NCBI GenBank assembly: GCA_963764165.1
Contig: CAVXRD010000001.1
Span: forward strand, 256,001-320,000
Direction of reading: 5' to 3'
Source of the DNA: an uncultured Verrucomicrobiae bacterium
GTDB lineage: Bacteria; Verrucomicrobiota; Verrucomicrobiia; Limisphaerales; Palsa-1400
DNA length: 64,000 bases
Positions 1 to 64,000 of the stretch are shown piece by piece. The notes below the pieces were generated by a model that had not been told where the DNA came from, did no database searches, and saw only the letters and a list, made by a program, of their open reading frames with translations. The first letter of the stretch is position 1, and each line of letters starts with the position of its first letter. The translations under genes and the position numbers were made by a program.

Positions 1-901
1 CTCTCTGGATTTCAAAGGGGACGCCGTTCCCGCAGAGGATATCCTGGATCATCGGCAGTTTGTTGAACTCGTAATGCAGAAAGCGCTATGGCACCTCACC
101 TTGCCACGCGGCGTCGCGAGACCGGCCCAGGATGCTGACTTTGGCGAACTTCCTCATGTGCTTATTCGGGGCAGCGGAACAACGGGCGCGCGGCAGCTTG
201 AATCTAGCGAGGCGGCGTCGCTCAATGACTTCAAGTCCCGCTGGAAAGAAATCCAATCGTGGCCACTGGTGAAAATTATCGACGCCAAAGTTCCTGTTTA
301 TGAAGTTGCGCGCTTTGACTCCGGCCTCGTGTGCGTCCTAACGAACTGCCCCGAGGTGAGATTGGGAGCCGAAGTTAACGGCTTTGTTGAAATTGGCCTG
401 CGCGATGGGCGGGAAGGCTTTATTCGGAATGAATCGAGAATATTTCGGTTGCAGGACGCGTTCCGAAAGGAGAAGCACATCGCCCTTCATAAGGATCCGG
501 ATTACACATCACTCATTGTCGCCATGGTGACGCGGGGTGACGCATTAAGGTCATCCGAACCTGCCGTCGAGCGAGATGGAATCACTTGGGTGCCGGTGTC
601 TGGCAATCACGGCAAGAGAGGGTTTATGGCCGCGGAGGCTGAACCCGCGTTTTCGGCTCCGTCCACGCCGGAGGAAAATCGGAAAAGGCGGTCAGGAATG
701 CAAGACACCGCGCGCGTTTCGTACATCCGTTTAATGGCCGCGCTGGGAAGCGTTGTAGCGGGGATTGTTTTCAAAGGAATTGGCGAGGCGAATCCCAAAA
801 GGATTATTTTCTGCAACATTTGCGCCGCTGCGTTGTTTGCGCTGGGATTTTTCAAATTCCTTCAGGCGTTCGCCATGTTCTTTCAGAGTCGTAAGGAATA
901 G
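1..901 (+). CDS. Membrane-anchored protein with probable SH3b-like repeats (5'-partial)
   Basis: Frame is open from position 2. Two SH3b-like segments (GFVEIGLRDGREGFI; DGITWVPVSGNHGKRGFM) and two C-terminal hydrophobic helices. Confidence 0.55.
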   Translation, partial: SLDFKGDAVPAEDILDHRQFVELVMQKALWHLTLPRGVARPAQDADFGELPHVLIRGSGTTGARQLESSEAASLNDFKSRWKEIQSWPLVKIIDAKVPVYEVARFDSGLVCVLTNCPEVRLGAEVNGFVEIGLRDGREGFIRNESRIFRLQDAFRKEKHIALHKDPDYTSLIVAMVTRGDALRSSEPAVERDGITWVPVSGNHGKRGFMAAEAEPAFSAPSTPEENRKRRSGMQDTARVSYIRLMAALGSVVAGIVFKGIGEANPKRIIFCNICAAALFALGFFKFLQAFAMFFQSRKE

Positions 902-944
902 AATACAATTGTTCAAGAGAGATCATATTCGCCATAGTAATTCC

Positions 945-1186
945 ATGAAAACGACCTTCGTGCTTGATGCCTCTAACCGGACCGTGCTTTCGCGGGAACT
1001 GCGGCGGGCGGCCGGGATTTCTCGGCGGCAAAACTATTGGTCTCGGCCACACCGGGGCGCATCGTTTTTGAGATGGAGGCCAATCCATCCGGGCGCGTCG
1101 TTAAACGCGGCAGACTCAAGGTCTGGACGGGTGCCGTTCCGGTCACGCCAATTGAGGTGGCCGTTGCACAATCTCGGCACTGCTAA
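945..1186 (+). pseudogene. AbrB/MazE-type antitoxin, frameshifted near 1025
   Basis: MKTTFVLDASNRTVLSRELRRAAGI continues in another frame as KLLVSATPGRIVFEMEANPSGRVVKRGRLKVWTG...; AbrB-like pattern. Confidence 0.7.
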
Positions 1187-1188
1187 CG

Positions 1189-1271
1189 ATGACCTTTCCG
1201 TCCAGATCGTGACGCGCAACCTGTCGCACTTTCCGCATGTGGCACCGGACATTGAGATTCTGACTCCTTGA
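1189..1271 (+). pseudogene. PIN (VapC-like) toxin remnant
   Basis: ATG-ACC-TTT start just after the antitoxin stop, then an out-of-frame VQIVTRNLSHFPHVAPDIEILTP*, which resembles a PIN C-terminus. Confidence 0.6.
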
Positions 1272-1475
1272 GAGGCTTGCAGACTCGGGCACTGGTGTTC
1301 GGGTGTCCGACCAAGCATCGTCGGAAATGCGGATCTCAGCGCGTCTGCCTCGGCGCACTTGCAAATCGTCTCGTCTCTTCCAGCATTGGATTGACGACGC
1401 AGCTAAGCCTCCTACAATGCTGTCCGACGTGGAATAGTGTCGCAAGAAGGCGCAGTTTCCGGCAACCAATTCTCA

Positions 1476-4031
1476 ATGAATCAACTACTACAGAGAACGT
1501 TTACAATCCTGCTATGGGCTATGCTTCTGTCCATTGGAATAACGGGATGTAATAAGAGCAAGGACGACGGAGACCAAAACGGCCAAAAGACGGGATCCCA
1601 ACCGCAGCAGACCTCCCAAGAGGTCTATTTCAAAACCCATTTCCAAGACGAATCCCAGTTCCTGATTGAATCGGTACTGGCAGATGTATCGGAGATGGCA
1701 TATTTCGCCAAACACCATGAATTGCCAAGGGATCTAGCGGTGGACGCGAAGGAAACCGCCCATTCCGACTTGGATGCGCCGTCATACGAAATTACCGTTC
1801 GACTTCCAGAAAAGACGATTCGCGCGAAGTTGCGGGTAGATCAGGCCATCTGGGCGCCGGAACTGTATGCCCCAATTGGAAGCAACATCTTTGAGGCGTT
1901 GAAACTCGCCCCGAGTGCGCCAACCGGCAAGGAGAATGGCGGAACGGAAATGGTTGCGTCGTTGTTGCAATTAACTGCCACCAATATCGAGGCGGAGAAC
2001 GAAAAGCTTTCGGCGGAGTTGGAGCGGAATTTTGATGATCCAAACCTCCACGAACGGGCTGCCATGTTGATAGGCGCGTTCGCGTTTCGGGAGCAATACG
2101 GCGCGTTTGAGGACGTTCGCAATCAACTCTGCCGCATGACCTCCCATTTGACCGTCGCTAGACTTCTCCGGAACGAGGCAAATTACTCGGCCACGGGCAA
2201 AGTGGCGGACGCACTCTTGTTCACGCGAATGGAAAATGCGACCGATGCGATTGGCAAAATTAAATCGCTGGACACTAATGTGGCTGAAGTGGGCGCGTGG
2301 GCGCGCGCCTTATATGCCCGAGACACCAAGGATTATCGCGCACTGGAAGCCGTTCCGCATCGGACGCTGGCGGAGGAGTTTGAGTATTTTCAGGCCCAAG
2401 CCCTGTGTCTGAATCCAGAACTGCCTTGGGAAGCCCTGCCAGAGAATTTGAAGACAAATTACGCTGATTTCTACCACATCCTGGGCCAATCGGAGGAGTC
2501 CATAGAACTCGGCCACACGCTGCTGCAGGAACGCATCCCAATCGAGCTGAAAGAATTCGATGCTGTATACAAAATGACGCACCATGATCGCCAGGCAACG
2601 GGAAGACTGGCGGACGTTCTCAATAACCCGCCCGAACGCTGTTTTTCAGCGACGGCATCTGGTTCCCGCAAGGTATCGGTGATTGGATGGGGACAGTGGG
2701 CCGCCTATTATCAACGGCAGCTTTGCAGCGCGGCCACCGACAATTTTCACTTCCTCCTGGCCCGCTATGGTTCGCCGGAGGACGCCGCGGCCTATAGCGA
2801 GCAGGTGAACAAATTGTTTTCGGGACTAACCCTTTTCCCATTTGTTCTGCGGTCTGACTGCACGAATGAAGCCACTTATCGGTCCTCGATCGACCTTTGT
2901 TATCCAGCAACCCAAGCGTCGCCCCAGGCTTTTAACGCGAATTGCTGGAACCTTATATGCGTTCCCGAGCCTTTCGCCGAGTTCTACCAGCCCTTTCCCA
3001 GCCCGCACTTGGTGGATTGGTTCAAACATGACCCGCCCCCTGGGACGGCGTTCGAAATGGGATGCCGGGAGATTCAACCACCCATTACGGAGCGCGCGGA
3101 CATTGGGCCGTTTCTCGAGTCTCTGCACGAAAAAGATGCAGCCTCCTGGAACATAATCCTGGCGGTTCTGCATTTGAAATACCACGACAATATTACCGCC
3201 GAACAGCTTGAGGCGCTGCTCCGTCCCGTCTTGGATTACGATGCAAGGTCCATGACTTATCTCGCGGGCAAATTCGAAAACGATCCCGTTCGCTATGAAA
3301 AATCGATGCTCAAGGCCGCGGATCTCATGCCTGCCGCCAACACGGGTCTCGGCTATCATTTTGCCCAACTCGGCGATGACCAAAAGGCGATTGAGTATCT
3401 AAAGAAAGGAATGGATTTCGATCACAATGGAGTCGTCGCAGCAGCCAACGCCGGGGCGCTCATGAAGCTTTATTTGAAACATGGCCGCGACAAGGAAGCG
3501 TCTGATCTCGTCGATAAAGCAGCGTCCATCTATTCGGCTGCCGGTTTCAGAGCCAAGGCCGATTATTTGGAAGCGAAAGGGCGGTATAAAGAAGCCCTGA
3601 ATTGCTACGATGAAATCGAGGCGCGATATGGCCCAAGGGAAGACACTGTGGCATTTTTGCTTCGCGCGAAAGCCAAAACCGGCGGAAAGGAATTCGACAA
3701 AATTCTGTCCACTCGCACGGCTGACTTCTTTCCGAACGGCATGGAGAGAGTCACCTTGGCCAGCTTCCGCAAACCACCGGACGACGGGGTAATCCTCGGC
3801 GGCGACAATGCCGAAACTGCCAAGGTTAAGCTGAATATGGGAGACGTGATTGTCGCGCTTCACGGAATCCGCGTCCATAACTTCACCCAGTTTTCATTTG
3901 TTCGCGATACGGCTAGCGAATCTGTATTGGACCTGATCGTTTGGCAAGGCGGCCACTATCATCAGATTAAAGCAAGTCCGCCAAATCGCAAATTCGGAGT
4001 CCAAATGCCCGATTATCATAGGGGCCAATGA
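1476..4031 (+). CDS. Lipoprotein with TPR-like repeats and C-terminal PDZ-like domain
   Basis: Lipobox ITGC after a hydrophobic stretch, helical TPR-like region, and LNMGDVIVALHGIRV PDZ-like motif. Confidence 0.7.
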   Translation: MNQLLQRTFTILLWAMLLSIGITGCNKSKDDGDQNGQKTGSQPQQTSQEVYFKTHFQDESQFLIESVLADVSEMAYFAKHHELPRDLAVDAKETAHSDLDAPSYEITVRLPEKTIRAKLRVDQAIWAPELYAPIGSNIFEALKLAPSAPTGKENGGTEMVASLLQLTATNIEAENEKLSAELERNFDDPNLHERAAMLIGAFAFREQYGAFEDVRNQLCRMTSHLTVARLLRNEANYSATGKVADALLFTRMENATDAIGKIKSLDTNVAEVGAWARALYARDTKDYRALEAVPHRTLAEEFEYFQAQALCLNPELPWEALPENLKTNYADFYHILGQSEESIELGHTLLQERIPIELKEFDAVYKMTHHDRQATGRLADVLNNPPERCFSATASGSRKVSVIGWGQWAAYYQRQLCSAATDNFHFLLARYGSPEDAAAYSEQVNKLFSGLTLFPFVLRSDCTNEATYRSSIDLCYPATQASPQAFNANCWNLICVPEPFAEFYQPFPSPHLVDWFKHDPPPGTAFEMGCREIQPPITERADIGPFLESLHEKDAASWNIILAVLHLKYHDNITAEQLEALLRPVLDYDARSMTYLAGKFENDPVRYEKSMLKAADLMPAANTGLGYHFAQLGDDQKAIEYLKKGMDFDHNGVVAAANAGALMKLYLKHGRDKEASDLVDKAASIYSAAGFRAKADYLEAKGRYKEALNCYDEIEARYGPREDTVAFLLRAKAKTGGKEFDKILSTRTADFFPNGMERVTLASFRKPPDDGVILGGDNAETAKVKLNMGDVIVALHGIRVHNFTQFSFVRDTASESVLDLIVWQGGHYHQIKASPPNRKFGVQMPDYHRGQ

Positions 4032-4112
4032 ACCCGCGACGGCATTGCGCCATACGGCAATAGGCATAACTTGACGCGGAATTGAGAAAACCACATTTGT
4101 TGCAGACCCCGT

Positions 4113-5708
4113 ATGCCTCCAAAGTGCGATATTTGCGGAGTTGCCGCGTTGGAAAACGAGCATTTTATCGTGGAGACTTTGCCGTTCCGCGGATCAAAAG
4201 CTTATTGTCCGGCTTGCCGGCAAAGGTTTTATCGCCGGGTTTACACCGTGCTGACGGCAGCCCTTGTGAGCATGGGAATCATTGGTGTGCTCAATGCGAT
4301 ATGGACTCATAGCGGTTTGCTCAAATCGGTTCCGGTGCAACTGGCTTTGCTGGTTGGCGTGCAATGGTTCATGATTCTCCCCCACGAACTCGGCCATGGC
4401 CTGGCAGCACGGTCGCTCGGATACAGCCAGATAAGAATTTTGGTTGGCGCGGGAAGACCGGTCTTCTCACTGAAAATGTTCGGTATTCCAACCCTCTTCA
4501 ACTTGATTCCCTTCGGAGGAGTGACGATTTTTCAAGCGACGGGCCCTTTTACTCGCGGGCGATCATTGCTGTTTGTCAGCGCCGGCTTGGCGGTCAATCT
4601 TGCCGCTGCGGTTTTCGCCCTCTGCCTGGCATCGCCTGCGGTGATTTTCAGCTTTCAGACTGCCAGCGCGGCAAAAATCTTCTTTTGGGCAAACTTGTTT
4701 GTGCTGTTTGAAAATCTGCTCCCTTATCAGGTTCAGACACCGTTTGGCCCCTTGAACTCAGATGGTCGTCATCTATTCAATATTCTGTTCCGCTGGAATA
4801 AGCCGCTCAAGAGTGGAACCACCACTGTTCCTTCATGGGAAATTGCGATTCGACTTTTGCTAAAGTGGACATTGCTCCTGATCATGTGTGTTGGTGCGCT
4901 GCTATTTCTTCTGCTGGCAGCCCTTCCGTTCCTCTCGCGAAGCGGCGAAAGCACTTTGGTGGCGAAAATTGCTCTGCCTGCGATTATGCTGCCGCTGGCG
5001 GCGGTGACCGTTTTCATGTGTGCGCGGATTGCAAAGTCACCCATCTCCCGCGTTCGAACAAACAACACCCCCTCTGGATTTCAATCTGCAATCGTGCTGA
5101 CCCCGGAACTCCATGGACTGTATCTAAGAGCCATTGAGCGCAGCGCGCAGAATGATTTTGACGCGGCCCAAACTTTGCTCGATCAAGTCGTTGCGGGACT
5201 TGCGAACAACCCTCCTGCTAAATACTTGCCTCTTCGGATGTTGAAGCTGGACTTCATGATCACTCAAAGACAGGTTGAACTTGCGGAGAAACTCTGCCGC
5301 GACTGGGTCGAACAGGCGCCCACTCATGCGGAAAAAATCATGATTCTCGACAGTTTTGCCTGCCTGTTCATATACCGGACTCCTCCAACCGATCTGGATG
5401 TCGCGGAGCGCTTCGCGCGAGACGCCCTCGCAATCGCTCCTGGAACCTTAACGCTTATGGGCACGCTCGGCGGAATTCTTACAGAGCAAAAACGCTTTGC
5501 GGAGGCGACGCCATTGTCACAGGAATGCTTCGATCGCACCGCCGTGATTAGAGATCGAGGGATTTCCGCCTATTACCTCGGCGTGTTAAAACTCAATGCC
5601 GGAGACAAAGCCGAAGCCAAAAGACTCATTGATCTCGCGATGCTTCTGAATCCCGCCCCTTGGCTGGTGGCGAAAGCCAAAGCCAAGCTCAAAGAACTGG
5701 ACGCGTGA
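4113..5708 (+). CDS. M50 (site-2) metalloprotease with N-terminal Zn-ribbon and C-terminal TPR
   Basis: HELGH, AG..VN and NLLP...SDG motifs; CDIC/CPAC pairs; TPR-like tail. Confidence 0.8.
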   Translation: MPPKCDICGVAALENEHFIVETLPFRGSKAYCPACRQRFYRRVYTVLTAALVSMGIIGVLNAIWTHSGLLKSVPVQLALLVGVQWFMILPHELGHGLAARSLGYSQIRILVGAGRPVFSLKMFGIPTLFNLIPFGGVTIFQATGPFTRGRSLLFVSAGLAVNLAAAVFALCLASPAVIFSFQTASAAKIFFWANLFVLFENLLPYQVQTPFGPLNSDGRHLFNILFRWNKPLKSGTTTVPSWEIAIRLLLKWTLLLIMCVGALLFLLLAALPFLSRSGESTLVAKIALPAIMLPLAAVTVFMCARIAKSPISRVRTNNTPSGFQSAIVLTPELHGLYLRAIERSAQNDFDAAQTLLDQVVAGLANNPPAKYLPLRMLKLDFMITQRQVELAEKLCRDWVEQAPTHAEKIMILDSFACLFIYRTPPTDLDVAERFARDALAIAPGTLTLMGTLGGILTEQKRFAEATPLSQECFDRTAVIRDRGISAYYLGVLKLNAGDKAEAKRLIDLAMLLNPAPWLVAKAKAKLKELDA

Positions 5709-5742
5709 TCGCGCAGAGAGCCCTCGACAGACCGCGCAGCAA

Positions 5743-6046
5743 GGTAGCGCCTCGCCGAGGCGGCCGGGGACGTGGCACTTTTCACACTCGATCTCCTCTC
5801 AAAGGATTTACCAAAAAATCCTTCTGCTTGGCCAAGTCTTTGCCAGAATCAAACGCCTGCAAACCTTCACGTCCCCGGACGCCTCGGCGGAGATTGTCTC
5901 AAAACTACAAAATCCTCAAAGTGTGTCAATACTACTAATCTCTCATTTGCGATATGGCGCATTTTTATTTTCGGCGAGGGTGTTTTGGTGGTGCTTTTTG
6001 AAGCCGTTTTTGAGTTTTGAGACAGACTCGGCGAGGCGTCCCTACC
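5743..6046. repeat. GTAG-type REP doublet, right arm interrupted by a MITE
   Basis: ggtagcgcctcgccgaggc...ggggacgtg pairs with cacgtccccggacgcctcggcg[MITE]ggcgaggcgtccctacc. Confidence 0.8.
5890..6029. mobile_element. 140-bp MITE, copy 1
   Basis: Terminal inverted repeats gagattgtctcaaaact / agttttgagacagactc (15/17 match), 4-bp duplication GGCG, and a second copy at 58661. Confidence 0.9.
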
Positions 6047-6073
6047 TTTTACCCACTTCCAATCACACTCCTC

Positions 6074-7924
6074 TCATTCCACAGTCACGCTCTTGGCGAG
6101 GTTGCGCGGCTTGTCAACATCACAACCCCGTTGAACGGCGATGTGGTAGGCGAAGAGTTGCAGGGGGACGCTGGCAAGGATTGGATACAACGGTTCAAGC
6201 GTGGCGGGGAGGTAGATGACGTCGTCGGCGAGGTTGGCGATTTCGCTGTCGCCTTCGGTGGCGATGGCGATGATGGGGCCTTTGCGGGCGCGGATCATGG
6301 CCATGTTCGCGAGTGTCTTCTCATGCATTGAATCTTGCGGCACGACGAAGACTGTCGGCGTGGCGGCTTCGATCAGGGCGATGGGGCCGTGCTTCATCTC
6401 GGCGGCGGAATAGCCTTCGGCGTGGATGTAGGATATTTCTTTCAGCTTGAGCGCGCCTTCCAACGCTATCGGAAAGGTGTAGCCGCGGCTCAGGTAGAAA
6501 AAATCGCGCGCGTGGCTGTACTTCGCGGCGAGTTCGCAGATGGCACCGCTTTGCTTCAGCAATGTTTCTATTTGACGCGGAATTTCCTCGAGCGCCTTCA
6601 GAATTTCCCGCGCCCGATGCACCGACAGCATACGCATGCGCCCAAGGTGAATGCCCAGCAATGTAAGAATGACGAGCATCGAAGTGAATGCTTTGGTTGA
6701 CGCCACGCCAATCTCCGGCCCGGCGTGCATGTAAATGCCGCCGTCGGATTCCCGCGCGATGGTGCTGCCGACGACGTTGCAAATGGCCAGCGCGCGGTGG
6801 CCGCGGCGCTTGGCTTCCCGCAATGCGCCGAGCGTGTCCGCCGTTTCGCCGGATTGCGAAATCACCAGCAGCACGGTGTCGCGGTCGAGCGGGGCGTTGC
6901 GATTGTAAAATTCATGCGCGTATTCGACCTCGACGGGAAGGTGCGCCAATTCCTCAATCAAATACTCGCCGACCAGCGCGGCGTGCCAGCTCGTGCCGGT
7001 GGCGGCGATCACAATTCGGTTGATGTTGCGCAATTCCGCCGGGGTCATGTTCAATCCGCCGAAACGCGCGGTCGCGCCCTCGAAATCGATGCGCCCGCGC
7101 AGCGCATTCTCCACCGCGCGCGGCTGTTCGAAAATCTCCTTCAGCATGAAATGCGGGAAGGTCCCGCGCTCGGCATCCTGCGCGTCGAAAGCAAGGTGGC
7201 TGATCTGCACTTGCGCCGTGTCCGCGCCGAGATTCTGAACGTCATAACGCTCGTTGGTGATGGCGGCGACGTCGTAGTCATTCAAGTAAACGACTTGCCG
7301 CGTGTGGGCGACAATGGCATTGGCGTCGCTGGCCAGAAAATTTTCGTCCTCGCCCACGCCGATGATCAGCGGCGAGCCGCGCCGCGCGCCGACGATCAAT
7401 CCCGGATGATCGACGCAAACGAGCGCAAGTCCGTAGGTGCCGATGACCTCGCGCAAGGCATCGCACACCGCTTTCACCAGCGCGGTGGAATCCTGCGATG
7501 CGCCCGCCTTGTAATGCGCGCCAATCAAGTGCGCCAGCACTTCCGTGTCCGTCGCGGATTGAAACGTGTGGCCCTGCGCGAGAAGTTTTTGTTTGAGGCG
7601 GTCGCAATTTTCGATGACGCCATTATGAACGACCGCTATTTTTCCAGATTGATCCAGGTGCGGGTGGGAATTCTCGTCAGAAGGCGGACCGTGCGTGGCC
7701 CATCGCGTGTGGCCGATGCCGATGAATCCCGGGGCGGGCGCGCCGCGCAAATGCGCCGCCAGACCGTCGTCAATGCTGCCGGCCTTTTTCCGCACCTGCA
7801 TGGCGCCTTGTCCCAGAACAGCGAGGCCCGCGCTGTCATAACCGCGATATTGCAACCGGCGCAATCCGTCCACCAGAATTGGGCTCGCATCCTTCCTGCC
7901 GACATATCCGACGATGCCACACAT
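6074..7924 (-). CDS. glmS: Glutamine-fructose-6-phosphate transaminase (isomerizing)
   Basis: MCGIVG start, GHTRWATHG, SQSGETAD and PRNLAKSVTVE end. Confidence 0.98.
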   Translation of the reverse strand: MCGIVGYVGRKDASPILVDGLRRLQYRGYDSAGLAVLGQGAMQVRKKAGSIDDGLAAHLRGAPAPGFIGIGHTRWATHGPPSDENSHPHLDQSGKIAVVHNGVIENCDRLKQKLLAQGHTFQSATDTEVLAHLIGAHYKAGASQDSTALVKAVCDALREVIGTYGLALVCVDHPGLIVGARRGSPLIIGVGEDENFLASDANAIVAHTRQVVYLNDYDVAAITNERYDVQNLGADTAQVQISHLAFDAQDAERGTFPHFMLKEIFEQPRAVENALRGRIDFEGATARFGGLNMTPAELRNINRIVIAATGTSWHAALVGEYLIEELAHLPVEVEYAHEFYNRNAPLDRDTVLLVISQSGETADTLGALREAKRRGHRALAICNVVGSTIARESDGGIYMHAGPEIGVASTKAFTSMLVILTLLGIHLGRMRMLSVHRAREILKALEEIPRQIETLLKQSGAICELAAKYSHARDFFYLSRGYTFPIALEGALKLKEISYIHAEGYSAAEMKHGPIALIEAATPTVFVVPQDSMHEKTLANMAMIRARKGPIIAIATEGDSEIANLADDVIYLPATLEPLYPILASVPLQLFAYHIAVQRGCDVDKPRNLAKSVTVE

Positions 7925-8015
7925 AGAGGCGATGGTGCTCGATGCGCAGCCAAATGAACAGTAGGCAAACTGCTTATAGTATGTTTGTCAGGCAGCATCG
8001 CATTCTCGTGGCAAA

Positions 8016-8117
8016 GGTGGGGACGCCTCGCCAAGGCGTCCGGTTGCGTGGGATTTATTCCACGGTCTTCGGATGAGCAGCGCCTCGCCCCGGACGCCTC
8101 GGCGAGGCGTCCCTACC
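8016..8117. repeat. GTAG-type REP doublet (intact)
   Basis: ggtggggacgcctcgccaaggcgtcc ... ggacgcctcggcgaggcgtccctacc as inverted arms. Confidence 0.85.
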
Positions 8118-8174
8118 TTCAAACCGAAAAGATTGATGCGGGGCATTCCGGTGGTAATATGAGCGTCAAGGGTC

Positions 8175-9869
8175 ATGTTGTTTACACGATTTAGAAAAAT
8201 TGGCCGCGCGGTCGGGCACTTGCAGCGCCTGCGTGTCATCATCAGCGTCTTTCTGCATTACGGCTACGAGGATCTGGCCCGCCGCCTGCCGATTCCAAGC
8301 CCGTGGCATCTCCCCTTGCGCGCCCAGCGCCGGGCGCAGGAGGAAATCGCCCTGCTGACGGGGCCGGAGCGGTTTCGCAAGGCGCTCGAACAACTCGGCC
8401 CGACGTTCATCAAACTCGGGCAATTGCTGTCAACACGAACTCATCTGCTCCCGCGCGATTTCACGCTCGAGCTGGCCAAATTGCATGATAATGTTCCGCC
8501 CGTTTCCTTCGCGCAGGCCGAGGCCGTGATGACAGCGGAATTGAAGCGCCCGCTGGGCGAAGTCTTTCAAAGCATCGAGGAAACGCCGATCGGCTCAGCC
8601 TCGATTGCGCAGGTGCATCGCGCTGTCTTGGTCAACGGAGAAAAGTGCGTGATCAAAGTGCAGCGGCCCGGCATTGAAAAAACGGTGCGCGTCGATCTTG
8701 AGATCATGGCCTATCTGGCGTCGCTCCTGGAAAACCACGTCGAGGGCTGGCGCATTCATCAGCCAAGCGCCGTGGTGGCGGAATTCGCGCGCAGCATGGA
8801 GCAGGAACTGGATTTTCGCGCCGAGGCCGCGCATATCGAGCGCTTCGCGCATCAGTTTGCCGGCGAACTGACGATTTACGTTCCAATGGTGGTCTCGGGT
8901 TCTGTGACGCGGCGGGTATTGACCATGGAATACATCGAGGCGGTGAAGGCTTCGAATTTTGAATTGCTCGTGGCTTCCGGCTTGGACCGCCGCGAGATCG
9001 CCACCCGCATCACGGATCTCGTAATGAAGCAGATTTTCGTCCACGGCTTTTTCCACGCCGATCCGCACCCCGGCAACATTCACATTCTGCCGGGCAACAT
9101 CATTTGCTTTCTGGATTTCGGCATGATGGGTTTTCTCGACCACCAGACGCGCCAGACGTTTGCGCGCTTTGTGCAGGCCATTGGACAGCGCGATGAGACC
9201 GCCGCCGCCGCCGCCCTGCTCCGCCTCGCGCACGCTGAATTAGACCCGCCGCGCATCGGCTTCGAGGCGGACGTGGCTGAATTCATGCACCGCCATTTTT
9301 ACCGGCCGGCGGGTGAAATGGTCTTTGGCCGCCTGATCAATCATTTATTCACATTGACAGAGCGGCATCAATTGACGCTGCCCGCCGACCTCTCCGTCAT
9401 GCTCAAGGCGCTGGGGCTCATGGAGGATTTGGTCTGCCGCCTTGACCCCGGCCACGACATCATCGCGCAAGCCAAGCCGTTCATGCGCGAGGTTTTGTTC
9501 CGGCAGGTCGGGCCAAAACGGCTGATGCGTTCATGGCTGGAATTTGGCAGCGAGGCCATGAGTCTGGCGCAAGATTTGCCGCTGGAACTTCGCCGGTTGA
9601 TGTCGATTTTCAAAGACGGCCGCGGGCGCCTTCATATACACCATCAGGGCCTGGAGGGGCTGATGAACACACTTGAGCGCATCGTGAACCGCCTCGCGTT
9701 CGCGCTGGTGCTGGCGTCGCTGATTATTTCCTCGTCCGTCATTGTCCACGCGCGCGTCCCTCCGCTTTTGGGCCATCAGGTTTCCGCAATAGGCGTGGTG
9801 GGATACCTGGTGGCTGGCGTGATGGGATTCTGGCTGCTGATAGCCATGCTTCGCCACGGGAAGATGTAG
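8175..9869 (+). CDS. UbiB/ABC1/AarF family kinase
   Basis: LGPTFIKLGQ, ASIAQVH, KVQRP, FFHADPHPGN and DFGM motifs; C-terminal TM helices. Confidence 0.93.
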   Translation: MLFTRFRKIGRAVGHLQRLRVIISVFLHYGYEDLARRLPIPSPWHLPLRAQRRAQEEIALLTGPERFRKALEQLGPTFIKLGQLLSTRTHLLPRDFTLELAKLHDNVPPVSFAQAEAVMTAELKRPLGEVFQSIEETPIGSASIAQVHRAVLVNGEKCVIKVQRPGIEKTVRVDLEIMAYLASLLENHVEGWRIHQPSAVVAEFARSMEQELDFRAEAAHIERFAHQFAGELTIYVPMVVSGSVTRRVLTMEYIEAVKASNFELLVASGLDRREIATRITDLVMKQIFVHGFFHADPHPGNIHILPGNIICFLDFGMMGFLDHQTRQTFARFVQAIGQRDETAAAAALLRLAHAELDPPRIGFEADVAEFMHRHFYRPAGEMVFGRLINHLFTLTERHQLTLPADLSVMLKALGLMEDLVCRLDPGHDIIAQAKPFMREVLFRQVGPKRLMRSWLEFGSEAMSLAQDLPLELRRLMSIFKDGRGRLHIHHQGLEGLMNTLERIVNRLAFALVLASLIISSSVIVHARVPPLLGHQVSAIGVVGYLVAGVMGFWLLIAMLRHGKM

Positions 9870-9906
9870 GAGCGGTTATGACACGAACCCAACTTCGCAG
9901 TTGGGT

Positions 9907-10054
9907 TGGGGACCGCGACCGTCCCGGTCGCTCTGGCCGGCGTCTCGCCGGCCAGTCCTCCGCGACGAGGGGACATCACCGATTAGCGAGAAGCTGGACG
10001 ACGGAGGAATTTAGGCCATACGCCTAAAACGGCGGTCGGGACGACCGCGCTCCC
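9907..10054. repeat. TGGGA-type palindromic repeat
   Basis: gggaccgcgaccgtcccg ... gtcgggacgaccgcgctccc. A related element lies at about 58237-58377. Confidence 0.6.
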
Positions 10055-10169
10055 CATATGCAATCCGGACGGCGAAAACACCCCATTTTCAAATAGTCGC
10101 AGAAAAGCAAATTCGGGTTTGACACTTGTGCGGTGCAATCTTAGGTTTGTGGCGGTAGACAATAAAATT

Positions 10170-10625
10170 ATGGCAGACAATATTCCCACTCCTGGAGGCG
10201 CAGTTCCGCCGAAGCCGGCCGAGGCCGCTAAGGTTCAACCGAAAAAGGAAACTGTCCGCATCAATTTGCCCCCGAAACCAACGTCGGCCCCGACGATCAA
10301 GCTGCCGACGCTGGCTCCCGGCGCTCCGCCGCCCAGCGCTGCGCCCGTTGCGGTGCCCGCCGCGCCGCGCCCTGTAGCCGCCGCTCCTGTCGCCGCGGTG
10401 GCCGCGGCCCCAGCGGCTGCCGCCCCACGCGTGGCCAGCGCCGCGCCCGCCAGTTCCGCCAAACCGGCTCCGGCTGCCGCTGCCCCGCGCCCCGTGGCCG
10501 CGCCCGTCGTCCGTGGCGTGAGTGGATTGGATATTGGCTTGGGCATCGCCGCCTGCGTTTGCAGCCTCGCCGCGCTGGGAAGCGTGATTTATCTGGTGTG
10601 GATTTTGAAGGATACCACCGCTTAA
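10170..10625 (+). CDS. Pro/Ala-rich protein with C-terminal membrane anchor
   Basis: KKETVRINLP segment, low-complexity linker and one C-terminal TM helix. Confidence 0.75.
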   Translation: MADNIPTPGGAVPPKPAEAAKVQPKKETVRINLPPKPTSAPTIKLPTLAPGAPPPSAAPVAVPAAPRPVAAAPVAAVAAAPAAAAPRVASAAPASSAKPAPAAAAPRPVAAPVVRGVSGLDIGLGIAACVCSLAALGSVIYLVWILKDTTA

Positions 10626-10684
10626 GCTGGAACTGAGCGGCACGGGATTTGCCATTTTATTAACCAACAAACCAACAACGTTAT

Positions 10685-11014
10685 ATGACCGCGGAAAATA
10701 CTCTTAAGCTGACCCAGGCGAACTTCGCCGAGCAAGTCCTCAACGTGCCCGGTCCTGTCGTGGTGGATTTTTGGGCTGAATGGTGCGGGCCCTGCAAAAT
10801 GATCGCGCCGCTGGTGGAGGAAATCTCCGGCGAATACGACGGCCGCGTCCGCGTTGGCAAAGTCAATATCGATGAGGAGCAGGCGCTGGCCACGCAATAC
10901 GGCGTGCGCGCCATCCCGACGCTGCTGATTTTCAAGGCCGGCGAAGTCGAGGGCCAGATCGTCGGAATGTGCTCAAAGCGCGACCTCAAAGCGAGCATCG
11001 ACCGCCTGCTCTGA
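10685..11014 (+). CDS. trxA: Thioredoxin
   Basis: [11 protein letters not shown] and IPT motifs; 109 aa. Confidence 0.97.
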
Positions 11015-11056
11015 GCCACTTCCGGTTTTGCCGGGAGCCAGGCTTGGCGGGATGCT

Positions 11057-12055
11057 ATGCCGCAGATTAATACCCCTCGCACGTTAGAGCGCAGGGGCGA
11101 GCTTTTTCGTCAAATAGGCACCTTTCTGGCGGCGGGCATGACGATCAGGCAGGGGCTCGAGCATCTCAAGCGCAATCCTCCCAGCTATGCGCTGCGCCAG
11201 AAAATTTCCCAGTGGCTGGAATACCTTGAGAGGGGACTGACCGTCACCGACTCCGTCCGCGCGCTCGGTTCGTGGACGTCCGATTTTGATCTCGCATTGA
11301 TTGAAGCCGGGGAGAAAAGCGGACGGCTTGATGCCGCTTTTAAGATGCTCGCGCTGCATTACGAGGAACAGGCGCGGCTGATCAAACAAATCATCTCGGA
11401 TTTGCTATACCCGCTGTTTGTTTTTCATTTCGCGATTGTGCTGTTTCCGTTCATCAGCTTTCTGCAAACGGGCAATGTGTTTAAGTTCGTTACCTCTGTC
11501 TTGCTGGTGCTTGGGCCATTGTATGTGGCGGTTTACTGTCTGATTTTGGCCTGCCAGGGCCGGCATGGCGAAGCTTGGCGGGCGCGGCTGGAAGACATTC
11601 TGCGAATCGTGCCCGTTCTCGGCACGGCGCGAAAGGACCTCGCCATCGCGCGATTGTCGAGCGCGCTGGAAGCCTTGCTGAATGCGGGCGTGCCGATTGT
11701 TGGCGCATGGGAACTGGCTGCCACCGCCAGCGGATCGCCCGCGCTCAAACGCATTGTCCAAACGTGGCGGCCGCGCATCGACAATGGCTTCACTCCGGCG
11801 GGATTGATTTCCGAATCGCCGGAATTTCCCACCGTCTTTCACAATCTTTACCACACCGGCGAAATCAGCGGGCAGCTTGACCAGGTGTTGAAGCGGCTGC
11901 ACGAGATGTACCTCGAAGAAGGCACCCGCCGGATGCGGCTTGTTTCGCGCTGGGGCCCGCAAATTCTCTATTTCGGCGTGGCGATTTATGTTGGATTCAA
12001 AGTAATTTCCTACTACATCGGTTACTTCAACATGATCGATCAAATCTCCAAGTAA
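11057..12055 (+). CDS. Type II secretion system F / PilC family protein
   Basis: Two T2SSF repeats (AGEKSGRLD; TGEISGQLD) and LYP followed by a TM helix. Confidence 0.9.
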   Translation: MPQINTPRTLERRGELFRQIGTFLAAGMTIRQGLEHLKRNPPSYALRQKISQWLEYLERGLTVTDSVRALGSWTSDFDLALIEAGEKSGRLDAAFKMLALHYEEQARLIKQIISDLLYPLFVFHFAIVLFPFISFLQTGNVFKFVTSVLLVLGPLYVAVYCLILACQGRHGEAWRARLEDILRIVPVLGTARKDLAIARLSSALEALLNAGVPIVGAWELAATASGSPALKRIVQTWRPRIDNGFTPAGLISESPEFPTVFHNLYHTGEISGQLDQVLKRLHEMYLEEGTRRMRLVSRWGPQILYFGVAIYVGFKVISYYIGYFNMIDQISK

Positions 12056-12075
12056 TCTCGTTTATTCTATTTGAC

Positions 12076-13242
12076 ATGACGGTTTCCGAAATCCTCACCA
12101 ACGAAGAATTGCGCCGGCACGAATTTCCCGTGGCCGGCGAACGAATTTTCATGGCCCATGCCGCCGTCTGCCCCCTGCCCCGGCGGGTGGCGCACGCCGT
12201 TTCCCAGCACTGCGAGGGCGCGATGCTTGACGATCAGGAGGGGCTGAATCCGGCGGCCCCGCTCAAGCGCGCCCGCGAAGCCGCCGCCCGACTCATCCAC
12301 GCCAAGCCCGAGGAAATCGCGCTGGTCGGACCGACGTCGCTGGCGCTGAGTTTCATCGCCGCCGGATTGCCGTGGCGCAAGGGCGATAACATGCTCGTCT
12401 ATTTCGACGATTATCCCTCGAATGTTTATCCGTGGATGGCATTGGCGGAGCGCGGCGTGCAGGTGCGTTTTCTCAACATTCGCGATTACGGGCGCATCCG
12501 CACAGTGGACGTTCTCGGGCAGGTGGATGAGCAGACGAAATTGGTGGCGCTGGCGTCGAACCATTTCATTTCCGGCTGGCGCACAGAAATCGACGCCATT
12601 GGAAAACAATTGCGCGAGCGGAATATCTTGTTTTGCGTGGACGCCATTCAAACGCTGGGCGCCTTTCCGACCACGGTTGAAAACGTCGATTTCCTGGCCG
12701 CCGACGCGCACAAATGGATGCTCGGCCCGTGCGGCGCGGGAATCATGTATGTCCGGCAATCGATCCAGGAGAAGTTGCGCCCCATCGTGCATGGCTGGCA
12801 CAACGTGCGCTGCCCCGACTTTGTTTCGCAGGAGCGCCTCGAATTTCAACGTGACGCGCGCCGCTACGAAGCCGGCTCAGCCAGCCTCGTGGGCGTGGCC
12901 GGTCTGACCGCGTGCATGGAATTGCTACTGGAAGTCGGCGTGGAAAACATCGCCGCCGAATTGCTGCGCAAACGCGCGCTCCTCGTGCCAGCACTGCGCG
13001 CCCAAGGCTGGACAATCCTGCACGGCGACTCCCCCGCCGCCAACCAAAGTGGCATCCTTAGTCTTTACAAACAAGACGCGAGCATGGTGGAAATCCGCCA
13101 GAAGCTTCTAGTGGAGAAAATCCAAACCTCACTGCGAACCGACCGCGAAAATCGGCAATACCTCCGGCTGTCTCCGCATTTCTATAACACGGATGCCGAG
13201 TTGCATCGGTTCTTGGATACTCTGGAGAAGACAAAGGGATAG
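12076..13242 (+). CDS. Class V PLP-dependent aminotransferase-fold enzyme
   Basis: VDAIQ, AHKWMLGP, RRYEAGS and RLSPHFYNT motifs. Confidence 0.9.
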   Translation: MTVSEILTNEELRRHEFPVAGERIFMAHAAVCPLPRRVAHAVSQHCEGAMLDDQEGLNPAAPLKRAREAAARLIHAKPEEIALVGPTSLALSFIAAGLPWRKGDNMLVYFDDYPSNVYPWMALAERGVQVRFLNIRDYGRIRTVDVLGQVDEQTKLVALASNHFISGWRTEIDAIGKQLRERNILFCVDAIQTLGAFPTTVENVDFLAADAHKWMLGPCGAGIMYVRQSIQEKLRPIVHGWHNVRCPDFVSQERLEFQRDARRYEAGSASLVGVAGLTACMELLLEVGVENIAAELLRKRALLVPALRAQGWTILHGDSPAANQSGILSLYKQDASMVEIRQKLLVEKIQTSLRTDRENRQYLRLSPHFYNTDAELHRFLDTLEKTKG

Positions 13243-13264
13243 CGCCTGTCGGCAGGCACATTTC

Positions 13265-13510
13265 TCATCTCGGCCGGCCGCTGGGTCGATCATCGCCGTA
13301 ATCTCCACCCTTCGCGTCAAAAATTCCCCATTCTTGCCTTTGATCAGGCGGGAAAGGCGAGGTGTAAGTCGGATTCATCTGCTTCCATTGCCAATCCGAT
13401 TCTGCCCGCTCATTCGCGCAACCACCGCAGATGCATCCGCCCAAAACGGCACCAAGTGCGAAATATAGCCACGCAAGTCTCGTTGAAAAGATGCTATGTA
13501 TGCGGCGCAT
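13265..13510 (-). CDS. Small putative lipoprotein
   Basis: Basic N-terminus, hydrophobic stretch and GGC lipobox-like site. Confidence 0.45.
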   Translation of the reverse strand: MRRIHSIFSTRLAWLYFALGAVLGGCICGGCANERAESDWQWKQMNPTYTSPFPPDQRQEWGIFDAKGGDYGDDRPSGRPR

Positions 13511-13632
13511 TCAAGAAAAATGCTTCCATCCGCAAGCCTTGTCAAATGATTTGAGAAACAGCCCATCGGATTTGCATTACTCATGATATGGGTGGATAGA
13601 TAGGCCAGGCAAACGGCAACGCAAGACGACAT

Positions 13633-13815
13633 ATGAAAGCATTTGCACTCCAGTATCCGCCGTGCCCCAAATGCCGCGCGCAAGCCACGCGCTTTGATTG
13701 GGGACTCGCTTCAAATTATTGGCGTGTTCCCATCGCGCTGGTTACGGGCTTCCTGTTGGTTCCTGTCGGAAGTGCGGGCCTTGTGTGCAATCGTTGCGGG
13801 AAAAAGTTTCATTAG
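13633..13815 (+). CDS. Small Zn-ribbon membrane protein
   Basis: CPKC ... hydrophobic segment ... CNRCGKKF; 60 aa. Confidence 0.55.
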   Translation: MKAFALQYPPCPKCRAQATRFDWGLASNYWRVPIALVTGFLLVPVGSAGLVCNRCGKKFH

Positions 13816-13859
13816 CCCTGTGAATGTGGGTCGGCGATGCAGTAGGAAAGTGAGTATGT

Positions 13860-14372
13860 TCACGGCCTAAGCATCATTCCGTTGTCAAAAGCCGTCCGGA
13901 AAACTCTCACTAGAAAAGGCTGCGCGAATTCATTCAATTGCCTTCGATGCAATTCATATTCCTCGTCCCAGAAAAAGTCCTCGCACGGCTCCTGCGTGCT
14001 TCTAATTTCGAGTTTCGCGAGAAGATGGCCTTTCGGCTTGTCGTTGGGACTGCCCTCGTAGCTGAGATGATACGCGGAAAGTCTTGCGCTGATCTTCAAG
14101 TATGGAAAGACGAGATGCTCCGCTGAATCGGAGTGCATCGGCGATTGGGCTTTGGCTTCTATCTCCACGCAAAACAGGATTTCGTAACCATGGTAGCAAA
14201 CTTTCATGGTTCCCTTTGACGATCCGTCTTTTAGCTCGATAAAGCACTGATTGAATTCCGACGACGCGATCGCTTTCCTTAATTCCGAGATGGCTTGCGC
14301 TCCGAAATCCGCGACGCGTTGCACTCTCCGGTTGCGGTCCAATACGAGTTTATTCTGTTCTTCGAATGTCAT
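13860..14372 (-). CDS. Hypothetical protein
   Basis: 170-aa ORF with protein-like composition and no recognised motif. Confidence 0.5.
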   Translation of the reverse strand: MTFEEQNKLVLDRNRRVQRVADFGAQAISELRKAIASSEFNQCFIELKDGSSKGTMKVCYHGYEILFCVEIEAKAQSPMHSDSAEHLVFPYLKISARLSAYHLSYEGSPNDKPKGHLLAKLEIRSTQEPCEDFFWDEEYELHRRQLNEFAQPFLVRVFRTAFDNGMMLRP

Positions 14373-14454
14373 AAGAATGATCCCACCAGTTTCATCGCGT
14401 GCGGCATGTTAAGCCCGATTGCGTTCCGATCAACTCACTTTTCCGCCGCAGAAC

Positions 14455-14532
14455 GTAGAGATGCCTCGCCCAGACTTCCGCCTGCGCGTGAATGACGCTT
14501 CACCGCGGACGCCTCGGCAAGGTGTCCCTACC
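14455..14532. repeat. Degenerate GTAG-type REP doublet
   Basis: gtagagatgcctcgcc ... ggacgcctcggcaaggtgtccctacc. Confidence 0.7.
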
Positions 14533-14582
14533 ATTAATGACGTTTATACAAATCCGAATGCGCCCGGTGTCTCTACTGATGG

Positions 14583-16064
14583 ATGGCAGATGCAATAGCG
14601 GCAAATGAAGGAGAATTGGACTCTGTGGCGGAGGACCTGCCAATTCTTTCGCCATTCTATCGACGGGTCGATTGGTGGACGTTTTCAGCAACGGCCCTTG
14701 TGGCGGTCATGGTCTATTTGCTGACGCTTGCGCCCGAGGTAACGTTGGAACAATCGGGACAGTACGTTACCGCTTCCATGTGGGCGGCTGTGCCGAATCC
14801 ACCCGGGCATCCGTTCTGGACCATTGTGACGTGGTTTTTCGTGAAGCTTATTCCGTTCTCCAATGCCGCCTATCGCGTTGCCCTGGCTTCCGCGGTGGCC
14901 TCGGCGCTGGCTTGCGGCATCGTTGCGATGATGGTGTCGCGCGGAAGCTCCTTGATGATCGAGTCGGCGGAGGATTTCAAAGGCATTGATCCGCGGCGTC
15001 TCAGTGCAATTTGCTCTGTGTCGGGTGTCAGCGCGGGGCTTATGATGGGCTTCACCGGTGTTATTTGGAGCCAGGCGGTGGTCGTGCAGACATACGCCCT
15101 GAGTGTGTTGCTTCTGGCATCGGCACTGGCACTGACGCTGCGTTGGATTTACTCACCGCAAAGGCGGCGGTATATCTATTTGACTGCGATGCTTTTCGGA
15201 CTCTGCATCACAAGCCATCAATTGATGATTGTCGCCATGGGGCTTGAGGTGGCGATTATCGCCGGCGACCTCAAATTGGGCCGGGATATTCTGGGATTTA
15301 ATTGCCTTTGCTGGTTCGCAGGCGCCTGCGATAAATGGAGTCATCTTATCGGTATTTTTGATGGAACCAACCCCTTCCTCTCCGTCCTATTTCACATGAT
15401 TGGCGGACTATCGCTTCTAGGATTTGCCGCGTTGATTTTCATAACGCGCGGCTTTTTCACTGAGTGGAAATCTGTTCTGATCATGGTGGCACTGTGGTTC
15501 GCGGGAGCGGCGTTCTATTTCTATCCAGCGCTGGCATCGATGACGAATCCGCCGATTAATTGGGGCTATCCGCGCACGGTGCAGGGCTTTTGGCACGTCC
15601 TCATGCGCGGGCAATATGACAGGATGAATCCCATCGATTTTATTCACGAACCGGCCGCCCTGCTTCAGGCGTGTCATCAGTATCTGGGTTGGCTTGCAAG
15701 CGAGTTTCCTGCGGTTTGCCTCCCGGCGGCCCTTGGTCCGTTTTTATTTTTGCCCAAGATGCGAAAGCGCGAGCGAGGTTGGTTGATTGGGCTGGGCAGC
15801 GTGTTTTTTTGTTTGTCCGTGCTGACGTTGGATTTGCTCCGCCCCTCGCGCGACCGCCAGACCGATTCGCTTGTGCAGCCATTCTTCGGTCCATCCTACG
15901 CCCTTGTCGCGCTGTTGATGGGCTGCGGGTTTGCCTTGGCGGCGGCGTGGATGGAATCGCGACCGGCAGGCAACAGCCCGCGTCAAACAGCCCCTGACAA
16001 TCCACCGCCAATCCATTCACTGCCGCACAACCCACCGGTTATCCGTCCATCGGCATTTCACTGA
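14583..16064 (+). CDS. DUF2723 / TMEM260-like membrane glycosyltransferase homolog
   Basis: YLLTLAPEVTLEQSGQ, VPNPPGHP, WSQAVV..Y and NPPINWG motifs; multi-pass TM. Confidence 0.85.
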   Translation: MADAIAANEGELDSVAEDLPILSPFYRRVDWWTFSATALVAVMVYLLTLAPEVTLEQSGQYVTASMWAAVPNPPGHPFWTIVTWFFVKLIPFSNAAYRVALASAVASALACGIVAMMVSRGSSLMIESAEDFKGIDPRRLSAICSVSGVSAGLMMGFTGVIWSQAVVVQTYALSVLLLASALALTLRWIYSPQRRRYIYLTAMLFGLCITSHQLMIVAMGLEVAIIAGDLKLGRDILGFNCLCWFAGACDKWSHLIGIFDGTNPFLSVLFHMIGGLSLLGFAALIFITRGFFTEWKSVLIMVALWFAGAAFYFYPALASMTNPPINWGYPRTVQGFWHVLMRGQYDRMNPIDFIHEPAALLQACHQYLGWLASEFPAVCLPAALGPFLFLPKMRKRERGWLIGLGSVFFCLSVLTLDLLRPSRDRQTDSLVQPFFGPSYALVALLMGCGFALAAAWMESRPAGNSPRQTAPDNPPPIHSLPHNPPVIRPSAFH

Positions 16065-17846
16065 GGCCCCATTTGTCAATACTACTGTATCGCCGGTCGA
16101 ATATCTCAGGGAGGACAGGCCAATTGTCACCGGAACCGCTTGCATGTTCGTCACTCCCATGACTGCGCCGGCAGGAATTTGCCACGGATGCGAGTCGTCC
16201 AACACCCAGGTGGAATTTGTCCGCGAGGCGCTGATGAATTGCCGCAAGCCCCAGGCATAGCTGATCGAATTGCTCCTGCCGTCGTAATCGAAATAATTGT
16301 GCGGCGGAAACTGGTTGGAGGGATCGTCCAGGTAAAATTGCCCGCGCAGAAGCGTGCTGTTCAATCCGTCGCGCATGTTATCAGCCACGTTGTTCTTGAA
16401 TAGGACGTTTGTCCCCCAGCCGTAGCCGTAAGCAAATCCGCTCCCGCCGGAAACCGCCATGCGGGAGGTGTTATTGCTGATGGTGGCGTTGTAAAGCGCG
16501 TTCTTTCCGGTGCCCTCCACCTGGAGCAAGTAATAAACATTGGAGGAAATATTATCCGCGATGTTGATGTTCTTGTTGGCCGCAGTGCCCTGGTAACCCG
16601 CCGTTCCTATGGCAATCGCCGTTCCCGATCCATTGCCGACGAAACTATTGCTGATGATGTCCACATTCTGGGCGGGTGAGATTTGAATGCCATTCCCGCT
16701 GTTCATCATGTGGAAGACGTTGTTCCGAATCGTGTACTCAGGGTTTGGGCTTCCTGTCTCGGCGCCATTCAACGCATAAAGCGCCTGCACGATGTTCGTC
16801 GCGAAATTATTGCTGAACGCCGACGGCAAGGAAGCATAAGCCTCGTAGAACTCGGCGATTTGCACGAGGTTCGAAAATTGGCAATAAGAGATTGTGTGGG
16901 GAAAGGTCAGATTGAATGCTGTGGCGTTGCCGTTGAAAAAAGAGCAATGAGTGATGAGCGCATAGCCGTTGCCATTGGCGTTGATGCTCTTGAGCATTTC
17001 GCCGCGCCAATTCTTGACAATGCAATTGGTGAAAACGAGCGGGCAAAACTTGCCGTCGCCCGTGATGATGACGGCGTCATGCGTTTCGTCCCAGCCGGTG
17101 CCGTCTTTGGTCGAAGCTGGGAAATAAAGGTGGGCGCTCAATCCCGGCCTCGCGCCGCCATCCATGGTCAGCGACTCAAAAACCAAAGGCTCCGAGGGTG
17201 TGGAAATCGGGCCGTGAATGTCAAACATAAATCCCCGATAGGCAAACCGGCCCTTGAGCTGCCACGCGCCGCAGCCGGAGAGAATCGTGGAGCCGTCCGG
17301 CGCGCCAATAAGGCGGATCCCTCCTCGCTTGAAGGTAACAGCCGGATGCGTAACACCTTCGTTGGCCATTTTGAAATTGGCCGCCGCCTCCGGGGAAATC
17401 AGCAGAAAATTGCCGCCCGGGATTCGAATCGTCGTGTCTTTGCCACGGGCGGCGTCAATGCAGTGCTGGAAGGCGCTTGCGTTGTTATGCCCGCAGATCG
17501 CCAAGAGACCCGAACCGTCAGCCCCGCACGCCTGCGACAGCACGGCATTCGTTCCGTCGAGGCGAACGATTGCGGCGACGAGATCGGAATGGTTCGTGGG
17601 CGAAGTGCGGGGGCCCCCGCCAAAAATCTCGACCCATTTTCCAATGTCAGCGCTGGAGAAGGCGCGCCCTGCCCGGCTCACGATGGGAGAATTGCGGGTG
17701 GTGCTAACACCCATTTCAGCAGCATCGCCAACGGCTCCGTAATCGGCCATGGAAAGAACTGTTTGCGCGGAAAGGGTGTGATTCAACGCCGCGCAAACAA
17801 AGGCCATCAAAACCCAAAATCGCCCGTTGCTCGTGTGGTGTTTCAC
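16017..17846 (-). CDS. Secreted right-handed beta-helix (pectin-lyase-like) protein
   Basis: Signal peptide, DYGAVGD and AFQHCID motifs, Asn-rich repeats. Confidence 0.8.
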   Translation of the reverse strand: MKHHTSNGRFWVLMAFVCAALNHTLSAQTVLSMADYGAVGDAAEMGVSTTRNSPIVSRAGRAFSSADIGKWVEIFGGGPRTSPTNHSDLVAAIVRLDGTNAVLSQACGADGSGLLAICGHNNASAFQHCIDAARGKDTTIRIPGGNFLLISPEAAANFKMANEGVTHPAVTFKRGGIRLIGAPDGSTILSGCGAWQLKGRFAYRGFMFDIHGPISTPSEPLVFESLTMDGGARPGLSAHLYFPASTKDGTGWDETHDAVIITGDGKFCPLVFTNCIVKNWRGEMLKSINANGNGYALITHCSFFNGNATAFNLTFPHTISYCQFSNLVQIAEFYEAYASLPSAFSNNFATNIVQALYALNGAETGSPNPEYTIRNNVFHMMNSGNGIQISPAQNVDIISNSFVGNGSGTAIAIGTAGYQGTAANKNINIADNISSNVYYLLQVEGTGKNALYNATISNNTSRMAVSGGSGFAYGYGWGTNVLFKNNVADNMRDGLNSTLLRGQFYLDDPSNQFPPHNYFDYDGRSNSISYAWGLRQFISASRTNSTWVLDDSHPWQIPAGAVMGVTNMQAVPVTIGLSSLRYSTGDTVVLTNGASVKCRWTDNRWVVRQ

Positions 17847-17912
17847 AAATTCGTTGGATTGTTGCGCTCAAACCGCCCCACGGCAAGGCAGGACACGAGC
17901 AAGACTTGAAAA

Positions 17913-18010
17913 TTAAACAGGAGGAAAACCGAGAGCGCAGAGAAGAATGTCATTTTTCCAAAGATAATTTTTCCCATCTCCGCGCCCTCGGTCTTCCTCC
18001 TGTTCAAAAT
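17913..18010. repeat. Intergenic inverted repeat (AACAGGAG type)
   Basis: aacaggaggaaaaccgagagcgcagaga ... tctccgcgccctcggtcttcctcctgtt. A similar element lies at about 48055-48146. Confidence 0.65.
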
Positions 18011-18099
18011 TTTTTGTTTCAAAATGAGCCAATTGCCCCCTCTTGCCATTTGCTCAATGTCGAATAAAATGGCGCTCCAATTCGTCAATAATCCGCCCA

Positions 18100-21000
18100 A
18101 TGTCGATGCGCAAGCCAGGCTTTATCCGAATCGGGAAATTCGTTTCCCGCGCACTGTTGGCTGCTTCCTGCGTCTCAGCGGGCGCCGCCGAATTGCCCCC
18201 CGCCGCGGCCACCAACGTGGATTTCGTCCGCGATGTCCAGCCGATTCTCGGCGAAAATTGCTACGGCTGCCACGGGCCGCGCAAACACGAGTCCGAACTT
18301 CGCTGGGACAACAAGCAAATCGCCATGCGCGGGGGCGATCTCGGCCCTGACATTATTCCCGGGCGCAGCGCGGACAGCCGGATGATCCGATCCGTCGCCG
18401 GTTTGATCCCGGATCTTGTCATGCCCAAATCCAGCGAACGGCTGAACGGCAAACAAATTGGAATTTTGCGGGCCTGGATCGACCAGGGTGCGGTGTGGCC
18501 GGACAGCGCATCCGTCAAGGTCGCCGATCCGCGCGAACATTGGGCTTTCAAAGCGCCCGTCAAACCGCCGCTCCCTTCCGTCAAATCGAAAAAATGGGCG
18601 CGCAATCCGGTTGATGAGTTTATTCTCGCGAAGCTTCAAGCCGAGAAATTGCGCCCGTCGCCGATGGCAGACCGCCCCACGCTTCTTCGCCGTCTGAGCC
18701 TCGATTTGACGGGATTGCCGCCGACCATTGAGGAGGTCGACGATTTCGTGGCCGACCGCTCGCCGAATGCGTATTCCAAACAAGTCGAGCGCCTGCTGGC
18801 CTCGCCGCATTTTGGCGAATGCTGGGCGCGGCATTGGCTGGACGTGGCGCGTTACGCGGATTCCAACGGCTACGAAAAGGATCTTGCGCGCACCATCTGG
18901 CCATATCGCGATTGGGTCATCGACGCCTTCAACCGCAATCTTCCTTACGACCAATTCGCCATCGATCAAGTCGCGGGCGACATGCTGCCCGATGCCACCA
19001 TCGAGGACAAAGTGGCGACCGGTTTTTTTCGGAACTCGATGCTGAACGAGGAAGGCGGCATTGACCCGGAGGAATTTCGCAACGCCGCGATCATCGAGCG
19101 GATGGATGTTTTGGGGAAGGCGTTTTTAGGTTTGACGCTGAATTGCTGCCAGTGCCACAACCACAAATACGACCCGATTTCGCAAAAGGAGTATTACCAA
19201 TTCTTCGCCTTCCTTAACAACGACGACGAGCCGGAGATGGAGGTTCCCGACAAATCCGCGCAGGCAAAACAGGCGGAAATTAAAAAGAACATCGCCAGAA
19301 TGGAAGACGAACTGCTCGCCAAATATGACGATGTGCCGAAGAAAATGGAAGCGTGGGAAAAGGAAATGAAGGCGGCGGCGGGCGACTGGACGGTGCTCGA
19401 ACCGGAAGCATTCTATGCCAGCGTGGGAACAAAATTCACCAAGCTGGAAGACCATTCGCTGCTGGCCACCGGCTCCAATCCCGGCGTTTCAGAATACACG
19501 GTCACCGCGCGCACAGCGTTGAAAGGCATCACGGGTTTTCGGCTGGAGGCGCTGGCGGATCCGAATCTGCCGGCCTACGGGCCGGGACGCGCCGGCAACG
19601 GGAATTTCGTCTTGTCAGAGTTTATTGTCCAGGCCGGGCCGGTTATCCCCGGCGCGACGAATACAGCGACGAACACCATCACGCTGACGAATGCAACCGC
19701 TGATTATTTTCAAGCCAGCTTCCCACCCTCCGCCGCGATTGATGGAATCATCACGAACAAAACCGGCTGGGCCGTCGACGACTTGCCGGGCCGCCGCAAT
19801 CGAAGCCACCAGGCGGTCTTCGAGGCGAAAAACCCCGTGAATTACGACAGCGGAACAATCTTGAAATTTACGCTCAATCACAGTTTCGGCGATGTCCATA
19901 CGCTCGGCCGGTTCCGCATTTCGGCAACGACTTCGCCGCAGCCGCTGCGGGCGGACCCGCTGAGCCGCCATGCGCGGGAGATTCTCGGGGTGCCACATGA
20001 TCAACGGACGGCAGCGCAGCAGCGCGAGTTGTTCAGTTTCTACCGGGCCACGGATTCGCGGATGGCCGACGTCAATAAGAAGATCGACGAGGAGCAGGCC
20101 AAGTGGCCCTCGGCCCCGAGCAGTTTGGTTTTGGTGGCGCGGGAGCATCCGCGCCAGTCGCACATTTTCATCCGGGGCGATTGGCAGAAAGAAGGCGCGC
20201 CAGTGAAACCGGGCGTGCCTGCCGTCCTGCCCCCGCTCCCTGCCGACGCGCCCCTGAACCGGCTGACGCTCGCGCGCTGGCTGGTTGACAAAAGGAACCC
20301 CACTGTGGCGCGGGTCATGGTCAATCGCCTCTGGCAGGAAATTTTTGGGCGCGGATTGGTGGCGACTTCCGAGGATTTCGGAACGCAATGCGACAAGCCC
20401 ACCCATCCGGAATTGCTGGATTGGCTTGCCTGCGAGTTCATGGACAGCGGCTGGGATGTCAAACATATCATTCGCCTGATGGTCGAATCGGCCACCTACC
20501 AGCAGTCGTCCGTGGTGGCGCCGGAAATGGTGGAGCGCGATCCCGACGACCGGCTGCTGGAGCGCGGCCCGCGCGTGCGGGTGGACGCGGAAATTATTCG
20601 CGACATCGCGCTGAGCGCGGGCGGATTGCTGCAGGAAAAACTTGGCGGGCCGCCCGTTTATCCGCCTATTCCCGAGGGCGTCATGAGCCTTGGCTACGGC
20701 GCGCCGATGGCTTGGGAAACGAAAGCGCACGACCGTTACCGCCGGGCGATCTACACTTTTGTCAAGCGTTCCGTGCCGTATCCTTCGCTGAACGTTTTCG
20801 ACGGGCCGACGGGCGAAAGCGCCTGCCCGCGCCGGACTCGATCCAACACCCCGTTGCAGGCCCTCACGACGCTGGATGATCCGGTCTTTGTGGAGGCCGC
20901 CCAGGCGCTGGCTTTGCGCGTTTGGAAAAACGGCGGCCATAACGATCACGACCGCATCAATTACGCCTTCGAGCTTTGCACGGGACGCAAGCCGAACGCT

Positions 21001-21195
21001 TCCGAGGCGGCGACGATTTCCTCGCTGTTGATCGAGGAGCAGGACTTCTTCGCGGATCGAACAGCGCGCGCGGTGCAGGTGGCGGTGCAAGACGTGAAAA
21101 ATCTGCCGGAGGATGTGAATCTCGAAAAGGTGGCCGCCTGGACGATGGTGGCGCGGGTGTTGCTAAATTTGGACGAAACCATTACCAAGGAATGA
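18100..21195 (+). CDS. Planctomycete cytochrome c + DUF1549 + DUF1553 protein
   Basis: [45 protein letters not shown] and [11 protein letters not shown] motifs. Confidence 0.95.
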
Positions 21196-21199
21196 TCCA

Positions 21200-22648
21200 G
21201 TGAGCTTTGCCGAACATTATTGCAACGAACGCCGCGCGGGCGTGACGCGCCGCTATTTTTTCCGCCAATGCGGAATGGGCCTCGGCGCGATGGCGCTCGC
21301 CTCGCTGCTGCGCGGCACCGATGCCCTTGGCGCGGCGGTTACAGGTGGAAATCCGCTCGTGGCGCATGCGCCACAATTTCCAGCCAAAGCCAAGCGGATC
21401 ATTTATCTCTTTCAAGCCGGCGGGCCGAGCCAGTTGGATTTGTTCAATCACCGCCCTGCCCTCGCGAAATACGACGGCCAGCCAATTCCGAAGGAAATCG
21501 TCAAAGACCAGAAATACGCCTTCATCAAGCCGGACGCGGCGCTGTTTGCCTCGAAGTTTGAGTTTGCCCGCCACGGCCAATGCGGAGCGGAAATTTCAGA
21601 GGCGCTCCCGCACCTTTCGGAAATCGTGGATGACATCGCGATCATCAACTCGATGAACACGCCCGCTTTCAATCACGCCCCTGCGCAAATTTTCATGAAC
21701 ACCGGCTCGACTGTGTTCGGCCGCCCAAGCATGGGATCGTGGGTGACATACGGGCTTGGCAGCGAGTCGCAGAATTTGCCGGCGTTTGTCGTGCTGAGTT
21801 CGGCGGGTGGAACCAGCGGCGGCGCGGGGAATTGGGGCGCGGGCTTTTTGCCGACGGTGTACCAGGGCGTCCCGTTCCGGCGCAGCGGCGATCCAATTTT
21901 ATATTTGACTAATCCTCCGGGGGTGACGCAAGCCATGCAGCGGCGCGAACTGGACGCGCTGCATCAACTGAACCAGCAGCGCCTCGGCGTGGTGGGTGAT
22001 CCGGAAATTGCCACCCGCATCAACGCTTACGAGATGGCGTATCGCATGCAAACCAGCGCGCCCGAGCTGATGGATTTGTCGAAGGAATCGAAGGAGACTT
22101 TGGAGATGTACGGCGCGAAACCAGGCGAAAGCTCGTTCGCCAACAATTGCCTCCTCGCCCGGCGATTGGCCGAGCGCGGCGTGCGTTTCATCCAGCTTTT
22201 TCACGAGGCGTGGGATCACCACAGCGACGTCACCAACGGGATTAAGAAGGAGTGCGCCACCACCGACAAACCTTGCGCCGCCTTGATCAAGGATTTGAAA
22301 CAGCGCGGCATGCTCGAGGATACCTTGGTGATTTGGGGCGGGGAATTCGGCCGCACTCCGATGGTCGAAACGAACAAGGAAGCTGGGCGCAAGCTCGGGC
22401 GCGATCATCATCCGCAGGCATTTTCGATGTGGCTGGCCGGTGGCGGCATCAAGCCCGGCCAGACCATCGGCAAGACGGATGATTTTGGCTTCAACATCAC
22501 CGAAGACCCCGTGCCCGTGCATGATCTGCACGCCACCATCCTGCGCCTGCTTGGCTTTGACCACACCAAATTGACCTATCATTCCCAAGGCCGCGACTTT
22601 CGGTTGACAGATGTTGAGGGCGAGCTGGTCTCCAAACTGATTGTGTGA
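21200..22648 (+). CDS. DUF1501 family protein
   Basis: TRRYFF Tat-like N-terminus, GGPSQLD, GEFGRTP and GRDHH. Confidence 0.95.
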
Positions 22649-23664
22649 AAGCCGCTGTATTGCACGGACGTGAGGACATCCGGGTTGAGCACATCGAGCC
22701 TCCCAAAATCGGCGCCGGCGAAGTCCGGGTGAACATCGAAGCCGCGCTGACCTGCGGCACCGACCTGAAGGTTTACAGGCGCGGCTATCATGCGCGCATG
22801 ATCGTCCCCCCGTCCGTTTTCGGGCATGAATTTGCGGGTTCCATTTGCGAAATGGGCCCTGAAACGAGCGGCTGGAGTCTGGGCGACCGTGTCGTGGTGG
22901 CCAATTCGGCTCCGTGCGGAGAGTGTCTGTATTGCAAGAACGGGCAGGATAATTTGTGCGATGATTTGCTTTTTCTGAACGGCGCTTACGCGGAAACAAT
23001 TATTGTGCCCGCGCGCTTGGTGAAGAAAAACATGCTTCGCCTCGGTCCGAAAACGCGGGCCGCCGACGCCGCGCTGACCGAGCCGCTGGCGTGCGTGGTG
23101 CAAGGCTGGGAGGAAGTCGCGCCGAAAAAAGGGCAAAGCGTTCTTATACTTGGCAGCGGGCCGATTGGCTTGATGTTTGCCGCCGTCGCCCGCCACGAGG
23201 GCTGCAACATCACGATGGCCGGCCGGGGGCCTCGATTGGAAACGGCACGGAAGCTCGGCGCGGATTATGTTGTTGACGTTGGCGCATCGGGCGATTTGGT
23301 CGGTGCTGTCAATAAGACAAGCCACATTTATGACGTGGTGATCGAGGCGGTCGGAAAGCCGGAAGCGTGGCAGGCCGCATCGATGCTCGTGCGCAAGGGC
23401 GGCAAGGTGAATTTCTTCGGAGGCTGCCCGGCGGGAACCACGGTGACGCTCGACACAAGCCGGCTGCACTATTCGAGCATCACGCTGTATTCGAGTTTTC
23501 ACCACAGCCCCCGCACGATCCGCCGAGCCCTTTCGCTGATTGAAGAAGGCGTGATCAAAGCCGCCGATTTTGTCGATGGCGAGGCATTGCTTGATGATCT
23601 CCCGAATGTGTTCCGCTCGATGGCGGCCGGAAACCGCGCTGTCAAGACTTTGATTCGAAGGTAG
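22645..23664 (+). CDS. Zn-dependent alcohol dehydrogenase (MDR family)
   Basis: CGTD, GHE, structural Zn cysteines and GSGPIG. Confidence 0.93.
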
Positions 23665-23684
23665 GGATGCCGATCCCCATTCTT

Positions 23685-23762
23685 GGTAGGGCGAGACTCT
23701 GTCGAGCCCTGACTAAATTTGGTCCAAAATCCGATCAGGTCTCGACAGAGTCTCGCCCTACC
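23685..23762. repeat. GTAG-type REP doublet between convergent genes
   Basis: ggtagggcgagactctgtcgag ... ctcgacagagtctcgccctacc. Related copy at 44841-44942. Confidence 0.85.
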
Positions 23763-23769
23763 GGTGAAG

Positions 23770-26001
23770 TCATTTCCCATTGTAGGAAATGCGCCACATC
23801 GTGTTGTTTCCATCGTCGGTGATAAGCAGCGCGCCATCATGCGCGACCGTGACTCCGACAGGCCGCCCCCACACGCTGGCATTGTCAACAACAAAACCTG
23901 TCATGAAGTCCTCGTATTCGCCCGTCGCCACGCCGTTTTTGCAATGGACGCGGACAACCTTGTAGCCGGTGCGGTTGTTGCGATTCCACGATCCGTGAAA
24001 GCACGCAAAAATGTCGCCCTGATATTCCGCCGGAAATGCGGAAACGCCGGAAGCCGCGGTGTAAAACGCAATTCCGAGCGAGGCGGAATGGGCTTGCAGC
24101 GGGACATCAGGAATCGTCGCTTTTCCGGCGAGATCAGGGCGTTCGCCCGCGTGCCGCGGGTCTTCGTGATTGCCCATGTAATACCATGGCCAGCCGTAAT
24201 AGCAGCCTTCCTTCAAATGCGTGATGTAATCGGGAACAAGGTCGTCGCCCAAGCCGTCGCGCTCGTTGGTTGACACCCACAAATCACCTGTGTCGGGATG
24301 GATCGCGAGCACAGCGCCGTTGCGAACACCGGTCGCGTAAGGATGCATCGGCGTCTTGCCTTCCGGGTCGGTGATGAGGATGTTTGCGCGGTTGCTCTCC
24401 GTATCCCACGCCGCGCCGAGGCCGCGTTCAGCTTCCCATTCGCGAATCGCATCGGGTTCCTTCTTCTTCATTTCTTCCGCCACGTTCGATCCGGAACCAA
24501 CCGTGATAAACATCCGCTTTCCATCTTTCGTAAACGCCACGTCGCGGGTAGTGTGCCCGCCAGTTGTGTTGGCGAGGTGCGGCACAATAACTTCCGGCTT
24601 TTGATCCGTCTTCAAATCGCCGTTGGAATAGGGCACGCGCACGATGGAATTGTTATTGGCAATATACATCCATTTTGGATCAGGGCCCGGCGGATAAAAC
24701 GCCATGCCGAACGGCCTGTTCAACCCGCTCACAAAAATCTGGTTTTCCGCGGGCGCATCGGCTCCGTCCGTCGTGCGCATGACGCGAATGCGATTCTGCC
24801 CCGTCTCGGCAATGAAGATGTCGCCGTTCGGAGCCGTCCGCAACAAACGCGGGCCGGACAATCCGCTGGCGAATTGCTTCACGGTGAAATTGGGCGGGAC
24901 GGACAATTTCGCGTCAGGGGGAGCGGGAACGACTTTCGGTCCATTTCCTGCCGATGGCGTGGCGAACGGCGGAGGCAATGTTGCCACATCCACCCGATGT
25001 TTGACACCGGGCTTGGCGTGATGCCAGTCGCCCTCGTCGGTTTCCGGGTTCGGAGCCGCGGGCGCGGGCGTCGACGCTGCAACTGCGCCTGGCTCCGCCT
25101 TCAACGTCGCCAGGTAAGCGACAAGATTGCGCCGATTCGTCTCGTCCGGCACCGACACCAGCATCGTCGTGCCAGGGACGGCGGACACCGGATTTGCCAG
25201 GAAGCGATTCAACGCCTCCGCGTTCCAAACCAAACCAGAATCGGCCAGCGCCTTGGTGTAATTAAAATTCGGGCCGGAGCCGGCCCGGCGTCCGGCCACT
25301 CCGACAAGGCTCGGCCCCTGCCCGCCGATGGCGTTGTTCCGCGGCCCGAGCACCGCCGCGTGGCACAAGGCGCAGTTCTGCCGGAAAAACGCCTTGCCCC
25401 GGCTCACTTCATCCGTCATCCCCCCCGCCTCCGCGCCCTCTTCGGTCCCGGAAATATTGATGACATTGACGCTGGGAAATTCTGGAATTCGCACTTTGAG
25501 AAACGGCTTTTCCGCCGCCGTGTGGCACGCGTAACAGCCGGCGATCGTCTGTTTGTAAGCCGTCTCGAATCCCGGCTCATCCTTTTTCTCGATGGCGGTG
25601 GCGACCGATTTGAGTATCGTATTGGTGACAGCCTCCAGGATGCCGCCGAGATTTACCTGGTCCCCAGCTTTCGTCACATAAACCGGCTTCACCTGAACCG
25701 CCCACGCCAGATGCGCGCGCGTCGTGTCAAGGTAATAGCTGGCCAGCGGCCAATTCTGGTTTGTCCCCGCAAACCACAGATTGCCGAAGTGATAACCCAC
25801 ATCCGCCATGACGTGCGCCTGATCCGGCGCGGGTGAGCCCGCCTGCGCCGCGGCCTTCTGCGAAAAGGCTCCAACGCCTCCGATCACGAACAAAGCGGCC
25901 GGAAGAATCCGTCCACCGACGCCACGCACAGCAGAGATTGACGCCGCAAAGCGACCAGCCGAAAATCGGCCCCAGAAAAAATGAGATGAGTTACACACCA
26001 T
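23770..26001 (-). CDS. L-sorbosone/PQQ-type sugar dehydrogenase fused to two c-type cytochrome domains
   Basis: CYACH and CALCH heme motifs; GVRN, NERDGLGDDLVPDY, HGSWNR and GRPVGV. Confidence 0.88.
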   Translation of the reverse strand: MVCNSSHFFWGRFSAGRFAASISAVRGVGGRILPAALFVIGGVGAFSQKAAAQAGSPAPDQAHVMADVGYHFGNLWFAGTNQNWPLASYYLDTTRAHLAWAVQVKPVYVTKAGDQVNLGGILEAVTNTILKSVATAIEKKDEPGFETAYKQTIAGCYACHTAAEKPFLKVRIPEFPSVNVINISGTEEGAEAGGMTDEVSRGKAFFRQNCALCHAAVLGPRNNAIGGQGPSLVGVAGRRAGSGPNFNYTKALADSGLVWNAEALNRFLANPVSAVPGTTMLVSVPDETNRRNLVAYLATLKAEPGAVAASTPAPAAPNPETDEGDWHHAKPGVKHRVDVATLPPPFATPSAGNGPKVVPAPPDAKLSVPPNFTVKQFASGLSGPRLLRTAPNGDIFIAETGQNRIRVMRTTDGADAPAENQIFVSGLNRPFGMAFYPPGPDPKWMYIANNNSIVRVPYSNGDLKTDQKPEVIVPHLANTTGGHTTRDVAFTKDGKRMFITVGSGSNVAEEMKKKEPDAIREWEAERGLGAAWDTESNRANILITDPEGKTPMHPYATGVRNGAVLAIHPDTGDLWVSTNERDGLGDDLVPDYITHLKEGCYYGWPWYYMGNHEDPRHAGERPDLAGKATIPDVPLQAHSASLGIAFYTAASGVSAFPAEYQGDIFACFHGSWNRNNRTGYKVVRVHCKNGVATGEYEDFMTGFVVDNASVWGRPVGVTVAHDGALLITDDGNNTMWRISYNGK

Positions 26002-26078
26002 CGCAAACTATCTGACGCCTATTTGACATTCAACCTTCAACAAAATTTTGCCACGGCGCAAAGCGGCCGGAAAAAGTT

Positions 26079-26269
26079 AATCAGGAACGCCCGAACTCAG
26101 GAAAAGAGGCCGTGGATCATTTCTTGATGAAATTATTTTCCACGCGACAGCGCAAAATCTAATCCGACTGGCGAAAATCTGGAGGAAAGTTTCGGCTGAG
26201 GCGCACGAATCCAAGGCGCGCCCCGCAACCAAGATTAGTCTCTTTTCCTGAGTTCGGGCGTTCCTGATT
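26079..26269. repeat. Perfect 30-bp inverted repeat (ATCAGGAA family)
   Basis: 26079-26108 is the exact reverse complement of 26240-26269. Confidence 0.9.
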
Positions 26270-26362
26270 CAATTTTTCAGCCCAGGTCCCCTTCGGACAA
26301 ACGCTGTCGACTCCGCCGTTTTATTCTGGCAAATAGCAGGGATTGTCTTTCAAAGCCGCGGT

Positions 26363-26860
26363 TTGTTCATGAAAAGCTGGTTTCAATCACTGGTAAGCAC
26401 TGGCTGGTTGGCGCATTCGATTCGAACGGCGCTGGCCGCCTCGGTCTCGCTGGCGTTTGCGCGACTTTTCAAAATGCCCCAGCCTTATTGGGCGGCTGTC
26501 ACGACCATGATCGTGACACAATCGACTTTGGGCGCCGCCTGGAAAATTGCGCGCCGCCGTCTCATCGGCACAGCGATTGGTGCGACGGCAGGCGGGCTGG
26601 TGGCCACGTTTTTCGGGCCGAATGCGTTGGCCGTCGGCCTCACCATCTTTGCGCTCGGCATCGTATGCGGTTCGCTGAAGCTCGATGTAGCCGCGTATCG
26701 GTTCGCTGGGGTCGCGCTCATTATAGTGACGCTGGTGAGCGCCGGAATATCACCGCCAGCAACCATCGCCTTCCACCGATTCGCGGAAGTTGCGATCGGA
26801 ATTTTGGTGGGCCTCCTTTTCTCCGCCATTTGGCCGACGCAGGAATTAAAGTCAACTTGA
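26363..26860 (+). CDS. FUSC / aromatic acid exporter family membrane protein
   Basis: YWAAVT, RLIGT.IG and RFAEVAIG motifs. Confidence 0.85.
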   Translation: MFMKSWFQSLVSTGWLAHSIRTALAASVSLAFARLFKMPQPYWAAVTTMIVTQSTLGAAWKIARRRLIGTAIGATAGGLVATFFGPNALAVGLTIFALGIVCGSLKLDVAAYRFAGVALIIVTLVSAGISPPATIAFHRFAEVAIGILVGLLFSAIWPTQELKST

Positions 26861-26961
26861 GGGGGTTTAGGGCTTGTTAGATTGGGTGAAAACGCGCAAC
26901 CACCTAGCGCTGACGCAGCGGCATCTTGCCCGCATGGCAGACACTTGCGCGCATATTATAT

Positions 26962-27065
26962 ATATAATCTCCAAAAAGGGGCAACATCCGCTACATCATT
27001 GATTATCAGGCGTTTAAGGGGCAACAAAAATGGCAACAAGGTGGCAACAAACCCGCAACATTTTC
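26962..27065 (+). repeat. 104-bp phased-hexamer element, copy 1
   Basis: Collinear with 58947-59050 and 59915-60015. Confidence 0.8.
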
Positions 27066-27698
27066 GGAACACAAGGGGATTTCTACACCAAGGAAACAAA
27101 AGGGCACGAAGAATTCTGTCGCGCACGCCATTGATTTTGGGAGCGCAACCATCCGCAGATATTGGGCGATGGCGACGAGATTTTTGCCGTGAAAACCAAG
27201 GGTGCAATAGGGTGAAATAGCGTGCAATGCCCCGATCACGACCTATTTAACCCCTGTGCCTGATGGCCCGTTAAAAACAACTGCATCGCTGCCGCGGAAA
27301 TCCGCAAAATATCAAAGAACACGCCTCGGGGGGCGACAGGGAGAAAAATAAGGCCGAAAATCCCTTGCGTCAAATAAGATTGTAATTGCACTCTTACGTG
27401 GTATTTCGTGGCATGACAAACGAAACATCGATTGCTCAGGGGGGACTGGAAGCAAAAACATCGCCGGGGGCGCCCGGGGGCAGGAGTGTTGCGGGCGGAC
27501 GGGCCGCGCTCGCATGAGCAAGATTGCGCTGCTATTCCACTGAAAACAGCGCCCCCACCATCGCACGATTACGCATTTTTCTTTGATTCATCGCCGCGAC
27601 TTGCGATAAGAATGGAATGGCAACGGACAACAACACCAAATCCTCCGGCGATTCGGGCAACATGGCCGAGACAAAGCCGCCATTCAGTTAGCTGTCGC

Positions 27699-28502
27699 AT
27701 GGAGGTTCTGCAACTTACCGCCACGCAATTCATCAAGCCGATGTCAACGGGGAGAAACCGTCCACTCTTGCTTGGATGTGAGGACAACGCTGCCAACTCC
27801 TTTGAAGTGGTGGTAAAATTTCGTGGCAGAGAAATGGACGCGAGGGCGCAGATTGCAGAGTTGGTTACAGCGCAACTGGCCGACGACTTGGGATTGCAAG
27901 TTCCGCAAGCGGTCGTGGTGGACGTCCCAGCCGGATTCGAAGCCATCTTCGCCGAAAAAGAATTGGCAGAGATGGTGAGAATGAGCCCCGGATTAAATTT
28001 CGGTTCCGTAAACATTGGTGCGGGCTTCACGACATGGCCACCCGGGCGCAATCCCGTTGGCATGCAACGGGATCAGGCAGCGGATGTATTCGCCTTCGAC
28101 ACGCTCATCCAGAATCCCGACCGACGCGCATCGAATCCAAATTTGTGGGCACGATCGGACAAAATCGGCGTCTACGATCACGAGCAGGCCTTTTCGTTTC
28201 TAGCTCTGCCGATTATTGGCGGCGCGGCCAAGCCGTGGGAGGCGGCGACATTGGCCAAGACCTTCCAATTTTTGGAACAGCATCTATTTTACCGGAGCCT
28301 GCGCGGCGGTCGATTGAATTTCGGCCCATTCATGGAAAATTTGGGCAAGATTACAGACGGACAACTGCAAGGATATTTCGACATGGTTCCGCCCGCCTGG
28401 AAATGCCAAGGCGATTTATGCGAGCAAATCGTTGCATATTTGTCTGAGGCTCGCAATCACAGGGAAACTTTGATACAGTTCATTAAACACTTGCTACGAT
28501 GA
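27699..28502 (+). CDS. HipA-like (PI3/4-kinase fold) kinase
   Basis: VVKFRG, ELVTAQLA..LGL.VP, FDTLIQNPDR...NPNL and YDHEQAF. Start chosen at MEVLQ. Confidence 0.85.
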   Translation: MEVLQLTATQFIKPMSTGRNRPLLLGCEDNAANSFEVVVKFRGREMDARAQIAELVTAQLADDLGLQVPQAVVVDVPAGFEAIFAEKELAEMVRMSPGLNFGSVNIGAGFTTWPPGRNPVGMQRDQAADVFAFDTLIQNPDRRASNPNLWARSDKIGVYDHEQAFSFLALPIIGGAAKPWEAATLAKTFQFLEQHLFYRSLRGGRLNFGPFMENLGKITDGQLQGYFDMVPPAWKCQGDLCEQIVAYLSEARNHRETLIQFIKHLLR

Positions 28503-29368
28503 AAACAAATTATAGCACCATCATCCTGCGTTACGTTCACGATGTGGTGACCGGCGAGTTTGCCAACATTGGAGTGGTGCTCTATGCGCCTGACCAGCGG
28601 TTTTTGGAGGCGCGCTTCACCGCCTCGTACGAACGGCTCAACGCCATCTTTCTCAAGATCGATCATCTGCATTTCCGCGCGTTGATGCGTTACATGACCC
28701 ATCGGTTCGAGGAATTGGGCGCGGAAATCCGCAACGAATTGCATATTCCCCCGGTAAATGCCTTGTCGGAAATTGTCAAAAAGGTTTTGCCGCCGGACGA
28801 TAGTTCGCTCCAATGGTCGCAGCAAGGCGGCGGCATCACCGAGGACCCGGCGCGCGTGTTGGGCGAAACATATAAACGATTAGTCGAGCGCTTTGTCGCG
28901 GGCGCAACACAAGTGAGCCGCAGCGATGAGGAGGTCGCCAAACCTTTTAAGGCCAAGCTGGGCAAGATGGTCGATAAGCTTTCGGAGAAGACGATCAAGA
29001 CAAAGGACTACCAATACGATTTCCAATTCGCGTGGAAAAATGACGTTTGGCATCTCTACGAGCCCGTTTCATTTGATTTGGTTGACCCAAACAGCATCCG
29101 GGAAAAAGCAAATCGCTGGCTTGGCCGCGGCGTGGCGCTGCACGATGCGGAAGAGAGCTTTAAAATTCATTTCATCCTCGGCGAACCACGCCAGGAAGGC
29201 ACGAAGGCGGCGTTTGAGAATGCACTGCATTTGCTGCAAAAGATTCCAAGCCAGAAACATCTAGTCCGCGAAAACGAGGTGGACAGCTTTGCGGAACGTG
29301 TCTCGGAAGAGATCACAGCCCACGATGCCGAGGCACTTCCATTACGCGACAAAGCAAAACAGACATGA
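28499..29368 (+). CDS. DUF3037 domain protein
   Basis: YSTIILRYVHDVVTGEFANIGVVLY N-terminus; ATGA overlap with the kinase. Confidence 0.85.
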   Translation: MKTNYSTIILRYVHDVVTGEFANIGVVLYAPDQRFLEARFTASYERLNAIFLKIDHLHFRALMRYMTHRFEELGAEIRNELHIPPVNALSEIVKKVLPPDDSSLQWSQQGGGITEDPARVLGETYKRLVERFVAGATQVSRSDEEVAKPFKAKLGKMVDKLSEKTIKTKDYQYDFQFAWKNDVWHLYEPVSFDLVDPNSIREKANRWLGRGVALHDAEESFKIHFILGEPRQEGTKAAFENALHLLQKIPSQKHLVRENEVDSFAERVSEEITAHDAEALPLRDKAKQT

Positions 29369-29397
29369 CCGATGCGGTATTTTAGACCAAATTACAC

Positions 29398-29895
29398 GTG
29401 CCTTTCACACTACAGGAACCGAGCGAGTATGAGGTTTACGATGCCTATCTAACAAATCTCTATGGCAACAGATCGGCCAAAATTGTCGTTTCATGCGGGA
29501 CAATCCCGCCCGATCCCAAACCGAGCAAGGCCTATATCCGACGCGGTTTGCCAGGCGTGAGACCTGACACCCTCGCGAACTTCGATCGAGCCTGTAAGCG
29601 ACGGAAGGAACTGCACAGGGAGTTTTTCAAGTGCGCCGCCCGTATTCAGCTCACTCCACAGCCAGCGAGCGAGACATACGGTTTGCATAGCATTCGTACT
29701 GATTTTCCTACCGGTAATGGCATTGTTTACTTCTCATGCATCGGATTCTCCAAGGATGGTCGCCAGGCGCTCGGAAGTGTTGATACATTTTCTAACAAAT
29801 CGTTTCCGAACGCGGGATTCGGTTGGTTTATCCTAGCGAACTTTGTTCGTGGAGCTTGGCAGGTGGTCGAGAAGAAAATGGCTTGGATTGCATAG
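29398..29895 (+). CDS. Hypothetical protein
   Basis: 165-aa ORF co-oriented with the kinase operon; FSCIGFSKDGRQAL and W-IA ending. Confidence 0.6.
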   Translation: MPFTLQEPSEYEVYDAYLTNLYGNRSAKIVVSCGTIPPDPKPSKAYIRRGLPGVRPDTLANFDRACKRRKELHREFFKCAARIQLTPQPASETYGLHSIRTDFPTGNGIVYFSCIGFSKDGRQALGSVDTFSNKSFPNAGFGWFILANFVRGAWQVVEKKMAWIA

Positions 29896-29974
29896 GTCGA
29901 GCCTCATTTTTTATGCGTCGAATAATCGCAAATGTTTACTGGCCCAAGACTGAAGAAAAGCCCGTCGTTTCGAA

Positions 29975-30289
29975 TTGCTTCTGTTCTTGGTTTGGGCGAT
30001 CGCGACCCTTGAGTTCTCGGTATTGGTGATCGGGGGCAAAATTTTTCTGATCAGCCTTTATGGGTGGACAAACGTGCACGAACAAGGGTTGGTGATATTG
30101 GCGATGCCCAAGGGTCGCCCCTGGCCTCTTTCTAACGGAGATGTTGTTCCAGCAGGTCTGACATTCTACCATTACGCGATCTCGCCGGTGTGCTGGCTCG
30201 CGATATTTTTCATTACAGATCTCCCACTTCGGCTAGCCTTACCAAAAAAGAACCCAAAGTCCTCATGGAAAATATTCTTAAAAAAATAA
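29975..30289 (+). CDS. Small membrane protein
   Basis: Two hydrophobic segments; start uncertain. Confidence 0.4.
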   Translation: MLLFLVWAIATLEFSVLVIGGKIFLISLYGWTNVHEQGLVILAMPKGRPWPLSNGDVVPAGLTFYHYAISPVCWLAIFFITDLPLRLALPKKNPKSSWKIFLKK

Positions 30290-30290
30290 G

Positions 30291-30306
30291 TTGACCGTTC
30301 GGTCAA
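30291..30306. promoter_or_regulatory. Putative TetR operator overlapping a -35-like TTGACC
   Basis: TTGACCG-tt-CGGTCAA palindrome upstream of tetR. Confidence 0.75.
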
Positions 30307-30420
30307 ATTGTGGCAGATTGGTTGCGTCGAGAGAAAAAATGACGAAGGAAATAACAGTCAATTGGCCTGCGAGTAAGGCAAGATGGCCCGCCGACCGGAA
30401 TCGGTAAGGGAATCACGTTT

Positions 30421-31029
30421 ATGGCTAAGCCTGGCATCACTAAAGATAAACTCGTGGAAGTCGCTTTCGATCTTATTTGGGATCAGGGCTACGGGTCGGT
30501 GAGCGTGGGGGATATTTGTGAGCGGGCGGGCGTCAATAAGGGCAGTTTTTATCACTTTTTTGAGTCGAAGACGGATCTCGTCATTGCGGCGCATGAGCAT
30601 TTTTGGGAGGTGAAGCGGCCCGAGATGGATCGGATTTTTTCGTCGCAAGTGCCTCCGCTGGAACGCATTCACTTGTGGTGTGAATGGGTTTACGCGACGC
30701 AGAAGGAGCGATTGGAGATGCACGGCCACGTTTGCGGCTGCCCCTATGCAAGCGTGGGCACGGAAGTCGCCGGGTGCGATGATCGCATTCGGGCCACCAG
30801 CGAGCGGTTGATGGCGCGCGGGTTGAAGTATTTTGAGAATACCATCGCGGATGCGATTCGCGAGGGGCTTGTTTCGGTCACAGACCCGGCTCAGGCGGCG
30901 CAGAGGATTTGTTGTTTGATTACCGGGATCATGGTTTCGGCCAAGGTTCAGAATAGTTTGGATGTGTTCAAGGACTTGGAACCGTCTATTTTGAATCAAC
31001 TGGGCGCAAAAGTCCCGGCAGTGTCCTAA
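30421..31029 (+). CDS. TetR/AcrR family regulator (NemR-like)
   Basis: GVNKGSFYHFFESK HTH and GCP motif. Confidence 0.93.
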   Translation: MAKPGITKDKLVEVAFDLIWDQGYGSVSVGDICERAGVNKGSFYHFFESKTDLVIAAHEHFWEVKRPEMDRIFSSQVPPLERIHLWCEWVYATQKERLEMHGHVCGCPYASVGTEVAGCDDRIRATSERLMARGLKYFENTIADAIREGLVSVTDPAQAAQRICCLITGIMVSAKVQNSLDVFKDLEPSILNQLGAKVPAVS

Positions 31030-31086
31030 TCGTTGTTCGCCATTCGTTTTAATTGTGTAAATAGGCCAGAGGTTTGTTCAAAAAAG

Positions 31087-31102
31087 AATTGACCGGTCAG
31101 TT
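31087..31102. promoter_or_regulatory. Second putative TetR operator
   Basis: aattgaccggtcagtt near-palindrome sharing the TTGACCG half site. Confidence 0.55.
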
Positions 31103-31123
31103 TAAAGTTGAAGGAAAAAATTT

Positions 31124-31456
31124 ATGAAAACGCCAAATAATAGATGCTTGGAACACACAAATTCAGTGAGTCAAACGCAAACTCAAACGCGGTTCGCGGC
31201 GCTGGTCAGCCATTGCCGTGATGGATTGGAAAAATTGAAGGGCCAGCTCGTGCAGCGGTTCACTTCGGAATTCGCCGATGTCAACGCGCACATCATCCGC
31301 CAGGCGGTCAATGAAGCGGACGCACTGGCGGCTTTGACCGACATACCCCACCTTGTCCTGCCCGTGCTGGCGGAAGAGAAGGTGCAAGGGGTGCGCGAGT
31401 GGGCGCGCAGGCAGCAGGAAATCCGCGAACGGTCGCAATTCAGTTTCGCCGCTTGA
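31124..31456 (+). CDS. Small helical hypothetical protein
   Basis: AAGGA RBS-like site; lies between tetR and the MFP gene. Confidence 0.7.
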   Translation: MKTPNNRCLEHTNSVSQTQTQTRFAALVSHCRDGLEKLKGQLVQRFTSEFADVNAHIIRQAVNEADALAALTDIPHLVLPVLAEEKVQGVREWARRQQEIRERSQFSFAA

Positions 31457-31519
31457 TGCGCCCGGCGCGGATTCGGTTCAACTGGCAACTAAACCAAACC
31501 AAACTAAACCAAAAACGTT

Positions 31520-32704
31520 ATGTCGCTATTTATGTCTTTGTCTTTGAAAAATTCCTGGAAGTCGTCCGTGGCAATTCTGGCGCTGGCTGCGGCCACGACG
31601 GGTTGCGAAAAGAAAATCGAACAGAAACCGCCGCCTCCCCCAGAGGTGACGGTCGCGCCGGTGGAGCAGCGCCCGCTCATCGAGTGGAGCGAATTCACCG
31701 GGCGCACGGAGGCGGTTGAGTCGGTCGAGGTGCGCCCGCGCGTTTCCGGCTACATTCAGAAGGTCTGCTTTCAATCCGGCCAGCTTGTGAAGAAAGGCGA
31801 CGTGCTCTTCAAAATCGATCCTCGCTGGCACAAGGCGGATTTCGACCGCCTTCAAGCCGAGGCCGACCGGGCCAAGGTCCAACTCGACATCGCCAAGCGC
31901 GAAGCGGATCGCACCAAGGATTTGCTCGAGAACAAAGCCATTTCCATCGAGGAGGCCGATCAGCGCGTTGCCCGGTATAACGAAGCCAAAGCGGCACTGC
32001 AAGCGGCCGAAGCTTCGCGCGATTTCGCCAAGCTCGATTTGGATTACACCGAGGTTCGCGCGCCCATCGACGGGCGGGTCAGCCGCGCGATGTTGACCGA
32101 GGGCAATTATGTCAATGGGGTGGCCGGCGGAGCCTCTTTGCTGACGACGCTTGTTTCCGTCAGCCCTGTTTACGTTTACGTCGATGTGGATGAGGATTCG
32201 CTCTTGAAATACAACGCGCTGGCGGCCGCGAAAAAATTGGAGACCAACGGCGACGGGAAAATTCCTGTTGACCTCCAGCTTGGCGACGAACCTGGGTTCT
32301 CGCACGCGGGCGTTGTGGAATCATTCGACAATCGCCTGGACGCGGACACCGGCAGCATTGTGTTGCGCGCCGTGTTTCCGAATGAAGACGGGCGCATTGT
32401 GCCCGGATTGTTCGCCCGCATCCGCCTGCCCCTGAGCGAGAAACAGCCGACGCTCCTTGTCAGCGAGAAAGCCGTTGGCACCGACCAGGCGCAGAAATAT
32501 GTATTGACGCTCACCAAGTCCAACACGGTGGCGTATCAGCCTGTCACGCTCGGCCCGCTCATTGATGGGCAGCGCATCGTCCGCACCGGATTGCAGCCGG
32601 GCGAGAAGATTGTTGTCAATGGAATGGCGCACGTCCGCCCCGGCATGCCGGTGACGCCGCAGGTCGAAACCAACAGCCCGGATCGCAAGATCGTCAGCCG
32701 CTGA
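31520..32704 (+). CDS. RND periplasmic adaptor (MexE-like)
   Basis: Lipobox TTGC, VRPRVSG, APIDGR and PGLFAR. Confidence 0.95.
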   Translation: MSLFMSLSLKNSWKSSVAILALAAATTGCEKKIEQKPPPPPEVTVAPVEQRPLIEWSEFTGRTEAVESVEVRPRVSGYIQKVCFQSGQLVKKGDVLFKIDPRWHKADFDRLQAEADRAKVQLDIAKREADRTKDLLENKAISIEEADQRVARYNEAKAALQAAEASRDFAKLDLDYTEVRAPIDGRVSRAMLTEGNYVNGVAGGASLLTTLVSVSPVYVYVDVDEDSLLKYNALAAAKKLETNGDGKIPVDLQLGDEPGFSHAGVVESFDNRLDADTGSIVLRAVFPNEDGRIVPGLFARIRLPLSEKQPTLLVSEKAVGTDQAQKYVLTLTKSNTVAYQPVTLGPLIDGQRIVRTGLQPGEKIVVNGMAHVRPGMPVTPQVETNSPDRKIVSR

Positions 32705-32736
32705 GCAGCCGCATTTACCTTAACCAAAGGCCAGCC

Positions 32737-35700
32737 ATGAACTTTTCGGATTTCTTCATAAGACGCCCCATCTTCGCGGGAGTCTTGTCAACTTTAATTT
32801 TCCTAATTGGGGCCATCGCGCTGTGGAAGCTTCCGATCAGCGAATATCCCGAAGTGGTGCCGCCGACTATTGTCGTGCGCGCCAGTTATCCCGGCGCGAA
32901 TCCCAAGACCATCGCCGAAACGGTCGCCTCCCCGCTCGAGCAGGAAATCAACGGCGTCGAGGACTCGCAGTATATGTTTTCGCAGGCGACAGCGGACGGT
33001 GTGATGACCTTGACCATCACCTTCAAGCTCGGCGCGGATGTCGACAAGGCGCAGGTGCAGGTGCAAAACCGCGTTTCCCAGGCGCTCCCGAAATTGCCTG
33101 AAGACGTCCGCCGCCTCGGCGTCACGACAAAAAAGCAATCGCCGGATTTGACGATGGTCGTTCACCTGTTCTCACCGGACGGGCGCTATAACGAAGTTTA
33201 TTTGCGCAATTATGCCACGCTTCAGGTGAAGGACGTCCTGGCGCGCATTCCCGGAGCTGGCGACGTGCAGGTGTTCGGCTCGGGCGATTATGCAATGCGC
33301 ATCTGGCTCGACCCGGATAAAATCGCCTCGCGCAATTTGACCGCCGACGACGTGGTCAATGCCATTCGCGAGCAAAACGTGCAAATCGCCGCCGGCGCGG
33401 TGGGACAGCAGCCAGTGAGTTCGCCGGTGAATTTTGAAATGCAGGTGAACGCCAAGGGACGCCTCATCACGCCGGAGGAATTTGGCAAGATCATCGTGAA
33501 GACCGGCCCGCACGGCGAAAAGACGGTGCTCAAGGATGTCGCGCGGGTCGAATTGAGCGCGGGCAGTTACGCGTTGCGCTCGCTGCTTGACAACAAGACG
33601 GCGGTGGCGCTGCCCATTTTCCAATCGCCCGGCGCGAACGCGCTCGAGCTTTCCAGCAACGTCCGCCACACGATGGACGAGTTGAAGAAAAACTTCCCGG
33701 ATGGCCTCGATTACTCCGTGGTGTATGACCCGACGACCTTCGTGCGGCATTCGATTGAAGCAGTCATTCACACGCTGGCCGAAGCAATTTTGCTGGTGGT
33801 GATCGTCGTGATTTTGTTCCTGCAAACGTGGCGCGCGTCGATCATTCCGCTCGCGGCGGTGCCGGTTTCGCTGGTGGGAACCTTCGCGGTGATGCTCGCG
33901 GTCGGATTTTCCATAAACAACCTTTCGCTGTTCGGGATGGTGCTGGCCATCGGCATTGTGGTCGACGACGCCATCGTGGTGGTGGAGAACGTCGAGCGAA
34001 ACATCGCGCTCGGATTCGCGCCGCCGGAAGCCGCGCGGCGCGCGATGAGCGAGGTGACGAGCCCGATCATCGCGACGGCGCTGGTCTTGTGCGCGGTGTT
34101 CGTGCCGACGGCGTTCATCAGCGGCTTGACGGGGCAATTCTACAAGCAATTCGCGATCACGATTGCGATCTCGACGGTCATCTCGGCGTTCAATTCGCTG
34201 ACGCTCTCCCCTGCCCTTTGCGCGGTGCTGCTGAAAGATCACAACGCGCCGAAGGATGTCTTCGCCCGTTCGATGGATAAAATCTTCGGCTGGATCTTCC
34301 GCCCGTTTAATCGCGCGTTCGCGTGGGCGGGAAATAAATATTCCACCGGCGTCGCCTCGATCCTGCGCAAATCGGTGGCGGCCCTCGTGGTCTACGTGGC
34401 ATTAGTCGCTCTGACCGGATGGGGATTCAACAAGGTGCCGACGGGTTTCGTCCCGACGCAGGATAAACAATATCTTGTCGCGTTCGCGCAATTGCCCGAC
34501 GCCGCTTCGCTGGATCGCACGGACGCGGTGATTCGCCGCATGGCGGAAATCGGCCTGAAAACGCCCGGCGTTGAAAGCGCGGTGGAATTTCCAGGATTGA
34601 GCATCAGCGGTTTCACCGTCGCGCCCAATGAAGGCATCGCGTTCTTCACGCTGAAGCCCTTCGACGAACGTACGACGCCGGAGTTGAGCGCGGACGCCAT
34701 TGCCGCTTCATTGAACCAGCAACTCTCCGCCATCCAGGATGCATTCGTCCTCACCGTGTCGCCGCCGCCGGTGGATGGCTTGGGAACGATTGGCGGGTTC
34801 AAGCTTTACGTGGAGGATCGCGCGGATCTCGGTTACGACGCGGTTTACCAATCGATTCAGGACATCCTGGGAAAGGCCTACCAAACGCCCGTGCTGGACC
34901 AGGAGTTTTCCTCCTTTACTGTGACGGTGCCGCAGTTGGATGCGGACATCGACCGCGTGAAAGCAAAGCAGGAAGGAGTGCCGTTGCAGAATCTATTTGA
35001 CACCATGCAGGTGTATCTCGGCTCGCTTTACGTGAACGATTTCAACCGCTTCGGACGCACTTACCAAGTGATCGCGCAGGCCGATTCGAAATTCCGCGGC
35101 AGCGCTGAGAGCATCACGCGGCTGAAAACGCGCAATGAAAAGGGACAAATGGTGCCGCTGGGCGCGCTGGTGCGCGTGGTGGAAACGCACGGGCCGAATC
35201 GCGCGATGCGTTACAACGGTTATCCCGCCGCCGAAATCAATGCCGCGCCCGGCGCTGGCTACAGTTCGGGGCAGGCCGAGGCGCTGCTGGCGAAACTCAC
35301 CACGGAGACGCTGCCGAAAGGGGCGAGCTTCGAGTGGACTGATCTCACCTATCAACGAATTCTCGCGGGCAACACGGCTATTTACGTGTATCCGCTTTGC
35401 ATTCTGCTGGTGTTCCTTGTGCTGGCGGCGCTTTACGAGAGTTTTCGCTTGCCGCTCGCCATTATTCTCATTGTGCCGATGTGTTTGCTGTTCGCCATCA
35501 CCGGCGTCTACCTATCGCATGGCGACAATAATATTTTCACGCAGATTGGCTTGATCGTGCTGGTCGGATTGGCGTGCAAGAACGCCATCTTGATTGTCGA
35601 GTTCGCGAAGGAAAAACAGGCCGAGGGATTGTCGGCTTTTCAATCTGCCATTGAAGCGTGCCGCTTGCGGTTGCGCCCGATTTTGATGACGTCGATTGCG

Positions 35701-37398
35701 TTCATCGCGGGTGTGTTTCCGCTCGTGGTGGCGCACGGCGCCGGTTCGGAAATGCGACGAGCCATGGGCGTGGCCGTGTTCGCTGGAATGATTGGCGTGA
35801 CGATCTTCGGACTCTTCTTGACACCGGTGTTTTACGTGACACTCATGCGCTGGGGGCCGAAACCGAAACACGCTCACGCACCCTTGCCGAGCGGCACAGG
35901 AATCGGACCGTCCACTGCGGTCGCGGGTTTGATTCTCGCGTTGTTGCTGATCCCCACCTCCATCCAGGCAGACGGTTGGAAAGTGGGCCCGGACTATCAC
36001 GCGCCGACTAATTCCGTTCCCCCGGCTTACAAGTCCGAAGAACTCGGTTCGTGGAAGGAAGGCAAACCGCTGGCGGATGTTCCCAAAGGAAAATGGTGGG
36101 AAATTTTCAACGATCCGGATTTGAACGCGCTCGAAGAACGTGCCGGCCAGGCCAACCAGGACTTGAAGGCGGCGGTCGCGCGCGTCGATCAATCGCGGGC
36201 CACAGCTCGTGTCGCGCGGGCGCAATTGATGCCGTATCTCAGCCTCGACCCTAGCTTGAATCGCCAGCGTTATTCTCCGAATGAGCAGCCGAGTTTCGGA
36301 AACATCACGGCCACCACCTACAGCACCCCGCTTGATCTCAGTTACGAAGTGGATTTGTGGGGCCGCGTGCGCCGGAGCTTTGAAGGCGCGCGGGCCGATG
36401 CGCAAGCTTCGCTGGCGGATTATTACAACGGCCTGCTGACCTTGCAGGCGGACGTCGCGGAAAACTATTTTTCGCTGCGCGGCCTTGATGCGGAAATCGC
36501 CACCGTTGACGGCACCGTCGGATTGCGCAAAGAGCAACTCAAGCTGGTGCAAAGCCGTTTTCGCGGCGGCATCGGAAACGAACTCGACATCGCACGCGCC
36601 GAAACCGAACTCGCCACCACGGAGGCAGAAGCAGCGGCCTTGGCGCAACGCCGCGAGGAAATGGAAAATGCGATTGCCGTCCTGGTCGGCGCGAACGCGG
36701 CGTCGTTTCATTTGGCGCCGCTGAAATCCAGCAATTGGGCGCCGAACCCCCCGGAAGTTCCCGCCGGTTTGCCGGCCGATTTGCTCGAACGCCGCCCGGA
36801 TGTCTCCGAGGCGGAACGCCAGCTTGCCGCGACCAGCGCGCGCATTGGCGTGGCGAAAGGCGCGTTCTTTCCTGTGCTGACATTGACAGGCTCCGGCGGA
36901 TTCCTCAGCGCGGATGTTGATACGCTGTTTAACTGGAACAGCCGGACATGGTCGATGGGGCCGAGTTTGACGCTGCCCCTTTTCGCGGGCGGGCGCAACA
37001 AGGCGAATTTGAAACGCGCGAAGTCTGCCTTTGAAGAGGCGACGGCTCATTATCGCCAGCGCATTCTCGTGGCGTTTCAGGAAACCGAGAACAGCCTTTC
37101 GGCCACCCGCCATCTCAGCGTCGAAGCGGAAGCGCAGAAGCGCGCCGTCACCAACGCGCGCCGCGCGGCCAATCTGGCCGAGAACCGTTATAAATCGGGA
37201 ATCGTCGGATACCTCGATGTCGTCGATGCGAACCGCGACGCGCTGCAAGCCGAGCGCGACAATGCCCGCCTCGCCGGCCAGCGACTGGTGGTTTCCGTGC
37301 AGCTCATCAAAGCGCTCGGCGGCGGCTGGGAGCAGGCGCAAGTCAATGATACTGTTGCGCCTGTCAAGAATGGCCTGCCGGTGGCGATGTCGAAGTAA
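32737..37398 (+). CDS. HAE1 RND permease (MexF-like) fused to NodT/OprN-like outer-membrane factor
   Basis: [33 protein letters not shown] and RLRPILMT, followed in the same frame by VGPDY, YEVDLWGR, LLERRPD and LIKALGGGW. Confidence 0.93.
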   Translation: MNFSDFFIRRPIFAGVLSTLIFLIGAIALWKLPISEYPEVVPPTIVVRASYPGANPKTIAETVASPLEQEINGVEDSQYMFSQATADGVMTLTITFKLGADVDKAQVQVQNRVSQALPKLPEDVRRLGVTTKKQSPDLTMVVHLFSPDGRYNEVYLRNYATLQVKDVLARIPGAGDVQVFGSGDYAMRIWLDPDKIASRNLTADDVVNAIREQNVQIAAGAVGQQPVSSPVNFEMQVNAKGRLITPEEFGKIIVKTGPHGEKTVLKDVARVELSAGSYALRSLLDNKTAVALPIFQSPGANALELSSNVRHTMDELKKNFPDGLDYSVVYDPTTFVRHSIEAVIHTLAEAILLVVIVVILFLQTWRASIIPLAAVPVSLVGTFAVMLAVGFSINNLSLFGMVLAIGIVVDDAIVVVENVERNIALGFAPPEAARRAMSEVTSPIIATALVLCAVFVPTAFISGLTGQFYKQFAITIAISTVISAFNSLTLSPALCAVLLKDHNAPKDVFARSMDKIFGWIFRPFNRAFAWAGNKYSTGVASILRKSVAALVVYVALVALTGWGFNKVPTGFVPTQDKQYLVAFAQLPDAASLDRTDAVIRRMAEIGLKTPGVESAVEFPGLSISGFTVAPNEGIAFFTLKPFDERTTPELSADAIAASLNQQLSAIQDAFVLTVSPPPVDGLGTIGGFKLYVEDRADLGYDAVYQSIQDILGKAYQTPVLDQEFSSFTVTVPQLDADIDRVKAKQEGVPLQNLFDTMQVYLGSLYVNDFNRFGRTYQVIAQADSKFRGSAESITRLKTRNEKGQMVPLGALVRVVETHGPNRAMRYNGYPAAEINAAPGAGYSSGQAEALLAKLTTETLPKGASFEWTDLTYQRILAGNTAIYVYPLCILLVFLVLAALYESFRLPLAIILIVPMCLLFAITGVYLSHGDNNIFTQIGLIVLVGLACKNAILIVEFAKEKQAEGLSAFQSAIEACRLRLRPILMTSIAFIAGVFPLVVAHGAGSEMRRAMGVAVFAGMIGVTIFGLFLTPVFYVTLMRWGPKPKHAHAPLPSGTGIGPSTAVAGLILALLLIPTSIQADGWKVGPDYHAPTNSVPPAYKSEELGSWKEGKPLADVPKGKWWEIFNDPDLNALEERAGQANQDLKAAVARVDQSRATARVARAQLMPYLSLDPSLNRQRYSPNEQPSFGNITATTYSTPLDLSYEVDLWGRVRRSFEGARADAQASLADYYNGLLTLQADVAENYFSLRGLDAEIATVDGTVGLRKEQLKLVQSRFRGGIGNELDIARAETELATTEAEAAALAQRREEMENAIAVLVGANAASFHLAPLKSSNWAPNPPEVPAGLPADLLERRPDVSEAERQLAATSARIGVAKGAFFPVLTLTGSGGFLSADVDTLFNWNSRTWSMGPSLTLPLFAGGRNKANLKRAKSAFEEATAHYRQRILVAFQETENSLSATRHLSVEAEAQKRAVTNARRAANLAENRYKSGIVGYLDVVDANRDALQAERDNARLAGQRLVVSVQLIKALGGGWEQAQVNDTVAPVKNGLPVAMSK

Positions 37399-37410
37399 GC
37401 ATGACGCGTT

Positions 37411-37551
37411 GGAGCGCGGCTGTGTCGAAGACCAGCCGCAGCCATATTCAAACCAGGGAAAAGCGAACTGCGACAATTACGGTGATCGGCTCCGCGTGCC
37501 TCGGTTTGCATCGGAACCCGCTGCGGCTGGTCTTCGACACAGCCGCGCTCC
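37411..37551. repeat. 141-bp hairpin (REPIN-like), left of RAYT
   Basis: 32-bp arms ggagcgcggctgtgtcgaagaccagccgcagc and its reverse complement. Confidence 0.92.
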
Positions 37552-37594
37552 GGCGGCGCTTCAAGACTTGCGACGGCGTTCTGTTTACAGTTCA

Positions 37595-38311
37595 ATGCGC
37601 GGCGTGAGCCAGCCACCTGAGCCAAGACTTCCGGGGCCACCACATAATCCCGGCGTGCGCGACTTGATCAAGGGCAAACGCCGCTGGGCTGGGCCGCCAA
37701 AGCCGCAAGACGCCAAGCAGGGATTCCGCAGTTGGAACGAGCGCGGTTATCTTCCCCATCGGGACGAGCCAGGCTTGACACAATTCGTCACGTTCCGACT
37801 GGCTGATTCATTTCCTGAAGCGCTTCGTTCGGAGTGGGAGCACCTGCTAAAGATTGAGGACAACGGCAGGCGGCAGGCGGAACTGGAATCGTACCTGGAC
37901 CGAAGCCGTGGCGAATGTCATTTGCGCCAGCCTGAGATTGCCCAACTCGTTGAAAACGCGATGCGGTTCTTCCACGGCGAGCGTTACGAAATGCGCGCTT
38001 GGGCTGTGATGCCGAATCATGTTCACGCATTGTTCAAAGTAGACGCGACGCCGATGGCGGATATCATCCAGAGCTGGAAAAAACACACGGCACAAAAGGC
38101 AAACCGGCTATTGAACCGCCGCGGTGAATTCTGGCAGGCGGATTACTGGGACACATTCATGCGCGACAGAAACCACGAATTGAAAACACGCAACTACATC
38201 GAAGGCAATCCGGCGAAAGCGGGACTTGTTGTCGATCCGAAGGTTTGGCCATGGAGCAGCGCCCGATTTTGGGATACTTGTGGCGTGTTGAAAATCCAGC
38301 GCAACGGCTGA
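37595..38311 (+). mobile_element. REP-associated tyrosine transposase (RAYT, Y1 HUH)
   Basis: RGYLPH, FVTFRL, MPNHVH, SWKK, FWQ..YWD, YIEGNP and WPWSS motifs. Confidence 0.93.
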
Positions 38312-38324
38312 ACGGCACGCGAAC

Positions 38325-38465
38325 GGAGCGCGGCTGTGTCGAAGACCAGCCGCAGCCATATTCAAACCACGGAAAAGCGAACTGCGACAATTACGGTGAT
38401 CGGCTCCGCGTGCCTCAGTTGGCATTGGAACCCGCTGCGGCTGGTCTTCGACACAGCCGCGCTCC
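38325..38465. repeat. 141-bp hairpin (REPIN-like), right of RAYT
   Basis: Near-identical direct copy of 37411-37551. Confidence 0.92.
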
Positions 38466-38503
38466 GATGGATTCAGTTGGCATGCTCCTTCTTCACTTCC
38501 ATG

Positions 38504-39889
38504 TTAGTTCGGATGCTGGGGCAGGCGGACTTTGAAGCGGGTTTCGCCGGGCTTGGATTCGAATTCGATTTCGCCGCCGTGGCGGTCCGCCACGATGCGA
38601 TTGCTGATCACCAAGCCCAAGCCAGTACCAGCGCCCACGCCCTTTGTCGTAAAAAACGGCTCGAAAATATGCGCCTGCACTTCTGGTGGAATTCCCGCGC
38701 CGTCATCCACAATTTCAACAACCAGATAATCGCCGTCCAAAAATGTTCCGATGCAAAGGGCGCCCTTGCCGTTCATCGCGTCGATGGCGTTGTCAATAAG
38801 ATTTGTCCAGACCTGATTCAATTCGCCGGGATAAGCCATTATTTTTGGCAATTTGTCAAAGGCGCGGCGCACCGTGATGTTTTTCAATTTGTGCCCGAGC
38901 ATCACGAGCGTGCTCTCGATTCCCTCGTGGATGTCCATCTCCTGCATGGGCGATTTGTCCATGTGGGTGTAGGCCTTGACGGCTTTCACCAATTCGGAAA
39001 CGCGCGCGGTGCTGTTGGTGACCTGCGTCAATAAGAGTTTCAAACTAATCCGGGCTTCGAGCCACTGGATAGCTCCGGCGCGGCTGTCGGCAGGCAATTT
39101 GGAAGTCAGCTTTTCCAGCCAATCCACTCCCAATCCAGCTTCCACGAATGTTGGCGCAATCGACCAGCTATCGGGAATGCCCTGGCCTTCCAGCCACGTG
39201 CCGACGACGTCCTGGCGGTCGCTGCGGGTGATTGAATCGAGCTTTGGAGCTTTGGCCAAACCGCTCACGGATTCCTCGGAGGCGGGAAGAAGATACTCCC
39301 AATGCTCGGCTTCCAATCCATGAACCAACTCGCAAAGAAACGATTGCACCCGGTCGGTGGCCTTCTGCAATTCCGCCGCCGCCCGCAACGCCGCCGACGC
39401 AGGATTATTCAACTCGTGCGCCAAGCCGGCCGCCATCGTTCCCAGTGAAATCAATTTCTCGCGCTGGGAGGCAAAGCCTTCGATGTTGCGAAGGCGCGCC
39501 GCCGTCATCTTAATCACCTTGCGCGCCACCGAGGGGCACGTCCCGAGCATGTGCCAGAAGCCTTCTTCATTCAGTCGGAATACCCTGGCAGTCTTGGACA
39601 CGCGCACCGTCGACATCCACGGCGAATCGAGAAGCAGCGGCAATTCGCCCATAAAATCGCCCGGTTTGCTCGTCGCCATCAAAACGTCCTGCCGGTCGTA
39701 AGAGCGCCAGAACTGGATTTCCCCACCTAGATTTATGTAAAACATGGATGACTTTTGCCCTTCCGCGGCGAGAACGGTGCCGACCGGAAGCTCCACGATT
39801 TCTCCCGGCTTAATGCAATCAAGCTGGTCGTCCGACAATTCAGCGAACAGCGGCATTTTGCGGACAATTTGAAGTTCGGCGGCGTCCAT
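38504..39889 (-). CDS. Histidine kinase with N-terminal cNMP-binding-like domain
   Basis: AHELNNP, NLIDNAIDA, FEPFFTTK and GTGLGL; N-terminal PLFAEL...GE. Confidence 0.93.
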   Translation of the reverse strand: MDAAELQIVRKMPLFAELSDDQLDCIKPGEIVELPVGTVLAAEGQKSSMFYINLGGEIQFWRSYDRQDVLMATSKPGDFMGELPLLLDSPWMSTVRVSKTARVFRLNEEGFWHMLGTCPSVARKVIKMTAARLRNIEGFASQREKLISLGTMAAGLAHELNNPASAALRAAAELQKATDRVQSFLCELVHGLEAEHWEYLLPASEESVSGLAKAPKLDSITRSDRQDVVGTWLEGQGIPDSWSIAPTFVEAGLGVDWLEKLTSKLPADSRAGAIQWLEARISLKLLLTQVTNSTARVSELVKAVKAYTHMDKSPMQEMDIHEGIESTLVMLGHKLKNITVRRAFDKLPKIMAYPGELNQVWTNLIDNAIDAMNGKGALCIGTFLDGDYLVVEIVDDGAGIPPEVQAHIFEPFFTTKGVGAGTGLGLVISNRIVADRHGGEIEFESKPGETRFKVRLPQHPN

Positions 39890-39893
39890 GATT

Positions 39894-41558
39894 TTACAAT
39901 GTGGCAAGATATTCATGCACGAGCTTCACAGCCATCGCGCCCTCGCCGACGCCGGAAGTAACGCCCTTGGCGGAGCGGTGGCGAACATCGCCCGCCACGA
40001 AAATCCCGGGAACGCTCGTTTCAAGATAAAATGGATCGCGGCTCGCGCTCCAGCCTTTGGGCCTGCGGCTTTCACCGGAACTCAGATGCTGGCCGGAAAT
40101 GACATAGCCCGATTGGTCGCGCTCGACAATGCCCGCGAGCCATTCCGTCCGCGGCAGCGCACCGGCGTAAATCAGCAGCGCCGTCGCCGGAGCCGTGCGC
40201 TCCTCGCCGGTTTTGCTATTTCGCAGGGTGACACTCTCGCAATGCCCCTCGCCGCAAACGTTGATGACATTTGTATTGACAAGCACTCCGATATTCTTGG
40301 TGGCGGTGATCTGGTCTTCGAGATATTGCGACATGGTCATGGACAGCGCCGCTCCGCGAACAACCATCGTGACTTTGCGCGCGAATTTCGAAAAATACAT
40401 CGCCGCCTGCCCGGCCGAATTCGCTCCTCCGATGATGTAAATATCGCCGTCGCGGTAGGAGATGGCGTCGCTCATCGGCGCGTAATAATATACACCCGCG
40501 CCGAGCAATTTTTCCGCTCCCGGAATATCAAGCGTGCGATAGGAAATCCCGCTGGCCACCAGAACGGCGCGGCCGGCGATTTCGGCCCCGTCCGCCAGCT
40601 TCACCACGCGCGACGGGCCATCGGCTCGCAAGCCCGCGACTTCCTGCGGGGTGAGGATTTCCACGCCAAAACGTCGCGCCTGGGCGACGGCGCGGCGAGC
40701 CAAATCGCCTCCGCTGAGCCCCGTTGGAAAACCAAGATAATTCTCGATGCGCGAACTCCGGCCCGCCTGCCCTCCCGGCGCTTCGCGTTCAATGAGAAGC
40801 GTCTTCAATCCGTCAGCCGCGCCATATACGGACGCCGCCAATCCGGCAGGGCCGCCGCCGATGACAATCAAATCGTAAAACGGGAGATCCGCCTTGGTCT
40901 TCAAATTCAGCTTGGCGGCGACCGCAGCCACATTCGGCTTGGGAATGAACGAACCGTCGGCAAAAACCACCAGTGGCAGGCAGGTGATGTCGGTCTTGCT
41001 CGTCGTCAACAATTGTTTTGCGGCGTCGCTTGTTTCCACGTCGAGCCACTGGTAGGGAATGAAATTGCGCCCGAGAAAATCACGAATCTCCATTCCCGCC
41101 GGCGACCAGCGATGGGCCACCACGCGAACGCCCTCGAACGGCGGCGAAAAGTTCGCCTGCCAATCGTCGAGCAAATCATCCACCACATTGTAGAGCCGCT
41201 CCTCCGGCGGATCCCATGGCTTCATCAAATAGTGGTCGATCTGCACCGAATTGATGGCCTGAATGGCGGCATCGGTATCGGCATAGGCTGTCAACAAAGC
41301 GCGCTTGGCGTCCGGGAAGAGCACAATGGCCTGCTCGAGAAATTCGACGCCGGACATCATCGGCATTCGCTGGTCAACAAGAAAGAGAGAAATGGAATCG
41401 TTTCGGAGTTTCAATTGCCGGACCGCATCCATCGCCGATGCGCCGGAGTCGGCGGCCATCACGCGGTAGCGATTCCCATATTGGCGGCGCAAGTCGCGTT
41501 CGACAGCGCGCAGCACTTCCGGATCGTCGTCCACTGTCATCAATATTGGTTTTGGCAT
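39894..41558 (-). CDS. Response-regulator receiver fused to thioredoxin-reductase-like FAD domain
   Basis: VDDD, DQRMP and KPW receiver motifs; GGGPAG, IENYLGF, GGANSAGQ and AGDVR. Confidence 0.93.
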   Translation of the reverse strand: MPKPILMTVDDDPEVLRAVERDLRRQYGNRYRVMAADSGASAMDAVRQLKLRNDSISLFLVDQRMPMMSGVEFLEQAIVLFPDAKRALLTAYADTDAAIQAINSVQIDHYLMKPWDPPEERLYNVVDDLLDDWQANFSPPFEGVRVVAHRWSPAGMEIRDFLGRNFIPYQWLDVETSDAAKQLLTTSKTDITCLPLVVFADGSFIPKPNVAAVAAKLNLKTKADLPFYDLIVIGGGPAGLAASVYGAADGLKTLLIEREAPGGQAGRSSRIENYLGFPTGLSGGDLARRAVAQARRFGVEILTPQEVAGLRADGPSRVVKLADGAEIAGRAVLVASGISYRTLDIPGAEKLLGAGVYYYAPMSDAISYRDGDIYIIGGANSAGQAAMYFSKFARKVTMVVRGAALSMTMSQYLEDQITATKNIGVLVNTNVINVCGEGHCESVTLRNSKTGEERTAPATALLIYAGALPRTEWLAGIVERDQSGYVISGQHLSSGESRRPKGWSASRDPFYLETSVPGIFVAGDVRHRSAKGVTSGVGEGAMAVKLVHEYLATL

Positions 41559-41581
41559 GGCAAAAATTTGTTGGCGGCGCG

Positions 41582-42538
41582 TCAGGCGAGGGAAGGGTCC
41601 GAGAGCGCATGCTTGCTGAGCGGGTAATTTTGATCACGCCACGCGTCAAGACCGCCGAGCAGCGGTCGAACGCGGGCAATTCCATTCCGGCGCAGCAGCA
41701 GCGCCACCTGCGCGGCGGTCGCTTCATTCGGGCACGAGCAGTAGACGACGACTTCGGATTCGGCCGGAATCGCGTAGCGCTTTGCCTTCACTTCGTCCAT
41801 GGAAAGATGAACCGCGCCGGGAATCAGCACGGGGTCGCGGGTCAATTCCGCGCTGGAACGCAGGTCAAGTATAACGATGCTTTGGCCGCCGCTCTGCATG
41901 TTGCGCAGTTCGTCCACCGTGATCCGCGCCATGCGCAATTCATCGAGAAGGCGTTTGCGCTGCCAGAATTTGTAAGCGAGGCAGAGCACGATGATCGCCG
42001 CGATCAGCATCAGCGCCGTCCCCCCGACGCGCGCCACAGCGGCTTCGATCTGCTCGATTTGCGCGCTGAAAAAATAGCCGAGGCTGATAAAGCACGCCCC
42101 GTAGAGAATGGATCCGACACCGTCAACCACTACGAATCGCGTGGCCGAAATATCCGACATGCCCGCCACCGGAGGCGCCATCGTGCTCAAACCGGGAACG
42201 AATTTCGCGACGACGATCCCGCGCCAGCCCCAGCGGGTGAAAGCGTTCTGGGTGCGCCGGACACATGAATCCGGTTCGAGCGAAACCTTGCACAAAAGAT
42301 TCAAGACCTGGGTTCCGCGACGCCGTCCAAGATAAAACCAAATGACATCGGCGATCACCGCCGCGAGGGCTGTCATGGCCACGCCGTTCCAAAAATTGAA
42401 CGAACCGTTGCTGGCCAGCGCGCCGACAGCCAGCATCCACGGCAAGGCGGGAAGCGGAAGCCCGATTTGCTCCACAAAGACAGCGCCAAACAGAACGGGT
42501 GCGCCGTGCTTGATCAAAAATTGACTGGTGTCGGTCAT
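41582..42538 (-). CDS. DedA/VTT membrane protein fused to rhodanese domain
   Basis: EQIGLPLP and AKFVPG; YCSCPNE and LGGLDAW. Confidence 0.92.
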   Translation of the reverse strand: MTDTSQFLIKHGAPVLFGAVFVEQIGLPLPALPWMLAVGALASNGSFNFWNGVAMTALAAVIADVIWFYLGRRRGTQVLNLLCKVSLEPDSCVRRTQNAFTRWGWRGIVVAKFVPGLSTMAPPVAGMSDISATRFVVVDGVGSILYGACFISLGYFFSAQIEQIEAAVARVGGTALMLIAAIIVLCLAYKFWQRKRLLDELRMARITVDELRNMQSGGQSIVILDLRSSAELTRDPVLIPGAVHLSMDEVKAKRYAIPAESEVVVYCSCPNEATAAQVALLLRRNGIARVRPLLGGLDAWRDQNYPLSKHALSDPSLA

Positions 42539-43153
42539 TCGAGCGCTGTGACAACGATACAGCACTCCCAAACTACGACGAAACAGTGTTTATGCCAGAG
42601 GAAATTGAAGCGCCGGAATCTGAAATTTAAATCTGGAAATCAGGAAATCAGGAAAAAACGAACGCGAAAGACATGCCCTGATTGTCGGTTCATTGTGTTC
42701 ATGGATTTCATATTCTGAATGCGATCTTTCGCAGGCACATTTGCTAACTCGGCGCTACGCAGCGGTTGAGCAACCAACATCAGGGGAAAGATTGGGCCGC
42801 GTTCAGCAAGCACCCCAGCCCGATGGGTGTAAACTAAAAGTTAGATGGATTTTGATATTCAGGACCGATTTCGAGAATCGAGGAGGCTGGTTGAGGACAG
42901 CCATGTCGAAATCAGGAGGGCACGGACGCTTGTGAAAGAAGTGCGCCAGAAGCTCAAAAAATTCCGCCAGCTTTACGTCCAAATCAAAGAAACAAGGCCA
43001 TCCGATAAACGCCGAGCTTGAGGTTAAGCTGGCGAGTCTCAGGCAAATTCGACAGAAGCTGTCGACAGAAGCTTGATTCCTGAGCCCTCGGCGATGCGGT
43101 CGAGGGCGACGCCCATGGTCGGAGGGCTACAGCCTGGCAGCTAACGCCGGGTT

Positions 43154-43723
43154 TCACTGCCTCACTACAAACTCAAGCGGCCCGGGGCAAAATCTTGTCC
43201 CTTGTTGCCCGGCTGCCGTCGAAACTTCAATGGAGGCGGAAACCGAGTATTTGCCGGGAGGCAGCAAGAACAGGCTGGAGAGATCGACATTCCATTTCGC
43301 GGATTCGCCCGGGTTCAATTTGTGAAAAATCCACCCAAACGACCTCATCGGGCGCCACTCACGTTCGCCTTCTGGGGTAGGCTTCGGCATCCCGTGATTG
43401 GAGTCGATGATCTTAATCCGCAGCTCGCGAACGTGGTTAATAGTCCCATAAAATACCGGGGCCTGGCTTTCATTCACCAGGTTCACGGTGAATTCAGCGC
43501 GGGTACCCTCACGAATGCGCACAGACGGAGGCAGAGAAAACTCCACGCTGATTCCATCGCTGCTGGAGACTGTTGTGCCCGAGAAAATTCTTGCAACTCC
43601 ATCGGTCCGAACAGACGCGCAAGATACGGAAAGGAAAATGGCGATCGAAAGAGAAGCCGCCATAAGGAACCCTCGCGTAAACAGCCTGACCGAATCCGCA
43701 TTCGTTGACCGCATGGGGGGCAT
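43154..43723 (-). CDS. Putative lipoprotein, beta-rich
   Basis: Hydrophobic stretch ending SVSC; LNPGES and PGKYSV Ig-like motifs. Confidence 0.6.
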   Translation of the reverse strand: MPPMRSTNADSVRLFTRGFLMAASLSIAIFLSVSCASVRTDGVARIFSGTTVSSSDGISVEFSLPPSVRIREGTRAEFTVNLVNESQAPVFYGTINHVRELRIKIIDSNHGMPKPTPEGEREWRPMRSFGWIFHKLNPGESAKWNVDLSSLFLLPPGKYSVSASIEVSTAAGQQGTRFCPGPLEFVVRQ

Positions 43724-43752
43724 CTTTTTTTCAGCCTCTCCAGAGGGAGAAT

Positions 43753-43837
43753 TGGTGCGCTTAGCAGGACTTGAACCTGCACGGGTTACCCCACTACCAC
43801 CTCAAAGTAGCGTGTCTGCCAATTCCACCATAAGCGC
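43753..43837 (-). tRNA. tRNA-Leu (GAG)
   Basis: GCGCTTA acceptor stem, D-loop GG, anticodon loop TTGAGGT, long variable arm, GGTTCAAGTCC and encoded CCA; 85 nt. Confidence 0.96.
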
Positions 43838-44135
43838 ATCCGTGGCTGCGGCACATCATGCCAAATCGCAGCCATTATGCAAGCGCCTGATTTTCACGGA
43901 GTTTATTTTGATTTGAGTCAACAAACATACCACTGTCAACTGCATGGTTAGAATTTTGCATTTTTTACTGGCGCGGCGGGATTTCGTGGGCTAGGGTTTG
44001 GGCGTTGGTCTGCGGGTTCCCCAGGGGATTATTTATATTCGGGCCTCGAGGGTATTGGGCAGAGCGTGGGTGCAATAAAATTAAACAGCGTCACCTAAAG
44101 TCTGTTGTGACGGTTGTTACGATTCGGGAGTTCAA

Positions 44136-44879
44136 ATGACGCTTGTGCAAAATCTAGACGTTAAGAAGCCTTTTGGCGCGGCGGTGAAAGCGTGGCGAAG
44201 CCGATTGCGGATTTCGCAGGAAGAATTGGCTGGAAGAGCGGGGCTTCACCGCACTTATGTTTGTGATATCGAACGCGGTGCGCGCAATCTTTCCCTCAAA
44301 AGCATCGACCGGCTTGCGCGCGCGCTGGAGATTTCAACCGCCACGCTGTTTTCATTTGACCCGGCCACTGGCCTGCCGGCGGAGCCCGGCTTCGGCAGCG
44401 ATGCGCTGGTGGATATACTTTTTGTCGAGGACGATCCGCACGACGCCGAGATGGCCGTTGAATCCTTGAAGGGAATCTCCAACCGTGTGCAGTGGGTCAA
44501 GGATGGCAAGGCGGCCCTGGATTTCTTATTTTACAAGGGGGAATTCGCAGAACGCATGCCTTCGCAGAGGCCCCAGTTGATCCTGCTGGATTTGGGTTTG
44601 CCAAAAATGAACGGGTTGGAAGTGTTGCGGCAAATCAAGGCGGACGAAGGCACGAGGATGATCCCGGTTGTCGTGTTGACAGGTTCCGGGAGGGATCGCG
44701 ACATTGCGACCAGCAAGCGCCTCGGCGCGGAGGCTTACATTGTCAAGCCATTGGAGATGATCAACTTCGCCCAAGTCATTCATGCTGCGGCTGCAGTGGG
44801 CCTTGGTAAAACCGCTCCCGCCGCTACCGAAGTAAATTTTGGCAGGGCAAGACTCCGCCGAGCCCTGACTGGATCTTGA
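44136..44879 (+). CDS. XRE HTH fused to receiver domain (probable frameshift near 44781; true end may be 44835)
   Basis: SQEELA..AGLHRTY..DIERG; VEDD, LLDLGLP and YIVKP. Confidence 0.88.
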   Translation: MTLVQNLDVKKPFGAAVKAWRSRLRISQEELAGRAGLHRTYVCDIERGARNLSLKSIDRLARALEISTATLFSFDPATGLPAEPGFGSDALVDILFVEDDPHDAEMAVESLKGISNRVQWVKDGKAALDFLFYKGEFAERMPSQRPQLILLDLGLPKMNGLEVLRQIKADEGTRMIPVVVLTGSGRDRDIATSKRLGAEAYIVKPLEMINFAQVIHAAAAVGLGKTAPAATEVNFGRARLRRALTGS

Positions 44880-44954
44880 AGGATTTCGGGAACGCTAAAT
44901 CTGACAGAACCCAATTAGGGATCGACGGAGTCTCGCCCTGCCGGGACTGGCATC

Positions 44955-47949
44955 TTACAGCCACTTCCTGCGAATCAGCCACATCTTGACGAGCTGGGTT
45001 GCGACCACGTAAGCGACGAGGGTCGCGAAAAGAATGGGCCAGTACAGCCAAGGCAGCGGCTCCAGCGCCAGCATGCCCGCCAGCGGTGAATACGGAAGCC
45101 ATGCGGAAATCGCCATGATGACCACGGTGGTCATCGTCAGCGCGGCGCTGGCGCGAGCTTGGATGAATGGTATCTGGCGGGTGCGAATCACATGGATGAT
45201 CAAGGTCTGCGTCATCAATGATTCCACGAACCAGCCGGTGTGGAACAGCGCGGCCTTGGCGGGAGCCCAGCAGTGGAAAATATAAAGCATCACGAAAAAC
45301 GTGGTGTAATCGAAAATCGAGCTGATGGGACCGATGAACAGAATGAACCGCCGAATTTCCCCCATGTCCCACGGCAGCGGCTTGGAAATCAAATTAGGAT
45401 TGACATTGTCGGTTGGAATGGCGACCTGCGAAAAATCGTAAAGAAGATTATTGGTCAAAATCTGGATCGGCAGCATCGGCTCGTAGGGCAGGAACGCGCT
45501 GGCGCCAGTGAAGCTGAACATGTTTCCAAAGTTGGAACTGGCTCCCATGCGGATGTATTTCAGAGATATTCACAAAAACTTTCCGCCCTTCCAGCACGCC
45601 TTCTTCGAGCACCATCAGATTTTTTTCGAGCAAAATCATGTCCGCCGATTCCTTCGCGATATCAACCGCGTTGTCAACAGAAAGGCCCACGTCCGCCGCG
45701 CGCAGGGCCGGCGCGTCGTTGATGCCGTCGCCCATGAACCCAACCACGTGGCCATTTCGGCGGAGCGCCTCGACGATGCGCTGCTTGTGCGTGGGCGAGA
45801 GGCGCGCGAAGACCTGCGTCGTTTCCACCGCTTTGCCAAGCTGCTCTTCGGTCATGTTTTCGACCGCGCTGCCGAGCAGGACGCCCGTCGTGTCGAGGCC
45901 AACGTCTTTGCAAACTTTGCGTGTCACCAGATCGTTGTCGCCCGTAAGCACTTTGACGGCGACGCCATTTGCTTGCAGTGCCGCGATGGCCTGGCTGGCG
46001 GATTCCTTGGGTGGATCGAGAAAGGCGATGTAGCCCTTGAGTATGAGTTCCGACTCGTCAGCTTTTGAATAGGCGGCGCGCTTGTCCAGCTTGCGCGACG
46101 CCACTGCCAGCACGCGAAATCCGTCCGAGCTGAGATCGTTGTATTCCTGGATGAGGTCGCCGATGAGGATCGGCTCCATCGGCAGGATTTCACCCTCGCT
46201 CTCAAATTGCGTGCAGCGGGCGAAAACGGCTTCTGGAGCGCCCTTGGTCAGGATGACGTATTCCTGCTCAGGCGTCTCGACGATGACCGACATCATCTTG
46301 CGCGAAAAATCGAACGGGATTTCGTCAACTTTTTTATAGTTGTCGATGCAAATTTTTTCCGCCGCCGCCGGATGGCTCAGCACCGCGCGATCCAGGACAT
46401 TTTTCAAACCGGTTTGAAAATGGCTGATGAGATAAGCGTCGAGCAGGACAGCATCGCTGTCGTTTTTGAAGACGTCGCAATGAATTTCGAGGATGACATG
46501 GTCGCGCGTAAGGGTGCCCGTTTTGTCCGTGCAAAGAACATCCATCGCGCCGAAGTTTTGGATGGAATTGAGGCGCTTGACGATGACCTTTTTTTTCGCC
46601 ATGGCCATCGCTCCCTTTGACAAACAGACGGAAACAATCATCGGCAGCATTTCCGGCGTCAGCCCCACCGCCAGCGCAAGCGACAGGAGAAAGGCGTCGT
46701 ACCAATTGTGTTTGGGCGCCTTTTTGATTTCCTGCGGGTAGGCGTCCTGCAACAGCAGGCGGTTCAACCGGTAATCGTGTTTGCTGGGATGCTCAATTCG
46801 CGATTTTGTCTCAGGCGATAGCGCCACGTTTTGGAACCTTTGCGGGTCATAAATCGATGGGCCGGAAATGACGTCATTTAGATTGTCGGCCAGGACGCGG
46901 TTGAATTTGTCCACGCTGTCCGGAGAGCCTTGCACGGCGGGCAGCGACGCCTTCGTATCCGCCGGGAGGTGATCATACAAGAACGCGGAAACCGGATCGG
47001 TTTTGGCGTTAATCTTGTTGGCCAGCGCAGGTGTGGCCGCGATGTCATTATCTCCCAATTGTGAAGGCGCCTTGCTCAGCGCGTTGATGAAGAAAACGGC
47101 TGGCACCATGATCAGCATGAACGTCAGCATCAGATACGTAAAGCGCTTGATGCCCTTGTCAAAACTTGTTTCGACCGCTTCCGCAGTCATGCTGCTGGCG
47201 ATGCTGCCAAGATAGGTTCGCGGCCCAGTCTCGACAACCACGGCCTGGGCAGTGCCGCTCTCCACGCTGGTGCCGAGGAAACAGAGATTTGTGAATTCCA
47301 GCGGCGCGATTCCTTCCCGCGTTTCGCGAGTGTCAAATTTTTCGACTGGCAATGATTCGCCGGTCAGCGTCGCCTGGATGATGAACAAATCCTTGGCCGT
47401 CAGAATGCGCACATCGCCGGGAATCATGTCTCCCGCGGAAAGCTTGACGATGTCACCGGGAACGAGGCATTGAAGCGGCACCTCGCCGGGCTGGCCGCCG
47501 CGCACCACGGTGGCGGTGACCTTGATCATCGCCTTTAATTTCGCGGCGGCGGAATCGGCTTTCGATTCCTGAATGAACCGCAGCGCGACGCCGAGAATCA
47601 CCATCGCCACCATCAGCCACGCGCCGACAAAATCGCTGGTTTCGTGCGCGGTGGAAAAACTGATGACGGCCAGAATGGTCAAGAGAATGACCAGCGGATT
47701 GCGGACGGCGTGCCACAGCCGGGAACCCCAGCTATGCTGCTTCTCGCTCGACACTTCATTGGGTCCAACTTTGGCCAGCCGCGCTTCGGCTTCCTCCTCG
47801 GACAAACCATCGAGGGAAGTCTCAAGCAATTTCAGGCTCTCCGGCCCTTCGGCACGCGCGGCGTCGGCCAGCCGCGAAGGCAGGCGGACGTTGGGCATCT
47901 TTCGTTTTGATGACGGCAGGGGAGCCGCGGGTTTTTCCGAACTTGTCAT
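44955..47949 (-). pseudogene. mgtA: Mg2+-translocating P-type ATPase with one frameshift near 45564 (real or assembly error)
   Basis: LTGES, TPEMLP, DKTGTLT and MGDGIND; continues in another frame as LKYIRMGASSNFGN, NLLYD and TGWFVES. Confidence 0.9.
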
Positions 47950-48171
47950 GGTTCCATCTTAGTGCGCGGTTCAATCCTTGCCGGGCCGCGCGAACGCCCA
48001 AAGCCTAAAACGGAACCAACAAAGCGCAACCCCTTTTTCCCTCGGAAAAAGATTTTTTACAGAAGCACACCAAGGCAACGAAGGAAGGCCAAGCGGACCG
48101 GACAGAAAATTTGTCCCCCTTCTTTATCTTTGTTTGCTTCTGTTAAGCATATTCCGAATGCCCCGTTGGGA

Positions 48172-49611
48172 TCACGGCGTCACTGTGGCGGGCGGCGTGT
48201 TGGTTGCGTTCCAGCCGCCGCCGAGGGCCTTGTAAAGCTGCACGGTGGCGAGAAGCTGATTCAACGTTGTTTGCGCGAGGGAGTTTTGCGCTGGGAAAAG
48301 CAATTGCTGCTCCTGCAAAAGTTCGTAGTAATTCGCCTGGCCGCCAAGGTAGCGCTGGTTGGCCACTTGAACCGCGTCCTGATACGCCGCCACCGCGCGC
48401 CCCTGCTGCTCTCGTTCCTCGGCCAGATTTTGCCGCGACGAGAGCGCGTCCGAGACTTCCATGAACGCCTGCAGGACACTCGATTGATATTGGAAGCGCG
48501 CTTCGTCCCACGCAGCCTTCGCCTGGCGCAATTGCGCCTTCAGCAAACCGCCCTGGAAAATCGGCCCCGTGGCCGCCCCGGCCAGATACCATGCGGACTC
48601 CGCGCCGCCGCTCAACGCGTTCAGTTCAGGGCTTGCCTCGCCGAACAGCCCTGTCAAAGTGATGCGCGGATAGAAGGCCGCCTTGGCCACGCCAATGCGG
48701 GCGCTGGCCGCATGCATGAGTTGCTCCGCCTGGCGGACGTCAGGACGGCGCAGCAGAAGATCGGAGGGCAGGCCGGGCGGGACATTAGGCAGCGTGGCGG
48801 TTTCCAAACCCTTGGTCTGGCGCACAATTGGCCCGGGATTCATCCCCAATTCGACGCGAATCTGATTCTCCTGGATGGCGATTTGCCGGCGCAATTCCGG
48901 AATCGTCGCCGCAGCCGAGGCAAGCGCAGCCGCGGCGGCGGATGTTTCCAATTTCGACGAAACGCCCCCTTGCAAGCGGTCGTTGAAAATTTTCAAGCTT
49001 TGCGCGAACGAGTTGGTCGTGTCCTCCGCGATAGCCATTTCTTCGTCGAGAGCGAGCAATTGGAAATAGGATTGCGCGACATCGGAGATGAGCGTGATCT
49101 GAACGTTGCGCCGCGCTTCGTCGGTCGCCAGATAATTCGCCTTCGCCGCCTCGCTCAAGCGCCGGACTCTTCCCCAAAAATCAACCTCCCATGAAACACT
49201 GCCAGCGACATCTTGAAAAGTGGCCGGCTTCTGGCCGAGCACGAAAGGCGAGCCGCCGACGGCGTTGCGATCTCCGCCGGCCGTGCCGGTGTAGCCGACT
49301 TGCGGATAGAATGCCGAACGCGCCTGGGTCAGCATCGCCCGCGATTCTTCCACCCGCGCGACAGCGGCATGCAAATCGTAATTGTTAGTCAGAGCGGTGT
49401 TGATGAGCGCCTGCAAATTGGTGTCCCGGAACAATTGCCACCATGGCAAATCGCCCATGGAATTCGTCTCAATCCCCAGGTTGCCGCGGAAACCGGCGGG
49501 AGCGTGGGCGTCCGGCGGCCTGTAGTCGGGGCCGACCGAGCAGCCCGCGATCACCACAGCCAAAATCGCGGCGGACCACTGTTTGAAACTGAACATGCCG
49601 CGAGCGCTCAT
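48172..49611 (-). CDS. RND outer-membrane factor lipoprotein (NodT family)
   Basis: [10 protein letters not shown] lipobox, RRPD and [13 protein letters not shown] overlap with the permease. Confidence 0.95.
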
Positions 49612-52600
49612 GCTTTTCCTTCCTGATGCGGCGCGAGCTGCTTTCCCTTCACTCGATGGCTGAATTTTTCCACGATATAAAATGTTACCGGCACAATGAG
49701 CGTGTCCACGCATGTCGCGCCCAGCATGCCGCCAATGACAACCGTGCCGAGCGTCTGGCGCGCATATGCTCCCGAGCCGGAGGCAATCCATAGCGGCACG
49801 CAGCCCATGATAAAAGCAAACGAAGTCATCAAGATTGGCCGCAAACGAATGGCCGCGCCCGTTTGCGCCGCCTCGATGATCGATTTGCCTTTTTCGAATT
49901 CTTCCTTGGCGAAGGCCACGATCAAGATCGCGTTTTTGGCCGCCAAGCCGATGAGCATGATCAAGCCGATCTGCGCGAACACGTTGTTCTGCAGCGAGCG
50001 CACGTTCAACGCCACAAACGCGCCCAAAATCGCCGTCGGCGTTCCCAGCAGCACGCTAAAGGGGAGCGACCAGCTCTCATATTGAGCGGCGAGAATCAGG
50101 AATACGCAAAAGAGCGACACACCGAAAATCACCACTGGTTTGACACCCTTCTTCGCCTGCTGTTCCTGGAAGGAAATGCCGAAATAATCGTAGCCCATGC
50201 CTTTTGGCATGGTCTCTTTGAAGACCTCTTCCAGCGCGGCGGTTGCCTGATCGGCGCTATATCCATCCGCGGCGCCGCCATTGATTTGCGCGCAGGGATA
50301 TTCGTTGTAATGCAGCACAAATTCCGGCCCGGTTCGGCGCTCCGCCGTTGCGAACGCCGTCAAAGGCAAACTTTGGCCCAGCTTATTGCGCACATAAAAG
50401 AGGCCCAGATTGTCCGCGCTGGTGCGGTATTTGTCCTCCGCTTCAATGTAGACCTGCCATTGCCGCCCGAACCGGTTGAAATAATTGACAAAGTTCCCGC
50501 CCATGAACGTCTGCAATGTCGAATAAACATCTGTCAATGACACGCCCTGCTTCAAAACTTTGTCACGGTCGACTTTGACAAAGATTTGCGGGACGTCCGG
50601 CAGGTGGGTCGAGAACAGCCTGGGGCTTAGTTCAGGGCGTTTTCTGGCGGCCGCGAGGAATTTGTTCAAATTCTCGGTAAGATAGGCTGGATCCTGCGAG
50701 CCCGACCGGTCCTCCAGCATCAATTGGAAACCGCCCGCCGTTCCAATGCCCGGGATCGGCGGAGGAGCAAACGAGACCGCGGTCGCCTCCGGCAGCGCGC
50801 CCAAGGCCTTGTTGATTCGCGCGGAAATGGCGCTCATTTTTTCTGAATCCTTGGTTCGCTCGCTCCAAGGCTTGAGCGTCACGAAGAAAAACACGTTGTA
50901 GGTGGCCTGCACCTGGCTGAGCAGGCTGAAACCTTCCACTGTGGTGTAGTGTTCCACACCGGGCACACCGGCCAGAATCTTCTCAATTTTCTTTGCCACC
51001 GCATCGGTTCGCTCCAATGAAGCGGCATTTGGCAACTGAGCCTGGACGAACGCGTAACCCTGATCTTCGTCCGGCACGAACGCCGTCGGCAGCCTCCGGG
51101 CAAATTCCACCGCCGCGAGCGCGACGAGCACCAAGCCAATGATCACGAAGACAGCCTTGCGGATAAACCACAAACTGACGCCAAGATACCCATGCCGCAG
51201 TTTGTCAAAGGTGCGGTTGAACCATCCGTAGAAGTGCCGCATCGGCCCTCCCCCGCCTTCTTTCTTCGGACGCAGAAGCAGCGCCGCCATTGCGGGGCTG
51301 AGCGAGAGCGCGTTGAACGCCGAGAGCATCACTGAAATAGCGATGGTCACGGCGAACTGCATGTAGAGCAATCCAGTGATGCCCGAAATAAAAACCGTCG
51401 GGATAAAGACAGCCGCCAAAATCAGCGCCATCGCCACCACAGGCCCGGAAACTTCGTCCATCGCTTTGAGCGCCGCATCTTTTGGATTAAGCCCTTCCTC
51501 AATATGTCGCTCAGTGGCCTCCACCACGACAATCGCGTCATCGACCACCAGTCCGATGGCCAGCACCAACCCCAGCAGCGACAGGGTGTTAAGCGAAAAA
51601 CCGAAAATGGGGAAAAAGGCAAACGTGCCAATCAGCGACACGGGCACCGCCAGCAACGGAATGAGCGAAGCCCGCCATCCTTGCAGGAAGATAAATACCA
51701 CGATGATCACCAGCACCAGCGCGATGATCAGGGTCCACTTGATTTCGCGCATGCCTTCCGTCACCGCTCGCGTCGTGTCCAACGAAACGATGTAAGACAA
51801 GTCGTCCGGGAAACGCGCCTTTAGTTTCTCCATCAGGTTGCGGACGTTATTGGCGGCATCAATGGCGTTGGATCCTGGCAATTGATAAATGGCCATCACC
51901 GCCGAGGGCTTGCCATCCAATCTGCCCACAATGCTGTAAGTTTGCGCGCCAAGCTCAATCCGCGCGACGTCTCGCAACCGCACCACCGAGCCATCCGTGT
52001 TCTCGCGGACAACAATGTCGCCAAAATCCTTCTCAGTCACCAATCGGCTTTGCGCGGTGATGGTGTAAGTGAATTCCTGGCCCGCCGGCGTGGGAGGGCC
52101 GCCTACCTGCCCGGCCGGATTGACCGTGTTCTGGGCGTTAATGGCCGTGGTTAAATCACTTACTGTCAGGTTCAATTTCGAAAGCTGGTCCGGCTTTACC
52201 CAAAAACGCATCGCATATTGCCCGGCCCCGAAAACGGTTACTTGGGAAATGCCCTTCAGTTGCTGAACCTGATCCACCAGGTTGATGTAGGCATAGTTGG
52301 CCAGCCATGTTGAATCATGCGTCCCTTTCGGCGAAGTCACCGCCACCAGCATCAATGGCGTGGTGGGCGACTTAACCAATGTTATGCCGAATTTAGTTAC
52401 GTCGCTCGGCAATTGCGGGCCGGCCTGGTTTTCGCGGAGTTGCGCCAGCACCATGTCGATGTTGGGATCCGTCTTGACGTCGAAATTCACTCCCATGCGC
52501 ATCACCCCGTTATTGGCGCTGATGGAATACATGTAATTCATGTTGTCTACCCCGGCCATCTGCTCTTCGATGGGTGTGGCGACCGATTGCGCGAGCGTTT

Positions 52601-52763
52601 GCGCGTCGGCGCCGACGTAGGTCGTCTGAATGCGGATTTCAGGCGGGACAATTTGCGGATATTGCGCGACCGGCAGGCTCAGCATGGTCACGAATCCCAC
52701 CACCACCTGCAAAATGGCGATGACCATCGCGACAATCGGACGATTTATGAAAAAGCGATACAT
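49608..52763 (-). CDS. HAE1 RND permease
   Basis: [24 protein letters not shown] and RLRPILMT. Confidence 0.96.
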
Positions 52764-52784
52764 AGCTTTGTCGGATGCGCCCGG

Positions 52785-53924
52785 TTAATTCGTCTTGCCT
52801 GCGGGAGTGGCATTGGTCGACGCCACAGCGGGAGGCGGATTCGTATCGACGGTCGCGCCATTGGGGGCCTTTTGCAGCCCTTCAATAATGATTTCATCGC
52901 CGGCCGAAAGCCCGCTCTCGATAAGCCATTGGTTTCCAATCTGATCGCCCACCACAACATTCTTGACATGCACCGTGTTGGTTTCAACCACGGCAACTTG
53001 AAACGTCCCCTGCAATTCATTCACCGCCCGCTGCGGCACGAGCAGCGCGTTGGTGCGAACTTCAGTTTCGGCGCGGATGAGGGCGTATTGCCCGGGGCGA
53101 AGCAAGTTGTCGGGATTCTCGAATTCGGCGGCGACTTGCAGCGTTCCGGTATTCACGTCTACCTGGCGGCTGGTGAATAGCCATTTGCCGCGCTTCGGAT
53201 AAACCGTGCCGTCGGAAAGAATAAGCTCCAGCGGCAGCGTCACTTCCTGGGATTCCGAATGCATGCGCCGAAATTTCAAATAGAGCTGTTCGCTGATATT
53301 GAAATAGGCGCGAATCGGATCAACCGTCGAAACCGTGGTCAAAACTCCGCTGGCCGGCCCCACGAGGTCGCCAATTTGCGCTTGCGCCAAACCCGCAATC
53401 CCATCCACCGGCGACGTGACTTTCGTGAACTCAAGATTGAGTTTCGCGTTCTCGACCGCAGCCTCATCCGCGGCCAGCGCGGAGACCGCGCCAAGATTGG
53501 CCGCCGTCGCATCATCAAGTTCCTGCTGGCTGACGGCATGGGTCTTGGCCAGCGGCGTGAAACGCTTCACGTCCAACTCCGTCTTTCCAAGGTTTGCCTG
53601 GTCCTGTTTCTGTTTGGCGATGGCTTGATCGAGCGCGGCTTTGAAAAGGCGCGGATCAATCTCGAACAGGGTGTCGCCTTTTTTGACTTTGCTGCCCTCC
53701 ACGTAATTCTGCTTCATCAGGTAGCCGGTGACCTGCGCGCGAATCTGCGCGTTGGGATAGCCATCGAGCGAACCGACCCATTGCTGGTGCAAGACCACGT
53801 TTGTCGGGGTGACAGCCACGACTTGCACATGCGGGGGCGGCGGCTTGGGTGGCGCGGGCGGTTTGCACGCCGCCGCCATGAGGCAAATCACCCCCGACGC
53901 AAAAAGAACCTTTGTCATTCTCAT
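52785..53924 (-). CDS. RND periplasmic adaptor
   Basis: AAAC lipobox, IRAQVTG, SPVDG and LRPGQY. Confidence 0.94.
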   Translation of the reverse strand: MRMTKVLFASGVICLMAAACKPPAPPKPPPPHVQVVAVTPTNVVLHQQWVGSLDGYPNAQIRAQVTGYLMKQNYVEGSKVKKGDTLFEIDPRLFKAALDQAIAKQKQDQANLGKTELDVKRFTPLAKTHAVSQQELDDATAANLGAVSALAADEAAVENAKLNLEFTKVTSPVDGIAGLAQAQIGDLVGPASGVLTTVSTVDPIRAYFNISEQLYLKFRRMHSESQEVTLPLELILSDGTVYPKRGKWLFTSRQVDVNTGTLQVAAEFENPDNLLRPGQYALIRAETEVRTNALLVPQRAVNELQGTFQVAVVETNTVHVKNVVVGDQIGNQWLIESGLSAGDEIIIEGLQKAPNGATVDTNPPPAVASTNATPAGKTN

Positions 53925-54025
53925 CGTAAAATTCTTTTCCATTGAGCCATCAGGCAAAAAAACGAGCCTCAAAAAAAGCGGCCTGCCGGAGGTATTCCCG
54001 TTGGCCTCTTTTCAAAGGCAGGCAC

Positions 54026-54053
54026 AAGTTAGTGCATACTAACTTCTTGTCAA
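54026..54053 (-). promoter_or_regulatory. -35 TTGACA followed by a 20-bp palindromic operator
   Basis: AAGTTAGT-gcat-ACTAACTT at 54026-54045; TTGACA on the minus strand at 54048-54053. Confidence 0.7.
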
Positions 54054-54340
54054 CCTGCAAACTCGGGCCCGAAGAATCCGACCGCGAGATTTGACTCGCA
54101 AAGTGCCGCGCGCTCTCTTCAAAAACAGGTGCGATTTACCGCAATTTGGTGCGACTAGCTGCGAATGGGTGAAACTGGTTGCCACAAAGTGCGGGACTCG
54201 CCTGCATCGATGCGCGTTGGCACTGGCGGCGATCAGCCGAGAGCAAGGCGGATTCGGAGTGATGTCAGGCGACCGCAGCGAGATGATTACCCCGACACAT
54301 CCCACTGCGGATCCCAGTCCTCAGTCCTATCACACATGTT

Positions 54341-54413
54341 CGTCTGCAATGAGCGCACTTTGGCACACCCGCGGCGAAACAGAAAACCTACCAGAGGTTT
54401 TTCGGCACGATTT
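54341..54413 (-). promoter_or_regulatory. Shared upstream motif, copy A
   Basis: Collinear with 58412-58483; contains AAAACCT-N5-AGGTTTT. Confidence 0.6.
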
Positions 54414-54711
54414 ATTGGAAAAAAATTCAAAATTCGGAGGAATCTCACAATTTTGAGCATTATGAGACAGGCAGGGGCGGTTTTTTGCAGGGCAGGTTTC
54501 CAAACCTGCCAGAATCGCGGATTTGCAAATCAGCTTGCCCATTGCATTTTGCGGCAGGCAGGTTTGGACGCCCGCGATCCAGCGGCGCATTCCAGTTATT
54601 GGCCAATTGGGAAATGAAGAACGCGAAGCATGCCGAGCTTTTGCAGAAGTCCGCCCTCACAAAAACTGAGATGCGCCCGATCCAGCTGACGCGGAGGTTT
54701 GCGCCAGACAA

Positions 54712-55812
54712 TTATTTGGCTTCAGCTCCCACTGCCTGTTTCAATTGCTGAAAACCGTGCTGATCAAGCTTTTGCCGCAAGCCCTTCACAATTTCTTTAA
54801 CAACCGTCGGCCCCCGGTAAATCAAGCTCGTGTAAATTTGGAGCAGCGCAGCCCCGGCGGTGATTTTTTCCCACGCATCGTTCGCGTCGAAAATGCCGCC
54901 CACGCCGATGATGGGCCAGGCGCCCCTGCTCTGCCGGTAAAGATGCCGGATGACTTCCGTGCTTCGCTCGCGCAGCGGCCGGCCGCTCAGTCCGCCCGCT
55001 TTTGAATACACGTCCCGCACATCAGCGTTCGCTGCCTCGGGGCGCGTGATGGTGGTGTTGGTGGCGACAAATCCGGCCAGGCGGCGAGGGCCGGCCAACT
55101 CAAGAATTTCATCGAGCGCTTGAAACGAAAGATCGGGCGCGACCTTCACCAAAATCGGGATGGAAACCGCGCCCGTGTTGTTCTCTTGCAGCGCCGCGAG
55201 AATCTCATCCAGCGCCGCCTTGTCCTGGAGCTGCCGCAAATTCGGCGTGTTCGGAGAACTGACGTTGACCACACAAAAATCGACGTGCGAACGGAGCGTG
55301 CGAAACGTGCTGGCGTAATCCTCGGCGGCGATCTCCAGCGGAGTCACTTTGGATTTCCCGATATTGACGCCGACGGGATGATGGGGCCACCTGCCCTCTT
55401 GTTTCCAGCGCGCCAGTGCTCCCGCAAAAACCGCCGCGCCGGGATTGTTGAATCCCATGCTGTTGACAACGGCTTCCTCCGAAACGGAGCGAAAAACGCG
55501 CGGGAGCGGATTCCCCGGCTGCGCGCGCCAAGTGACGCCGCCCAATTCGCTGAACCCAAATCCCATCGCGCACCAGGCCGGAACCGCTTCGGCCCATTTG
55601 TCCATTCCGGCAGCGAGGCCAATGGGATTGGGGAATTGCAAGCCGAAGGCTTCCACGGGAAGTTCGGGCGCCCCGCAAAAAGCGCGCGCAAGTTCCAGCA
55701 GCGGCTCGTGGCGGCTGGCCCGCCCGAGCATCTTCAACGTGAAATCATGAATATGCTCCGCTTCCTGCCGGAACAGCACGGGTCGAACAATGCGGCGATA
55801 AAGCCAGCTCAC
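54712..55812 (-). CDS. pyrD: Quinone-dependent dihydroorotate dehydrogenase
   Basis: GLAAGMDK, MGFNN, NVSSPNTP, TNTT and GGLSG. Confidence 0.96.
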   Translation of the reverse strand: MSWLYRRIVRPVLFRQEAEHIHDFTLKMLGRASRHEPLLELARAFCGAPELPVEAFGLQFPNPIGLAAGMDKWAEAVPAWCAMGFGFSELGGVTWRAQPGNPLPRVFRSVSEEAVVNSMGFNNPGAAVFAGALARWKQEGRWPHHPVGVNIGKSKVTPLEIAAEDYASTFRTLRSHVDFCVVNVSSPNTPNLRQLQDKAALDEILAALQENNTGAVSIPILVKVAPDLSFQALDEILELAGPRRLAGFVATNTTITRPEAANADVRDVYSKAGGLSGRPLRERSTEVIRHLYRQSRGAWPIIGVGGIFDANDAWEKITAGAALLQIYTSLIYRGPTVVKEIVKGLRQKLDQHGFQQLKQAVGAEAK

Positions 55813-55823
55813 AGTCTGCGCCG

Positions 55824-57836
55824 TCAGCGCCTGGCGGCAGCAGCTCGGGCGGAAACCCGGCCAGCCTGCTGGCGCACCGCGCCCGGCAGCATATTACGAT
55901 ATGTGGCCAGCGCCAGAAGGGGCCAGCTATTTCGGTACATGTCGTACTTCAGGTAAAACACGCGAGGGAATCCCGTCCCGGTGGCCTCGGCTTCGCTCCA
56001 CGAGCCGTCCGCGTTGTGAGTGCGAATCAAATACTCAATCCCGTTCTGCAGCGCGGCAGAACTGGGATCCTCGAACGCGCAAAGCCCCATGACCGCCCAC
56101 GCCGTTTGCGAGGCAGTGCTCGGCCCCTGCCCTTTGAACACCGGATCATCGTAGGTATTGCAGCGCTCGCCCCAGCCGCCGTCCTCGTGCTGGACGCTTT
56201 CCAGCCAGACGCGGGCGCGCTGAACCCAATCCTGCTTCATGTCGATGCCCAGGGCGCGCAGGCCGCGCAGCACCTGCCACGTGCCATAAATATAATTGAC
56301 ACCCCAGCGGCCATACCACGAGCCGTCCGCTTCCTGATGCTCGCGGATGAATTGCATGGCCTCCTGAATCTGTGGATTCTCCAGCGGGAAATTTTCGTAG
56401 CCCAGCAATTCCAAAATGCGCGCCGTGATGTCGGCGCATTCGGGATCGAGCATCGCGTTATGATCCGCGAAGGGAACTTTTTCGAGAATGCTCTTGGTGC
56501 AATCCTTGTCAAACGAAGCCCAGCCGCCGTCCTTGCATTGGAACGTCAGCGTCCAATTCAATCCGCGTTCGAACGCCGCATCGCGGCGGGCGGGATTGCT
56601 GGTCGGGATTTTCCGCAGGGCCAGCAGCACCATGGCGGTATCGTCGACGTCCGGATTCCACTTGTTGTTGAATTCAAATACCCAGCCGCTCGGCTCCACG
56701 TCCGCGGTATTCTTATATTTCCAATCGCCGCGGAAACGCACTTCGCGGTCAATCAGCCAATCGCACGCCTTTACCAGCGCGGGATGATCGCTGGGCAAAC
56801 CGGATTCGTGCAGCGCGATGGACACGATGGCCGTATCCCAAACCGGCGACGTGCAAGGCTCGATGCGCACCGTGTGCTCCGTCTCGTGCTGGAGCGCCTT
56901 CAAATCCGCGCGGCACTTCTGGACGTGGACATTATCGTCGGGATAGCCAAGAGCTTTAAGGACGATAAGCGAATTCAACACACCCGGAAAAATCGCAGCC
57001 AGTCCGTCCGTGCCCTCCATGCGTTCCATCATCCATTGCTCCGCCTTTTTCAAGGCGCGCTTGCGGAACGGGTGAATTCCGAAGCGGGCAAAGTGCTCGG
57101 CGAACTTATGCAGCGAATCCAGCCGCAGGAACAAATTGCGCCAGGTGAAAAACTCGGGATCGCGCGGCAGCATCAAATCGCGCTCGTGAAATCCCAGCGG
57201 GTAAAGTTCGCTGAGGTCCGAATTCCGACCGAGGTGGCGGGTCGGTTTGAGGTGGTTGAGAATCGCCAGCGGCACCAGCATCGAGCGGCTCCACGAACTC
57301 ATGTCGTAGAAATGCACGCCGAACCATTTGCCCAGCAGGATGATTTCGCACGGAATGGTGGGCAGATATTCCCACGGGAAAAGACCAAGCAGAGCGAGAT
57401 AAAGCTTGGAGAACGTATTGAGCCGCGGAATTCCGCCCATGCTCAAAGCAGTTTGGCGAGCGCGCAGCATGCGCGGATCGGTGGACGGCACGCCGGCCAG
57501 TTTCAGCGCGAGATAGGCCTTGATGGTGGCGTTCACTTCCGCCGGGCCGCCGGGATAGATGCTCCATCCGCCAGTGGGCATTTGGAGACTGAAGAGTTGG
57601 TTGACCGCTTTTCGCTCCCATTTTTCATCCACCGACCTGTCCCAATGGTGAAACGCGAGCGTGTCCGCCACCAGCGTGCAATCGACGATGAGTTCGCCGA
57701 CCCAATAACCTTCCGGCTTTTGTTCGCCCAGAAGGTAATCTTGAGACCGCTTAATGGCGGAGTCCAACTCAGGCAAGGTGAAAGATTCAAGATCGGAGGC
57801 GCGAAAAACGCCATTCACCTGCTCATTTTCAGACAT
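55824..57836 (-). CDS. shc: Squalene-hopene cyclase
   Basis: PDVDDTA (DXDD), QW-type repeats, WYGRWGVNY and TGTGFP. Confidence 0.96.
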   Translation of the reverse strand: MSENEQVNGVFRASDLESFTLPELDSAIKRSQDYLLGEQKPEGYWVGELIVDCTLVADTLAFHHWDRSVDEKWERKAVNQLFSLQMPTGGWSIYPGGPAEVNATIKAYLALKLAGVPSTDPRMLRARQTALSMGGIPRLNTFSKLYLALLGLFPWEYLPTIPCEIILLGKWFGVHFYDMSSWSRSMLVPLAILNHLKPTRHLGRNSDLSELYPLGFHERDLMLPRDPEFFTWRNLFLRLDSLHKFAEHFARFGIHPFRKRALKKAEQWMMERMEGTDGLAAIFPGVLNSLIVLKALGYPDDNVHVQKCRADLKALQHETEHTVRIEPCTSPVWDTAIVSIALHESGLPSDHPALVKACDWLIDREVRFRGDWKYKNTADVEPSGWVFEFNNKWNPDVDDTAMVLLALRKIPTSNPARRDAAFERGLNWTLTFQCKDGGWASFDKDCTKSILEKVPFADHNAMLDPECADITARILELLGYENFPLENPQIQEAMQFIREHQEADGSWYGRWGVNYIYGTWQVLRGLRALGIDMKQDWVQRARVWLESVQHEDGGWGERCNTYDDPVFKGQGPSTASQTAWAVMGLCAFEDPSSAALQNGIEYLIRTHNADGSWSEAEATGTGFPRVFYLKYDMYRNSWPLLALATYRNMLPGAVRQQAGRVSARAAAARR

Positions 57837-58411
57837 GATTGTCTTCACATTCGGTAATACGGGACAGTACCACAATTCTTGCAGACATCGCAGTGCAATT
57901 TGCGAGGTGCTCGAAAGCACGCCAAAACTGTGCAGCCATTGCGCACTTCTGTAAAGCTCAATTTCACCCAAACCTTTGCCGAGTTTTGCGAAACCGTCAA
58001 CATATTGTGGGTTCCGCAGGCGCTCGCACAATCCCTTGGGGGGCATGGCGCAGGGCTTTCCAAACTTGGAGGGTGCAATTTGGGCGCTGAAAAACCGTAG
58101 GTGCAACAGGGTGCAATAGGGTGCAACGCTTCTTTCCGGCGAGATGCGGTTAAGGGCAACTCCGCAGATGGCGTCGGCCTTATTTCATCCGGCTGAAATC
58201 GTTGAAGAACCCGCGCGGGAACAATGCAGAGGGTATGGGGACCGCACGCGCCTCGCGTGCAGTGTTCCGCGCCCTCGCGGAACACATTCGATGTCTGAAT
58301 CGATTGGTTGAACGAATTCGCCAGTGGCGGCTGGCAAGGCGCCAGTCGTCCATACCCAAGGGCGGGTGTGCTCCCCGTGAAATGAACTGCCTCGTTCCGC
58401 CTATGACCGTG

Positions 58412-58483
58412 CGTCTGCACGGACGCACTCTGCCACGTCTGGAGCTGGATGGAAAACCTACGGGAGGTTTTGCGGCACGATTT
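58412..58483 (-). promoter_or_regulatory. Shared upstream motif, copy B
   Basis: Collinear with 54341-54413. Confidence 0.6.
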
Positions 58484-58508
58484 TTGTAGAAAAACGCGGA
58501 AAAAATTG

Positions 58509-58939
58509 AATCTGGAACTCATGAAATCAGGAAAAGTGGCGTCTGGAACGATGCGAGCGGATTTGGGAGCGCGACTGTCCCGGCTGCCCTGGCGGGTGTC
58601 CCCAAGAGTTCTCGATGAAACGCGGGCGTGAAACGGGGAGAATTATTGGGCGGCGACGCAGAGATTGTCTCAAAACTACAAAATCCTCAAAGTGTGTCAA
58701 TACTACCAATCTCTCATTTTCGATATGGCGCATTTTTATTTTCGGTGAGGGTGTTTTGGTGGTGCTTTTTAAAGCCGTTTTTGAGTTTTGAGACAGACTC
58801 CGCAGCACCGCCCTACCTCAATTTGGTAGGGCGGACCTGTGTGTCCGCCCACATTTCCGCCAATTCAACCGCACAGTTCCAATCGCGCCCCGCCGAACAA
58901 GCCAGAATCCTCCATTCCTGATTTCGTGAGTTCCAGATT
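58509..58939. repeat. ATCAGGAA-family inverted repeat enclosing a REP and a MITE
   Basis: 25-bp arms 58509-58533 and 58915-58939 with one mismatch. Confidence 0.8.
58661..58800. mobile_element. 140-bp MITE, copy 2
   Basis: Same ends as copy 1, 4 substitutions by my comparison, 4-bp duplication CGCA. Confidence 0.9.
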
Positions 58940-58946
58940 AAATAAC

Positions 58947-59186
58947 ATATAATCTCGAAAAACCCGCTACACCCGCTACATCGTTGATTATCAACCAGAT
59001 AAACCGCTACATTTGCCGCTACAGGGCCGCTACAAACCCGCTACATTTTCTTCCGGGCGAGGCAGTCCAGCCTCAACAAATTGTAGGCCGGGTCGCCCGA
59101 CCGGGCTTCCAGAGGAATCGCAGAGACAGCGGCAGATGGAGTCCAGCGTCGAACCATTTGCGAAAAACAAAAAGTGCAAAAAGTGA
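58947..59186 (+). repeat. About 240-bp composite repeat (phased-hexamer element plus downstream module)
   Basis: Direct repeat of 59915-60150. Confidence 0.85.
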
Positions 59187-59225
59187 CGCCTGTCTTGGTT
59201 TCCCGGAGGGCGACCGACAGATTGC

Positions 59226-59313
59226 TCAAAGCGGTAGAAATTCAACACAATTAGCCATTTCCTCGGCGGAACTGGCCTCGCTGATGATTTCAAGAATAGA
59301 ATGAAAGCGACAT
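59226..59313 (-). pseudogene. DUF5615 PIN-like toxin remnant
   Basis: MSLSFY start then out-of-frame LEIISEASSAEEMANCVEFLPL*, directly downstream of DUF433. Confidence 0.6.
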
Positions 59314-59326
59314 CGCGGCCGGAGCT

Positions 59327-59635
59327 TCATCGCTTCAGACGCGAAGCAACAACTCGATGGCGAGGCTCGGCATGCATCCTGATCGCTTCTTCTTCAGTGG
59401 CAGCGATCTTGCGATCCAATTTCTCGCGATGGTCCGCATAGTAAGCCAACGCGGCATAGACTTCACCCAATGTTAGCTGGGGGTGGTTCAACGCCAACTC
59501 CTCCGCGCTCCATCCGTAGGCGACATGCTCGCGAATCAGATGAATCACTTTAAACTTTTTGCCCGCAATCAATGGCCGCTCTGGATTGGAGCAATCCAGA
59601 TGTTCGTAAGCGTGCGTCGTCACTGACATAGCCAA
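59327..59635 (-). CDS. DUF433 family antitoxin
   Basis: RPLIAG, GWSAEELA..HPQLTLGEVYAALAYY. Confidence 0.9.
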   Translation of the reverse strand: MAMSVTTHAYEHLDCSNPERPLIAGKKFKVIHLIREHVAYGWSAEELALNHPQLTLGEVYAALAYYADHREKLDRKIAATEEEAIRMHAEPRHRVVASRLKR

Positions 59636-59914
59636 AGTTTAGCATAGGCAAAGCGGCGGGCAAGCCCTCTTAAAACACGCTCGGGCATCTGCTGCCGGTT
59701 CACCCTGACCCCAAAAAGCGCAAAAAGTGAGGCCGCCTGCCCCATGTCAGAATTTCCCTCTTCCTTGCGCAAGGTCGCAAGGATTTGGCCGACTGATTCA
59801 GCAAGGCCCGCCGCGTGAGGGCACGCGGCCTACAGGGACGCGCTCGATTCCGAATTGTAGGCCGGGTACCCTTACCCGGCGGTCGGGTGGTGATCGAAAA
59901 ACCATTGAATATGA

Positions 59915-60150
59915 ATATAATCTCAAAAAACCCGCTACACCCGCTACATCGTTGATTATCAACCAGATAAACCGCTACATGGGGCGCTACAAAGCCGCTA
60001 CACACCCGCTACATTCCGGGCGAGGGAGTCCAGCTTCAACAAATTGTCCAAGTCCCCCACCGGCGCCTAGAGGGATCGCAGAGTCATCGGCGGATGGAGT
60101 CACATGTCGAACCATTTGCGAATAACAAAAAGTGCAGAAAGTGAGGACTG
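59915..60150 (+). repeat. About 240-bp composite repeat, second copy
   Basis: Direct repeat of 58947-59186. Confidence 0.85.
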
Positions 60151-60268
60151 ACGCCTGCGCTAGTATGCGCTCATGTTGGTCGGTTCAAAAATATGTGATT
60201 ATGTTGGGCGATGCCCTAATGGATGATCCCTCTAGGACCGACGCCGGCATAGCAGGTATCGCATATGC

Positions 60269-60916
60269 TTATTTCGGATCGTCAAACGGGTCCGGCTTGC
60301 TGATGGATCCGCCCGCAAGCTTGGTCGCGTGCTTCAGCGCATTAACCATTCGCTTTGCTTTCTGTTCATCAGTCACACGAAATGAAAATCCAGGGAGGTT
60401 ATCTATATAGTTCGTCTTCTTCACCAAGAGATCTAGGGATGACGGGTGCGACGGTGAATACGATTTAGAAATCCCGCCGACGTTGCTTTTCAATTTCTCA
60501 TCGCCATGCGTTTTGCCTGATACATTCCACGCGCCAGGTGAATTTGTATCCTGACTGAAATTAATGGTTTCTGCGTCAATTTTCCTAAACTCAATGCGCG
60601 TCGTTGAAATATTAGTAGCGAAAACACAGATCGTGTCTCCAATTACGGTAGTTTCGCTATTCACAGTCAACTCAATGGCCGGATCAAGAGGCTTGTGGGC
60701 CATGGAATAAACATAGGAAAAGGTTCGAACTCCCCCTGGATCAATGGGTGAAAGCGAAATGGAAAATTTAATGTTTTCGTTTGCGCGGGAAACGATGTAA
60801 TTTATCGTGCTATCGAGATCGTTAGTAAATGAATCGTCCGCCATCGCAGGGAAGCAAACCAAGGCAAAAACGATCAAATAAATCTTGCTAAAAGGCAATT
60901 CATTGAGCATGCGCAT
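60269..60916 (-). CDS. Secreted hypothetical protein
   Basis: Signal peptide ending PAMA; AKRMVNALKHA...DPF tail; start uncertain. Confidence 0.65.
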   Translation of the reverse strand: MRMLNELPFSKIYLIVFALVCFPAMADDSFTNDLDSTINYIVSRANENIKFSISLSPIDPGGVRTFSYVYSMAHKPLDPAIELTVNSETTVIGDTICVFATNISTTRIEFRKIDAETINFSQDTNSPGAWNVSGKTHGDEKLKSNVGGISKSYSPSHPSSLDLLVKKTNYIDNLPGFSFRVTDEQKAKRMVNALKHATKLAGGSISKPDPFDDPK

Positions 60917-62036
60917 AAAATAAAATGTAAACCTTGTTTCCCTGATCACGGTCGTAAGGGAGCCAAGAAAAGGATATCTTAACTTTAACCTTCCTTGTTA
61001 CATCTATGCTTCTTAGTTTGACCGACGAACAGGACGTGCTGCAACTCCCTAAATAACGGGGGATAGCACTCTCTTCCTCGACGCTAATGCTGGAAAATCC
61101 AGAAGTATTCCTTGATGAGGCGGCAAAAAGTGTAATGTCCGAACCTGGCGGAAGCTCAATGCTGAATTCCTTTTCACTGCGATCAATAACAGTGGCAAAT
61201 TGGCGATAGTGGGACGCATCGCTGAAATCCAGAGACCGATCACTATAGCTAGTCTCGGCCGAGTTCTTGAGCAGATCTCGCAGCCGCGTGCGAGCAGTTT
61301 CAAGTGCGGTGTCGGTTGATGCCGCCCCGTTCCCGGCTTGACCGGTCTTCCACAAATCAATTTGGGCTTGCGCGGAATTTAATTCACGCGTAATGGCATC
61401 GAATTCCCTGTCAAGTTGCGGAAGCATTGTATCTCCCCATGTTTGCAACGACTCTCGCAGCTTTGCCGTTCGCTCCATTGCCTCGTGGAGGTTTTTCAAA
61501 AATTCTTGGGCGGCGGACCTGCTGGTCGGATTTTCTTTCTCAATTTCATCTCCCAAAATCGAGGCTGCGTTGTTATACGACCCGAATATCTCGGACGCCT
61601 GGGAGGCAAGTTCCTGTAATTTCTTTGCCCCATCTAGAAATCCGCCGGATGGAGAAGACTCTCGGCGGATGATTGCAATTGGCCCTAGGTAATTTTCGAA
61701 GGTAAAGCGATCATCGCGTGTGTGAAAAAAGCGATTAAACCGGCGCTCGAAATCCTGGTTCAGCTTCAACTGCCTCGTTACCGAATCGACAGTCTTTCCA
61801 GTAATGAGCCCCCATCGTGACGCAGCAGCTCCGGTCGGGACGCCGCTTGGATAAAGCCAAATCTCCCATTCATCGACTTGCTCGTTTCTGGGATCACCTT
61901 GAATTATACTGGGCGTCGAGCGCCCATCGGATCGATAATAGGGATCAGCAGCACTTTGCTCAATGAAGATGAAGCCAGTCAACGCAGTCACGAGCAGCAA
62001 ATTGACTCGGCTTGCCACAGAAAGACGTTGAGGCAT
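60900..62036 (-). CDS. Secreted hypothetical protein with coiled coil
   Basis: Signal-like N-terminus from MPQRL (the ORF extends to 62300), central heptad region and beta-rich C-terminus. Confidence 0.65.
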   Translation of the reverse strand: MPQRLSVASRVNLLLVTALTGFIFIEQSAADPYYRSDGRSTPSIIQGDPRNEQVDEWEIWLYPSGVPTGAAASRWGLITGKTVDSVTRQLKLNQDFERRFNRFFHTRDDRFTFENYLGPIAIIRRESSPSGGFLDGAKKLQELASQASEIFGSYNNAASILGDEIEKENPTSRSAAQEFLKNLHEAMERTAKLRESLQTWGDTMLPQLDREFDAITRELNSAQAQIDLWKTGQAGNGAASTDTALETARTRLRDLLKNSAETSYSDRSLDFSDASHYRQFATVIDRSEKEFSIELPPGSDITLFAASSRNTSGFSSISVEEESAIPRYLGSCSTSCSSVKLRSIDVTRKVKVKISFSWLPYDRDQGNKVYILFYAHAQ

Positions 62037-62424
62037 CAAGGCTTTCTTGGGAATCTCGACGACCCTCTCCGCTGCGACCGTAACATCAAAATCAGAGGAT
62101 AGACTCAAAACGGCTCTGTCTTTTTGGCCAATACAATAGCGCGCCGGAATCAGCCGAATGCGCTTTTTTCCGGAATCCAATGAATCCGACATCAACATCC
62201 TTCTTGCGAGGCGTACTAAAAATACTGACATGCTATGCTCGCAAATGGATTGTTTCACGATGCAGTCGAATATACAGTGTGGTGGTTTCGAGGAAAGCAT
62301 TAAGGTAAAGGCGGCAAAAATATAAGCGGGGCTGATAAAGCGATTGCGCGGGCATTAGTTTCAGTTTATCGCTCTTAAATAACCTTAAAAATCGCGCAAG
62401 AGTTCGCATGTCCGGGTCCAGTGT

Positions 62425-62526
62425 CCTAATTTTTTGCGCTTATTTTTTTCGCAAATGGTTCGACTTGACTCCATCTGCCGCTGACTCTGCGATTCCTCTG
62501 GACGCCGGGTCGGGGACCCAGCCTAG
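62425..62526 (-). repeat. Inverted copy of the downstream module of the composite repeat
   Basis: Reverse complement matches 59082-59186 (ccagaggaatcgcagag.cagcggcagatggagtc...gtcgaaccatttgcgaaaa). Confidence 0.85.
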
Positions 62527-62902
62527 TGCGCTTGAGAAGGAGCGTGCATAGGAGGGTGGAAGTCCCTCTGTGGCGGTGCTTCCCGCCACGAGTTGAAAGT
62601 AACTGCGTTCTGGCGACAGGGCGTGGAGAGCAACTGGAAACGAAAGGACAGTCCGTAGAACTGCGGGCCGCAAGGCCCGTCGCAAGTGTCATCGCAAGTG
62701 TCAATCGCAAGTGTCAGTCCTCACTTTTTGCACTTTTTGCTTTCCTGCTTTTAGGCGAAAAAGGGGTCAGACCAACAGGCGAAAAAGGGGTCAAAAAGGG
62801 GTCAGACCAACATAATTACATATTATTCTTCCACCACGAACGACGTCCGCAACAATCCAGGGCACGCGGCCTACTGAAACACCGCCAATTCAGCATTCCC
62901 AA

Positions 62903-63004
62903 GGCAGGGACGCCTCGCGGAGGTGTCCGGTTGCGAGCGATTAATTGCACGGATTGCGCATGAAGAGAGCCTCACTCCGGACGCCTCGGCGAGGCGTCCC
63001 TGCC
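62903..63004. repeat. GCAG variant of the REP doublet
   Basis: ggcagggacgcctcgcgg ... ggacgcctcggcgaggcgtccctgcc. Confidence 0.8.
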
Positions 63005-63043
63005 TGCCGCTTCGCGGCACAGCGACAGACTTGGAAGTCTGCG

Positions 63044-64000
63044 CTACTGCCTGGCTGGGGCGCGAAAGTCCTCCAGCGTGAGCGCCGGATAGTAAACTCC
63101 CTTGAACTCGCGGCGCCACCAATCCCCTGTCTTCTTGCGCGTCTCACGGTCCGTAAAATGATATTCGTAAACGATTGCCCGGACGTACTTGGGCGGCTTT
63201 TGCGGGAATGGATTTGTGGCAAGAAGATCCAGCACGGGCTTCGATCCCTCCAGCAGCCGTTTCTCAAATGGAAAGAACCAGGTTCTCGAACGCACGGGGT
63301 CAAGGACGGCGAACCACATCTGCCAATCGAGGCGCGGCTGGTAGGGGGCGACAAATTCCGGGCGGCGGCGCACATCGCCGGGATTGTATTTGAATTCGTA
63401 ATCCCGCCATTCCTTGCGGTCGTCGCTGCCTTGCATCACAATTTCCGGCCGGGTTTGCGTCATCACGGCGAAAAGCCCGTAACCATTAAAGCTCCTGAGC
63501 GGATGCACCCACGCGAATACCACGCCGACGGCCTCCGGCCATTGCTGCTGGACGCCGGCGGTGAGTAAAAGCGGAATCGTGGTTGCCGGAATAACACACG
63601 CCGTCAAAATCACTGTAACCGGCCATGGCCACCGGCGGCCTCGCGCCGCGACCGGAGGCGTCACCGCCACTTCCTTTTTCGCGCGGAGCCATTTCAACGC
63701 GTTGTCATCCAGCAGCGGAATGCATAGCACTATCGTGAGCCAGTTAAAGAACGTGTAATTGCCTGTCAACATAATGGCGACCTGGAAGAGCGCAAACACC
63801 ACCGCCGCCGTCAGCCGCAATCGGCGCCCGGAGAAAATGAAAACCGGCACAATCAATTCGATCACAAACATAAGCACGGTGCAAAACGTCTGGAGGCCAT
63901 TCGGCCATTGATGCGCGTACCAGGCAATCCAGGTGGGCAGCGGCTGGGTTTCGTAATGGACGCGCAATGCGCTCAAGTTCCACCACACCGCATCACCGCT
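63044..64000 (-). CDS. Lipase maturation factor family protein (5'-partial)
   Basis: HYETQPLP, LTGNY.FFN, YGLFA.MT..RPE and PYQPRLDWQMWF. Confidence 0.93.
   Translation of the reverse strand, partial: SGDAVWWNLSALRVHYETQPLPTWIAWYAHQWPNGLQTFCTVLMFVIELIVPVFIFSGRRLRLTAAVVFALFQVAIMLTGNYTFFNWLTIVLCIPLLDDNALKWLRAKKEVAVTPPVAARGRRWPWPVTVILTACVIPATTIPLLLTAGVQQQWPEAVGVVFAWVHPLRSFNGYGLFAVMTQTRPEIVMQGSDDRKEWRDYEFKYNPGDVRRRPEFVAPYQPRLDWQMWFAVLDPVRSRTWFFPFEKRLLEGSKPVLDLLATNPFPQKPPKYVRAIVYEYHFTDRETRKKTGDWWRREFKGVYYPALTLEDFRAPARQ

Follow-up and report, generated by a model that had tools for sequence, protein, structure and literature searches.

The closest described systems are HAE1 pumps of the OqxAB, BpeEF-OprC and MexEF-OprN type, in which the adaptor, permease and outer-membrane factor (OMF) genes lie in that order and are accompanied by a TetR regulator. 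The RND permease and the OMF are both trimers, the pump has a 3:6:3 stoichiometry, and the last transmembrane helix (TM12) of the permease ends in the cytoplasm. The locus described here, found in a window of 64,000 nucleotides (the whole stretch of DNA that was analyzed) from an uncultured Verrucomicrobiae bacterium, has the same gene order and type of regulator, but its permease and OMF share one reading frame and its OMF lacks a lipobox.

The gene run, on the forward strand, is headed by a TetR-family regulator (30421..31029), present in nine of nine loci of the ortholog group, and continues with a 110-aa ORF of no known family (31124..31456, +), conserved in eight of the nine. A MexE/OqxA-like periplasmic adaptor of 394 aa (31520..32704, +), which scores below the MexE equivalog cut-off, lies directly upstream of the fused gene, as an adaptor does in 14/14 fused loci read. 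The same window contains a split pump on the reverse strand (48172..52763, −), which serves as a comparator; its RND gene (49608-52763) and OMF gene (48172-49611) are joined by an ATGA stop/start overlap, and the lipobox reported earlier for this stand-alone OMF is confirmed as IAGC, two residues before VGPDY. A scan for promoters and terminators gave no signal, with 1 and 14 sites found where 2.5 and 12.4 would be expected.

A permease and a channel in one frame

The fused ORF (32737..37398, +) is a single frame with no internal stop and encodes 1553 aa (167.9 kDa). A reading made earlier from the sequence alone (hereafter the sequence-only reading) held that this ORF contains a complete RND permease and a complete OMF, and the frame and the profile matches bear this out. 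Residues 1-1036 (32737..35844, +), with 12 hydrophobic segments, match Pfam ACR_tran (PF00873) over residues 3-1036 (profile positions 1-1020 of 1021, 1155 bits) and exceed the cut-offs of TIGR00915 (1160 bits against 940) and of NF000282, RND_permease_1 (1445 bits against 1250). Such a full-length match above a curated cut-off places the permease, by profile, in the HAE1 family of the AcrB/OqxB type. Its score against the OqxB model NF000037 (1431 bits) falls below the equivalog cut-off of 2200, and by the same profiles it is OqxB-like, not OqxB proper. D410, D411, K948, R978 and T985 are present at proton-relay positions, and we take them to be equivalent to the relay residues of AcrB. The best solved relatives of the permease are 8yr0, 7wlv and 7cz9, the last two of which are presumably BpeF and OqxB, respectively; none of the 60 solved RND chains listed, which measure 1031-1069 aa, is a fusion.

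The remainder of the chain, residues 1079-1553 (35971..37398, +; 475 aa, 51.6 kDa if released), matches the NodT-family profile TIGR01845 over residues 1083-1530 (429.9 bits, cut-off 210) and PF02321 (OEP) in two stretches. Its structure model (pLDDT 86.9) matches OprN and OprM in Foldseek (E 3e-28, target TM-score 0.83), and the modeled fold is of the NodT/OprM type, with an N-terminal arm and two OEP repeats. The fusion contains no Cys beyond residue 975, in agreement with the earlier observation that its OMF starts without a lipobox Cys, and Trp1081 (35977-35979) lines up with Cys1, the residue that carries the lipid in mature OprM. As judged from its sequence, the OMF part thus combines an OprM-type fold with the absence of a lipobox and is not a lipoprotein. 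Among the stand-alone OMFs of the genome, two of nine are non-lipidated like TolC. A long ORF on the opposite strand (35512-37476) was treated as a shadow frame and has no Pfam match.

The locus therefore departs from the canonical tripartite arrangement of three separately encoded components, since only the adaptor is encoded separately and the permease and OMF occupy one frame. By homology to known pumps we infer 3:6:3 assembly and proton-driven efflux, and the chemistry of the pump is probably ordinary.

Conservation of the fusion

A fusion of this kind could arise from an assembly error or a chance read-through, or could be non-functional. Some isolated 'fusions' on metagenome fragments do resemble read-through or frameshift products and have their own Met before the signal (e.g., L037, P0145 and P0208). 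Thirty-two of 150 representatives span both halves, several of which were not counted as true fusions because they are fragments with their own Met or have shifted frames. A scan of GTDB contigs, which gives no range for the fusion family, found three of 80 loci fused, including the probable read-through L037; the rest were mostly split MdtC-like and Pseudomonas operons.

The fusion at this locus is of a different standing. A search for proteins with both ACR_tran and OEP domains, followed by alignment of their linkers, had been proposed in the sequence-only reading; all 120 close homologues listed, query included, carry both halves joined by a like linker of conserved anatomy, which is not the uniformly split state with an intact lipobox that would have refuted that reading. 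The frame is open across the junction in 29/121 genomes of the order, and the ortholog is fused in 13 of the 30 other genomes of the family. Moreover, the GC3 of the linker (0.74) matches that of its flanks (0.76 and 0.71), both domains are complete, and a second OMF gene is absent from all 14 fused loci read. Because the fusion is conserved in homologues and across genomes of the order, it is no sequencing artefact; on these sequence comparisons the artefactual explanation is largely refuted, and we regard it as scarcely credible. It is this conservation, and not the lost Cys as first argued, that speaks against read-through, because Cys-less signals also occur in stand-alone relatives.

The linker as a candidate internal signal peptide

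The linker follows TM12 and extends from an in-frame ATG at 35845 (Met1037) to Ala1078, which ends at 35970; both coordinates agree with the sequence-only reading. It comprises a long n-region of ~23 residues after TM12 (1037-1059; 35845..35913, +), basic and then Pro/Gly-rich; an h-region (1060-1073; 35914..35955, +), which coincides with the 13th hydrophobic segment in the hydropathy profile (1054-1072), the first 12 lying in the permease; and a c-region (35956..35970, +) that ends in Ile-Gln-Ala1078, the predicted signal peptidase I site. Signal peptidase I substrates have a basic n-region, a hydrophobic h-region, small residues at −3 and −1, and no Pro at +1. Among the 120 homologues listed, query included, −1 is Ala in 119 and −3 is Ala in 105, and the −3/−1 rule holds in 119; −2 is unconstrained (K, Q, H, R, N, S or T; 2.7 bits), +1 is G, N, S or D and never Pro, and the net charge of the n-region is positive (+1 to +6) throughout. 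The h-region is rich in Ala and Gly, and small-x-Ala also arises by composition at its start (88/120 at one upstream position); the cleavage-site test therefore takes a register fixed at −5 as its basis and does not use the motif by itself. By these sequence criteria the linker is a predicted signal peptidase I substrate (Sec signal). It has diverged to 35-40% identity to the query, versus 88% for TM9-12 and 68% for the N-arm of the OMF. An AlphaFold model of residues 901-1553 built from eight sequences (mean pLDDT 56.5, linker <50) was set aside, and the linker is of low confidence in a deeper model too, so that neither model informs on cleavage.

We conclude that the product is probably a polyprotein, in which the 42-residue linker would act as an internal signal peptide; signal peptidase I would cleave behind Ala1078 and so free a channel subunit that is predicted to lack a lipid. 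Because TM12 of the permease ends in the cytoplasm, the 13th helix would direct the following chain into the periplasm. The Sec translocon would thread the OMF through after TM12, and LepB would then cut the chain. In the 116-kDa permease, the signal would either stay in place as a 13th, C-terminal helix or be trimmed off. The 52-kDa OMF would bypass the Lol pathway for lipoproteins on its way to the outer membrane, where the conserved Trp/Leu that occupies the former Cys position might serve as an anchor instead. Once assembled, the pump would export as ordinary OqxAB/MexEF-OprN-like pumps do, controlled by TetR. Genes for signal peptidase I (three), signal peptidase II and LolA are present in the genome.

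Junctions of other fusions are consistent with this model. In a second fused clade, the linker ends in G/A-Cys, an internal lipobox, in 120/120 proteins listed, in which Cys makes up 0.06% of OMF residues, and a third clade, from another class, has the same ending in nine of nine loci. Since G/A-Cys or the −1/−3 Ala stands at the junction of every clade, the junction always fits one of the two signal peptidases. The c-region and register of the query's clade are also shared by stand-alone OMF genes that have their own start (L082, L176, L177, P0136 and P0194). The internal signal claimed in the sequence-only reading is accordingly favored by the comparative data, namely the −1/−3 Ala, the stand-alone register and the lipobox fusions, and the cut itself is a prediction from them. 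The query site is less typical than those of its relatives, in that its Ile (−3) and its Asp (+1) are each found in one of the 120 homologues listed. This rarity, together with an h-region rich in Gly and Ala like many substrates of intramembrane proteases, might indicate cleavage by such a protease (RseP or a rhomboid) or at another site. However, signal peptidase I is indicated by the −1/−3 pattern and by its agreement with the ordinary N-terminal signals found in stand-alone relatives, and signal peptidase II by the lipobox versions, which makes a different protease or site very improbable.

If the chain were not cut at all, the 13th helix would stay anchored in the inner membrane and tether the OMF to the permease, as a covalent trans-envelope pump or a channel held from below. 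A 1:1 linkage fits the stoichiometry of two trimeric partners, and the ~47 residues that lead from the h-region to Trp1120, where the first long helix of the OMF lies, could in principle unwind. Nevertheless, 47 residues span at most ~170 Å by arithmetic when fully extended, roughly at or short of the gap between the inner membrane and the equatorial domain of the OMF, and the N-arm, which is conserved and modeled with pLDDT 65-98, would have to unfold. A related assembled pump has a height of 332 Å (PMC12618663), and the N-terminus of OprM is membrane-proximal at the outer membrane (PMC4486845); only eight residues separate the h-region from Trp1081. The linker shows little upward variation in length (the TM12 and GPDY motifs lie 48-63 residues apart among homologues), and a tether gives no reason to retain the −1/−3 Ala or a lipobox Cys. 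Furthermore, the close relative L032 is split by an in-frame stop directly before its Cys-less signal, and another, L153, has been re-split by an insertion, and therefore the covalent link is not needed. A permanently uncut chain is thus improbable. The fusion had also been said to fix 1:1 synthesis; this follows from the gene structure, which does not make it the purpose of the fusion, close relatives being split.

The OMF might instead be made mainly from the internal ATG at 35845, as a 55.8-kDa pre-protein whose residues 1037-1078 form a long but plausible 42-residue N-terminal signal, with the full-length chain yielding permease only. Met occupies position 1037 in 117/120 homologues listed and in all fused loci of the query's clade read as DNA, and an added internal start may therefore exist in this clade. 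In the other three homologues listed, however, Ala takes this position and the linker contains no Met, and an equivalent Met at the end of TM12 also occurs in the split relatives L032 and L138. Upstream of this Met, third codon positions vary freely and are A in 8% of cases, compared with 30% ahead of the genuine rnd start (33 and 11 sequences). In the second, lipobox-bearing clade, 100/118 sequences have no Met ahead of the h-region, and several loci (L002, L003, L006, L126 and L127) lack any possible start codon (ATG, GTG or TTG) in the interval from TM12 to the h-region. Shine-Dalgarno pairing in this genome is similarly weak at real starts and internal ATGs (means of −2.1 and −2.6 kcal/mol; 927 and 2299 sites, the real-start set being a rough one). 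Because the permease has no stop codon of its own, every permease chain would still bear an OMF and need processing or tolerance. On balance, an internal start is improbable as the main source of the channel.

Possible origin of the fusion and comparison with known polyproteins

The type of junction site is not fixed. Among 17 further junctions of the ortholog group from the order, 16 lack a Cys at the lipobox position; L169 has a lipobox, and two loci (L166 and L172) keep a Gly-Cys a few residues upstream. On this sequence evidence, the site type switches within the ortholog group of the query. The idea that Cys loss marks the fusion was rejected: relatives with a stand-alone OMF gene can have a signal without Cys (L012, L013, L023, L032, L082, L176, L177 and L185), and fused members of the query's clade can have a lipobox (P0123 and L169), so that the two features are not coupled. 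A single fused clade (37 fused versus 26 split rows, p 5e-61) was rejected by AU tests on the permease tree, run after removal of 26 of 89 rows (long branches or near-copies), as was the union of the query's clade with the nearest lipobox clade (p 6e-7), a grouping named after the tree had been seen. The tree is unrooted, and several fusions are indistinguishable in it from fewer fusions followed by re-splitting. The fusions may have originated when the stop codon that parts rnd from omf was lost in an operon of the order adaptor-rnd-omf; we propose that this loss was tolerated because the signal peptide that the OMF brings with it lets the two proteins be separated again.

The fusion could also be an assembly device and more than the result of a lost stop codon. 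Each channel subunit, tethered to its own permease from birth, would trimerize and dock with the adaptor while still at the inner membrane; cleavage would come late, if at all, and a lipid-free OprM-type channel would arrive in the outer membrane independently of Lol, its conserved Trp/Leu N-terminus taking the place of the lipid and the 110-aa gene product possibly helping. We consider this unlikely; if it held, processing polyproteins for two-membrane machines would be a routine task of bacterial signal peptidases I and II.

Databases already label RND-OMF fusions as composite proteins. Annotation pipelines often name 1550-aa fusions as permeases only, and channel counts and localization predictions therefore miss the OMF. 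A literature search, with subscription journals and curated transporter databases outside its range, found no paper describing natural RND-OMF fusions, and the passages of PMC8277102 and PMC4446572 that it covered mention none.

If the polyprotein model is correct, one chain would yield an inner-membrane motor and an outer-membrane channel, with related fusions processed by either signal peptidase, and Sec, LepB and Lgt/LspA would accept signals buried after 12 transmembrane helices. The fusions would also supply natural lipid-free OprM-type channels and thus bear on why OMFs are lipidated and whether this is necessary, a question left open by PMC4486845. The summary of Nakajima 2000 in PMC4486845 describes lipid-free Cys mutants of OprM as functional, which also favors the polyprotein model. 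TolC, too, is an OMF that functions without an N-terminal lipid (PMC4486845), but it lacks the 44-residue N-arm, which the OMF of the fusion keeps, as an OprM-type protein that has lost only its Cys.

Viral polyproteins (flaviviruses and bunyavirus Gn/Gc) are likewise separated at internal signals by host signal peptidase, although they mature at a single membrane, the eukaryotic ER, and have no sequence relation to the fusion. To our knowledge, polyproteins are rare in bacteria. A precedent is FbcH of Bradyrhizobium japonicum, a cytochrome b/cytochrome c1 precursor in which a polytopic inner-membrane protein, an internal signal and a second protein are likewise joined, and which is cut into two subunits of one complex. 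The structure of the present gene fits a polyprotein of the FbcH kind, with two mature products predicted. It differs in that both FbcH products remain in the inner membrane, whereas here the second must reach the outer membrane, and in that RND-OMF junctions come in both signal peptidase I and lipobox forms.

Structure and distribution of the fused frame

The frame at 32737-37398 (+) is open over 1553 codons and, as the sequence-only reading had claimed, joins a complete RND permease to a complete outer-membrane factor (OMF): in profile searches residues 3-1036 match the AcrB-family profile whole, and residues 1083-1530 score twice the cut-off of the NodT OMF model. A hydropathy scan places 12 hydrophobic segments in the permease and a thirteenth at residues 1054-1072, and the last Cys of the protein is Cys975. 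Residues 1037-1553, modelled with AlphaFold from 104 sequences (mean pLDDT 86.9), resemble OprN and OprM; on alignment, the PDY motif corresponds to OprM residues 5-7, which puts Trp1081 in register with the lipidated Cys1 of OprM.

The proposed search for proteins with both domains, linkers compared, returned both halves in all 120 of the best junction-region matches listed, query included, 113 of which have at least 1400 aa; those few whose names include a taxon belong to Verrucomicrobiota, as the host probably does. Within the family, 30 other genomes were compared: 13 have this ortholog in fused form, and two more have a different fusion. A stop-free match across the junction (E 1e-52 or better) occurs in 29 of 121 genomes of the order, source genome counted, 20 at 56% identity or more and nine at 39-45%. 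A third kind of fusion is found in 9 of 151 genomes of the phylum, all nine from another class. Many of these fused proteins are named HAE1/NodT composites by JGI. The fusion is a real and widespread architecture. One fused ortholog (locus L030) lies on a contig whose title names a Bifidobacteriaceae MAG but falls within the Verrucomicrobiota clade in both trees; because a Bifidobacteriaceae host has no outer membrane, the contig is likely mis-binned.

The fusion is the only fused RND among those found in the source genome. The second pump of the window is split, and its stand-alone OMF carries the lipobox attributed to it, as do seven of the nine stand-alone OMFs of the genome, the remaining two being TolC-like. 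The genome also encodes signal peptidase I, signal peptidase II and LolA. In an MdtBC-like pair (G000:C3:447434-453719, -), one permease lies in two frames, as pieces of 163 and 916 aa, which is a frameshift or an assembly error.

The linker as a probable signal peptide

In the 120 proteins, the linker (residues 1037-1078) is only 35-40% identical to that of the query, compared with 88% for TM9-12 and 68% for the N-arm of the OMF. The n-region has a positive net charge in every protein and is followed by an uncharged run of 15-37 residues. Ala stands five residues ahead of the V of VGPDY (position -1) in 119 proteins and at -3 in 105, the position between being free, and +1 is Gly, Asn, Ser or Asp, never Pro. 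Ala at -3 and -1 is the pattern of the signal peptidase I rule. Two features weigh against this match: the h-region is itself Ala-rich, and small-x-Ala also matches at its start (at one position in as many as 88 of 120), and Asp at +1 and Ile at -3 are found in the query alone. The c-region recurs, in unchanged register, in stand-alone relatives whose N-terminal signal is ordinary. Judged by these patterns, the linker appears to behave as a signal peptide under selection.

The strongest point for this reading is a second fused clade, found through the homolog P0126 (120 proteins listed), in which the linker ends in G/A-Cys in 118 proteins by pattern and in the other two by inspection; 105 of the 118 pattern-matched linkers fit the lipobox pattern, and Cys makes up 0.06% of OMF residues. 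The linkers of the nine fusions of the other class likewise end in G/A-Cys. The type of junction changes even within the ortholog group of the query: another 17 junctions from the order comprise 16 that lack Cys at the lipobox position and one (L169) that has a lipobox, while a Gly-Cys more distant from the OMF is retained in L166 and L172. The junction of every lineage fits one of the two signal peptidases, and the fusion is probably a signal-peptidase-processed polyprotein.

It is highly unlikely that the OMF instead stays joined, uncut, to the permease across the envelope. An assembled related pump is 332 Å tall (PMC12618663, in part), and OprM has its N-terminus at the outer membrane, some 60 Å away from the equatorial level (PMC4486845, in part). 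Between the h-region and Trp1081 there are only 8 residues, and up to the first long helix about 47. Fully unwound, these residues (about 170 Å by our own arithmetic) would be hardly long enough to bridge that distance; moreover, the N-arm is conserved and well modelled. Conservation of Met1037 (in-frame ATG 35845) in 117 of 120 proteins would suit an internal translation start that makes the OMF, but Met is also present in split relatives, the third codon positions ahead of it are free to vary and hold little A (8%, against 30% before the real rnd start), Met is absent before the h-region in 100 of 118 lipobox fusions, and the OMF would remain on full-length chains. A Shine-Dalgarno test did not tell real starts from internal ATGs. 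An internal start is improbable.

Loss of the lipobox Cys and history of the fusion

The sequence-only reading had taken the lost Cys as an argument against a read-through artefact, but eight stand-alone OMF genes also have Cys-less signals (L012, L013, L023, L032, L082, L176, L177 and L185). Because such genes carry these signals, Cys loss is a trait that this OMF lineage gains and loses, and no mark of fusion. The old Cys position holds Leu, Phe or Trp in 100 of 120 proteins, often preceded by Trp, and this residue may be a hydrophobic stand-in for the lipid. Against the polyprotein reading, with its lipid-free OMF, count the reports, in the part of PMC4486845 covered, that CusC without its Cys had a misfolded barrel and that OprM Cys mutants were functional yet improperly targeted; both bear on how a lipid-free OprM-type channel would reach the outer membrane. 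The OMFs at L012, L013 and L023, OprM-type proteins from other families of the class, have no lipobox and signals ending in small residues, and appear to be naturally lipid-free channels of the OprM type that belong to no fusion. Another stand-alone Cys-less OMF (L082:4551-6410) groups with the fused clade, within it, in the OMF tree and lies behind an EmrAB-like, MFS-looking pump, as labelled from translations.

In quick, unrooted maximum-likelihood trees, one of 89 permeases and one of 101 OMFs, from which most redundant Acidobacteriota rows had first been removed, fused rows are scattered among split ones, with 8 and 10 state changes, respectively. A single fused clade was rejected (AU test, p 5e-61; 63 rows after dropping 26), as was a union of the fusion's clade with the nearest lipobox clade, a group named after the tree was seen (AU p 6e-7). 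In unrooted trees, the scatter means several fusions, or fewer plus re-splitting. Examples of both directions are seen. A split sister operon (L032:5230-5520), in which an in-frame stop precedes by three codons the start of an OMF with a Cys-less signal, is one stop loss from the fusion architecture. An ortholog at L153:2561-7935 (G195:C232) has been re-split by an insertion: the permease keeps the n- and h-regions of the linker and is followed by an insert on the opposite strand, by appearance a small toxin-antitoxin pair, beyond which the OMF begins at a start of its own and carries a lipobox. The fusion may have originated by stop loss in an adaptor-rnd-omf operon, which would be harmless because the OMF's own signal would cut the chain.

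Gene neighbourhood and comparison with known systems

Fourteen fused loci were read over 12-13 kb: in all 14, the adaptor gene (31520-32704 in the window) is directly upstream, and none shows a second OMF gene. Between the adaptor gene and a tetR gene further upstream lies a conserved 110-aa ORF without a Pfam match (31124-31456, +), which recurs in L139-L145 and L153; in the ortholog group it is present in eight of nine loci and missing in L146. It has a paralog at about 25136-25357 of G000:C5, and its Atlas look-alikes are hypothetical proteins, mostly from Verrucomicrobiota; its product is possibly a fourth pump component or a co-regulator. A HipA-like kinase gene adjoining a DUF3037 gene (27432-29368, +) lies upstream of the pump. 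Directly 3′ of the fusion, the ORF at 37031-38311 (+) encodes a REP-associated tyrosine transposase-like domain; its listed start, which overlaps the OMF end, is probably too far upstream.

The literature searched, as listings and the openings of abstracts and in the parts covered of PMC8277102, PMC4446572 and PMC4790312, does not describe any natural RND-OMF fusion. The protein is a real fusion, likely processed by signal peptidase. Its permease half is an ordinary OqxB-like protein and its OMF half an ordinary OprM/OprN-like protein, and the closest known mechanism is that of Bradyrhizobium FbcH.
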